A stretch of 64,000 nucleotides of DNA from Eledone cirrhosa. Its lineage: Eukaryota. Below the pieces are notes generated by a model. That model was not told the origin of the DNA. It did no database searches and saw only the letters and a program-made list of their open reading frames with translations. Shown one piece after another: positions 1-64,000 of this stretch. How positions within the stretch are numbered: the first letter of the stretch is position 1; each line of letters begins with the position of its first letter. Both the position numbers and the translations under genes were made by a program. The stretch spans positions 149,482,001-149,546,000 of the forward strand of contig OZ024743.1 in assembly GCA_964016885.1 (NCBI GenBank). Direction: 5' to 3'.

Positions 1-877
1 TTCGTTGCTTAAACCATTTTGTTTGTTACCCTAACGTCCCCTTTATTTACGTGTCCCAACGACTTTTTTTAGCCGTTGTTCGCACCAACCTGAGGCATAT
101 GGCCCTTAAAGCGATGAAATGCCTGGGACGGTTGGAGGGTCACTGATGAAGGACTCACTTTTTCATATGCACCACCATTTGCAACGGGCAGCCATCATTA
201 TTATCATATTTACACATAATTTTTCTTCTGCTGCTACCCGTCCGTTTCGTCCTTTGTACCTTTTACCCTTTCTAGCAGTCTCTCTCTCTGTTAGCCTTCT
301 CCTCAACTTTCACTCACTCATTCTCTGTCACTACCTCTCCTCCTCCTCTTTCCTCCTCCTCCTTCAAGTTTGACCTGTGTGAAATTCTTTTCTCGCGCGT
401 CCTGGCCAAGCTGGTATGGAATTTTTTTTCTCTCTCTCTTTCGTCTGCGACTTCACAAAACTTATGTTTACCGAATTCGTAGACCAGACCCCTTCTTCTT
501 CTTCTTCTTCTTCTTCTTCTTCTTCTTCTCCCCCCCCCCCCCCCCCCGTTAGACTTGTGCGAAATTCCTTCCTTTCTCACATTTCAACCAGGTTTGATGG
601 TCTTTTGTCTCTTGTTCACGATTTCACCGAGTTTATATTCATAGAGATCTGGGACTTGTCTATTTCTTCTCACTTTCCGTTGCTTAAACCATTTTGTTTG
701 TTACCCTAACGTCCCCTTTATTTACGTGTCCCAACGACTTTTTTTAGCCGTTGTTCGCACCAACCCGAGGCATATGGCCCTTAAAGCGATGAAATGCCTG
801 GGACGGTTGGAGGGTCACTGATGAAGGACTCACTTTTTCATATGCACCACCATTTGCAACGGGCAGCCATCATTATT

Positions 878-880
<3 letters not shown>
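1..880 (+). repeat. Tandem repeat, period 675 bp, ending in (TA)n; probable Penelope-like pseudo-LTR or non-autonomous tandem unit
   Basis: 1-205 is nearly identical to 676-880. The unit has pyrimidine-rich tracts and a CTGATGA motif, and ends directly in (TA)n at 881. Its end is homologous to 56010-56125. Confidence 0.7.
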
Positions 881-925
<45 letters not shown>

Positions 926-2049
926 CAAACGCACGCACATATAAACACGCACGCGCGCACACACACACACACATATATATATGTATTTGTGAGTAAATAA
1001 TAATATTATTAATATATATATATATGCATGTGTATGTCTACATTTATACAATAAAATACGCTATTTATTATTTACATCCAATTTTACGTATTGACATATG
1101 TTAAATGGGTCTATTGTAGTCTTTTGCTATCAGATATACAAAATAGAGACAGTCAACAAACACATTTTTTCATAGTCTTTTAAAATTGGTTATCATCAAC
1201 AATTTTACAACATCTTATCTAGCCACTAACATTAAAAGTACTGTCTTATTGGACTAAGGTATCCCTCTACAGAGTATCAATTTTATTTTCACAACCACTG
1301 ATCTTCTAGATAGATTACATTTGCTGTGGTTTGTGGAGTTTTTGTCTTCTTTGTTTCATCTGCCATTTTTGGCATGGTTTTTATGACTATTGCCAATCAC
1401 TTTACAGTTTATAATGACTCCATTTTATTTGTCTAAAAGCAATAAACATGTTATCTGCAAGGTCTAAAAGGTCCATTCTACTCTATCAATTTTTATTTGG
1501 GGTTATTGCTATTCAAGTAAAGTTGCTTTGTCTATGCCCTGAGGTTCCATGACACCTGTGGAAGATTAGAGTTGATCACTTTTCATTTTCTGTTAGGTTT
1601 GTTGAGAAAGCTCACCTTCCTAGACATATTGCAACAGTTTAGATGCTATGTTTCTCCATAGTGTAGAAAGAATTTTACACTATGACTGAAAAGCCAAGGA
1701 ACTCATAATGATACTCTATCTGGGCATAAGAGTTACCACCACTATATTTTACCATCTTGAAAAGGAAGAGTTACTTTGGGTAATGTAATCATAAACATGC
1801 AATGCTCAAGAGAAGAAAAGTATGACCATGACAGAAATATCTTTGATCATAGATTCCTCTATCAGGGATGATCTGGAGCTATTAACAACAACATCACAAT
1901 CACCAATATTTCTACAATTACTCTTGCTACCATTACCACATATGTCATTGTTACCAGTAGTACCATTTTTATCATTATTACAATAAGAAATTCTCTGTTC
2001 AAATATAGAAGCTCAATCCCTCTTGAATTATACCCTGTACTGGATGCAT

Positions 2050-2345
2050 ATGCCATCCTGGAAATCACAAAAAGGCATCATACAGTATAGAAGAGAAAAC
2101 CACATTGAAAGTGTAGGGGCGAGAATGCATCCTTACTTCCATTGTTCATTATTGTGAAGGTTTCTGATTTGTCACCATCTGATTTGAAACCACTTAACAA
2201 CAGTTATGAACCTACCATGGCAACCAAGCTTTTCCATTATTTTCCTTAAGCCATCTCTGCAGATGATATCAATTGCTTTAGTCATATTGATGAATGTCAT
2301 GAATAGGTCATTGTGCTGTACCTGATATTTTCCCTGGAGTTGGCC
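2050..2345 (-). pseudogene. Old RTE-clade RT fragment
   Basis: Minus-strand translation QLQGKYQ..LFMTFINMTKAIDIICRDGLRKIMEKLGC..RFITVVK resembles the RT consensus QLQEK..L.F.DL.KAFD.V.R.GLW.I..K.GC. Confidence 0.7.
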
Positions 2346-3236
2346 TGCATATATGTGTGTGTGTGTGTAGACACACACTCACTCTCTTACATACACACAC
2401 ACATACACACATATACATATGTAGATATATATATATATTCAAGGCCACAGACCGCTCAGTTGCACCACATCATGATTTCATTCACTTCCACACTTTACAG
2501 CGTGCACTATGTGTGTTTTAATGTGGCACCATCATTAATGAGATTACTGTTTTTGACATAACTGAAGAGGCTTCTTGACCTCTTCTTTGGTAAGTTTTAT
2601 ACTGTTGGATACCTTTACTAACACCAACTGTGTTATAATGTGTACTAGATGTATTTTCCTTGGCACCATCCCTAGAGACGTTGTCGTTAACTATGCTGTT
2701 GGGGAATGATGACCTGTCTCAAGTGAAATATATTTAAGGGGAGGAAGGGAGAGTAAAATGGATGATAAGTATGATGTCAAAGGCGAGTGACTATAGTTGA
2801 GTGAGAAATAGGGATAAGTATGGTGTTGTAATATATGTAACAAATGTGGTAAGATTTAAGGGATGATGTGAGGGAGAAAAGTGCTGAAAAGTATATCATG
2901 GGGGTATGCTGTGGATTTGTGAGGATGATAAAAGAGAGCGAAGATGTGGTGGTGATCTTGGACAGAATGTCAGGTACAGTGATGATGAGTATAGATGCTA
3001 AAGGAACTATACCTGATGTGGATAGTAGAGTAGGAGTACAGTGATTGTGAGAATAGTTTCTAAGAAGTGATGATGCAGTAAAGAGAAGGACACTAGATAA
3101 GTAGAAAGGGAATATGTCAAGTATGATATTATTAATGTGTGACAAATGTGGTGGAATTTAAGAGCGTGATATGAAAGAAAAAGAAAGAGGATCATGATCC
3201 TGAACAGAATGGTGAGGAGTACATTAATGGTGAGTA

Positions 3237-5483
3237 TCATCATCATCACCGTTTTACGTCCGTTCTTCCACGTTAGCATGAGTTAGATGGGTTGTCATTT
3301 TGTGGGCAGTGTCCGGTCTGCTGACCATGTCTTGCTCATACGGAACCTATTTTGGCTTGATTTCTACAGCTGGATGCCCTTCGTAGCACCAACCTCATTT
3401 ACTGTGAGTGTTGGGTGCCTTTTTCCATGGCGCCTGCACTTCCACTTTACAGTGTGGGCTGAGTGCTTTTTTTGCCATGCCACATCCACGACCACTTAGT
3501 AGTGGGGTGGAGAGCATATTGTCTATATGCTTCAGCTTCAGCTTGTACCTGTGGGAAGTCGGGTCTTCTGTATTACTGCGTGACGCCAGAGGTCACGGTC
3601 CTGTGTCATCGCCTTTGAGAGGTGCAATTGGGAAAGGCCGGCTTTTATCACCTCATCCCAGATCTTCTTGGGTCTCCCCATCCCACGGTTCCATCGACTT
3701 CTAGTGCTCTGCACATTTTTATGCAACTGTCATCCTTCAGACGCATCACATTTCCATACCAACGCAACCTCCTCTCCTGCACAGAGCATTTGATTCCTCT
3801 GATGCCCAGTCTCTCTCTCAATTCATTTATGCTTTGCCGTTCGCGTATATTGCAATTACACATCCTTCGGAACATGCAAGCTTCATTTCTTTCTAATCTG
3901 CACAAGTCTTCTACGCACAGCGCCCAGGTCTCACTACCATGTAGCATTGCTGTTCGTATGCACGCATCATACTGTTTGCCTTTCATTTTGAAGGAAATGC
4001 CTTTTGCAGCTAGCAGTGGCAGTAGCTCTCTGAACTTCTTCCACCCCGTTCTTACCCTGGTTTCTGTACTTTCCAAACACCCACCTCCACTATTAATTCG
4101 GTCACCTAGGTAGCAAAAGCTGTCTACTGTTTCTACAGAGCCCTCCAAGAGTTTTGTGGTGCTTGTTTCCTGTGACCGTTTGTTGCTTGCTGTCCTGGCG
4201 CAACTGCTACATGTAAAGCCTACATTCTTAGCTAAGCTTCCTGAGATCCCACTACATCTCTTGTGTACCCATTGTTTGCATTTGGGGCAGGGGATGGAGT
4301 TCCTACCTACACCTTTAGTACATACTGAGCAAGGCCATTTCCCTGAGGGGATCTGGGTTCTGTTTTCTTGTCTACTTACGAGAACCTTAGTCTTTATTAG
4401 GTTGACTTTGAGACCCTTTCTTTCTAGTCCCTGCTTCCATGTTTGGAATTTCTTCTCTAGTTCCACCATAGATTCAGCTATAAGTGTGAGATCATCCGCA
4501 TATAGGAGTTCCCATGGGCATCCGTCATAAACACCTCTGTTATTGCCTGCAATACTATAATGAACAGAAGAGGGCTAAGGACAGAGGCCTGGTGGATACC
4601 GACCTGTATGCTAAATTCTTCGTTATAGCCCTTGCTAACCCTAACTTTGCTGACTGCTCCTCTATACATTGCTTGTACAGCTTTCACAAGCCATTTATCT
4701 ACTCCTAGTTTTCTAAGAGCCCACCAGATTATAGCACGGGGCACTCCAGATCGACAAATGACAGGTAGAGTGGATTACTTTTAACTAGGTACTTTTCCTG
4801 TAACTGCTTCACAAGAAAGAGGGCATCAGTGGTGCCTTTTCCTGGCACAAACCCAAGTTGCATCTCATCTAGTTTTACCCAGTCCCTAATCAACTGGGCT
4901 ATAACTCATTCCGTTATTTTCATGACCTGGTCCATCAGCTTTATACCTCTATAGTTTCCACTATCTAGTGCATCACCTGCTGCTGTACTAATCCTTTGGT
5001 ATAACACCCTCTAGTATTACCTGGTTAACAATACGTGTGGTTATGGTGTGACCTACCGACCCAGATGCTTTCAGCATCTTGGCAGCTATACCTGATGGAC
5101 CGGTTGCCTTCCCAGTCTTCTTATCTTTAATTGCCTTACTTACTACACTGCTGCTGACTTACACTGCTGGCCCTTCTATAGGGTCCATTTGGGGTGGAGT
5201 CTCTTTCTCCCATGCATTCTCCTCATTTAGTAATCTTTCATATTGGGTTGTCGCACTGATTTTTGCCTACAAGAACTCTCCATCTAGTCTCTTGCACACA
5301 GTATACATTAATTTCCTTTCGCTCTAGCATCTCTTCGATTTCTCCTGCTCTTCCTTTCATTGTGCTTACATTGATGGTTCCAACTCGGAGTTTTGGGAGA
5401 GGGTGAATTTTTGCGGGGGAGTGCGTATGCTACCTGTCGCTGAATTAAAGCTTCACATGGGTGCTTGGTAACTCACGGATTCC
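3237..5483 (-). mobile_element. RTE LINE, internally deleted and frameshifted
   Basis: (CAT)n tail at ~3237. RT pieces in ORFs 3648-4469 and 4478-4744 (LSPLLFIIVLQ, ERRLRWYG). The EN N-terminus LRVGTINVSTMKGRAGEIEEMLERKEINVYCVQETRW reads at ~5280-5390. Confidence 0.9.
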
Positions 5484-5519
5484 TATTCATTTATTAATTT
5501 GTGGTTTTCCTTTTATCCT

Positions 5520-6300
5520 CAGTTCATCCATAGATAACAGTAAAGGAATTCTTTGGTGCAGGGCTAGAAGGACAGTAGTAGTAATGGCAGAGATTTTTGG
5601 GGCTGCTGGTAAGGGCTAGAAGAACAGTATTAGTAGTAGTAGCAATGACAGAGTTTGTTGGGGCTGATAATGGGTGGGGACATGTTGCTAAGGTTTGATT
5701 GGTCGAATAGATTATGGTGGTGTGAGGGGGTGGGTGGTAGGGAATTGTGATATAGATAGCCATCGTAACATCGTAAACCTCAAAATGAAATATGTAGTAA
5801 TCCATTTTGCTTTTCAGCAATCAAAAGTCTGTCTGGCTTCGTAAACCTTGAAATGAATGAATGAGAAAGAAGGGAGGTAAGGGATAGGGTATGAATTTCG
5901 TTGAGAGAGAGGGAGGGGGGGGGGGGCGATATAATAACCAACGTGATTTCCTTCGAAAAACAAAGTCGAAGTATATATACGTTGTTGGAAGCAAACGAAA
6001 TGATAATAGCAACAATGATAATAATGTGAACAAGGCATTTGAAATTCGGAAAGAGGGGTACCTGTAGGGAAAATAACGTATGGATGTCTGGGATATAGGA
6101 TGGAATATTTTATATGTATATATATATATATAAATAAATACATTATCGGAGGAAGCTTTTAGCGATACTCCGGCCAAATCCCAACTCACTCAACAAACAT
6201 TAGGAAATAAGTGAGTATATTCCTAATTAAGCTTTCGGGGTGCTAACCAATTGTATTGTGTGGAAGATTGGCTGTATTATTTCATATGAGATATATCAAA
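5520..6300 (-). mobile_element. Possible decayed Penelope-like fragment
   Basis: RRKSRWLLYRPP weakly resembles the RR.IIWFNPP motif that follows PLE RT; AT-rich context with a short (TA)n tract. Confidence 0.25.
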
Positions 6301-6322
6301 TATATCTCTTCCCAGATGGACG

Positions 6323-7360
6323 TCTCACACAAGAGATGTAGTGGGATCTCAGGAAGTTTAACTAAGAATGTAGGCTTCATATGTAGCAGCTGCGCCGGGT
6401 CAGCAAGTAGCAAACGACCACAGGAAACAAGTACCACCAAACTCTGGGAGGGCTCTGTAGAAACAGTAGACAGCTTCTGCTACCTAGGTGACCGAATTAG
6501 CAGTGGAGGTGGGCGCACGGAAAATACAATAACTAGGGTAAGAACAGGATGGAAGAAGTTCAGGGAGCTACTGCCGCTGCTAGCTGCAAAAGGCTTTTCC
6601 CTCAATATGAAAGGCAGCTGTATGATGCATGTATACGAACAGCAATGTTACTGGACGCTGTCTGTAGAAGACTTGCGCAGATTAGAAAGAAACGAAGCTT
6701 GCATGCTCCGATGGATGTGTAATAGTAACATACGCGAACGGCTAAGTATAAACAAATTGAGAGAGAGACTGAGCATCAGAGGAATCAAATGCTGTGGGCA
6801 GGAGAGGAGGTTACATTGGTATGGACATGTGATGCGTATGAAGGATGACAGCTGCATAAAAAGGTGCAGGACACTAGAAGTCAATGAAAGCCGCGGGGTG
6901 GGGAGACCCAAGAAGACCTGGGATGAGGTGATAAAGGCCGACCTTACCCAATTGCACCTCTCAAGAGTAATGACACACGACCATTACCTCTGGCGTCACG
7001 CAGTAACACAGAAGACCCGGCCGTCCCACAGGAACAAGCCGAAGCTGAAGCATATAGACAATATGCCCCCACATCCTCCCACTGCAAAGTGGTCATGGAG
7101 GCGCCACGACAAAAAAGCACCCAGCCCACACTGTAAAGTGGACGTGTAGGCGCCACGGAAAAAAAGCACCCAGCACTCACTGTAAATGAGGTTGGTGTTA
7201 GGAAGGGCATCAAGCTCTAGAGATCAAGCCAGAATCAGTTCCTGTATGAGCCAGACAAGGTCAGCCGACTGGACACTTCTCACAACAGGACAACTCGTCT
7301 AACCCATGCTAGCATGGAAGAACAGGCGTAAAACGATGATGATGATGATGATGATGATAT
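6323..7360 (+). mobile_element. 5'-truncated RTE LINE
   Basis: ORF 6256-7149 carries HKRCSGISG..VDSFCYLGD..RVRTGWKKFRELLPLL..RRLHWYGHVMRM, followed by the 3' UTR and a (GAT)n tail. Confidence 0.92.
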
Positions 7361-7361
7361 A

Positions 7362-7580
7362 GGGTAAAGGGAAAAGACCCCCTTCAGTCAAAAACGACCA
7401 TGGGATTTGCGCCTAGAAAGCTCTCCTCTGTGGTGCAAGTCCGAGCAAGGTTGTTTGTGGATGGCCAGCGGTCCTCCATTCATACCAGCCTCATATGCAC
7501 ACCAGCCTCCCATGCATACCAGCATCCCATGCCACCAATGTTGTCCAAGGCAAAGGCTAAGGCCGATACAACTTGGCACT
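7362..7580 (-). mobile_element. Probable SINE/LINE 3' fragment
   Basis: The minus strand ends ...GGGGTCTTTTCCCTTTACC, a CCTTTA-type tail; GC-richer than the flanks. Confidence 0.4.
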
Positions 7581-8282
7581 AGTAGAAACAAGGCCCAAAT
7601 AGGTTCTGTATGAGCAAGACAGGGTCACAATAGGATAATTCATCTAATCCATGACAGCATGGAAACATGGACGTCAAATAGTGATGAGGATGATGATGAT
7701 AATACATATACATACATAAATACATACACACATATATATATATATAATGTTGACATATGGCATACAATTCCTGACTAAAAAAATAAAAAAGATTCAATGT
7801 TATTGCCACCATTATTGATGGCACGGGCCCACTAGTTATTTTATAGTTCATCTGTTAGCAGTAGTGATTGTAGTAATGGTGGTGGTATGGTGATGGTGGT
7901 CGTGGTAGTGGTCGTGGGATATTCCAGAAGAGAATGGAATGGGAGTCTAATAATAAAAGGGAAATTGTTGAGGAATGATTTACTGAAGAGAAATTCAAAT
8001 GCTAAAATGACAGCATGAAGTTAATTTGAATAAAACTGGAATGGTTTTCAAAAACAATGGGTAGCAATGCAAGATAGTGAGAGATAGAGATTGACATAAA
8101 TGGATAGAAAGAGAGAGAGAGAGATGAAGAGGGGATGCAAGGAAAAACGAAAAATTCTTTAAGTAGGAAAGAATAAGCAATTGTATATTGCCCACAGGTT
8201 AACTTGGAAATTTTAAGACATTGAAGCTTCTTCTGTTTTAAGTAATCTGAAATTTATGTTACATTTCATATTTAAATGAATG

Positions 8283-8287
8283 ATATA

Positions 8288-8374
<87 letters not shown>

Positions 8375-8378
8375 ATAT

Positions 8379-8466
<88 letters not shown>

Positions 8467-8520
8467 TATATATGTATATATATATATATGTATATATATA
8501 TGTATATATATATGTATATA

Positions 8521-8573
<53 letters not shown>

Positions 8574-8702
8574 TATATATATATACACACACATATATAC
8601 ATATATATATATACATATATACATATATACATATATTTATATATATATGTATACATACATATATATATACAGACACACATACACACACACATGTATATAT
8701 AT

Positions 8703-8762
<60 letters not shown>

Positions 8763-9033
8763 GTATATACATACTCTAAACATGCACAGTATAGCACATA
8801 TACACAAGCACACCCAAACATGCAAATAGTTTCAAATATACATTTGCATATTCATATAGATTTGAGTGTATGTTAATAAACATGTTGATATCTATATGTG
8901 TACTTGTATGTATGTATGGATGTATGCATGGATGTATGTATGTATGTAAGTGTGTGTGTGTATGTATGAATGTGTGCATGTATGTATCTATGTATGCATG
9001 TATGTATATGCGCATGTATATAAATAATGTTTG

Positions 9034-9064
<31 letters not shown>

Positions 9065-9115
9065 ATATATACATACATACACACACACACATATAAATGA
9101 TTTGTGCACACACAC
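8283..9115. repeat. Compound (TA)n/(TG)n/(TATG)n microsatellite
   Basis: Directly visible; source of the spurious YIYI ORFs. Confidence 0.97.
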
Positions 9116-9749
9116 AATCATATAGAACTTACAAACAAAGATTAGAGCATTCAATACATATAGTAGAGTATAAATTATGTATGGATAAATCTTGTTACAT
9201 CTGCCAGGTGAAAGAAAAATGACATGTTAAAGCAGTTAAAGCACATATCAGAAAATAGCCTAGAAGAGGATTAAATAAAGCTATATGATAGTTGTCTTTG
9301 TAAAGTATAGAGCCATTTTATGATCAAAATAAATACCATATTTCCCAGCATCGAAGACGCTACTTTTTTCCTAAAATAAATCTGAAAAATCTACCATATA
9401 TCCTGGAGGCTGAAGGTTGTTTATTATTTTTTTTTCAAATTTTTGGCTGTCAAAATTAGCGTCTTCAGCGCCGAGAAATACGATAAGTCAAGTATTTGTC
9501 AAAAAAGGGCCAGGGTCTCTCATAGTAAAATTTGGAATTTTTAAAGAATCAAAGTTAATATTTTATAATGCACACACACACACACAAATGATAATGTTCC
9601 TGTTTAAGATGGAGAGAAGCATATTTAATGGCAAAAGGTTCTATACATGAAGGAGAGGTGATATATTTCCATGTAATAAAGTGGTCAATAAAATAAATAA
9701 CAAACTTTATAAAAGGAATCTGTGAGTGAATAATAATAATAATAATTTG

Positions 9750-10272
9750 ATGGTGGATTGGTGGTATTGGTCGAGGGTTGGACGCCATGCTTTGCAGCAA
9801 AGAGTTACGGCCCTTTATTGTCCGAGTTCAAATCCCGCCAGAGTTAACTTTGTCTCTCATGGTTAGAGCATTGGCCTTGCAATCGAAAGGTTGTGAGTTC
9901 AAATCTCAGACTGGGTAATGTATTGTTTCTTTGAGCAAGACACTTTATTTCACATTGCTCCAGTTTACTCAGCTGTAGAAATGAGATGATAGGGACTGGG
10001 GTCCCTATCATTCCACTGCAAAGTGGTCGTGGAGGTGCCACAGCAAAAAAGCACCCAGCACTCACTGTAAATGAGGTTGGTGTTAGGAAGGGCATCCAGC
10101 TGTAGAAATCAAGCCAGAATCAGATCCCGTCCCACCCTTGCAAGCAGGGAAAAGCGGACGTAAAATGATGATGATGATGATGATGATTTCATCCTTACGG
10201 GATCGATAAAATAAAGTACCAGTAATGCACAGGGATAATTGCTGGTCTTGTGCCAAAAGTAGAAATAATTAT
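9750..10272 (+). mobile_element. Family B SINE (GGTGGATTGG..GAGTTCAAATCCC..CATCCTTACGGGGTCGATAAAATAAAGTACCAG) interrupted by a family A SINE at ~9858-10187
   Basis: B-box GTTCAAATCC is present. The B consensus breaks at ~9858 and resumes at TTCATCCTTACGG (~10188). The insert is a tRNA head plus RTE tail plus (GAT)n. Confidence 0.85.
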
Positions 10273-10827
10273 TAATATTCGATTTGTTTGCAACAAGCAA
10301 ACAGCCTCATAACACCATGTGTGTGACCATGTCATCCTTTTGTTCCAGTGTTAGCAGAGAGAAAACAGTCGACAATTGCTTCAGAGTTGTTGCTCCTTAT
10401 CGAAACTGTGTATTCTCATCCCATGTTAGAGTGAAATCAAATTTTGTTTTTATAGAAGTTATTGTGTTGATATGACTGACTAAATCGCTTTAAGGTCATG
10501 CCGAGTATGCCTGCAATCTAGTGGCTAGAACTAGTATAATGACTCTTAGAAGCTAGTTTTGTACCCTTCCTTAAAAATTCCTATGAGACACTCAGATGAA
10601 TTATTAGAGAAAAAAACAAAACTAGTCCTCGTTGAGATATGTAATAGCCGTAATACCTGACACTGTCTGAGGTTATGATGACGAGGTCATTGAAGAAATT
10701 CTTGTGAAAGAATAATAGCAATTCTGCATGAATATATTATTTGAAACGCAATACAAATGTTCAGTGTGGATGAGGGTGGGTTTGGGTAGTGTGTGCAGTT
10801 TTCTGTGTGTGCACTATATATATATAT

Positions 10828-11745
10828 ATCATCATCACCATTTAACGTCCATTTTTCCATGCTACCATGGGTTAGACTGGTTGTCCTATTGTGAACAATG
10901 TCATATCAGGTGACCATATCTTGCTCATACAGAAATGATTTTGGTCTGGTTTTTACAGCTTGTTGCCCTTCCTAAGACCAACCACATTTACAGAGAGTAC
11001 TGGGTGATTTTTGTTGTGACACTTACACAACCGCTTTACTATGTGGGCTGGGTGCTTTTTGTTGTGACACCTACACACCAACTTTACAGTGTGGACAGCA
11101 TGCTTTTTGCCGTGTCACCATCACGACCATTTTACAGTGTGGGTTGGAGGCTTCACTAGATGCATGCTTCAGCCTGTCCTCATGTGTGATGTATTGGATT
11201 GGAGAGAGGAGTGGGTTGGAGGAGGGGTGGTGCGCACTATATATATGCTTCAGCTTCAGCCTGTGCCCTTGGGAAGGCAGGTGTTCAGTATTATTGCATA
11301 ACGTCAGAGATCTCAGTCCTGTGTCATCTTCTTTGAGAGGTGCAATTGAGCCAGGTCAGCTTCTATCACCTCATGCCTACTCTTCCTGGGTCTCCCCACT
11401 CCAAGGCTTCCATCAACTTTGAGTGCTCTGCACCTTTTTATACAGCTGTCATCCTTCATGTGCATCACATCTCCATTCCAATGCAATCTACTCTCCTGCA
11501 CACTGCACCTGATTCCTCTCAGTTCGTCATGCTTTGCCATTCACAATTATTACTATTTCACATCCATCGGAGCATGCAAGTTTTGTTTCTTTCCAATCTA
11601 GGCAACTCTTCTAGACACATCACCCAGGTCTCACTACCATGCAACATTGCTGTTTGTATGCACATATCATACAGTCTGCCTTTCATTTTGAGGGAAAAGC
11701 ATTTTGTAACTGGAAGTGGTAGTAGCTCCCTGAACTTCTTCCATC
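10828..11745 (-). mobile_element. 5'-truncated RTE LINE, older copy
   Basis: GIRCSVQESRLHWNGDVMHMKDDSCIKRC..GRPRK; (CAT)n tail at ~10829. Confidence 0.88.
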
Positions 11746-13765
11746 ATATATATATATACACATATATACAGAAAGAGAGAGAGACAAAAAGATAGACAGT
11801 GCTATGGAGGAAGAAACATATTTATTTGTTCAGGCAAACTTTCGTTCTACATATATAGTTACACACATGCAAACACACAGACACACACTCAAACACACAC
11901 ACACAAACTTATAACCTTACAGCTATTGAAAGAAAAACATTTTTCGATATTTGCTTTATTGAAAATACGAATGTAAGTTTATCAAGATTCATTTATTTTG
12001 TTTATTTGTCATTGAATCAAGTGAAAAATGCAAACTTCTTGTAAGTATTTAAAAAACTCTTCTGACAACAATGACTATAATGTACATAGAAGAAAAACTG
12101 AATATCTTTACATGGGTGATAATTCTTTTATTTTTTACTGGTTTCAGTCATTAGACTGGGGCTTTGCTGGAGCACTGCCTTGGGTGATACCCATTGGATA
12201 CTGAAACCTGATATTTCTTAAAATGTCTATTCTATTTTCTTTCTTTATCTTTGCTACCTTAGTGAAACCAAGGTCAACTTTGCCTTTCATCCTTTTGAGG
12301 TGGATAAATAAAGCACAAGCCCATTACTGAAGTTGACTCTTCCTTTTCCCCATCCCATATCTCTCTCCTTGTATATGAAATCATTATTGTATTTTTATGA
12401 AACTCAATTTGAATCATTTTTTAATTGCTGGGATTTTGAGTGAATTAATATTCACGGACCAACTAAAGAAATCCAAGATCTTTTTAAAGCAAATTATCCA
12501 AGATATATTGAATTCAGAGGTATTAAAACCTGGTCAAGCCTAGTTAACATTCAATATGTTCAATGTTTTATCTTAGAAATATATGAACATTGATACAATA
12601 AAAATAAATCTTACAAACATTTTCCATCACAAATGTTTTTTCATGGAAACATATTTTAACCATCAAAAAAGATAAAATAAAATAAACTTTTGAATGTTTA
12701 ATTCACATTTCACTTATTTCATGCAGTAGAATATAAGACCACAAAATAAATGTAAAGTAAATATAACAGTTTTCATGTTTATTCTTTAGTTGTTTTTTTT
12801 TTTGATGGTTGAATGTTTTTTTTCCACAACATATTTACTTTGGTTCCAATACAGACTTAAACCAAGTCACTTGTCAAACAATTACAACTCTGAAATTAGT
12901 AAATTAAAAGTAAATTACAGATGATATTATTTTAGAAGAAATTGACCATGTTGCAGCCTGGAGAGAGATAGGCTCCTTGACAATTCAAACACGCAAGACA
13001 TTGTAAAGACGACAACTCTACAAATTTATCAAGAATTAAGAAGCAGTTCACACTCACCTATTAGTCAAAGGCATGTGAAATTAGTATTTCAGTTTTGGTA
13101 TTTGAATTGATAAGTCATGTGTTCATAACTAGTCATTAGTAGCGTGTTTCATCTTGGATATTGTTTCCCAAAATGGGTTCTGTGAAAACATTATCGATTC
13201 TATGGCCTTTCAATAAAAATTAATGAACATTTATTGTATGTTTGTTGTTGTTTTTTGTGGGGTGGGGCATAGTTATGTGACTACATTTTCCTTCTGAAAC
13301 AACTTTTATTTCATTTAATAGTGAGTGTTGTCTGTAAAATATAGGCTCTGGTCTTTCATTTTTGAGTGTTGTCTGTAAAATATAGGCTCTGGTCTTTCAT
13401 TTTTGAAATCTTATAAGGATTCTTGTGACAAAATAAGTTTTAAAACAAATGATCTGGCACAAAGAACATGCACTGCCTTGTTTTCCTTGCAGTAGAGAGG
13501 GTAAGAAATGAAGAAAAAGTGTTGTGATGCTGCACTATAAACTGAGATCTAATATAGGCAACAAGCATGTATTATAGAGAAGGATTAGTTGATTTATTTG
13601 AATTCAGTGCCAGGCTATGGAAGAATGGAAGGTCAAGTTAATTTCAGAAAAATATGAACTTAAAACATGAAGGGAGATAACTAACTTCAACCAGCCACTT
13701 ATTTCTGCCAGTTTACCACTTGGAGCTGTACTGTAAATTGGGATGTTAATTAATGCTTTATAATA

Positions 13766-14207
13766 AGGCACATGGCTTAGTGGTTAGAGCATTGGCCTTG
13801 CAATCGAAAGGTTGTGAGTTCAATTCTCAGACCAGGTGACGTGTTGTTTCCTTGAGCAAGACACTTTATTTCACAGTGCTCCAGTTAACTCAGCTGTAGA
13901 AATGAGATGATAGGACTGGGTTCCCTATCATTCCACTGCAAAGTGGTCGTGGAGGTGCCACAGCAAAAAAACACCCAGCCCACACTGTAAAGTGGACATG
14001 TAGGTGCCACGGAAAAAAAGCACCCAGCACTCACTGTAGATGAGGTTGGTGTTAGGAAGGGCATCCAGCTGTAGAAATCAAGCCAGAATCAGTTCCTGTA
14101 TGAGCAAGACATGGTCAGCCAACCGGGCACTGCCCACAACAGGACAACCCATCTAACCCATGCCAGCATGGAAGAATGGATGTAAAACGGTGATGATGAT
14201 GATGATG
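13766..14207 (+). mobile_element. Family A tRNA-derived SINE with long RTE-derived tail
   Basis: A box TGGCTTAGTGG and B box GAGTTCAATTC; central CCTTGAGCAAGACACTT..CTCAGCTGTAGAAATG; the tail matches the RTE 3' UTR at 7080-7360. Confidence 0.9.
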
Positions 14208-14660
14208 AATCTTGAGATAAAATGTTCTCAGGAGAAATAAAGTTGCTTTATTTCTTGTGAATATTTGATAATATGGTATGCGCATGTTTTCTTATATTTT
14301 GCCATTTGATTCTATTACTATTTGGAAATTAAAGATGCTATATCTAATGTCCATTCAATGGTTAAGTTTGGAGAAGCTAAGCTGATATGTCTTTAAAAAT
14401 AAACAATATCATGGATTCTCTAAAAGCCGAACCATTCTCAAAAATATCTTTTAACTTATGAAGAATCTATGTCAATGTAGATTCTTGGATCCCATTTCAG
14501 CAAATATCTCCTAGACCCAGTAATATGACATTGATGGATTTCATGGGTCATGGACCTCTTGTAACCATCAGATTTATTATAAAAAAGCAAAAATGCCCAT
14601 CCTCCAGCTGGAGCCACATGTACTTAACAATATAAATCCTGCTATAGAATAATGGTCACT

Positions 14661-14771
14661 ATATATGTCTATGCATATATATATATGCATAGACATATAT
14701 ATATATATGTGTGTGTGTGTGTATGTATGTATTATATGTATGTATATATTATATGTATGTATATTTGTATA

Positions 14772-14803
<32 letters not shown>

Positions 14804-14809
14804 AATATG

Positions 14810-14860
<51 letters not shown>

Positions 14861-15112
14861 GTATATATACATATATATATTTATGTATATATATGTATAT
14901 ATATATGTATGTATGTATATATATATACATATATATATTTATGTATATATATATGTATATATATATATATGTATGTATATATATACATATATATATTTAT
15001 GTATATATATATATATATATATAGTAATAATAATAAATTTGAAGACTATATATATCTATGTGTGTGTGTGTGTATATAAATATACATGTATATACGTATA
15101 TATATATATGTA
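14661..15112. repeat. (TA)n-rich microsatellite
   Basis: Directly visible. Confidence 0.95.
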
Positions 15113-16619
15113 GACAATGTTTTATCCAGAAAACCAATAAATGATCTGCATCAATGTCACCAATTCATTGGTCACTTCATCCAGTATTATGGGATGAGAT
15201 TTTTCTAATATCTTTGATAAAAAATAAAAAGTAAACATAACAGAAAAAAGCTGGCAAAAAATATATACTACAAAATAGATCATTTTTTGTTCATATTTTT
15301 ACTGTATTAATGCAGAATATTAACTGATACTCTGATCTGAGTTTTCAAAAAAATATATTCTCATTCCAGACAAAATATTGAAGGCTCTCTCAGTTTACTC
15401 ACTTACTATACAAGACAATTTCTGTGTGCGTGTGTTTGTTTGCAAATATTCTATGCATATCATCAATCCTATTTTTAGTATTAATATATATAAGGGAATG
15501 TATGTTTGCTATTAATGTGTTCTAAGTTGTAGTTTATAGTTTTTCTCCTTGGTAGCTCACATTTGGCATGGGGACATACTTTTCTAAACATAAAATATAT
15601 GAAATCATTATTGTATTTTTATGAAACTCAATTTGAATCATTTTTTAATTGCTGGGATTATGAGTGAATTAATATTCACGGACCAACTAAAGAAATCCAA
15701 GATCTTTTTAAAGCAAATTATCCAAGATATATTGAATTCAGAGGTATTAAAACCTGGTCAAGCCTAGTTAACATTCAATATGTTCAATGTTTTGTCTTAG
15801 AAATATATGAACATTGATACAATAAAAATAAATCTTACAAACATTTTCCATCACAAATGTTTTTTCATGGAAACATATTTTAACCATCAAAAAAGATAAA
15901 ATAAAATAAACTTTTGAATGTTTAATTCATATTTCACTTATTTCATGCAGTAGAATATAAGACCACAAAATAAATGTAAAGTAAATATAACAGTTTTCAT
16001 GTTTATTCTTTAGTTGTTTTTTTTTTTGATGGTTGAATGTTTTTTTTCCACAACATATTTACTTTGGTTCCAATACAGACTTAAACCAAGTCACTTGTCA
16101 AACAATTACAACTCTGAAATTAGTAAATTAAAAGTAAATTACAGATGATATTATTTCCTGCTTTGAAGAATTTTCAATTTACTGTTTTATAGTCTGGATT
16201 GTTCTGTAAGATTTGACATCTATATATAAATTTGAGTGACTTCCATTCGTCACGTAATGTGTGTGTGTGTGTTTGGGTGAATGTATGTATGTGTAAAAGG
16301 AAGGAAGGGGATGGTGAAAAACTATAGCAAAACAGCAGCTGGCATTCCATTTGCTACGCAGTGTGTGAGTGTATGTGCATGTGTGTGTAAATGTATGTGT
16401 GAATGTGTGTGTTTGTGTGAATGTATGTCTGTGAGTGGGTGTTTTTGTAAGTGTGCCTGTGTTTGTGCATTTATATTTATATACTCATAAATATAAATGT
16501 ATGCATATGCACACACACACATGCACACACATAAACACATATGCATCAGTGTATCAAAAAAAATCGTACTATGTTTAATTTCTTGAACCAATTTTCTTTG
16601 TCATGTGTTTTTTGTGTTG

Positions 16620-16910
16620 AACCTTGTTCAGTGGCAAGCATGAGCATTCCAGTTAATTCAATAAGACAGCCTATTCATGAAATTAATGTGCAATTGGCAT
16701 AGCATTCTATAGACACATTTAACCTTAACATAGTTCTCAGGGACATTCAGCATGATAGAGGAGGTGACAAGTTGGCCCCTTTGAATTACTGGTGCAACTC
16801 ATTTTTGCCAGCTGAGTATACAGAAGTAATGTGAATTAAAGTGTCTTGCTCAAAGGCATAACAAGTCCACATGATCTGAACACCCTAAACACTAAGTTAT
16901 GCATCTTCAC
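16620..16910 (-). mobile_element. Old tRNA-SINE with the same central domain as family A
   Basis: Reverse strand reads TTTGAGCAAGACACTTTAATTCACATT..TACTCAGCTGGCAAAAATGAG. Confidence 0.65.
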
Positions 16911-17097
16911 AGTTTGTAAGGTAGACATGTGAGTATAAGGTAGATCAATCACACCTTGATGTGACACACTGTAGAACATTTACAGTGTGCTATATATTTT
17001 AAATTGAAATTTTATAGGTCCAGTAGATAAATTGCTTGATGTTTTTTCATACCATATTTATGTGGGAAAAGATATAATTTATACATCAGTATATAAT

Positions 17098-17282
17098 TGT
17101 TTCTACCTTTGGCACAAGGCCAGCAATTATCCAGTACATTACTGGTACTTTATTTTATCGACCCCGCAAGGATGAAAGGCAAAGTCAACCTCAGCGGGAT
17201 TTGAACTCAGATCGAAAAGGGACGTAACTATGCTGGAAAGCATGGCGTCCGACCCTCTACCGATACTGCCAATCCACCGCCT
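17098..17282 (-). mobile_element. Family B SINE with 13-bp target-site duplication
   Basis: Reverse complement of the family B consensus; ATCAGTATATAAT at 17085-17097 and 17283-17295. Confidence 0.9.
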
Positions 17283-17842
17283 ATCAGTATATAATGTAAG
17301 TTAAAAAAATGTAATGAAGAATTATATATTATAATGATTGGATTCATTAACTGATTAATTGATTGCAACTATAATACTAAAATAATATTCAAGCTATTCT
17401 GTTTGATATAACCAAAATATTACAAATACTGTCCAATATTTATATAAAACAGCATGCAAAGAACATGAGCACAAGATCTTTCACCAGTTCAAGGACATAA
17501 ATAAAGCCAAGACAAAAAATAATAACTTTCTGATAAAATCTATGCCATTTTATCAGAGATCCTCAGTTTTTCTAACAGTAATCTGTGCCTGCCCATAATA
17601 TACAAATATGGGGACTAAAATATTGGAGTCTAAAGAAGTTTGCCAGTGATGCAGTGTAAAGCAATGCAGTGCAGATATATATATATCATGACCCTGTGTT
17701 AAAGAGGCAAAACCCCAAAGTAACAAGACTCACTATTTAACTGTGATAAAATATTTAATTCTACTTCGGTTTAAATACTCTTTTCTCTCAGCTGTCAACC
17801 ACATAGATACAAAATGATAGGAAAAATATATGAGAAAAAACA

Positions 17843-17890
<48 letters not shown>

Positions 17891-18326
17891 CGTAAGATAA
17901 GAAAATTATAAAATTATAAAAAAAATTATAAAATTGACTTACTTACTAAAATATCACTTCCACAATGTTACTAAGACAAAACCTATATATTTGCTAGCAT
18001 TGATATGCATCTGTATGTATATAAATGTTACTAGATATAAATTCTTTATATATATATATATATATATATATATGCAAAAGTTCTATTTAAAATTGTTGGG
18101 ATACAACAAGTAAATATTTTTATAACTGATATAAAGCACTCGACAAGTATTTTGGAGTAGATATACGATATTATCTTTTTCTTTCTCTCCGTCTTTTTCT
18201 AATTGTCCTTAACACTATGACTTATTAAAGTAATATAAACAAATCACTATCCGGATGACTTCCAAAAACAATGGTTGCATTTTAATAGGGTACGTCAACG
18301 CTTATTTGTAAAACTGTTATATATTG

Positions 18327-18391
18327 TATTTTGTCTGATGAAGGCATACCATAATTTAATTTGGTATCCCTGAAATATGTATAATGAAATA
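18327..18391 (+). ncRNA. Minimal type I hammerhead ribozyme (Penelope-associated)
   Basis: Stem I TATTTTGT/ATGAAATA; CTGATGA at 18335; stem II AGG-ATACCA/TGGTAT-CCT; GAAA at 18372; short palindromic stem III; TA cleavage site. Confidence 0.75.
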
Positions 18392-18479
18392 AATATGGAT
18401 TTATAAATATAGTTTCCATTTATTAATATCGTATATATATATATATATAACAAAATTATGCATACAAACTAATCAAGGA

Positions 18480-21400
18480 GGAGAAATAGGAGATTAGTTG
18501 TGAGAATTATATGCTAGTAGTGAACGGGACAGTGTGCTCAATGCGTATAAGATGCAAGACAAGCAAACAATGGAAGAAATAATGAGAGAAATATTAGAGA
18601 CAATAAACAGCTACATATAATGTCAGATAAAACTAAAAACTTATGCATAATTAATATTGACACTTACAACACTTTTATCCTTAAAGAGCTTAACAAAAAT
18701 TACAAAAAAACTAACTTATCTACCCTGTATGAAATTATAATAAAGCTAAGGCTATTGTGAAAATTTAGATATTGATAAATATACAACTATAAAACTATGA
18801 CCTCCTAGATTTTCTCTGAGAGGCCATAATGCAACTTTTTAGATAACCCCTCTGTTAGACTTATAAGCCCTTCTACATCTGATATTGGTCAAATTAGCAA
18901 GTGTATTCTTGACCGTATCCTACCTAAATTGAAGGATGGAATTTGCTTTAAACTTTGGCTTAATACTGACCAGGTTATTGACTGGTTTATTAGCATTGAG
19001 GATAAGAATCGTCTTAAATTTATACAATTTGACATCGATAACTACTATGCCTCCATATCCCCTATTTTACTTAATAAAGCCCTAATCTTAGCTAGAACTA
19101 ATACTGATTTATCTAAGAAAGAAATAGACATTATATTGACTGCTAGACGCACTACAATAGAGTTCAATGGTAGATACTGGACTAGGGCTATTAGACCTGA
19201 TAATTTCGACATCACTATGGGGTCAAGTGACTCTGCACAAGTTACTGACTTTGTGGAGATTTACCTCCTACACAAGCTAAAAGAGGAATTACCCTCTCTG
19301 CAAGGTAGCTTATACAGAGACGATTCTCTCTTTACTATAGATAACTTCAACGCATGTAGAATCAAAATTCTTAAGAAACAATTGCATACATATTTTTTTT
19401 AAGTTTTGGTCTTTCAATCACTATCAAATCTAACCATAAGGTCATTAATTTCCTTGACACCACTTTGGACCTTGATACCATCCTTATCATAAACCGGGTG
19501 AGATCTTAACTTATATTAATAGCCTTTCTATCCCCCCCCCCCTCTATTCTTAAATCTATTGTAATGTCTATTTCACATAGAATCTCTAGCCTCTCAGCAA
19601 ATGAGAACATATTTAACGAGATAGCATGGTACTACAATGAGGCTCTTTCTAAATCAGGCTCTAACGATAAGATTTATTACCTACCTGCTGTTCTATCCAC
19701 CCATGGATTAAGTAATAATAATGTAATTGCGCAGAGTTGTCCCTCTAGTAATAATGGATTTAAAAACACTAATAGAAAAAACTGGTCTCCTTATAATGGT
19801 GTGCTACCTACTCCTAGTAATGAGTTCAGGATTAATTCTAATAGACACCCTAACCAAAAGCTTTCCCATAATACTAAGAATTCATGCACTAGTAGTACTT
19901 AAAACATACTCTACACATACCTATAAACCCTCTTAATACTGCTAGTACTCCTCACCAAAAAAGATCTCGAAATCTGTCCTGGTTTAAGCCTCCATTCCCC
20001 CGTAGCATCTAACCTCCCTAAAAGGTTTTTCTCCACCTTGCGCAGCAACTTCCTTCCTAGCCATAAGTACTATAAATTATTAAACAAAGTTAGTGTTACC
20101 ATTTCTTTCTCTACTACCCCTTACCTTGCTGACTATATTGCTTTCAGTAACCATAAGAAACTAAACAAACATAGTGCCTCCCTTTCTGTTAATTTACCTC
20201 TACCACTTAACCCTTTGAATACAAATAATTCTAACTTTAATAGTTATTCTTTTTACTCTCCTATCACCTCATCTTCAAATGATATGCTTACTAGTTCTTT
20301 ACCTACAATCCCTTTTTTACTAATCCTATTAAAAAAGACCCACCCCACTTATCTTACCTTCACACCTTAACTAGTTTAAATTTTCTTCATAGTTGATTTA
20401 TATAGTATTTTTTTTTTTACCCATTTTATATAATTTTTTCATTATTCCCACCTATTATATTAATTTATAACTCCTCTTCTTAATCCTATATACCTCTTTC
20501 TTAGTTTATAGGTGATTCTTCTATTTCCTTCTTTAACTATCCTATCTTTTCACCTTAAGTTTATATTCATTTTAACCTACTCATATTTATAATTATTTAT
20601 TCATAATTCATTTCCTATAGTATCCCTCTATCATATTTATTTTTAGTATTAACCCTTACTATCTAGGCCCTTCTCCCCCTTTTGTGACTAATTTTATACT
20701 CTTTGACCATATTCTTCTGTTTAATTATTTTAGTTTTAAAATCTATCTATATTATTTTATTCATTTTTATTTTTTTATTGTTATAATTAGTATTCCTATT
20801 GCTCTATCTCTTTTGGCCTTAGCATAAGTTATTAACACCTATTTTAACTCACTCATATTTATAATTATTTATAATACATTTCCTATAGTATCCCACTACT
20901 TTATTTCGTTTTAGTATTAACCCTCACTATCTAGGCCTTTCTCTTCCCTTTGTGACTTTTATATACTTTTGACAATTTTCTTTATATATCCCTTCTTTTA
21001 AATTATTTTAATTTTAATTTCTACCTATATTTTTTTTTGTCTTTTTATTTTTATAGTTAGTATTCCAATTGCCGTATCTCTTATTGCCTTAGCCTATCTC
21101 ATTAACACCTATTTTCTTTTCAACTTTTTAGTATTTCCTTTCGTTTTTCACTCTATTTCTTCACACCTATATATGACCCTCAACCTAGACCTTCCCTCAG
21201 CACTACACTTTAATTAACCACTAGATGAACATTTGCCTTGTAATATGACCTCTTACACTCTGACCATTAACTATGATAATATTACTTTTCTTTTTATCCA
21301 TCATTTTCTTACCCTTTATTTTCTTTTTGGTTCTGAAGATGAGATCGTATCTTTGTTTAGTTATATTATCATTTGCTCTTATCGATTATATAATCGATAA

Positions 21401-21490
21401 TTTTCGTCGAGCTGGATTTTATGATTTCTGAAACAATTATAAGCCATTAAATATTTTTTTCAAGAATTTGGTATTGTTTTCTCTAACATT
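18480..21490 (+). mobile_element. Decayed Penelope-like element (RT; Nematis-like motifs)
   Basis: FIQFDIDNYYASI, FDITMGSSDSAQV, LYRDD (18929-19402); SISHRISSLSANE..YNEAL; WFKPPF at ~19980; hammerhead near the 3' end; flanked by (TA)n and (TG)n. A ~270-bp internal tandem duplication spans 20572-21110. Confidence 0.85.
21328..21446 (+). ncRNA. Hammerhead ribozyme motif with long stem II
   Basis: Stem I TGGTT/AGCCA; CTGAAGA at 21333; stem II GAGATCGTA/TATGATTTC; GAAA at 21430; CAATTA then TA. Confidence 0.7.
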
Positions 21491-21493
21491 TAA

Positions 21494-21590
<97 letters not shown>

Positions 21591-21847
21591 TGCGTATAGA
21601 AGTGATGAAAATATTAATTTCAATTACATTCACCATGCAGTGGGAATATTGGTCTGCATTTCGCACAGAGGCCTAGAACGGAAGCTCCCTCTCACTTCAT
21701 CCGATAACAGGAATTTTATATACACATTACATGGACAAAATTGACCAATATTCCCACTGCATTGTGAATGTAATTAAAATCAGTATTTTCATCACTTCTA
21801 CCTTCTTTTTCATCTCGATAAATATATATATATATATATATATATAT

Positions 21848-22293
<446 letters not shown>

Positions 22294-23271
22294 CATTGTT
22301 TTTTTCTCATATATCTTTCCTCTCATTTTGTATCTATTTATTTTTTGTTTTTGATTCATATGATAGAAGATATTAACTAACTGTTTGTTTAATTATTACA
22401 TTCTATACTTTAAATTTATCTTCCGTTCTTCGTTACAGTACTATCGTTCAATACATGGATAATGTATCTGTAATATCCAATATTGACTTCTTTTTCATAA
22501 TTTCTAACTATAATTTACACATCTTCCTATTTATTATATATATTTTTTATTTACTTCAATCAAGATTTTAACTTTTAAATAATTTCTAATTTTAAATCTT
22601 ATTACCAATTTTAATATCCATTATGAAACCATAGAAACCATAATATCTAAACCCTAGAATTAAGTTCATATTCTCTTCATGGGTGATGATCAATTCTATT
22701 GTCCAAGCATAATTTAGGAGTAATATTGAAACTATTGAAACTATTGAAACTTATACTCCACCACTACCGCAAAGTTTCTGTTGGCTGCCATTGGACGTGC
22801 AACTAGCAGAAAAGTACAACTTAGTGGCTGGCTGGCTGGCATGAATCCTGTGATTGTGTCACCTTATTGGTCTGGATTGGAGAGATTGATAGGATTTTTT
22901 TTTTTTTTTTTTGGCGAGGGGGACTTGCCAAGGCTAGTTTTGTTCTGTTTTGGGGTAGTAGTTAAATGGTCAACTTCCTTCACATTTGCACCTGCGCAAA
23001 GCTGTGGAGGTGAATTGGGGATCACAGGGAAATGGGGGAAGGCTTCAAGAACATCGTCTTTGTCCGTTCCCTTGTCGTTTTAATTTGGATTGCCTCAGGA
23101 ATGTAACCTTATTATGTAAGAAACTGTCTGATGAGATCATGGCACTGGGTACGCGGAATCGCGTGGCCACTTTCGTCATTGAAATATGTATCACAGCCTT
23201 ATCAATAAAGGACTTTAATATCTGAAAATACTTCACATTTTCTTATTATATATATATATATATATATATAA

Positions 23272-23490
23272 ATGAGTGTCACAATAAAAAGCAGCCACCC
23301 CCACACAGTAAAGTGGTTGTGTAGGTGTCGCGACAAAAAATACCCATCCCACACTTAAATGTGGTTGGTGTTAGAAACAGTTCTATATGTGCAAGACAAA
23401 GTCTCCCAACCCAACTTGCCTCTAATGGGACAACCTGTCTAACCCATGCAAGCGTGAAAAATGAACGTTAAACGATGATGATGATGATAT
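23272..23490 (+). mobile_element. RTE 3' UTR fragment
   Basis: AACCCATGCAAGCGTGAAAAATGAACGTTAAACGATGATGATG tail. Confidence 0.8.
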
Positions 23491-24949
23491 AGAGAGAGAA
23501 AGGGTATGGGCAAGCCATGTTTCATTAGCTAGCAGATGAATACTTGTCCCCAATCAACCATCTGTGACTCAGTGTTGAGGTTGAACATGCTAGTATGACA
23601 ACATATATGAACAGCCAATTTGTACAATTATTACATATAATATTACTAAACACCACCTTTACCATATACTATTACATTTAGTACAATACTGATTCCTCTG
23701 AAATCAAAATATATCACTTTAGCTATTATAGTCATTGGTTGTCTTGGCTGATATATCAGTTGTCAGCTCGAAACAAAATATTCATGCACACACACACACA
23801 TAAGCACACATGCATGCACACATACTAATATATATATAATATATACATATATGGGTATGCATACATGTATTTATATTTATTTGTGTGTATGTATGTCTGT
23901 CTATCTGTCTGTATGTATATGTATAGATATATGTAGATATTTATATATAAATATGTATATATATGTATATATGCATGTTCATATATACATATAAATGTGT
24001 GTATATATATCTATATATATATATACATATACACATGCATAATTATATATATATATATAGGTTTCTCTAGCATGTATGTATATTTTAATATGTTACTACC
24101 CACACATGTTACATGCAAACTCACACACACATAGATAGATAGATACAATCTTATTAGCTAAGTGATGTAACTTAACACTCATCTTACACTCTAAGCCTTT
24201 AACATTTTCACAGTAACACACAACAATGTTCATTTTCCTAATTGCCATGTATGCTGCAGATACTTTGATCCAACCATATTCCTATTCCTTCGGCTGGATC
24301 ATCATGTCAGAGAATCCCCTGTCTCCCAGTAATTTTGCAAAACGTTTATTGTAACACTTCTTGGAATCCTACATATTTCTTCCATTTTTCTTTTTATCTT
24401 TTATTACCACCCACCTAACCAACTACCGCCATGATTCCTGAATGCAAGACTGCCTGTCCACCTGCATCACAATACATGGAAGTTCACATTTTTCCCCCAT
24501 GGCATCCCACTTTGTTCTCTACTTACAGTCTGTTTAGTTATTATTTAAAAATGTTCACACTTCTCACCTTCTCTGACTCTTGTCTTATATTGTAGATCTG
24601 TCTTCGTTATGACTTCTAAATTCAGTAGATATACGAAAGCTGTAGAAAGGCTTATGTGATGTTTATGTTATTCCTGAACTTGTTAGATATATAAAAGAAG
24701 GAACAAAGACAAAGAAAATAAGACTGAAATAATAAGTGAACAGTAACATCTGAGTTAAGACCACTGAGGAAATATTGCTAAATATAGACATGCACACAAG
24801 CACACGTATACATATATGTGTATGTACATACACATATATATATATGTGTATGTACATAATATATAATATAAGTGTGTGTATGTGTATGTAAATAAGGGAC
24901 AGCTTTTCTTTCAAACATGTTCTATCAAAAATATTATTAATACAAGTAT

Positions 24950-25980
24950 TTTAAGGCTGTGTCTTCTGTTAAATGATGGTATAGCTCTGTGGGCCTTATG
25001 GCAAGCTTCTTCATTTTACCATGTCATCAGCATGCCCCCTCCTCTAGCATTTCAACGATACCTTTTATGGTCTTCTTCCTCTACTTTCTTCCACTTTCAT
25101 TTCCAGCACTCCTCTCATTCAGTCCCTTTCAACCTTCCTCAACACATGACCCAAACATTTCATTGCATTTCTCTTTGCAACATTCATCACTCGTACTATT
25201 TTTATTATCCTCTGCAATTCATTGCTTGTCTTCTCTCTCAGTAATACACTGCTTATCCCAAAACCTGATTCTCATTTACATTCTTCACATTCATCACCAT
25301 GTCTCAATCCCATATATCATGCTACTTCACTGCAGCATACACCTTTCGCTTCAGTTTCAGCAACATTATCCTCTTCACTAACACACCACTCAGTTTCCAA
25401 AACTTCTTCCATGTAGATTTCACTCCGTACACTGCCACAAAGTTTGATCCATCCTCTCTATTCAAATTTTCTCCAAGGTCATAAAACGTTTTCACACCTT
25501 CCCCCTTTACACCATTCCCAAGACCCAGCCCAATATCTCTGTTAGTAGCTCCTTCCATATATATACATTTTATACTTAAAAGTAGCTGCGCCCTTAAATT
25601 AGAATCCCTTCAGACTTTTGATGTACCTCTCCAAGGCATATCATACATTCAATGAAGTTCACTCCATCATCCTTCTTGCACACAGCACACTGCATGTGGC
25701 TACCTTCCTGCTCTTTAAATCTCACCAAATGCTTTATCATTTGCCTTCTCTTTCATCTTTCAAATATTCACCTTCAAACCTTTTGCCTTTATATATTTCT
25801 TCTCGCTATTCATCTTCTCTATTAGTTCTTCCACATCCTCTGCTATCAACACCATACAGCAACTCCCATGGTAAACCCTCCTTTATATTTTGGGGAAGTA
25901 CTTCCATCACAACTACATATAGTAGTAGGCTTAATACTGAACCATTTCTGACACATCACTGTTGCTCTGAGGTCATTCAC
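24950..25980 (-). pseudogene. Old RTE RT fragment
   Basis: VKSTWKKFWKLSGVLVKRIMLLKLKRKVYAAVK resembles the RTE C-terminal consensus. Confidence 0.7.
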
Positions 25981-25984
25981 ATCA

Positions 25985-26200
25985 GCTAAACAGGAGCTGA
26001 ATAACAGATATATTTCCGGGCATCTTCAGGACATCAGCCACCACAACCTGTCTCTAGAAGTCCAACATTTCTGTATTGCTGGCTACTCCAGACAGCATCT
26101 CACTGTTTTAAGCCTTATCTCTAGCAGCGTGAACCAAATCTTGCATCTCCAGAGGGAGCAGCACCTCATTCTTTTTCTCACACACCTGGACACAAATTCA
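25985..26200 (+). pseudogene. GIY-YIG endonuclease C-terminal fragment of a Penelope-like (Neptune-type) element
   Basis: Translates DISHHNLSLEVQHFCIAGYSRQHLTVL..HLQREQHLILFL, resembling PVA.HF...GHS...L.V..RRxxEQHLIF. Confidence 0.5.
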
Positions 26201-26383
26201 TATAGACTGGCACCACTATCCACCAACACACTAATACACAACACAAACACATACACACACAAGCAAATATGCAGACGAAATTTATAACACACACCGTACA
26301 CAGGCCCAGTACACAAGCTTGGACATACACCCACTCAATGACAATACACATAGACACCCACACATACACACATATATATAAAT

Positions 26384-26433
<50 letters not shown>

Positions 26434-26834
26434 TCATCATCATCATCATCATCATCAACGTTTAACGTCCGTGTTCCACGCTTGCATGGGTTTGGACGGG
26501 GGTAGTCCCACTTGAGGCAAGAGTGATTGTCTTGCTCGCATAGGACTGTCTGGCAGGTTTTCTACAGTTGGATGCCCTTCCTAACACCAACCACATTTAC
26601 AGTGTGGGTCTGGGAGGTTTTTACCGTGTTGCCTACATGGCCACATTACAGCGTGGACTGTGTGTTTTTTTGTCGTGACACCTACACGATCTCATTTGTT
26701 TCGGCCTGGATGGCGCGGCACCAACATAACTTTACATAGAACGGGGTGGTGTGGATGGGGTGGGGGTGGTGGTGGTGGGACGGGGTGTATTTTGTTAGAG
26801 ATGCCTACTGGCTGGAGTAGGTTTTACTATATAT

Positions 26835-29558
26835 TTAGGTAAGGCGGGTCTTCTCTGTTACTGAGTACCGCCAAAGGTCTCGGTCCAGTGACATTGTCTT
26901 GGAGAGGTGTAAGTGTGTGATGTCGGAGTTTATCAGCTCGTCCCAGGTTTTTCTAGGTCTGCCTATTCCGTGACTACCGTCTATCTTTATTGCCCTGCAC
27001 TTTGTTATACAGCTATCGACTTTCATGCGCATCACGTGTCCATACCAACGTAGCCTTCTCTCGAGTAAACAACATCTGATCCCTCTTATCTCTAATTTTT
27101 TCCTTAGTTCGTTTCTGCTTTGCCGTTCACGTATATTACTGTTACACATCCAGCGGAGCATGCAAGCTTCATTCCTCTCTAGTCTGCGTATATCCTCTGC
27201 ACACAATGCCCAGGTCTCACTGCCATGCAACATTGATGTTCGTATGCAGGCATCGTACAACCTGCCTTTCATTTTTAGGGAGAACCCTTTAGCAGCTAAT
27301 AGTGGTATAAGCTCTCTGAACTTTTTCCAACCAGTTCTGACTCTAGCTACAGTACTTTCAGAGCACCCTCCCCCACTGCTGATTTTATCGCCCAGGTAAC
27401 GGAAGCTGTCCACTATTTCTATAGAACCTTCTGCGCAATTGAAAGAGCTAGTATTTTGTGGGCACTTGCTGCTACTTATTGCACCAGAACACTGGCCACA
27501 TGTAAAATCTATGTTCTTAGTTAGCTTACCTGTGATCCCACTACATCTTTTATGCACCCATACTTTGCATTTAGGACATAAAATGGAGTTTCTACCTACG
27601 CCTTTCCTACACACCGAGCACGACCATTTCCCAGAAGGGACCGCCGCCTTGTTTTCTTTCCTACAAACTAGAACTTTGGTCTTAGCCAGGTTAATTTTAA
27701 GTCCTTTTGGCTCTAGGCCGTGCTTCCATGTTTGGAATTTCTTCTCTAGCTCGGCCATTGATTCCGCTATGAGTGTCAGGTCGTCTGCGTATAGGAGTTC
27801 CCATGGGCAGCCTGTCTTGAACTCCTCTGTTATAGCCTGAAGGGCAATAATAAATAGTAGGGGACTGAGAACAGAGCCCTGATGGACGCCAACTTTTACG
27901 CTAAACTCTTCACTATATTCGTTGTTAATTCTAACCTTGCTGACTGTTTCTTTATACATGGCTTGTATAGCCCTCACAAGCCATTCGTCAACGCCTAGTT
28001 TTCTAAGAGCCCACCAGATAATGGAGCGGGGGACTCTGTCGAAGGCTTTCTCCAAGTCGACAAAAGCTAAGTAGAGGGGTTTACCTTTAGCTAGGTACTT
28101 CTCCTGTAGTTGTCGTACTATGAAAAGAGCGTCTGTGGTACTTTTGCCTGACACAAACCCGAACTGCATTTCATCTAGGTCAATTCTCTCTCTGATTAGT
28201 TGCGCTATTACTTTTTCCGTGACCTTCATGACCTGGTCGATTAATTTAATGCCTCTATAGTTACTCCTATCTAGGGCGTCTCCTTTACCCTTATAACAGT
28301 TAACGATGATGCTGCTATGCCAGTCCTTCGGAACAACCCCATTCTGTACGACTTGGTTAACTATGCGGGTGACCATGGTGTGTCCCACCGTGCCAGATGC
28401 CTTCAGCATCTCAGCAACTATTTCCGAAGGCCCAGCCGCCTTACCCGTCTTCATATCCTTGATTGCCTTACTTATTATACTCCCCTCGACTAACACTGCT
28501 GGTCCCTCTATTGGGTCGATATGGGGGAGACTGTCTTTCTCCCATTTATTCTCCTCATTTAGTAGCCTTTCATAGTGACACTTCCAAGCTACCTTCTTAT
28601 CAGTGTCGGTGATGGCAAGTATGCCATCATCGTTAAGTACACACTTCTCCCCGACAATATCACGGTTTTCCTTGACGCATTGCCTAGCAATCCTGAACAC
28701 CTCACGTTTTTGGTCATCGCGTTGTAGAACATGCTTGAACTTTCTTTGCTCAGCTTCCCTTCTTGCTAAGTACACTTCTCTCCTAGCTTCCCTCCTGGCC
28801 ACTTGATAGTCTACTCTACTTCCCCCATCCCGCCATACTTTCCAAGCCTGCTTTTTGGCCTTAATTGACCCCTCCACCTTACTGTTCCACCACCATGTTA
28901 CTCTCCTCCTGCCTACAGGCCTGCTCCAGCCACAGACTTCATCTGTCGCCAACAGCAGGTTTGCTTTCAGAAATTCCCACTGTCCCTCTATATTGTCCGA
29001 CTCTAAATGTTCTTCCTTACTGTCGAAAGCATCAAGTAATATGCTTTGAAATTTATTTCTGGCTGTGGGGTCCTTTAGCTTCCATATTTTTCTCCTGAGG
29101 ATAGTCCTCTTCTGCTCTCGAGTACGTCTCGTCCTGACTATGAGGTCGCTAATTATCAGTCTATGTTGGGAGGTGCATTCTTCATGGGGGAGGGATTTAG
29201 TGTTTACAACAGACACTCTGTCACGTCTTCTGGTAAGGATATAATCTACCTGGCTTGTGTGTTCCCCGGATCTATAGGTGATCAGGTGATTATCACGTTT
29301 TTTGAAGTTAGTGTTACAGATAGTTAGGTTATTTGCATCACAGAATTCCAGGATTCTGGAGCCTTCCTCATTTCTAGTACCAAACCCATAGCCTCCATGG
29401 ATTTCGTTGTAGCCGTCACAATGTTGTCCAACGTGACCATTTAGGTCGCCTGCAATAATTATATAGTCACTGTCAGATATTTGGGAGGTAGTTAGCAACA
29501 GTGTCTCATAGAATCTGTCTTTTATAGTGCCGGGCAGTCCGGATTTGGGTGCGTACGC
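26835..29558 (-). CDS. RTE ORF 3' part: APE endonuclease C-half, RT, PHD-like Cys cluster
   Basis: Open for ~907 codons: AYAP, GDLNGH, VDYIL, SQHRL, NYRGIKL, QFGF, FVDLEKAFD, GVHQGSVLSP, YADD, FRYLG. Confidence 0.93.
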   Translation of the reverse strand, partial: AYAPKSGLPGTIKDRFYETLLLTTSQISDSDYIIIAGDLNGHVGQHCDGYNEIHGGYGFGTRNEEGSRILEFCDANNLTICNTNFKKRDNHLITYRSGEHTSQVDYILTRRRDRVSVVNTKSLPHEECTSQHRLIISDLIVRTRRTREQKRTILRRKIWKLKDPTARNKFQSILLDAFDSKEEHLESDNIEGQWEFLKANLLLATDEVCGWSRPVGRRRVTWWWNSKVEGSIKAKKQAWKVWRDGGSRVDYQVARREARREVYLARREAEQRKFKHVLQRDDQKREVFRIARQCVKENRDIVGEKCVLNDDGILAITDTDKKVAWKCHYERLLNEENKWEKDSLPHIDPIEGPAVLVEGSIISKAIKDMKTGKAAGPSEIVAEMLKASGTVGHTMVTRIVNQVVQNGVVPKDWHSSIIVNCYKGKGDALDRSNYRGIKLIDQVMKVTEKVIAQLIRERIDLDEMQFGFVSGKSTTDALFIVRQLQEKYLAKGKPLYLAFVDLEKAFDRVPRSIIWWALRKLGVDEWLVRAIQAMYKETVSKVRINNEYSEEFSVKVGVHQGSVLSPLLFIIALQAITEEFKTGCPWELLYADDLTLIAESMAELEKKFQTWKHGLEPKGLKINLAKTKVLVCRKENKAAVPSGKWSCSVCRKGVGRNSILCPKCKVWVHKRCSGITGKLTKNIDFTCGQCSGAISSSKCPQNTSSFNCAEGSIEIVDSFRYLGDKISSGGGCSESTVARVRTGWKKFRELIPLLAAKGFSLKMKGRLYDACIRTSMLHGSETWALCAEDIRRLERNEACMLRWMCNSNIRERQSRNELRKKLEIRGIRCCLLERRLRWYGHVMRMKVDSCITKCRAIKIDGSHGIGRPRKTWDELINSDITHLHLSKTMSLDRDLWRYSVTEKTRLT

Positions 29559-30356
29559 CGTATTCTCAAACAAAAAACAAAATCCTTCCCATTCTACTTC
29601 TTATAAATTCCTTTAAATATATATATTATGCTACTTCGAAAATCAAAAATCCCGCTTCTACACCCTTCACCCTCCATCTACTCCACGAGGGGCTGCGGTC
29701 AGCCACTCTCTCTCTCCCCCTTCTCCTCTCTCTCTCTCTTCCCCTTCCCCTCTCTCTCTCTCTTCCCCTTCCCCTCTCTCTCTCTCTCTCTTAGCTACAC
29801 ATATATATATATATATATATATATAAGATAAATTCACCTTCATGTTTATTCACTTTTCGCCAATCCATTGCTGCTTCAATTATTCCTACTACGGTGTACC
29901 CATGTAATCGTAACGTACACATTTTTCTATCTACTCCATGCTCCAATTTCGTACATAGTCCAAACATCCAATCTCACAAAATCCGAAATCTGTATTTTTT
30001 GTTATTTATTTAGGTTTAAATACGGTTGTTTTTGTCGTATTGAACAGAACAAATCTTGCAGTTTTGCTTTTTGTTAATCGCTTGTTAAACATTCATAACC
30101 TTCCAGCTAGCTACCCCACACCTCTCCCACCCGCCCCCACACACCACCATTCTTAATACGTGGACCAATCATAAGCCAGAGCCCCCCCCCCCCCCCACGC
30201 ATCACCATTATTATTATTACGCGGACCAATCATAAGCCAGAGGCCTATACTATCGCTTGCCCGGTTGCCTTCGATATATGATGGATGGATGGATGGACGG
30301 ACTGCGGAATCCTGGAGAGTGGAAGGGAGAGAAAAATCTGGACGCTCAGAGCGAAA

Positions 30357-30873
30357 ATGCCAAAGTTAAAGTCAAATTCACCTCGTGGACGAGAATGCGA
30401 GCACTCCTCTTTGTTTCGTCCGCGGATGGCTAACATAACCCCATCTCCCCCCGCCCCCCACCGCCCCCACCCTCCAAACGCAATCCAAAACTTCAGAGTT
30501 GGTACCATAAATGTAGGCACCCTAAAGGGTCGCGCTAACGAGGTTGTAGAAATGCTTGAACGTAAGGAGGTCGATGTTTGTTGTATTCAAGAGACCAGGT
30601 GGAGGGGTGGGTCTGCTAGATTCATTGAGGGTAAAAAACGATGTTATAAGCTTTTCTGGGTGGGAAACGACGATGGGCTGGGTGGAGTAGGAATCATGGT
30701 AGCAGAAAAGTGGGCAGATAAGATAATAGACGTAAATAGAGTGAACGACAGAATAATTAAAATACGACTTGTCCTCAATAGAACTACGGTGACAGTAATA
30801 TCTGCGTACGCACCCCAATCCGGACTGCCCGGCACTATAAAAGACAGATTCTATGAGACACTGTTGCTAACTA
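30357..30873 (+). CDS. RTE ORF 5' part: APE endonuclease N-half (inverted)
   Basis: RVGTINVGTL..DVCCIQETRW..GGVGI..DRII..SAYAPQSG..FYETLLLT; the start codon is uncertain. Confidence 0.88.
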
Positions 30874-30949
30874 TATATATATATATATATAAGAGAGTGT
30901 TTAAGTTTGCTTGAAGTATTGTGGAATATAAAAAATGGTTGTTTTGGAA

Positions 30950-31417
30950 GTGTTTTGGAAGCCTCTACAATGCAGAGGAGTAAATCTCCAGGTAACAATC
31001 AGGTGGCAGTAGGAAGAAAGAAAAGATATGTAGAAAGAAATGTAAAGAAATGTAGAAAGGCATAAAAAGAAAACTAGAGATTGAATTAGCTTGTAAGAGA
31101 TATATTAGTCCCTATATTTTGGATTTCAGATCCATCGACGAGGGGGTTATCAGAAGGGAAATATGTATGTCAGCAAAGGGAACAATGTGTGGCTGTCTTT
31201 ATCTGTTGTTTGCATCTGACTGATTGTGTCCAATAGAGAATGGTCTCTGCCGCATAATAAATCTCTTCCAAGCTAACTCCATCTATGGTTTTCATTTTAT
31301 GCCTTTTTTACGTCTCTTTTTACATTTCTTTCTACATTTCTCTTCCTTCTTCCTACAGTCACCTGATTTTGTTACTTGGACATTTACTCATCTCCATTGT
31401 AGAGGCTTCCAAAATGA
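30950..31417. repeat. Diverged inverted repeat, ~155-bp arms
   Basis: 30950-31105 (TTTTGGAAGCCTCTACAATG...) pairs with 31258-31417 (...CATTGTAGAGGCTTCCAAAA). Confidence 0.8.
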
Positions 31418-31421
31418 CCAT

Positions 31422-32198
31422 ATCATCATCACCGTTTTACGTTCGTTCTTCCACGTTAACATGAGTTAGACGGGCTGTCCTGTTGTGAGCAGTAGCCGGT
31501 TGGCTGACCATGCCTTGTTCATACAGGAACTGATTCTGGCTTGATTTCTACAGCTGGATGCCCTTCCTAACACCAACCTCATTTACAGTGAGTGCTGGGT
31601 GCTTTTTTCCGTGGGGCCTACACGTCCACTTTACAGTGTGGGTTGGGTGCTTTTTTGCCGTGGCACCTCCACGACCACTTTGCAGTGAGAGGGTGTGGGG
31701 GCATATTGTCTATATGCTTCAGCTTCAGCTTGTACCTGTGGGAAGTCGGGTCTTGTGTATTACTGCGTGACACCAGAGGTCACGGTCGTGTGTCATTGCC
31801 TTTGAGAGGTGTAATTGGATAAGGTCGGCTTTTATCACCTCATCCCAGGTCTTCTTGGGTCTCCCCACTCCACGGTTTCCATTGACTTCTAGTGCTCTGC
31901 ACCTTTTTATGCAGCTGTCATCCTTCATACACATCACATGTCCATACCAACGCAGCCTGCCCACAGCATTTGATTCCTCTTATGCTCAGTCTCTCTCTCA
32001 ATTCGTTTATGCTTTGCCGTTCACGTATACACATCCATCGGAGCATGCAGGCTTCGTTTCTTTCTAATCTACGTAGATCTTCCACCTTCAGCGCCCAGGT
32101 CTCACTACCATGTAATATTGCTGTTCGTATACATGCATCATACAGCCTGCCTTTCATTTTGAGGGAAAAGCCTTTTGCAGCTAGCAGTGGCAGTAGCC
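31422..32198 (-). mobile_element. 5'-truncated RTE LINE
   Basis: LLPLLAAKGFSLKMKGRLYDAC..RLRWYGHVM..GRPKKTW; (CAT)n tail. Confidence 0.92.
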
Positions 32199-32849
32199 AG
32201 ATTTGAACATAACACTTTTTTTCTTTTCCCTCACACACACACACACACACATATACTGTATGTGTGGCCACTTCTATTTCCACCAACAGATTTATATTGG
32301 ATATATAGTAAAGTTCCTTTTATAAGTTGATCTTTTTCTCTCCACGAACAATATCATGATTAGTCAGAAAATGGATTCACTTCTAAAAACATATTAATAC
32401 CAATATGATGGACATATTTTAAGTACCTAATGGAAAAAAAACCCAAAACATTTCAACAAAAGTAAAATGCTGGATGGCTTATAATTTTCATAAACTTATT
32501 GGCAACCATGATACTCATAAGAATATAAATATGGTTTTAAAACAAATAAGAATATCCTCTCATTAATATAAAATTTCGAAAATTCCATAACTGATTCTGA
32601 AAGGACATTTTTCATACATTGAAAGCTATAAATCTACATCAATAGTTTATTAGTTGCATGGCAGATATTGCTAGTTCTATCCTCTAGAAGCAAAAAAGGA
32701 AAACTGAATAATCTCAATTAAACATAAACTAACAGGAGAAAATATAACTTCTGATTTCTAAATAGAATAAACATAAAACCAGTATCCAATAACTACCTCT
32801 GGAATTATATTGCATGGTTAAGGTACAGCCACTAGATATGATGGCTAGT

Positions 32850-35120
32850 TGCAATATAAGTGGGCAACTGCCGGACAAATAAGCAACCCTGGACTAACTG
32901 AGGTAAACCACTAGGGGAGATGGAGCAATGGGTGACACCTGTTGCTCCCATTAAAACTCTCACAACTCAGTGATGTAGCTATGGCGAGGGGAGTAAAGGC
33001 TGCTTCTAAAAAGGCCTAGTGTTCGCAGGTTTCATAAAGTACCAGATCGGTGACTGGTGGGAAATAAGACCACTGAAACTGAAGCTGCAGTATGATGAAG
33101 AAAACAAAAAAGAACCATACGGCATCATCCTTTGGGAGGGTTATCAAAGGGAGGCATTCAGGCCTTTTGTAGAGGGGCTTGTTCGAAAAATATATTGCAG
33201 TCTCCATTCCATGCTGCAAAAACTGCGTGAGATGGACACACAAATATTGCATATCACAAGACCCCAAAGAGGGTCTGGAAGGGAGCAAACCTTAACAGTT
33301 GGAACCTGGAACATCACAGCCCTTACAGGTATGTAGCAGGAACTAGTGGAGGAAGCTAGATGCTACCGGCTAAATAAAGTCGGGGTTTCCTCAACAAAGT
33401 TGCATGGCTCTGGTACTGTAGATTCGGATGGAGGATGGAAACTCTACTATGCACATGTGGTGCAAGAAATGACTGCACAGGTGGGAGTGGTGATACTCAC
33501 AAACCCCCAGCTGTCAGAATGTGTTATGGACTGGATCCTGTTTGGAGGGATGATTTGCCTCTTGAAGCTGAAAGATAGATCTCTAATGGGTGGTGCAAGT
33601 TTATGCACCAAAGAAGGAGTTTGAATACAGACCCACCCTTGATATAGTCTCTGCAGTATTAGATGTAGTTATTACAGAGTCATATATCCTAGTGGGAGAC
33701 TTCAATGCACATGTTGGCACTGACCACCTGACATGGAAAGGAATGATTGGAAGAAATGACAACATTGATCTAAATACGAATGGACAGATCTTACTAGACT
33801 TCTCTTCTAGCAATGGACTCTTTATAATGCACACCTTCTTCCAGCACACAGGCATCTATAAATACATGGTATAAGGGGAATCAGTTAGTGATCAATAACT
33901 GATTTTGTTATTATTTCTGATCTCTTCGAATCTGTGCTGGATGTTCATGTTAAGAGAGGGGCTGAGCCGTCAACTGATCACCATCTAGTTATCTGCAACT
34001 TCAGACTACCTAAAGCCAAAGAAGCCCACAAAACTGAATGACCTACAGGATAAAGTGGAAGGTGTTGGTGGATAAGGAAGTCAGGACCAGGTATGCAGAT
34101 ACTATTGCATCCAAATTCAGAGAACTCCCTGAACAAACTGAGGACATTGAGACTGAGTGAAGCAGTTTCTGCTTCAGTTGTTAAATGCTGCAGGCAAAAG
34201 AGGCTTAGTGAGACGCCAGATGGCAGGAGGACTCCTTGGTTCAATTAAGAGGTCAAAATTACCATCTGAGCAAAGAAGGAGGCTTACAAACCTTGGCTTG
34301 GAAACATGTCCTCCTTGCACTTACAGTACAAGCAGGCATGAAGAAACGCATCAGAGACAGTAAAGACCTCCAAAGTTAGGACATGGGAGGATTTTGGGGT
34401 TAAGCTGGAATCCAATTTCAAATCAGAAAATAAAGTGTTCTGGCAGACCATCCACCCACTTCATATTAAGAAGCCCTCCAGCACACTTGCTACAAGAATG
34501 CATCTGGATTTCTCCTCTCCCCAGAGAGATGCATCCGCGTGAGGTGGAGAGAATACTTTGCTGATCTCCTAAACCCAATCACAACAGCATTTTCTGTTGT
34601 ACATAAGGTGCATCTGAGAGTGATGACTAATCTCTCAGAGGCGGAGGTTACAAGAGCAGTTAAAGAGTTCAAATGTCGAAAGGCTGCAGGGGAAGATGAA
34701 ATCTAGCTCGAGATGTTAAAAGCCTTAAATAGAGAAGGTGTTCTCTGGCTGACTCATGCGTGCTGGGTGGCCTGAATCTCTGGAAAGGCACCTAAGCAAT
34801 GGCAATTGGGAGTGATAATATCAATTTTCAAAAAGGGAGACAAGAGAGATTGTTTCAACTACAGGGATATCTCCTTATTAAGCCTCCCCGGTAAAGTCTA
34901 TGCTAAGAGTCTGGCAAAGAGATGCAGGGAGATTGTTGAGTCTAAGTTTGCTGATGAACAGTGTGGTCTTTACCCCGGATGCAGAACAGCCAATCAAATA
35001 GTCACACTGCAGCAGGTCTTCGAGAAATCATTGAAATATTGCCAAGAGGTATATTCTGTTTTGTAAAAGCTTGAAAAGGCATATGACCACATTTCATGGG
35101 ACCTGCTGTGGAAGGTTGTG
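32850..35120 (+). mobile_element. Decayed RTE-clade LINE of a second family (EN plus partial RT)
   Basis: LTVGTWNITAL, QVYAP, VGDFNAHVG, TDHHLV, IFKKGDKRDCFNYRDISLLSLPGKVY; many stops and frameshifts. Confidence 0.88.
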
Positions 35121-35149
35121 TTGGTTTCATGGCTTGAATCTAATGAGAG

Positions 35150-35335
35150 TACAAGACTCATCCTGGATGAAATACCAGACCATTGCAGGGTTAGATTATT
35201 TTCAGCTGAGTATACTGGAGCAATGCAAAATAAAGTGTCTCGCTTAAGAACGCAACACACAACCCAGCCCAGGATTCGAACTGATGACATAAGGATCGTA
35301 AGTTCAACACCCTTACGACTAGGCCATGTGTGCCC
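35150..35335 (-). mobile_element. tRNA-derived SINE
   Basis: Reverse strand TGGCCTAGTCGTAAGG..GTTCGAATCC..GACACTTTATTTTGCATTGCTCCAG..CTCAGCTG. Confidence 0.8.
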
Positions 35336-35457
35336 ATGTATTATATATGTATATGTATATAAATATATATATATACACACATATACAAATAAGCAGATAC
35401 ATAAATATACATATATACATACGTAAATGCATATATATATATGTATCAATGATGATA

Positions 35458-35518
<61 letters not shown>

Positions 35519-35520
35519 TG

Positions 35521-35558
<38 letters not shown>

Positions 35559-35649
35559 TGTATATCTATATCTATATATATATATATATATATTTCGTTT
35601 CTGAATTTGTTTAGCAAGATTCTTTATCTGAAAACGTGTGTTGAAACCG

Positions 35650-35992
35650 ATATTGTTATATTTTGGGAGGGTCATGTTGCCAATAAGAAACACATGCACC
35701 AGTTGCTTTCACTTCAATTTATTATAATAAATTTATAAATTTAGGAATTTATAAATTTCCGGTTGGTTGGTTGGTTCCACAACCAGACACACAAAAACAA
35801 GATGGCGTAAGACAGAACAAAGGAGAGGCACAAAAAACAAAGAAAAGTGTCCCCAGTCACTGAAGAGGTCAACCAACCAACCGGAAATTTATAAATTCCT
35901 AAATTTATAAATTTATTATAATAAATTGAAGTGAAAGCATCTAGTGCGTGTGTTTATTATTGGCAACATGACCCTCCCAAAGTATAACAATA
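35650..35992. repeat. Inverted repeat (~120-bp arms) between (TA)n tracts
   Basis: 35650-35773 is the reverse complement of 35871-35992. Confidence 0.9.
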
Positions 35993-36620
35993 TATATATA
36001 TATATAAATATATATATTTATATATATATAAATACAATATATATATATATATATATGTATATATAGTGAAAGAATATTTATGTATATATATATACAATAT
36101 ATATATTGTGAAAGAGTATTTATATATATATATATAAATAATATAAGTATGTACACGTACATACATATATGTATACAGATGTACAGTAGTATGTATATAT
36201 ATATACATACATGCACACATATATATATGTACGTATGGATTCACCGAACATTTATTATAATGCTCGGTGTGTTTGTAAACAAACATCCCGTATTAAGCCG
36301 TAGTGTCTAGCAACCATCGTTGCTCGTTTGTTCAACACTGACAAAGGAACGCTGTACTAGTTTCAAGCTTATTAGCTATCGTCGGCAACGTAAACTTTCC
36401 TGCCAGATGATTGAACGTCTGAAAGTATATACTTTCCTTATGCATATTTCCTTATGTATACAGACGTACAGTAGTATGTATATATACTACTGTACGTCTG
36501 TATACATAAAGGTATGTACGTATACATACTTATATTTAAGTAACAGCCGTACTAAGAGTGGGAAATTTCATTTCCTTTTATCTATTTATATATATATATA
36601 TGTATATATATGTATATGTG

Positions 36621-36960
36621 GAGGCACATGGCTTAATGGTTAGAGTATTGGCCTTGCAATCGAAAGGTTGTGAGTTCAATTCTCAGACCGGGTGATGTGT
36701 TGTTTCCTTGAGCAAGACACTTTATTTCACATTGCTCCAGTTTACTCAGCTGTAGAAATGAGATGATAGGGACTGGGGTCCCTATCATTCCACTGCAAAG
36801 TGGTCGTGGAGGTGCCACGGCAAAAAAGCACCCAGCACTCACTGTAAATGAGGTTGGTGTTAGGAAGGGCATCCAGCTGTAGAAATCAAGCCAGAATCAG
36901 TTCCCGTCCCACCCTTGCAAGCAGGGAAACGCGGACGTAAAATGATGATGATGATGATAA
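36621..36960 (+). mobile_element. Full-length family A SINE
   Basis: GAGGCACATGGCTTAATGGTTAGAG head, central domain, RTE tail, (GAT)n. Confidence 0.92.
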
Positions 36961-37944
36961 AAGATGATATATACATTCACAGATATATCTATGTATACAT
37001 AAATATATAAATTTACGGATATATCTATGTATATATGAATATATATATATGTTTATGTGTATACATATTTACATGTATATATATATATAAAGAGAGAATA
37101 AGAGATGCACATACATGTGTGATTCTAGTGCTCTGATATTGAACTGAAATACAAAGACGTTACAATATCATTAATAAAAATTTATGAAAAGCTTTGAAAT
37201 TTTGCAGCCATTAAGAAATCAGCGGAAGAGATAGCTAATTACAATTATAATGTCCCAGCATGTATCTGTTTATTAACATCAGAGAAACATACACTTAATT
37301 AACTTCATGTGCCCTAAAAAGACCTATTCTACCACATTCAATGGAAAAGATTAATGAAAGGACAATCCTCAATATTGTGTTCTTTCAAAATAGTTTGTAT
37401 TTCTACATTTTTTTTTCAATTCCATAAAAGTTATCTCTCTTATGAGTTTCATTAATTTATATACACATCATACATTTACAGAATAAAAAAGAGGAATTTA
37501 GAAGGAAAGCATAACGTGTTCTGTCTCTAACACAAACATCTTGTTTGTGTTTTATTGAAGTAAATATCAGTCAATAGTTACAACAATAATTCTAGTAATA
37601 ATATTAACAGCCACAACAAAATCTGTTTGTAGCAAAATATTTCTGTTTCTTTAGAAAAATTAAAACAAAAACAGCATTTTAAAAAAGATTTTATTTTAAA
37701 AAATCAGTATGAATTGTTTGTAACATTGTCAGAAATTCATGGAAAGGAGTTAAAGCATTCCATGAACCCCAGTACTTGATTGGTAGTTTATTTTATTGAA
37801 ACTGTAATAATAAAGAGCGGGAGATTTTAATATAAAAGACTGGAACTAATGCTAAAAAAAATTCTAACAATTCTATCAGTTCATCAACCTAATTCTAGTA
37901 ACAATATAAACAGCAATAACAACAACATATAAAAAAATACTTAT

Positions 37945-38380
37945 GTCATCATCATCACCATTTAATGTCTATGGTTCCATGCTGGAATGGGTTAGAGATG
38001 TTATCCTTTTGTGAGCAATGCCAGATCAGGTGACCATGTCTTACTCATACAGAACCTATTTTGGCTTGGTTTCTACAGCTGGATGCCCTTCCTAGCACCA
38101 ACCTAATTTACAGTGTGAACTGGGTACTTTTTGTTGTGACATCTGCGCGACCACTTTACAGTGTGGACTGGCCGTTTTTGTTGCATTGACATCACGACCA
38201 CTTTACAGGAGGATTCACTGAACGTATTCTTCCACTTGTCCTCATGGGAAATGTATGGAAGTGGGTGGGGTAAAGTGGTGCATATTATGTATATGCTTCA
38301 GTCTTGGCCTGTTCCCATGGTAAGTCTGGTCTTATGTAACACCAGAGATCTCATTCTTGTCATCACCTTATGTAAATGTT
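37945..38380 (-). mobile_element. RTE 3' end fragment
   Basis: (CAT)n tail and 3' UTR homologous to the other RTE copies. Confidence 0.8.
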
Positions 38381-39123
38381 GATAATTAAAAACCATAGTA
38401 TTTTAAAGATTTTAATTTTGAAAAAATAATAACACTAATCTAACATGTTGATTGTTAAAAATAAACTTTTATATCTCAATACTGGGATAGGGTTATAGCC
38501 ATACAAAATGCTTTTGCATTTTTGGAGAGAGGTTCTAAATTTTGTCAAACCTATTATTATCTTTATCACTATTGTAGCCAGGTTTCATCATCCCCATCAT
38601 CATATTCATCATCACTTCTTATGAAATATACCTGGCAACCCTGGCATCAAGCAAACTGAGTCTGCATCCCTATGTATGCTTCTATAAGTCAAATGAATCA
38701 CTTGAACAATACATTCATGAATAACAACTTTCCAATTCATCATATACTGTAATAATCACAGACACTCTCAAGCACCAAGAAGATGTTAAAGCATATTCCA
38801 TTGTGTCTTTACCATACTGCAAAGATTTGTTTGAGGAAAGGCAGAAAATCTACAACACAAAAAACTTTGCTTAAAAGTAATATAATATTTTGATGATTCT
38901 TCTCTACTGAACAATTACTTGAATATATGAACCACATCTATAACATTCTTTGCATTTTCAAAGGGTTTTATAAAGAAGAAACTGGAAGATCCCGAAAAAT
39001 CAGAAGAGGAAAACATCAAAAAGCTTTCAATATGTAATGAAATTCCTATAATTGATAGAAAACAATGGTAGAATCAAAGTAATCAAAGAGGAAATGCATA
39101 TCCTTGAATCGACTAGACTATCA

Positions 39124-39920
39124 TATGAGGGTGGGCTGAAAAATTTATAATGTGACCAAATGAGGTTTATCTTTCAACTTAGAACCCCTTGCGGTTCACA
39201 TACCTCTTCCATTGGTGTTGCAGTGCTTGTATCCCATTGGTGAAGAAGCTTTCATCCTGTTGGTCAAAAAGTCATCAACAGCAGATTTGACATCATCATC
39301 ACTGCAATACTGGTTCCCAGCCAAGTGTTTTTTTCATGTTGGGGAAAAGATGATAGTCAGATGAGGCCAAATCAGGAGAATCGGGAGTGTGATCAACCAG
39401 TTCAAAGCAACAGTCCTGCACAGCAGCCATTGAAACCAAAGACTTGTGTGCTGGAGCATTGTCCTGATGAAACAAGTCCCCTTTCTTCAGTTCTTCTGGG
39501 TGTTTGGTCTTGATAACCTTTTGTAACTGCCTCAGCATGTTGACATGATATTCTTCATTGATGGTGTAACACTTTTGAAGTAGTAAAAAAACAGAATGCC
39601 TTTTGTATCCCAAAAACCTGAGACCACCTTCCCTGCAAATGAAATGTCGTTTGTCTTCTTTGGAGCAGGTGAGGAGGGGTGTTTCCAATGCATGGAGTGT
39701 CTCTTGTGATGAACCCAACACACATCCTGGGCTAGGAAACATTCAAGGAAACCAGCTGGATATGCTTCAAACAATGTCATATTTTCTTGTGATGTGTTCA
39801 GCCTGGTACACTTTTAATCAGGTATCAAATGTGGCACCCATTGAGCAAAAACTTTCATCATGCCAGGATATGCTAATAGCATTGGCTATTTATAGTCAAT
39901 CAGCATATGGATATTGGTAG
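39124..39920 (-). mobile_element. Decayed mariner transposon
   Basis: LFHQDNAPAH..DHTPDSPDLASSDYHLFPNMK (DD34D C-terminus); TIR-like TATGAGGGTGGGCTGAAAA at ~39125. Confidence 0.9.
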
Positions 39921-41069
39921 GTTTGTGAATATGCTTTTATACTGAAAGGGGTGTACCAGAACATATTTAGGTCCTCTGATTTTTAAACAAGGTTATGTAT
40001 GTCTTTCTCTGATAGGTTTCCACGTGCTGCAGAGTATATTGGATACATTTAACCATGGCACCAGCACTACAGAGGTTGAAATGTCTTTCACAAAATTAAA
40101 ATGTCCTCTCACCCTTTTCCTTTGCAAGTCTTCTACAGTTGGATGTCCATCATATTGCTAACCACCTTACAGCTATTCCAACTCGTGGGACTCTCTCCTG
40201 CAGGTGGTTAACATGGCTCCAATAGCAGTAGATCAGGAGGTGCACTGGGGACCAAAAATGCTAGAAATCTCCACTCCTACAGGTTCAACTGCAAACCTAT
40301 TAGAGGGTGGCTGATACTTCAACAGCTTGCAATTTTCAGCTTGTTGAGCAACAAAACCTGGGTCTGTTACCATGTGCACCAGGTAAAAGTGTCACTGCAT
40401 GTTGCATCCCAGCTGTGGGGCTTCTTTCTAGTTAGCTTTTTAATGAATATTGCATAACATATATTAATACTAGTTGAACTATATAAATGTAATCAAGATA
40501 GAAAATGATAAAAGTTAAGGTAAATAGTTTGATAAATTCATGCTGCTTTAGGAATGGCGCATCCTCCTAAAATTTAATGTGATCATGATAAACATTTTTG
40601 GTTATAGGAATATTTCATTTTAATTAATTTGCAAAAACAACAATTTGGAGAGGATGTAGATGGAGAGTAAACAGAAGGAATCAAATTGATTGCTAACTAA
40701 TTCAAAGTTAACAAAATAGTAATTATATTATTTACAGTTTTATCATTGTTTCTATCTCTGCCACTAACTCCATCTCTCTTCTATCTTTACTTCCATTCTA
40801 TTTTCATCTGTTATATTCCCTCCATCAACTCACCACTACAAGCTTCTTTATATTTGCCAGTCACTCATATGCACACTTATTTGTACACAATATATATTTC
40901 TTGGACACTCTCTGTTTTTTTTGCTTTGCTCTAACCCTGTCTTTTTACATTTTTCTATAACTCTTTTGCTCTCAAATCACTCTATGTATCCTTTTTCTCT
41001 TTCTTTCTCTCATTCATTCTCTATTACTCTAGTTAGTATATCTAAATTACTCACTGCATTCTCTCTCTC

Positions 41070-41118
<49 letters not shown>

Positions 41119-41511
41119 CTTTATCCCCCCCCCCCCCCCCACACACACACTCTCTCTCTGTCTGCTGTCACCATCTCAATATGTTTATATAAAATTATTT
41201 AATATTCTGTATATGAGATACTTAGTCTATATATAGGTCTACTCTATTGCTCTTGCATACATCTATCACATTCTCTTTCATCAATCCTCTCTCACTGTTT
41301 TACATTCAGAATATCTTTGCTTACTTGCCATTCTTGATAATATCATAACTCTTCTTTATTTCCCAATACCCCTTTTTGTACCACATTTTTTAACACACAC
41401 ACAGAGACACAAAAGCACATATGTATGTATATACTTCTTTTGCCACACACTCACCATCTATTAAAAAATATGGATTCATTTTTCTTTTGCTTCCACACGC
41501 ACACACACACA

Positions 41512-41571
<60 letters not shown>

Positions 41572-41752
41572 CTCTCTCTCTCTTTAAATTTCTATTAACT
41601 CTCTTTTATCATTTTTTTTGTTTCTCATACTTCTCTCCCCCCCCCCCCTTGTGATCACCACACACACATACACACACACACATACATACACACACACATA
41701 CACAGACACTCACACACACAGACACATAGACACATCTATCTCTTACGTCTAA

Positions 41753-41813
<61 letters not shown>

Positions 41814-42221
41814 CTACCTCTCACACAAATATATACATTCTGTTATTCCCTTGTCCTCCAAGCATACAAACATCTACACACTCACACTCTCTTTACTCTC
41901 TCCTTCTTCGTCCTTTCCCACTTCTGCACCTCTACTCCATTCTCCCATTTCCCATTCTCATAAGTGCCAAAATCGTAAGGAGTGAAGATGTATCATGTGA
42001 TAAGTTGTGCTACATCTGACGTTCTTGTCCGTCTTGCACTGACTTATCATCGCCAGACCATCTCTGCCATTAGACCTGCAACTGCCAAAGTCTATTAGAC
42101 ACTGTAACACCACGCCACAAGGCAAGAAGCGATTGTGCAACGCCACTACAATCCAAGCCTTCCTCTCCCTCACCCACCCATTAACAGCCGTCACAGAGCA
42201 AAGCCCTAAATTCCTTCTTAC

Positions 42222-42434
42222 GTTTTTGTTAGTGTTATTGTTGCCTTTGTTTATTGTTTGTTTTATTTTTGTACTCGGTCCGATATCAATCTGGTCGTTC
42301 ATCGAGACGCAAATTGGAATAGCATGCAAATTGGCTACCATTGCTGCTGGAACTCCAAATACTGTTGTTGCTGGTGATGAGGATGATGATAACGTTGCCG
42401 ATGATACTGTTGTTATTGCTGCAGCTGCTTCCAT
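42222..42434 (-). CDS. Candidate host first coding exon (Ala/Ser/Thr-rich N-terminus), unidentified
   Basis: Polypyrimidine tract plus CAG acceptor at 42551, upstream in-frame TAA, GCAATGG start context, possible donor AC|GTAAGA at 42221. Confidence 0.3.
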
Positions 42435-43699
42435 TGCTACTGCTGATGCTGCAATTGTACTTACTGCCCATTTACAGAACCATTTAGGTGAAGCCAGCCT
42501 CCTCCTTCCTCCTTAAAAAATATCTCTATTAACTAACTGCTGACCGATCTCTGCAGCAAAAGAAGGAGGAAAGAATGAGAAAGAAAGTGAAGCGATAGAC
42601 AAGGGGGATTAGGAAAAAATAAGAGAGTGAAGCATCTGATGTGAGAGACATGCTTTCATAGGGAAGCCCTTTAATAACCAGACACTGGCATCAATAGCCA
42701 CCGTTAATCTGACAATTGATGCGCACACATGTACGGGTGTACACACTCTCACACATTAATGCTCACATACAGCATACATATATATCCACACTTGCGTATG
42801 CATATACGCATACAATATGGCTACGCTTTGGCTTTGTTAGTTTTTTGTTGTTAATATTATTTATCCTTGTTATCTATTGTTTAGAATCCGAATTGTTGTT
42901 GATTTCTATTTTGATGTTTCTGTACACATAACGCCAAGTGTGCATAGAAACATCAAAATGGAAATAAAAGAACAAGAGATGACGAGAAACTGTAACATTC
43001 CTGGGTCTCCCAATACATTAACAATTTAAATAAAGTGGTTCAATTTGGGGATTGAAATTTAATCATAGCCTCCAATTGCCGAATGCTTATTACTACAGTA
43101 TGACCTCAAACCAGTGACTTAAACCAGTGAAAGAATACACGGACGGACAGAGAGAGAGAGAGAGAGAGAGGGGGAGAGAGAGAGAGAGGGAGAGGGAGAG
43201 AGAGAGAGAGAGAGAGAGAGACCAATACCACATTTTACGTTTCCTTTATGAATGAAATCTCCTTATTATGAAAGTTAATATTTCAGCAATTCAACATTGA
43301 AAATCAAATCACATGAAGACACACATTCTCGTTATTTCACGGCCCCATGAAATACTCGTTTAAAGTTGAAACCTTCTTATAATAAACTATATCTTTACTC
43401 ACAAAAGAAAATAATCAGTCAATCACATTTAGTTTGATTTATGCTCAGGAATGTTTCCTCGTGATGCATAGTATCATTTCTGAAGTGTATCATGTCTTAC
43501 AGCGATTCAGTACACTTGTTATCCCATCATGTTACGTAACGATAAGGTTTATCATTAGATATCAAAGTAACAATTATAAAAAGAGAAGAGGGAGATAAAA
43601 GATGTTGAGGAACCATTAGGACCTAGGACTTGCACGACTTTTAGAATCATAATGAATCTATCTGATAAAATACAAGTTGCCAATATACAAATAGGCCCA

Positions 43700-44660
43700 C
43701 GTAGCGAAATTATGGAAAGTATGGAGAAAAGTGTTTGGTTGGATATGACGTGGTGTTGCAGACCACTCTCGCAAGTCATTAAATTTATTGCAGCAGTTGA
43801 TACAAGAAGCTGAGAAATTCATCCAAACATTTGTTGCTTCTCGGGGATAGTTTGAAAGGTTTAAGAAAGTATCTAATCTTCAGAGAATTCAGATAGGAGA
43901 ATCAGCAAGTGCTGACATTCCATGCTGCGCCGGAAAATAATCACACAGTATTATAGAAATCACCATTAAATCTAGTTTTAAAGTAAATGGATGTAAACTA
44001 TTAGGAAACCTTTACCCTCTAAAACTTTTAACGCAAAGGAAAAAATAATGCATCGGTGTATAAAGCAGCAGAAACGTCTCACATTGTGTTTTAGGAGCAA
44101 TGAAACTTAAGCCATTACTTGCTTATTAATGTGATTCTTGTATGGCGATAGATTGGCAGAATCGTTAAAATGCCTTGCGGCATTTAGTTACAGCTCTACA
44201 TGCTTGCTGTGTTCAAATCTCGCCTATATCAAGTTTGCATTTTATCCTTCCGGAGTCGACTAAATTAAGTACTGAGAGCGATATGATTGGTTGTTCGTTT
44301 TCTCCCAAATTGCTAGCCTTGTGCCTAATATAAAAATTATCATTCTGGCATTCCAATATTAATGTTAGGCGTCTCCAGTTGTAACCTGCTTGCTATAAGA
44401 ACATAGCAGAAAAATATTGGTTTAGACAGGATATATTTACTGAATGGGTCAATGAATAGTTCTACTCAGCTGTCAAACATTAGTGAGAGAACAATTTCGA
44501 GACCAAGGCACTTCTACATTAGAACAATGCTCTTGGCCATCTTTCCAATTTCGATGTGCGTATCTGTTAAAGTCATTTTCCTTCCAGCAAACACAGCTTT
44601 TCTACCTCAGCCAAAGTTGTATCTGTTTTCAAGGCATATTATCTTAAAATAATTTAAATC
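43700..44660 (+). mobile_element. Decayed Tigger/pogo transposase, with an old family B-like SINE at ~44145-44340
   Basis: FVASRG*FERFKK..GESASAD at ~43830-43915 and VKVIFLPANT..PQP..FKAYYL at ~44565-44645. Confidence 0.75.
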
Positions 44661-45149
44661 AATTAATTACACCAACTGGTAATATACATCAGTCCGTCAA
44701 AGAATTCTGGTACAATTAGATTATGTAAACAATATAAAATATTCAAAATGCCGGAGGAAAAGTTACAGAAACATGTCTCCGTGATGTTTAGAAACAATTG
44801 AATCCAATGTATTCTGGGAGTACGTCAGAGTAGAGGATGGCACAATGTCTATCAATAATAGCTTTATACAAATTAAGGAAATCTTTTATTTAATGTGTAC
44901 TACATTTTCAAACAGAAGTTATACAATGATAGACATATTTAAAAAAAAAAAACGATAAAAACTACCAAAATTAAGTAATGAAAAAGCAACGAATAGAAGT
45001 TAAACAAGGGCGGATTTGGATGATTAGGGAAGTAGAGGAAAGGACTATAAATACCAAAAATGTGGAGAAAAAGAGAGAACGCGTAAGGAATATTAGGCAG
45101 GCAACGGCACAAAGAGAGGAGGAAGAGGAGAGGGTAACTGACTCTGTGT

Positions 45150-46260
45150 CTAGGTCGGGACTGTGTTTCGGCTGAATCCCGCGGACAAAACTACAAAGGC
45201 ATTTCCGCGGACAATGGCCAGCGACACCCGCTGCAACAGCCAGAGCACCTCGTGGGGCTCCTTCCTCAGAATGGCTGCTGACATTCCGATTTTATGGAGA
45301 AGCTCGGCTGTGCGGAATTCAGCCGCTCCGTAGCTAATATTTATCAATTCAGACTTGGGTGGGTTAATCTCAAGTACGACGAGCTTTAGGGCTAGGATGG
45401 TTGCCGAAGATCCTCAACTATCGACTCAGCCGAGCCAGCCAGGGCCACGTCGTTCAGGTACCAGACGTTGAAGGACGCCCAGGAAGAGCGGTTAATATCG
45501 TCAAAGAGAAGCGGGCCGAGTGGGTCTCCTTGCTCGATACCTGTAGCGGAGGCAACCTTGTTGCCAGTGGCCATGAGTAAGCTGGGTCTTCAGCACGAGA
45601 GGTGGGCAAGAGAGACAATTGAGGGAGTTCGTCTGAGACACGTCTTTATGACGTGATCCCACCCAACGCTGTTGAAAGCGTTTCTCATGTCCAGTTTCAC
45701 AAAGAGGGTTGACGAAGGAGTCGTGTACTCTATAAAGTATTTGGCTATATGAGCTGCCACCTCGCATCCACACTTGACGCTCATTCCAAGCTAGACAAGG
45801 CTTAGCGTCTCGCTCAGGTCATCTTTGAGTGACTTGCAAGCTATCTTGGTTGCAAGTTATCGGAAAATGTTGCCCACTGCTGTAGAACGGACGCTTCCGT
45901 TGTTCTTCCTCAGAGCGGTCGGACAGACTGAGAAGAAAAGAACATGGGCATGGCAAGGCAATTTGGCGGAGAGAAGAGACGGTTGTTGAGGGTTGTCGGC
46001 AGTGATGGGCAGTATGAGAGGGCCGAGAGACTCGCAAGCAGAGGATTGTAAAATGAAGCGTTATTGCCCTTGAGCCAAGGAGAGGCCCAACCCCTTCACC
46101 GCCGTCGGATTGCCTGCCTTCGGAATCCTGTGTGCAAAGGTCGCAAAACTGAACAGTTTTGTCCAGTCTTCCAGGCCGCCCGAGTCATGCGCTTGATCGA
46201 TAGACGATGCTAACGCTTCGGCTGCGAGAGTGTGGGCAGCTTTTGGGATATTAGTGATAT
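45150..46260 (-). mobile_element. Decayed CRE-clade non-LTR retrotransposon
   Basis: GCEVAAH, VKLDMRNAFNSV, GIEQGDPLGPLLF, WYLND, WLLQRVSLAIVRGNA. Confidence 0.8.
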
Positions 46261-47214
46261 CTCTGCGACTGCCTGAGGCGGGATATTGCCACCAGGAAGT
46301 AGGATTTGAAGTTGCTGATGTGATCTTAAAGTTTTATTGCATGCTGATAACGATCCTTTCATCCATTGGAAGAAATAGGGGAGGGGCCATAAGCGATAGG
46401 GTATATACCTGTAGCGGAGTTGTTTCATAACGTGTAACAATAATCTGTTCTTTTGTTTCACTTTAATCAGTTTCTGTTTTGACTTCAGGAAACTAACATC
46501 CATTTTTCCTTGCCGTGTCAGCAACTAGCCAATATGCAACGGTAAATTACAACTTCGGCCTGGTCGGCGATATGCCGGCTAGGAACCGCTTTCTTTGCAT
46601 ATAATACTTAATTTTGTTTGTTCACTTTATTTGGCATGCCAGCACATCTTTTGTAATTCTGTTCCGGTTGTAAATAAATCATGTAAAAAGTTATAAAGTC
46701 TTATAATACTTTTACCACCGCCACCACCTTGGACGTGATATGGGAAAATCCTTTTCCAAAGGTTTTAACTACAACAGCAAATTCTCTTCTTTCGTGGCGA
46801 CAACATTACAACCGAATAACAACTTCAACTTCTACGTTACATTCACTTTCGTCTAACATTACCACATAACAAAACGTTACATTTATTGCTACTACAATTT
46901 AATAACATATTCCTTTTATGCTAACACTGCATATTATTCATTCTGCCTTTCATCCTTATGGGGTCGATAAAATAAAGCACCAGTAATACACTGAGATAAT
47001 TGCTGACCTTGTGCCAAAAGTAGAAACAATTATTCACTCTGCTAAATGCCTACTCAATTTCCAGGCTTTTGTTCCATATCTCCCATTGAAGACGTTTATT
47101 ATTACCTATTCTTTTGTCTATATGTGAACAATATGTTCTTTATTCATACCAGGTCAGTGGATTGGCAATATCGACAGAGTGTTGGACATGATTTGCGGCA
47201 TATAGTTACGACCC

Positions 47215-48925
47215 TGTAGTGACCTACATTCTGATGGCTCTTGAATACATTCTCCGTACGTTGTTTGGCTCATTTCAGCCAATCGCTACCAGCGTAGGGA
47301 GATGTATTTCAACTTCCGCCCAAAGGGAAAGATTCACGCTTCTCTTCGAAAATCTCCCTATTTGAATCTCGTCACCAGAAGCTAAACATCTCTTGACTTT
47401 GCTCAACAAACTTTCTAAAATGTAGCTATGAACAATTACCTCGCCGTGGCTTCTAATTTCAGCCATCGGTCTGCGTATTCCTTTTACAGCATCTTAATTT
47501 GTTTTATTTCATTTCTTATGACATGTCAACACAGCTAACTCAACTGCTCATCTTTGTAAATAAATTATATATCAAAAACCGTCGTAATGCCTTATGATGA
47601 TAGTTGCCACAACATTGATTTGGACTGCTTCGGTTACTCTATGTGATACAATACACAAACAATACATACATTCTACAATTGGTGAACATCTACAAAATAA
47701 CTTCTTCTAAATTGGTGACCCAGTCGTGGAAACTAAATTTTCCTTTAAAAAAAAATAATAGAAGTAGTATTTTTAAAGAACAACACGCAAGCTTTCTTGT
47801 ATTGTATCAGCACCTTGTAAAAACCTTTTTGTTGATAACAGCACAACACGTGGTTTAACTTCAACGAACCCGCCTGAGAAAACATTATTTGAGAAAAAAA
47901 TTAGCTGTCTTTTAAAAAGTCACAGCACGAGGTAAATTTTTTTTTTCAACATGGCTACTATCAACTATCAACAAAATCAGCAGCAGCAGCAGCAACACAT
48001 GGTTAACCACTAACCACAACAGGGAATAACTATGTGGCAGCTTTATAACCTTACCACCACACCTTCTGAGCATCAATTATTTACTGAAGATTCACTGCTT
48101 CCTCACAGTCTTCTCGCCACTATGGTGACTCTAGATTTGTCTTCGACTTCGATCGTCGTCCTGTAGCATAACAACCTCAGTCTTGTTACTTTACCCGACT
48201 CACTGGGAAAATAACAAATGGAACTGGACCTATCAGCATTTCCACCATTTCTCCGACGAATTGCCAGAATTACAGCTTCAACTACTACCCACCTACAGAT
48301 TCAACTTGCTTTTTTCTTTTCAAAGCAACTTTAGCCATTTTTTCCTGGCTGCCTAGCACTTCCGGCAATTCATCTGGGAGGCCGACAATTTCTCACCTAC
48401 CAATCATCTTCTTGCCAGCTCTGCTACAATATTTACCATAACAGCTCCATCTACACAGCTCTGGTATAACACTTATCATAACAGCTATACAGCTCTGGTA
48501 AAGCATGAACAGCACCATCATTGACACCAGCTACTGGTAAACTACCATAAGAGCTTCATCCACAGCTCTGGTACAACACTTACCATAACAGCTAACATTT
48601 AATGCAAGAACAGCAACTTTTCCCATGTCAGACTTTATCCGTTTTCTGTTAGACCCCGGGTGGTCATGCATAAATAGCAAAACAGCTAGTCATTTGACGC
48701 AGCGGCTCAACAAGGCCCTTAGCGCCTCATTTTTCTTCTTGCATGCATTCTTTTGTTTAATGTTTTCATTGATGTGCTCTCTTTCAGCATTTTTCCTGCT
48801 AATTCAATCTTATATATCGTTTTCCAGACTAAATAGGGGGTATTGTAGTGACCTACATTCTGATGGCTCTTGAATACATTCTCCGTATGTTGTTTGGCTC
48901 AGTTCAGCCAATTGCTACCAGCGTA
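47215..48925 (+). mobile_element. Decayed non-autonomous Gypsy LTR retrotransposon
   Basis: 5' LTR TGTAG...CTACA (47215-47677); PBS TGGTGACCCAGTCGTG at 47713-47728, close to the tRNA-Trp complement; gag-like FLRRI remnant; PPT AAATAGGGGG at 48831; truncated 3' LTR 48844-48925. Confidence 0.75.
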
Positions 48926-49122
48926 AGTGGATTGGCAATATCGGCAGAGTGTTGGACATGATTTGCAGCATATAGTTACGACCCTTTAAATCCTGCCGAA
49001 GTTAGCTTTTCCTTTCAGGTTTACGGGTTTGATAAAATAAAGTACCAGTAACGCACTGGTTTCAATCTAATCGATTTTCCCTTACCTTCAAATTGCTAGC
49101 CATGTGCCAAAAAAGAAACATT
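48926..49122 (+). mobile_element. Old family B SINE
   Basis: GTGGATTGGCAATATC..GATAAAATAAAGTACCAG..GTGCCAAAA. Confidence 0.75.
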
Positions 49123-49613
49123 TATTTTTACCATTGATTTAATGTTCTTAAATTTAAGATATAATCTATATTACTTTGTATGAAATAAAACCACATATTT
49201 TAATGTCCATTAATTTGCAGTTTCCGTAAACATTACGACAGACGTAAACAATCAACATTTCAGTATATATTTTTGAAGAAGGAAAGTGCATTCAATAAAA
49301 AAATTAAAGAAACGAAAGTATTCGATAATGATAGTATCTCGTAATTAATTCGGTTCGCGAATAAAACAGCGTTATATATATAGAGAGAGAGAGGAGAGAG
49401 GACAAATACAAAAGGGGACACATACAAAAGGGGAGTTTACATACAGGTATATGAAAATAAAACTATTAATAAAAATAACAAATAACAATTGAAATCCCCA
49501 ATAGAGGGGAGGCGTTACACAGAGTTGTACACACCCCGAAAAAATGTACAACCCTCATCTCCAGGAGCACCAAGAGCGAGTACTCTCCTCCTCTCTTCCT
49601 CTTTTTCCTCAAC

Positions 49614-52600
49614 CTACAGGCTTATAGAGAGAGAAGGCCCAACCACTTGGGCCATCTTTGCCACATTCACCCACCTTTTATAAAATTTGCTGGGGTACAG
49701 CACCTCTCTCTCCATCCTGATTCTTCTTCCAAAATGATATTTGAAAAAAAGAATCAGTTGTTCGCCGGAGAGAAAGGTATCTGACCTCAGCCCTTTTAAC
49801 CTCGTCCACCATATAACCTCTTTCACCATGGCCATAACACATAGGAAAACCGCCTCTCCCTCGTTTTTGAAAGAGGGTGGTGGTTTGATCATGACAATGG
49901 ACTCGGTTGTTAACTGGATTGGTCCCACCCGCGACAATAGTCGTTCTACATAGCCCCACAGGTCGGTAACGCCCGGGCAGTGTATAAATGCGTGCGCGAC
50001 GGTTTTCTCGTCTCGCACGCATCTCGGACAGATCTTTTTAGAAGGGTCCCTTCCCGGGCGCCCGTGTCTGTAGAGCTTGTCTCGAACTGGTAGAGCTCCT
50101 CGGTAGCACTGCCAGGCCGGGGATTTTTAGAAGTTGTCCTTGGTCCCGGGCGGAAGGTCCTACCGAACAGAATGGCCAGTTCGTCCTCCTCTACGCCCAG
50201 AGTTTCTCCGAGCGCGTCGTCGCACTTGCTGCGGACCAACCCTCTATAGAATGACGAAGTGGAGTCTCCACTGATCGCCGGATCCGCTTACCAGAGGACT
50301 GTGAGCGCCTGAACACATTCGATGTGCCAGTCGCCCATTTTCCTCGGTCTTTGCTTAACCCAGGACTGCAGCTCGGTCAGCGAGACGAGTCGTGGGAAGG
50401 CTCGCCTCACGAACGGGGCCCACACCGGTTGTCTGGTGAGGAATACGTATAGATGCCGCAACCTGAGTGCGTGTTTGCGCATCTTCAGCCACGGCATCCC
50501 CAGCCCTCCATTGGAAGGGTGTTGGCAACAGATGGATCTTCTCACCAAAGGAGCCCGCCTCTTCCAAAGGAATTGGAAGAGCGCGCGCTCCATTTTGGTG
50601 AGCGATTTGGCTGGACAAGGCACGACGGTCAAGCGGTAGTAGATGACGGACGCTATAAAAGTGTTCGCCACCTCCGCTCGACCTTTCAAGGATAGTTTGC
50701 ACTCGGCCCGCTTCTGGGTGAGTGCAAACACCTTGGCAGTCACCTTGTTCCAGTTCTTCTCCACCTGGAGGTCCGGACCAAACCAGACCCCGAGCAGCTT
50801 TACCGGTCCTTCCGTCCAGCGTCCGACGACGCCATCGGAAGGCATCGGTTTGCCTCTCCACGATCCGAGTTGCAAACTGATGGACTTGTCCCGGTTCAGC
50901 TTCACTCCTGTGAACCTTTCGTTTTCCTGCAGTAAGGTGCCGATTTCCTCGATTTGCGAGGCGCTCGACACCATTACTGCCATGTCGTCGGCGTAGGCCA
51001 ACGCCGCTTTCCGCAGTCCCGGTTCCAGAGGGATGCTCTGCAATAGCTCCAACTTCCGCAGTCGTGGCTCGAGAGTCAGTACGTACAGAAGGGAGGAGAG
51101 AGGGCATCCCTGTCGAATGAATCGCGTGATATGGAACGGCTACGAGAGGAAGCCGTTCACCTTGACCCTTGAGCAGATGTTGCTGTAGTGCATTGCAGCA
51201 ATCCAGCCACTGAACACGGGTCCGAAGCCTGCCGCCTCGAGCACCGCATCCACGTAACGATGGTCAACCCTATCGAAAGCCTTACACTGATCCAAGTTGA
51301 TCAGGGCCCCACCAAAGCGGGGTTTACACCCTACCCTCTCTATGATGTATCGCATGAGGTGGAGGTTGTAGTGTATGGACCTGGTCGGGATTGCGCATGT
51401 CTGCGCTTCTCCCTCCAAGTTTTCGACGACAAGCGCCAGCCCCTTTGCCAATAACTTGGCCAAAATCTGTAACTCTGTGTTTAGCAGAGTTATGGGCCGG
51501 AAGTTTCCTATGTCATCCCCCTTATTCTCGTCCTTCCTGACTAGTGAGACTACGGCCATGGTCACAGAACTGGGAATTCTCCCGTTCTGCTGCTAGTTGT
51601 AGTAGACCGCTTCCAGGAGACCGGAGAACAAGTCCGGCATTGCTACGTAAAATTCGTAGGGTAGACCGTCGAGACCTGGAGATTTGCGTTTGCTGCATTG
51701 GCTCAGCGCGTCCCCTATCTCAGCGGCTGAAATCGGCTTTTAGCAGAACTTCGCCTCGCTGTCCGAGAGTCGCGGTAGGCCGTCGAGGTATGGACCAAAA
51801 TCCATAGCCCCTGCCGGCGCGTCGCCCCGCCCGAACAGTTGAGCAAAGTGCCGCTGAAAGGCCGCACACATCTGCTTCGGCTCACGTATCACGCGTCCGT
51901 TTTGGTCTTTCAAAGACCGAATTGTGGAATTGTTGCCACTTTTTGCCTCCGTCACTCGGGCCCAGCTAACAGCTTTGACTCCCTCGTTTCCCAGAGCACC
52001 TATTTTGCTTCTGACAACGCAGCCTTCGTGCTTTGCGTCGAAGAACTGGTCCAAGGTCGTTCTCGTGGCTAGCACGCTGGCTACGTTTCCACTCCTAAGT
52101 GCCTCTTCTACTTTATCTACCAGTTCCTTTTCGGTCTTATTTCTATCTAACGCTAATTCTTTACTAAAACCTATCGAGTCTAATCTAATTGCCCTCTTGA
52201 GAGAGTACCACCATCTGTTGTTGACAATGGCCCCCGTCAAGTGCTGCTTAACTAAAGTGCTAACCCGTCTACTGTAGGCTTTGCATGTTGGTAACAACAG
52301 GTCCGGATTCCAGTAGCCGGGTCCTTATCTATGGATTTTGTCAAGGTTGACTAAGCAGGTCACTAATTTGTGATCTGAATAGGCAATCATGAACATTTGT
52401 GGACAGCTTAACATGTCCCTATCCTTCTTTCTAACTAGAACCCTATCTAGGTACGATCTAGATGTTCCGCTACGATTAGTCCACGTCCACAGTGGCACAG
52501 TCGGAAAATCTAGTCGATATCTATCGGCCAGGTCAAATCGGCCGATTAACTGTTTGAGGCTGTTACACCCCCCTTTATCGGGACATGCTCCCACATAGTC

Positions 52601-53050
52601 CCAACGTGCACCTAGGATTCCATTCCAGTCCCCCACTAAAAGCAAGGAGCGGGACGTTCCCAGAAAAGTTTCTAGACGTTTGAAGAAGTCTGACCGCGGT
52701 GTCCTGGATGGGGCATATGCGGCCACCAGCCTGAAGGCTCTACCTTCACTACCATCAGCGTCTAGGACCACCAGTCGACCCTCCGGGTTCAGATGTATCG
52801 TCTGTGTTACGAGGTCCAGGTGTTTCAGCAGCAAAACGGCAACCCCGCCGCCACCTCCCGGCTGACAGAGAGATGCGTAGATCTCAAAGTCATCGAAGAT
52901 GGGGGCCAGCTGTCGCTCGCTGTGGATCCTGGACTCGCAAATCGCTACTACATCCATACAGTGCGACCTGAGGTCGTTTAAGAGTTTGCCCTGTTTCCAG
53001 GGCATCCCCAGGCCGCGTACGTTCACACATCCAACTCTTATATTGGCCAT
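49614..53050 (-). pseudogene. Tx1 ORF2 (APE-RT-zinc knuckle) broken by frameshifts and stops
   Basis: ORF pieces 52325-53050, 51740-52297, 51140-51565, 50288-51052 and 49614-50018 lie in domain order. Confidence 0.9.
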
Positions 53051-54394
53051 GTTGGTGCTGAAAAGTTAAAAGAGGAAAAGAGATCACTCACCCTTCGTCT
53101 CCTGGGGACCAGGCCGCACGAGTTTCATGGGGGTGTTGGAGGGGTTGTCTGGATGGGTGGTGGTTTCCGGCGGGGTGGGGACGGAGATGTTTGGTGGGGT
53201 GGGGTCTGGTGGGGTGGGGAGACATTTGAGAAGGACGCGGTTGAGTGGTTTCACGCAGGAATTCCCCACATCCTTCTCAAATGTTTCTTTTAGGGACCTA
53301 TAAGTTTGTATAGGGACCCTAATCAGTTTTAGGTTCAGTTTTTTGCTATTTTTAATAGAGTGGGCGAAAGTTTTCCCTTCGGTTTTCACCGAAGGTTCGT
53401 TCGTGATGGTCTCCATTAGTGTTTTGTTTTCAGTGTTTATGTAAGTGTAAGTGTAATTTTCTTGTGTTGTTTGTTTTTGTCTGTAGTTCTTGTGTGTGCT
53501 TTCGTTTTGTTGTAGGTATTTTGTTTTCAGGGGGTGGGGGTTTTGTTTGTGATGTTTTTGTTGTTTGTGTTGGTGGTTGTATGTTTGTGGTAGTGTAGGA
53601 GTACACGTTGTGGGATCATAGCTATTCGCTCTGGGCTCATTTGCACCAGAACTTCAATGCTAGTCCCATTGAATACATCTCTGGTGGACTTTCCTACTGA
53701 CAGTATTCTGTCTTCATCAAAATTGATGAAGCCGCACAGTATCCACCATATGTTCACCTTTGGTGTGACACTCGTGATTTTGATCTTTTGTGTCCTTTTT
53801 CCCATGTTTGTGGGGAAGAAGGTGTACAGGTTGGATAGAATTGGCGACACAGAGTAATGTTGGGCCGTCAATTGATCCTTCATGAGTACCGAAATACTCC
53901 CAAAAAGTTTGCTTCTTTGAATGAATCCAATATCATTCATTGAATTTTTGAAAACCAGTTCAATTTCTTTCTGTGACAATTGGACTGGTTTTCGGGTAGA
54001 ATTGGAAACTGTCCTAAAAACTATCGTTTTGAGAGCAGTTTCCTTGCGAATTTCTACCGGAGAATTGATGCTGAAAGCAGCATTTTTTTCGAAAGTGACA
54101 TATCTCCTAGCGTCCTTTAAAAGTTGTTCAGCATTTGTTATGTCGAGATATATCAGTTCCTCCTTTTTTTTTAACTGTCTCTGCAAAGGAGATTTTTGGT
54201 TTCTTTGTGGAATTATCCGTGTTGGTGATGTTGTCATTATTGTTGTTATTGTTGTTGTTATTCTTGTTGTCACCGATGTTGATATTATTCGTATTTTCCT
54301 TGGTGTTGTTGTTGTCTTTGATGCTGGTGTTATTGGTGTTGTCTTTATTTTTTTCTTTGTTGTTGTTATCATTGTTGTTTTTATCATCATTATT

Positions 54395-54580
54395 GGTGGA
54401 TTGGCAGTATCGGTAGAGAGTCGGACGCCATGCTTTCCATCATAGTTATGTCCCTTTACGATCTGAGTTCAAATCCCGCCGAGGTTGACTTTGCCTTTCA
54501 TCCTTACGGGGTCGATAAAATAAAGTACCAGTAATGCACTGGGTAATTGCTGGCCTTGTGCCTAAAGTAGAAACAATTAT
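54395..54580 (+). mobile_element. Family B SINE inserted in Tx1 ORF1
   Basis: Full consensus; ATTATTGGTG at 54389-54398 and 54576-54585 is the probable TSD. Confidence 0.9.
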
Positions 54581-54988
54581 TGGTGTTGCTGTTATTTTTG
54601 TTGTCATTGAACTGTTTGGTGTCATTTGTGTTGTTTGGATATGAATTTGTTTTTGCATTTTCATTTCGTCTTTCCATCTCTATAGTATCTAGTGAAGAAG
54701 ACGATGTTGACTGCGAGCTTTGTAGTCTTACTGCCTCTTTACCACCATTATCGTTGGACGCAGCGTTCATAACGTAATCAAACTTTTACAATATTTTTTC
54801 CAAGATTCGATGGAGAAAAAATTTTTCAAACGGATATTTCGCCCCTGTAGGGGCGAAAATGAGTTGACCCACCACCTGAAGGTCCAGACGGGGGGTCAAG
54901 TTACACAATAATATAAAATTTTACTGAAAACTCGCGTTTTTTCTTACATAAATTAACGGAAACTTCTCCGCGAAGTTACACACGTCTA

Positions 54989-55096
<108 letters not shown>

Positions 55097-55169
55097 TAAC
55101 AACAGAAAATGCATACAGTTACATAAGACGAATAGACAGCTGCATCTTTATTTTGTCAGCTGTATATAT

Positions 55170-55520
55170 GCTAAATAAAGCTATTGGGACAAGTAAATCG
55201 CGTAAAGCGAGCGAGACAAGTAAACAAACATAGAAGGATAGCAACGCAAAGATAGGAAAAAACAAGCACATGGGAGTCCGATCAGCTTAAGCTGTGTGGA
55301 TTTCATGAGCGAGAGACAACAGTCCGTCCGACGCGAGTGAGGTGTGAGCAATAAAGGACCCCACTTCAGGCCAAACGGGAGGAAGTGAGAAGGGGAGAAT
55401 GTGGTAAGGAACCAGATGGACCATAATGCACCAGAGTACTCAATACTTACACCCTACCCTCTCTATGATGTATCGCATGAGGTGGAGGTTGTCGTATATG
55501 GACCTGGTCGGGATTGCGCA

Positions 55521-55582
<62 letters not shown>

Positions 55583-56125
55583 AAAAAGTATCACCCCGGC
55601 GGCAGAGCTCAAGCCGTTTCGACGGCTATTTCTGGTCCAGAAATAGCCGTCGAAACGGCTTGAGCTCTGCCGTCGGGGTCATATTTTTTCCTATTTCCCA
55701 CTCTACTACCCTAAGTATTGAGTACTCTGGTGCATTATGGTCCATCTGGTTCCTTACCACATTCTCCCCTTCTCACTTCCTCCCGTTTGGCCTGAAGTGG
55801 GGTCCTTTATTGCTCATACCACACTCGCGTCGGACGGACTGTTGTCTCTCGCTCATGAAATCCACACAGCTTAAGCTGATCGGACTCCCATGTGCTTGTT
55901 TTTTCCTATCTTTGCGTTGCTATCCTTCTATGTTTGTTTACTTGTCTCGCTCGCTTTACGCGATTTACTTGTCCAAATAGCTTTATTTAGCTATCGCTCG
56001 CACCCACTGGAGGTATATGATTTTTAAAGCGATGAAATACCAATGAAGGTTGGGAAATCACTGATGAAGAACTATTTTTATCATATGTAACCCATGTGCA
56101 ACCACGCAGTATTCATTCTTCTCAT

Positions 56126-56130
<5 letters not shown>
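55170..56130. mobile_element. Fold-back Penelope-like terminal structure
   Basis: 280-bp inverted arms (55170-55449 and 55712-55991), a 111-bp palindrome (55581-55691), and homology to the PLE end at 58207 and the repeat end at ~770-880. Confidence 0.7.
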
Positions 56131-56211
<81 letters not shown>

Positions 56212-56687
56212 CTCTATTTATGGGAGTACAAACCAGATTAGAGAAAAACAATATTTTATCTAAAATAGCTTATATAAACACACACAGACACTTAATCAAA
56301 TTTCGGAAAGGCATCGCGTTAGAAATTCCGATGAATTGTGTATATAGTAATGATTATCAGGTCTTCTGCTTATCAGGCCTTCTGACTAACGGGCAACCCT
56401 CATTTCATTTTGGTACTAGACCATCTTTAAATGCTACCTGAGATAAAGTTTTGTCCTTTATTCACTTAAATATCATCAACTTTTAAACAGTAGGTATTAA
56501 ATAAATAACTATAGAGATCAGAATCAATATCCCAAATCGTTAACAGAAGAGAAAAGAATATTAATTACTAAAGTAGACGCAGCATGGCTGAATCGTTAAG
56601 TTCGCTTCGCAATCGTAATATTTGGTTTAAGCCTTGTGGGAGAAATTGGCTGTCCCTGTAATTCAAAGGGCCATCTTTATCAATATA

Positions 56688-57701
56688 CAGGGTGGTCTGA
56701 AAGTCTTGTTACCCCTACATATTGTTTTAACTTTCAATATTTTAGTGGATTGGCAGTATTGGTAGAGGGTCGGACGCCATGCTGTCCAGCATAGTTACGT
56801 CCCTTTACGGTCTGAGTTCAAATCCCGCCGAGGTTAACTTTGCCTTTCATCCTTACGGGGTCGATAAAATAAAGTACCAGTAATGTACTGGGTATTTGCT
56901 GGTCTTGTGCCAAAAGTAGAAACAATTATTTTATATTACTTTGAAAATCATTTAAATTCACTTATTTTTTCCACTCATCCATTTAATCCCTATATCTTCG
57001 TTACTTCAGCTGCGTAACTCTAGGTCAACCTTGATAGAGCAGGCCTTATGGTGAAACTGTGACGTTACATTCAACTTCTACGTTACATTCACTTTCGTCT
57101 AACATTACCACATAACAAAACGTTACATTTATTGCTACTACAATTTAATAACATATTCCTTTTATGCTAACACTGCATATTATTCATTCTGCCTTTCATC
57201 CTTATGGGGTCGATAAAATAAGGGACCAATAATGCACTGGGATATTTGCTGGCCTTGTGCCAAAAGTAGAAACAATTATTTTTGTAATATCATTAATTAT
57301 AATATATAATAATAATTGTTTCTACTTTTGGCACAACGTCAGCCCAGTGTATTACTGGTACTTTATTTTATCGACCCCGTAAGGATGAAAGGCAAAGTTA
57401 ACCTCGGCGGGATTTGAACTCAGAATGCGTCAAAGCATGGCGCCCGACCCTCTACCGATACTGCCAATCCACCTTCGATTTCAAATGGTTGACACGAGCT
57501 CCTACAATTTGGAAGAGAGGCTGCTTGCAAGTGTATGGACACATGATCGTGTGCATTCTGGCAAGAGCATGGAGGATGTGCAACACAACTTCCCTGCAAG
57601 ATTTGACAAACCAGCTCCTCCGAAGAGGACGATACTGCGATGGGAACATAAACTGTTTCTCACATTACTTTTTGGTAGGGGGTGACAAGACGTTCGGACC
57701 A

Positions 57702-57706
<5 letters not shown>
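56688..57706 (+). mobile_element. Non-autonomous Tc1/mariner-superfamily element carrying three family B SINE pieces
   Basis: TIRs CAGGGTGGTCTGAAAGTCTTGTTACCCCTA and TAGGGGGTGACAAGACGTTCGGACCACTCTA with TA flanks; HTH remnant VQHNFPARFDKPAPPKRTILRWEHKLF; SINEs at 56745-56930 (+), 57189-57280 (+) and 57313-57473 (-). Confidence 0.8.
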
Positions 57707-57759
<53 letters not shown>

Positions 57760-58087
57760 ATGAAAAGTATTTACAATCGGTTACGTAGTCCGAAATAGAT
57801 GTATGGCTGTGGGATGAAAAAAAAATCATTAATCGTAACGAAGCGATAGGTTTACATATTCCGAAACACTGCATTACTTTTCTTAGTGCATTGAGGATCA
57901 TATTATCAAATGCGCCCTTCATTTCTTAAGACACTGAGATGTAATTTAAGTGGTGAAATGATCGGTATTTTTAGTACATCGAACAGTCACGTAGAAGGTA
58001 ATTTGTTGAATTGTGTAATTTTATTGTTGTTTATTGTAACATTGCTATTGATATTGATGTTTCATTGTCTGCTGCTTAATTCTTACG

Positions 58088-59009
<922 letters not shown>

Positions 59010-59031
59010 TATATATATATATATATATATA

Positions 59032-59093
<62 letters not shown>

Positions 59094-59218
59094 CAAGTAA
59101 GTATGTTTCTGAAGAAACAGCGAGCGAGTTTGAATTAAAAATAGCTTTCGCCGTATTTTTGAATAAAGAAATTTTAGGCTGATAGCGGCGTTTAGAACCC
59201 TCTAAGAAATGAAAAAAG

Positions 59219-59300
<82 letters not shown>

Positions 59301-59505
59301 AGAGAGAGAGAGAGAGATCGAACCTTGAGCTGATCGGTGGCGAAACGCGCGTCACCAACCAATAAACGTAATGCAGGAGTAACCACTCATCCTTGTTTTA
59401 TTTTATTATACTACACTCTGTCTAACTCTACACCTCGATAGAAGTAAACCTAAACATCGAGTGCTCAGCTGGGTGAACGTACAGTAATTCCACGTTACAC
59501 TCCGT

Positions 59506-59509
<4 letters not shown>

Positions 59510-59552
<43 letters not shown>

Positions 59553-60000
59553 CGTTGTTGTCTGTGTGTGTGTGTGTCCTCATTTTTGCAAAGTCTATAC
59601 AAATCCACATTTCTACTCCGATTGACTTCAAACTTGCATTTATATATTCCTTGCGGTCTAAAGATATTAACTGCAGCTTTTATTTTTCAATTTTCTGTAA
59701 TTAAAGGGGTGTTAGGCGCCGGTTATCGATCTCCGTCGAGCCCTTATAATATTTGTCTGTATGTCTGACTGTCTGCATTACGACATTCTGACGAACACAT
59801 CATTGCTGACGTATTATCTTCGCTACATTCACACGCACACACACACACATAAACACATATATAATTATACATATATATACACACACACACACATATATAT
59901 ATATATACATATATATGTGCATACATATATATATATATACATATGCAAACACATATACAGATATATATATATATATACATATACACAAAAATATATGTAT

Positions 60001-60063
<63 letters not shown>

Positions 60064-60066
60064 CAT

Positions 60067-60147
<81 letters not shown>

Positions 60148-60150
60148 CAT

Positions 60151-60210
<60 letters not shown>

Positions 60211-60877
60211 TGGCTGCCAACTCGTTTCGAGTACGGCCACTACTTTATATCCATGTAGGAGAACCCCTACCGATGCGCTGAACGAGTGTGACTTTTTAGT
60301 CCAGCCAGCGACTTGAAAACTCTGGTACAAACACTACACTTGTGACAATTATTGACACATAATGCTGGGCCCATGGTACCATGTGACGACAAGTGCAGAG
60401 AGATCTCCAGATATAAAGCAATGCCTGTGCCGTGAAGCTTTTATAGTGAGCAAAGGCACTGCACAAAACCAGTCCCACTCTCTTAACCAAGATGATATTT
60501 ACCAAAAAGAAGAACAAGTTAACATCATTGGATACCATCAGGGTTGCAGGTATTATATCAGAGTTTTCCTTCTCCTAGAATTCTGCATTGACAAAGGCTA
60601 AGGGGTCATCTCTCCCGGTGATTTTGGATAGCAATTGTCTCTTAAGAGCTCTTTTGCCCTTTGACAGGTTTTGTTTTTAGTCCTGCAGGATGTCCAAAGT
60701 CACCCCCCTCACCAAGAAACCTTGGTAGGGTTGCCAGTTTAGTCGCCAACGACTCGACCATGGGACAGGTTGTACTGGGATACATGTTACCAGTAGCACC
60801 AACTGGTGACCTCACATACATATATATATATATATATGCATGCATACACACACACACATATATATATATGTGTATCT

Positions 60878-60918
<41 letters not shown>

Positions 60919-61621
60919 AATACATTGTAGGTCGCTTTAACCCGTCTTTTATTATTCAAAAAACTTCTCGCCAATAAACATTAACCCTTTGTGCGCCATT
61001 CATCTAACTGTAGACCAACAAATACCAAGTAAACGGAGCGTTGACACAAACGATGGCGAATGAATCTTCGAGGTAAGCAGCTTCCTCCCGAGCTGTTAGT
61101 TCACGCGGGATTCTCTGCTACACCTTTTCGTAATAATACCGAACAACGTACTGCTGGTCACTCCTTCCTTCAAAAGCTGTACAAAGTAGACATGTGCATC
61201 TGGCAGATGGATCGTGTGCAAATCTACACCAGGCATACGCGAGAAATTCGCAAGGGACTGTACCGAGAGGGATAGAGAGAAAGAGTAACGTAGTGACTAG
61301 AGTGCGAATGAACTTTTGAGGTAAGTAGCCTACGCCTTACTGCTATTGCACTGGAACCTTCTGCCAACTTAACCTGTGACTTTCTCTTTCACATTTACTC
61401 TAAAAGGCCCAAACAGAGGAGTATGAAAAGAAGGGGATCAACAATATTTCTATGAACAATGCACGTAGACAGCTAAACTGTACTTTCAACTTCTTAATTT
61501 TCTCCAAATAAAACAAGTTTCCTGTTGGTATATTTTTAACAGGCACTCACAAATAAACGTTTCTCATTGGAGGTGCTATTACCAATGTTCTTACCCGTGC
61601 AACGCCGGGATACACTGCTAG
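59510..61621 (+). mobile_element. Non-autonomous Helitron-like element
   Basis: 5' (TA)nAAA..TGTCTGTGTGT..CCGATTGACTTCAAACTTG; 3' hairpin CCCGTGCAACGCCGGG (61594-61609) followed by CTAG|T at 61618-61622. That both ends belong to one copy is inferred. Confidence 0.65.
60208..60816 (-). mobile_element. Probable RTE-type 5' UTR fragment between (TA)n tracts
   Basis: Reverse strand GGCGACTAAACTGGCAACCCTACC..CCTGCAGGACTAAAAACAAAACCTG resembles RTE 5' UTRs. Confidence 0.45.
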
Positions 61622-62228
61622 TAGTAATAATAAATGTGAAGACTAAAATCCGAAAATGGCTCGATAAGGATTATCTATATATATAAAATATATGTATATA
61701 AAACCCACAGAGCAAATATTTATTATATGTACAAATTAAAGTTTAAGCAAAGAATCGCTGCTTTCGCCATTTTACGGTTTTTCACGAAACTTCTGTAAAA
61801 GGGTGAAAGCAGCGATTCTTTGCTTAAATGTTAATCTGTACATATAATAAAGATATATATATATATATATAAGTATTGGTGTTCTGAAATAGCGATGCAT
61901 ACATGTATGTATGTATAGTATATTTGGCAATATACTGTATGTTTAATTAAAAACATTTAGAAGACCATTTGCTATGAGTTTCAAAGTAGTGACTATGTCA
62001 CTTACTTATTCTCGGCAAAAACAACAGAGATCGGCCGACAGACAGTCTGTTTCTCGCTTGTGAGCGTTTATCAAGACCGCACACTCAGTTACCTTTGCCG
62101 AGAATGATAGAGGCTGGATTCTTATAGAATTCCAGTAATAATCAGGAGCAGATTAAACAGCGATTGCCGGTCCAGCAATACCTAATATAAATATATAAGA
62201 AACCAAATTAAGCAAGTGGCAAAAATAT

Positions 62229-63986
62229 TCACAAATTTCTATAATATTCCAAATAGGAATTTATCAAATAGCGTTCATTCAATGGCGTGGTTAACAGATC
62301 GTCTGCTAATAAATTTCATTGTTGATATGACAGATGTCAATGCAATGTGTAATATTACAAAGTGAACATAAGTTGACAAGGAGACACTACAATGTTTCAC
62401 GATATGCTTGAAATAGCAGCCATATCTCTCTCATAGTCAAAGTATGGATAGCTGCAGATGGAATGCTTTTCATAATAAGGTCTGCTCTATCAAGGTTTTT
62501 TTTTGTGTGTGTGTAACGAAAATTTAGGGGTAAATGGTTAATTGAGTGGAACAAAGAATGGAATAAAATTGGTTTTCAAAGTAATACAAATTATTTGCTT
62601 GAATAGCTAAAATAATAGCAACTTTATTGTCATGATTAAAAACAAATAGTTCGTAAAATAATAGCAAATGGTGGAATAATAATACTTTTAATTGAATTTG
62701 GGAAAATATATATTTTGCAAAAAAGTAATCTTATATATTAAAACGCATAATAATTTTTTTTTAATTTTCCATAAAAGAAAAAAAGCATTACGACCGTTTG
62801 TTTACTTACTTGGAAATAGATATTTACTGGTGGTGATGTGAGAAAAAAAAGATAACGAAGAGTTCTGTTTATATAGAGTCCAAAATTTAACATTTCGTTT
62901 CTTACATAATGTATTGAAGGCTACATTGGCCACTATGTCATTTATTTCCCAAAACGCTGAGATGTGGTTGATTTAAAGGTTATTTGACTGCTATTTTTAG
63001 TACATGAAATAATCACGTAGAAGCACATTTGTTGACTTACGTAATTGTTTGTATAAGTTCACTCTTCAGAAATAAAGGAAAATTTACTAATCCCTATCTC
63101 TGCTATTGATGTCGTTGATTCAATGTCAAGAGTTAAAATTCCAGGAGGAATTATAACGAATTTATAGTGAACTGTTGTGACTAAGATTTTCTATTTACTT
63201 AATTCATTGTATTTTTGAAAAAATTCATATTATAGAAACATTATCCGTGAAAACTTTTGATGTGCAGACATTATTTCATGTTTCCGATTCACATTCGAAC
63301 CTTTTAATTTCTCTTAATGGTGTTCTTTGTCAAGGTAGGGATTACATATTCATCGCTTCGCTCTATTTATCTTTAGCTTCATACTTATATAACAATTATA
63401 CATATATTTTAAATATTCCACTTAGCAAACAAATGTCAGTGACTAATAGTAACCAATACCGTATCAAATACGTAAAACCAAGTAATTTTATTTATGGAAT
63501 ATACAAAACTAACAACTTTTCACCACATTGTTTATCTGATTTAATCAATTTTCTTGTTGATTTTCTTTTTTTCAACAAGTGGACTACATCTAGCAACTGG
63601 TTTGCTAACGGTTTCATTAAAATTAATAAAGTATTAACGCTCGTGAAAAAATACAATTAAATTTTTGAAAAAAATACCCATAAAAGGGATAAATTCTTAA
63701 CAAATTTCTACGATATTCGAAATAGGAATTTATCGAATACGTTCGTTGAATGACGTGGTAAACAGATCGTCTGCTAATAAATTTCATTGTTTATATGACA
63801 TGAAATAACACAGATATCAATGTGTAATATTACAAACTTGAACGCGAGTCAACGAGGAGGCCACTATAATGTTTCTCGGCCTTCTTGAAATAGCAGTCAA
63901 ATTGCCTTCATATTATAGTCTGTCTAAAAAGAAAATGAAAATATGGATGGTCACAGTTTCACCATAAGGCCTGCTCTATCAAGGTT
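62229..63986 (+). repeat. Diverged direct duplication (~62229-62495 and ~63699-63986)
   Basis: Shared ACAAATTTCTA..AATAGGAATTTATC..ACAGATCGTCTGCTAATAAATTTCATTGTT..CTGCTCTATCAAGGTT. Confidence 0.85.
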
Positions 63987-64000
63987 GACATAGAGTTACG

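What the first reader, a model, noticed from the sequence alone, without database searches (positions are those of the whole stretch)
26431..30873. Intact RTE LINE ORF split across strands with twin-priming geometry
Seen: the 3' part (26431-29558, minus) and 5' part (to 30873, plus) share 70 bp (29489-29558 versus 30804-30873, one mismatch, AYAP[K/Q]SG..ETLLLT). On the element strand the order is (TA)n, inverted 5' segment, body restarting 70 nt upstream, (GAT)n tail, (TA)n. The outer junction has TA microhomology, and the inner one sits at the palindrome GCGTACGC. Rejoined, the ORF is about 1,050 codons with no stops. Known: twin-priming inversions are described mainly for mammalian L1. Inference: an RTE uses the same route in a TA-microsatellite target, and the family was recently active.
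Basis: partly seen in the sequence, partly recalled or inferred. Interest (0 to 1): 0.78.

Follow-up and report, generated by a model that had tools for sequence, protein, structure and literature searches.

The report
Front-flipped RTE LINE in TA repeat
A young copy of a very abundant RTE-type jumping gene sits in a TA repeat with its first 1.3 kb backwards and 70 bases doubled, likely the "twin priming" copying accident known from human L1; only one or two of 180 sampled sister copies show such a flip, so it is a modest curiosity.

Summary
A young RTE-clade LINE (13,222 exact copies of a 3'-end word) lies at 26430-30873. Its body is on the minus strand, its 5' 1,315 bp on the plus strand, and 70 bp occur in both. 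The flipped piece is all element: 19 of 19 other loci carry it collinear with the body, it is cut inside the 5' UTR, and it abuts the host (TA)n. This matches the L1 class '5' deletion + 5' inversion + internal duplication', so twin priming is the best explanation (0.7). Not shown: the target duplication (hidden in (TA)n), the empty allele, and read support (no contig or read bridged the inner junction; inconclusive). The route is rare here: 1 clear and 1 doubtful case in 180 position-ordered copies, against 31% for L1. (TA)n is the family's usual target (90 of 180). The palindrome has no shown role. The copy is likely dead. My searches found no RTE case in print; this scan noted two in other genomes. 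New member of a known kind; interest 0.33.

The parts
26372..26430 (.). Host (TA)n microsatellite after the tail; likely holds one copy of the target duplication, which cannot be delimited
   Evidence: TRF period 2, 30 copies; sequence
26430..26457 (-). (GAT)n 3' tail, about 9 units
   Evidence: TRF ATC x9.3; the family's commonest tail is 7 units, 55 of 180
26458..26834 (-). 3' UTR of the element
   Evidence: between stop codon and tail; a 32-nt word from it occurs 13,222 times exactly
26835..29558 (-). Non-inverted body: 3' part of the single ORF, 907 codons plus stop (second half of the AP endonuclease, RT, PHD finger, C-terminal blocks)
   Evidence: blocks shared with named RTE proteins (compared by eye)
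27666..28268 (-). Reverse transcriptase core (RVT_1)
   Evidence: Pfam PF00078, E 9.6e-32, residues 431-631
27489..27620 (-). PHD-type zinc finger after the RT
   Evidence: Pfam PF00628, 25.4 bits against cut-off 24, residues 647-690; also on many homologues
29489..29558 (-). Inner copy of the 70-bp duplication (start of the body); carries a near-private base at 29546 (Q to K)
29551..29566 (.). Inner inversion junction between 29558 and 29559; 8-nt palindrome on the body side; no microhomology at the exact join
29559..30873 (+). Inverted 5' segment, 1,315 bp, all element sequence, cut at its 5' end inside the family's 5' UTR
   Evidence: collinear with the body in 19 of 19 other loci; family continues upstream
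29559..30284 (+). 5' UTR part; 29559-30108 corresponds to most of a ~635-bp unit that is tandemly repeated in some copies
30285..30873 (+). 5' part of the ORF (first half of the AP endonuclease); first ATGs at 30285 and 30357
   Evidence: Pfam PF03372, E 2.8e-06
30804..30873 (+). Outer copy of the 70-bp duplication; its last 2 nt (TA) are shared with the host repeat
30872..30891 (.). Host (TA)10 next to the inverted segment; predicted source of the second primer
   Evidence: TRF; no element 5' remnant beyond it

Best explanation
This is a likely dead copy of a young RTE-clade LINE whose 5' 1.3 kb is inverted, likely because both cut ends of a (TA)n target primed reverse transcription of one RNA during insertion (twin priming). 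Shown: the order (TA)n, inverted 5' piece, body restarting 70 nt upstream, (GAT)n tail, (TA)n, with no host DNA inside. Inferred steps: the endonuclease nicked the (TA)n repeat; the first end paired with the AU of the (GAU)n tail and primed the body cDNA; the second end, also (TA)n, paired by 2 nt inside the endonuclease coding region and primed a second cDNA that ran 1,315 nt and stopped inside the 5' UTR; the first cDNA ran 70 nt past the internal priming site; the two cDNA ends were joined without microhomology by host repair. The one mismatch is likely a later substitution. In this family the route is a rare side reaction.
For: Flipped piece is element 5' end in 19 of 19 other loci. It stops inside the element: 22 of 23 other occurrences of the junction word are preceded by the family's upstream motif or a one-letter variant of it, 1 by AT-rich DNA. 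Its other end abuts the host repeat, with no un-flipped 5' stub beyond it. The start of the inverted piece and the start of the body lie 70 nt apart in a 4.4-kb element. Both 70-bp copies share a minority base at overlap position 61, and about 12 of 63 other rows have that whole haplotype (the two rows from the window itself taken out), which fits one template. Both halves are closest to the same young copies (L068: 0.35% and 0.84%). Near-private changes run at 0.32% in the body (10 of 3,097), which gives a 34% chance of one difference between two 70-nt copies. The class exists for L1: 17% of 5'-inverted somatic L1 carry an internal duplication, and the tail-primed part is on average 2.6 times the inverted part (bioRxiv 10.1101/2024.08.27.596794, passages); here 3,128/1,315 = 2.4. 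Two more family copies have the same order of parts: L030 (clear, short, 92%) and L061 (no 3' end found). Apparent target duplications of 13 nt or more flank 25 of 180 copies against 19 of 600 mismatched pairs (a weak control), in the range that PMC4245944 links to inversion (passages).
Against: No contig of three runs of one sample, and no read of two RAD runs, bridged the inner junction; the left flank is held by those three runs at 0.92-0.98 of its words, and the one contig with the body's variant base continues as a normal copy, which a second genomic copy with that base (L142) explains. This is inconclusive: contigs are filtered and 2 of the 3 runs lack even that contig. The target duplication cannot be seen in (TA)n and no empty-site paralog exists in the assembly. 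The outer microhomology is only 2 nt, available at 14% of positions; the inner join has none. 70 nt is longer than the L1 medians of 22 bp and 12 bp (PMC12016303, passages). Only 1 clear and 1 doubtful inversion in 180 position-ordered copies, 0 clear in the 125 of 1 kb or more, so the family gives little independent support.
Confidence: 0.7

Rival explanations
1. Insertion-coupled but not classical twin priming: the 5' piece came from a second RNA or cDNA of the family, or a loose cDNA fragment was captured backwards by end joining while the insertion was being closed.
For: No microhomology at the inner join; only 2 nt at the outer join; long overlap; thousands of near-identical templates exist; the 5' ORF part has 0 near-private changes in 573 sites against 10 in 3,097 in the body (expected 1.9, not significant).
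Against: A second template need not start within 70 nt of where the body ends; both copies share the minority haplotype held by about one fifth of other rows.
Confidence: 0.12
2. A normal copy inserted first and its 5' part was inverted later, by a staggered break or a replication template switch, which also leaves an inverted duplication at one breakpoint.
For: Staggered-break inversions give the same local geometry (own knowledge). (TA)n is fragile (own knowledge). Rearranged and nested copies are common in the sample (L047, L061, L130, L200).
Against: The inverted piece holds no host DNA and leaves no 5' stub outside, so both outer cuts would have to fall exactly on the 5' edge of the insertion, and the copy is young (about 0.3% private change).
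Confidence: 0.1
3. Assembly error: a repeat-bounded piece was placed backwards.
For: No bridging contig or read; very high-copy repeat next to microsatellites.
Against: No gap or N in the window; the two 70-bp copies differ by a base that occurs, in this 32-nt context, only twice in the genome, whereas a duplicated overlap would be identical; both junctions are base-precise and fall where the insertion model puts them; the negative read result is uninformative.
Confidence: 0.08

Closest known systems
5'-inverted (twin-primed) mammalian L1 insertions, class '5' deletion + 5' inversion + internal duplication' (model of Ostertag and Kazazian 2001, not held, seen only as cited; class in bioRxiv 10.1101/2024.08.27.596794; counts in PMC2912911 and PMC12016303)
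   Same: Order of parts, truncated inverted piece, overlap at the inner junction, 2-nt match at the outer junction, body about 2.4 times the inverted piece.
   Different: RTE clade with one ORF and no ORF1; (GAT)n tail and (TA)n target in place of poly(A) and TTTT/AA; overlap 70 nt against medians of 12-22; rate about 1% against 18-31%.
RTE-clade LINEs with a PHD finger after the RT (Branchiostoma-a02 and Nematostella-a01 in the supplements of Tay et al. 2010, PMC2887409)
   Same: Same blocks by eye across RT, finger and C terminus; single APE-RT ORF; microsatellite tail.
   Different: 3' UTR of about 380 nt and a long 5' UTR with tandem ~635-bp units; no inversion is mentioned in that paper's main text (0 hits for 'inversion' or 'inverted').
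Octopus RTE elements reported as possibly active (RTE-2_OV and an O. bimaculoides RTE, PMC9115989)
   Same: Single ORF of similar size (1,109 aa there), zinc finger, ~600-nt UTR, insertion polymorphism reported there.
   Different: Identity to this family was not tested; that the host is an octopus is my guess from genome size and repeats, not a result. The paper has 0 hits for 'inversion' or 'twin priming'.
The single 5'-inverted Nimb-2_DR insert in chicken DT40 cells (Yamaguchi et al. 2014, PMC4245944)
   Same: A non-L1 LINE that rarely makes a 5' inversion.
   Different: Other clade, cell-culture insert, one event among more than 200 inserts of three LINEs.

Membership tests
RTE-clade non-LTR retrotransposon | One ORF with AP endonuclease then reverse transcriptase, no ORF1 | tested here: met
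   Pfam hits; 11 of 40 long copies have a stop-free frame of 1,050 codons or more; no plus-strand frame over 88 aa within 29559-30280
RTE-clade non-LTR retrotransposon | Protein closest to named RTE members | tested here: met
   Six motifs searched in the supplements of PMC2887409; five were found, and the passages shown for Branchiostoma-a02 and Nematostella-a01 match block for block by eye. L1 ORF2 and R2 score alike and low, E 1e-22 to 1e-23. No tree was built; none of the 120 homologues listed carries a clade name.
RTE-clade non-LTR retrotransposon | 3' tail of short tandem repeats, not poly(A) | tested here: met
   (GAT)n, at least 2 units in 180 of 180 copies; tail type per PMC2887409 and PMC6007223 (passages)
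RTE-clade non-LTR retrotransposon | Short UTRs | tested here: not met
   5' UTR over 700 nt with tandem units in some copies, 3' UTR about 380 nt; RTE-2_OV also has ~600-nt UTRs, so this does not exclude membership
Twin-primed 5'-inverted insertion | Inverted piece is element 5' sequence only, followed by a non-inverted body with tail | tested here: met
Twin-primed 5'-inverted insertion | Internal priming site lies near the start of the body (small deletion or duplication) | tested here: met
   70-nt overlap; longer than L1 medians
Twin-primed 5'-inverted insertion | Microhomology between host end and RNA at the outer junction | tested here: inconclusive
   2 nt, inside the 2-5 bp range of about 70% of inverted L1, but available at 14% of positions
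Twin-primed 5'-inverted insertion | Microhomology at the inner junction (common, not obligatory) | tested here: not met
   0 nt at the exact join; PMC2912911 reports joins without it
Twin-primed 5'-inverted insertion | Target-site duplication around the whole insert | tested here: inconclusive
   (TA)n on both sides, up to about 20 nt possible, not delimitable
Twin-primed 5'-inverted insertion | Empty allele joins the two flanks; no collinear intermediate exists | not testable with these tools
   no paralog of either flank above 87%; no relative genome is held; reads uninformative

The most novel reading that the evidence does not exclude
A recently active RTE LINE with no ORF1 protein can twin-prime, using a (TA)n overhang as internal primer, at about 1% of insertions. 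Twin priming would then be a general property of endonuclease-RT proteins, with the L1 rate of 20-30% needing an extra factor such as ORF1p or a mammalian repair pathway. With over 13,000 young copies, this one genome would hold on the order of a hundred events to test that.
Probability: 0.6. Interest if true: 0.45.

Novelty: new member of a known kind. Interest (0 to 1): 0.33.

Why it matters
Twin priming is described almost only for mammalian L1; in one assay all inversions but one came from L1 in human cells (PMC4245944). A natural case in an ORF1-less RTE element suggests that neither ORF1, a poly(A) tail nor a mammalian host is required, and the low rate, close to that of Alu and SVA (0-0.8%), points to what makes L1 special. 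The single locus changes no host gene that I could see and adds no new mechanism. In practice such a copy would be annotated as two elements.

Tried and rejected
Host-flank reading of 29559-30300: rejected. Variant base at 29546 as a subfamily marker (two templates): rejected, the only other carrier is a 93% copy of another subfamily. Read support: no bridge, no verdict; the even depth of 2 across the junction in run X5 is two reads ending at 29558 and three starting at 29559, as the count of 8 reads and the loose ends show. Empty site through flank paralogs: none close. A direct genome-wide search for inverted copies could not be run, so there is a sample, not a census. Of 10 rows flagged: L027, L083, L086, L181 are older subfamilies (67-79%) lying head to head; L124 is head to head; L047 (2 rows) is a nested insertion; L132 has its own TA flank, the piece belongs to its neighbour; L179 is a 26-nt match 1.35 kb away in element coordinates, kept as doubtful; L030 is kept as clear. 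A first scan was swamped by (TA)n and redone with masking. One line ('ref after b') and its monomer motif search failed and were replaced. Target-duplication lengths could not be measured cleanly because targets are repeats. The Atlas gave only generic endonuclease clusters. Ostertag and Kazazian 2001 and Ichiyanagi and Okada 2008 are not held; the latter may bear directly on inversions in RTE.
Full report
Observation. The sequence, ORF list, repeat searches and Pfam scan confirm the description. A LINE body runs on the minus strand from 29558 to a (GAT)9 tail at 26430-26457, followed by (TA)n. The 5' part lies on the plus strand, 29559-30873, and ends against (TA)10. The last 70 bp of the 5' part are repeated as the first 70 bp of the body, with one mismatch. 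Each piece is free of stops and the overlap is in frame; their lengths add to 1,056 or 1,080 codons, by start codon.

What the element is. The window lies on contig C4 of a 3.0-Gb animal assembly; octopus is my guess, untested. The protein has an AP endonuclease, an RT and a PHD finger. It is distant from L1 ORF2 and R2 alike. Five of six motifs were found in the supplements of PMC2887409, and the passages of two named RTE proteins (amphioxus, sea anemone) match block for block by eye, finger included. No tree was built. A 32-nt 3' word occurs 13,222 times and a 31-nt RT word 5,211 times, exactly. The closest long copies differ from the body by 0.8-1.2%, and 11 of 40 long copies keep a stop-free frame of 1,050 codons or more. 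The family amplified recently; present activity was not tested.

Is the flipped piece element or host? Element. In 19 of 19 other loci found with 29559-30300, the piece runs on into the body in the normal order (these were the 20 best of 40 scored among 1,483 candidates, the window's own locus left out). The family continues upstream of 29559: 22 of 23 other occurrences of the junction word are preceded by the family motif or a one-letter variant. No 5' remnant lies beyond the (TA)10. So one breakpoint is inside the 5' UTR, and the other is the edge of the insertion.

Junctions. Outer: 2 nt (TA) shared between element and host; TA or AT is present at 14% of element positions, so this is weak. 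Inner: no shared base at the exact join. The palindrome is real, but there are 29 in 4,270 positions and no role is shown. The mismatch at 29546 is near-private: the 32-nt word with it occurs twice in the genome, the other time in a 93% copy. The body carries 10 near-private changes in 3,097 sites; of nine that I classed, seven are non-synonymous. That fits neutral decay since insertion and explains one mismatch (34% chance). Both 70-bp copies share a minority base, and about 12 of 63 other rows have that haplotype, modest support for one template.

Target. (TA)4 or longer follows the tail in 90 of 180 copies and precedes the 5' end in 79 of 180, against 8.8% of 5,000 random 20-nt windows. The TA target is the family's habit. 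It hides the target duplication here.

How common is the flip? I fetched regions around places listed in order along the first 34 Mb of C1 (fetched in 21, 22, 25-27, 48-50; the place at C1:1728 and one cut off in L143 were missed). One search found 214 copies with a 3' end at 90% identity or more and at least 350 bases of upstream flank, 209 after removing duplicates: 180 position-ordered and 29 chosen by their 5' UTR. Ten rows had an antisense match within 60 nt of the 5' end. One is a clear inversion (L030: about 50 nt flipped, body restarting about 5 nt further on, 92% identity), one is doubtful (L179), eight are head-to-head or nested neighbours. That is 1-2 of 180 (95% interval 0.01-4.0%), 0 clear of the 125 copies of 1 kb or more, 0 of the 29. 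L061 shows the same order within its 5' units (about 150 nt missing at the join) but has no 3' end in the 18 kb fetched, so it is outside the count. Limits: one region, clustered and partly duplicated copies, pieces under 18 nt not seen. For L1 the rate is 639 of 2,068 species-specific insertions (PMC2912911) and 18-22% in long-read data (PMC12016303); these sets are not like for like, but the gap is large.

Is it an assembly error? Not settled. Three contig sets of one sample hold the left flank but none bridges the inner junction, nor do reads of two RAD runs. The tool warns that contigs are filtered; two of the three lack even the variant contig that the third has; the sample may also lack a young insertion. 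The window has no gap, and an assembler's overlap would not differ by a private base. Neither flank has a close paralog.

Mechanism. Twin priming predicts this layout: tail-primed body, a second cDNA primed inside the RNA by the other host end, a small gap or overlap, truncation of the second cDNA. The subclass with an internal duplication makes up 283 of 1,703 inverted somatic L1 (bioRxiv 10.1101/2024.08.27.596794). All steps are inferred from one product. I give it 0.7, other insertion-coupled routes 0.12, later inversion 0.10, misassembly 0.08.

Literature. Seen as passages: PMC4245944, PMC6007223, PMC2912911, PMC9115989 (section 8 in 58), PMC4476161, PMC2887409 (supplement hits in 65), PMC13282606, PMC11371274, PMC13174262, the bioRxiv preprint (73; its supplements are closed), PMC12016303; PMC5389967 holds the term only in its references (12). 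[quoted passage not shown] Searches (twin-priming with BovB: 0 papers; with invertebrate: 3 papers, listing only) showed no report of twin priming by an RTE element; the library lacks most subscription journals. One non-L1 inversion is in print, a Nimb-2_DR insert. This scan noted RTE twin-priming twice before in other genomes (unchecked notes, one giving about one in ten long copies); none in this genome or on similar sequence.

Verdict. Known mechanism, new clade and host: new member of a known kind, interest 0.33.

Noticed in passing
L129:1-3083; L071:2200-4600; window 29559-30108: Some copies of this RTE family start with tandem 5' units: five of 635 bp at 99.9% identity in L129, about four of 638 bp at 99% in L071. 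This recalls the promoter monomers of mouse L1 (from memory) and is unexpected for RTE, described as having a short 5' UTR.
   Followed up: partly
L044, L081, L110 and many others, element 3' UTR: A subfamily at about 93-95% identity carries a ~121-bp tandem duplication in the 3' UTR, three units in L039, L044 and L110, and many of its long copies begin at the same place just upstream of the ORF, so it may have a different 5' UTR.
   Followed up: no
L101-L120, L146, L151, L153, L159 (C1 about 7.9-9.6 Mb): A cluster of young copies is inserted into a 19-bp minisatellite rather than (TA)n.
   Followed up: no
L061 (C4:246,850,011-246,852,600): Second long copy with an inverted 5' piece, inside the tandem units; its body stops about 2.1 kb in and is followed by an antisense piece of an older subfamily.
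   Followed up: partly
L047; L200: Family copies inserted into other family copies, antisense in L047 and sense in L200.
   Followed up: partly
window 30953-31414: A fold-back repeat with nested inverted arms of 46-52 nt (87-91%) right of the insertion; a dispersed family, 1,274 candidates in the genome.
   Followed up: partly
window 3235-5245, 6328-7349, 10815-11743, 13947-14203, 23301-23491, 31511-32190, 37927-38179: Older relatives (70-81% identity) of the same RTE lineage, some with a 49-bp tandem unit in the 3' UTR.
   Followed up: no
window about 50300-53065, minus strand: A decayed LINE of another type, GC-rich, with endonuclease-like and RT-like frames; L1/Tx1-like by my reading, untested.
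   Followed up: no
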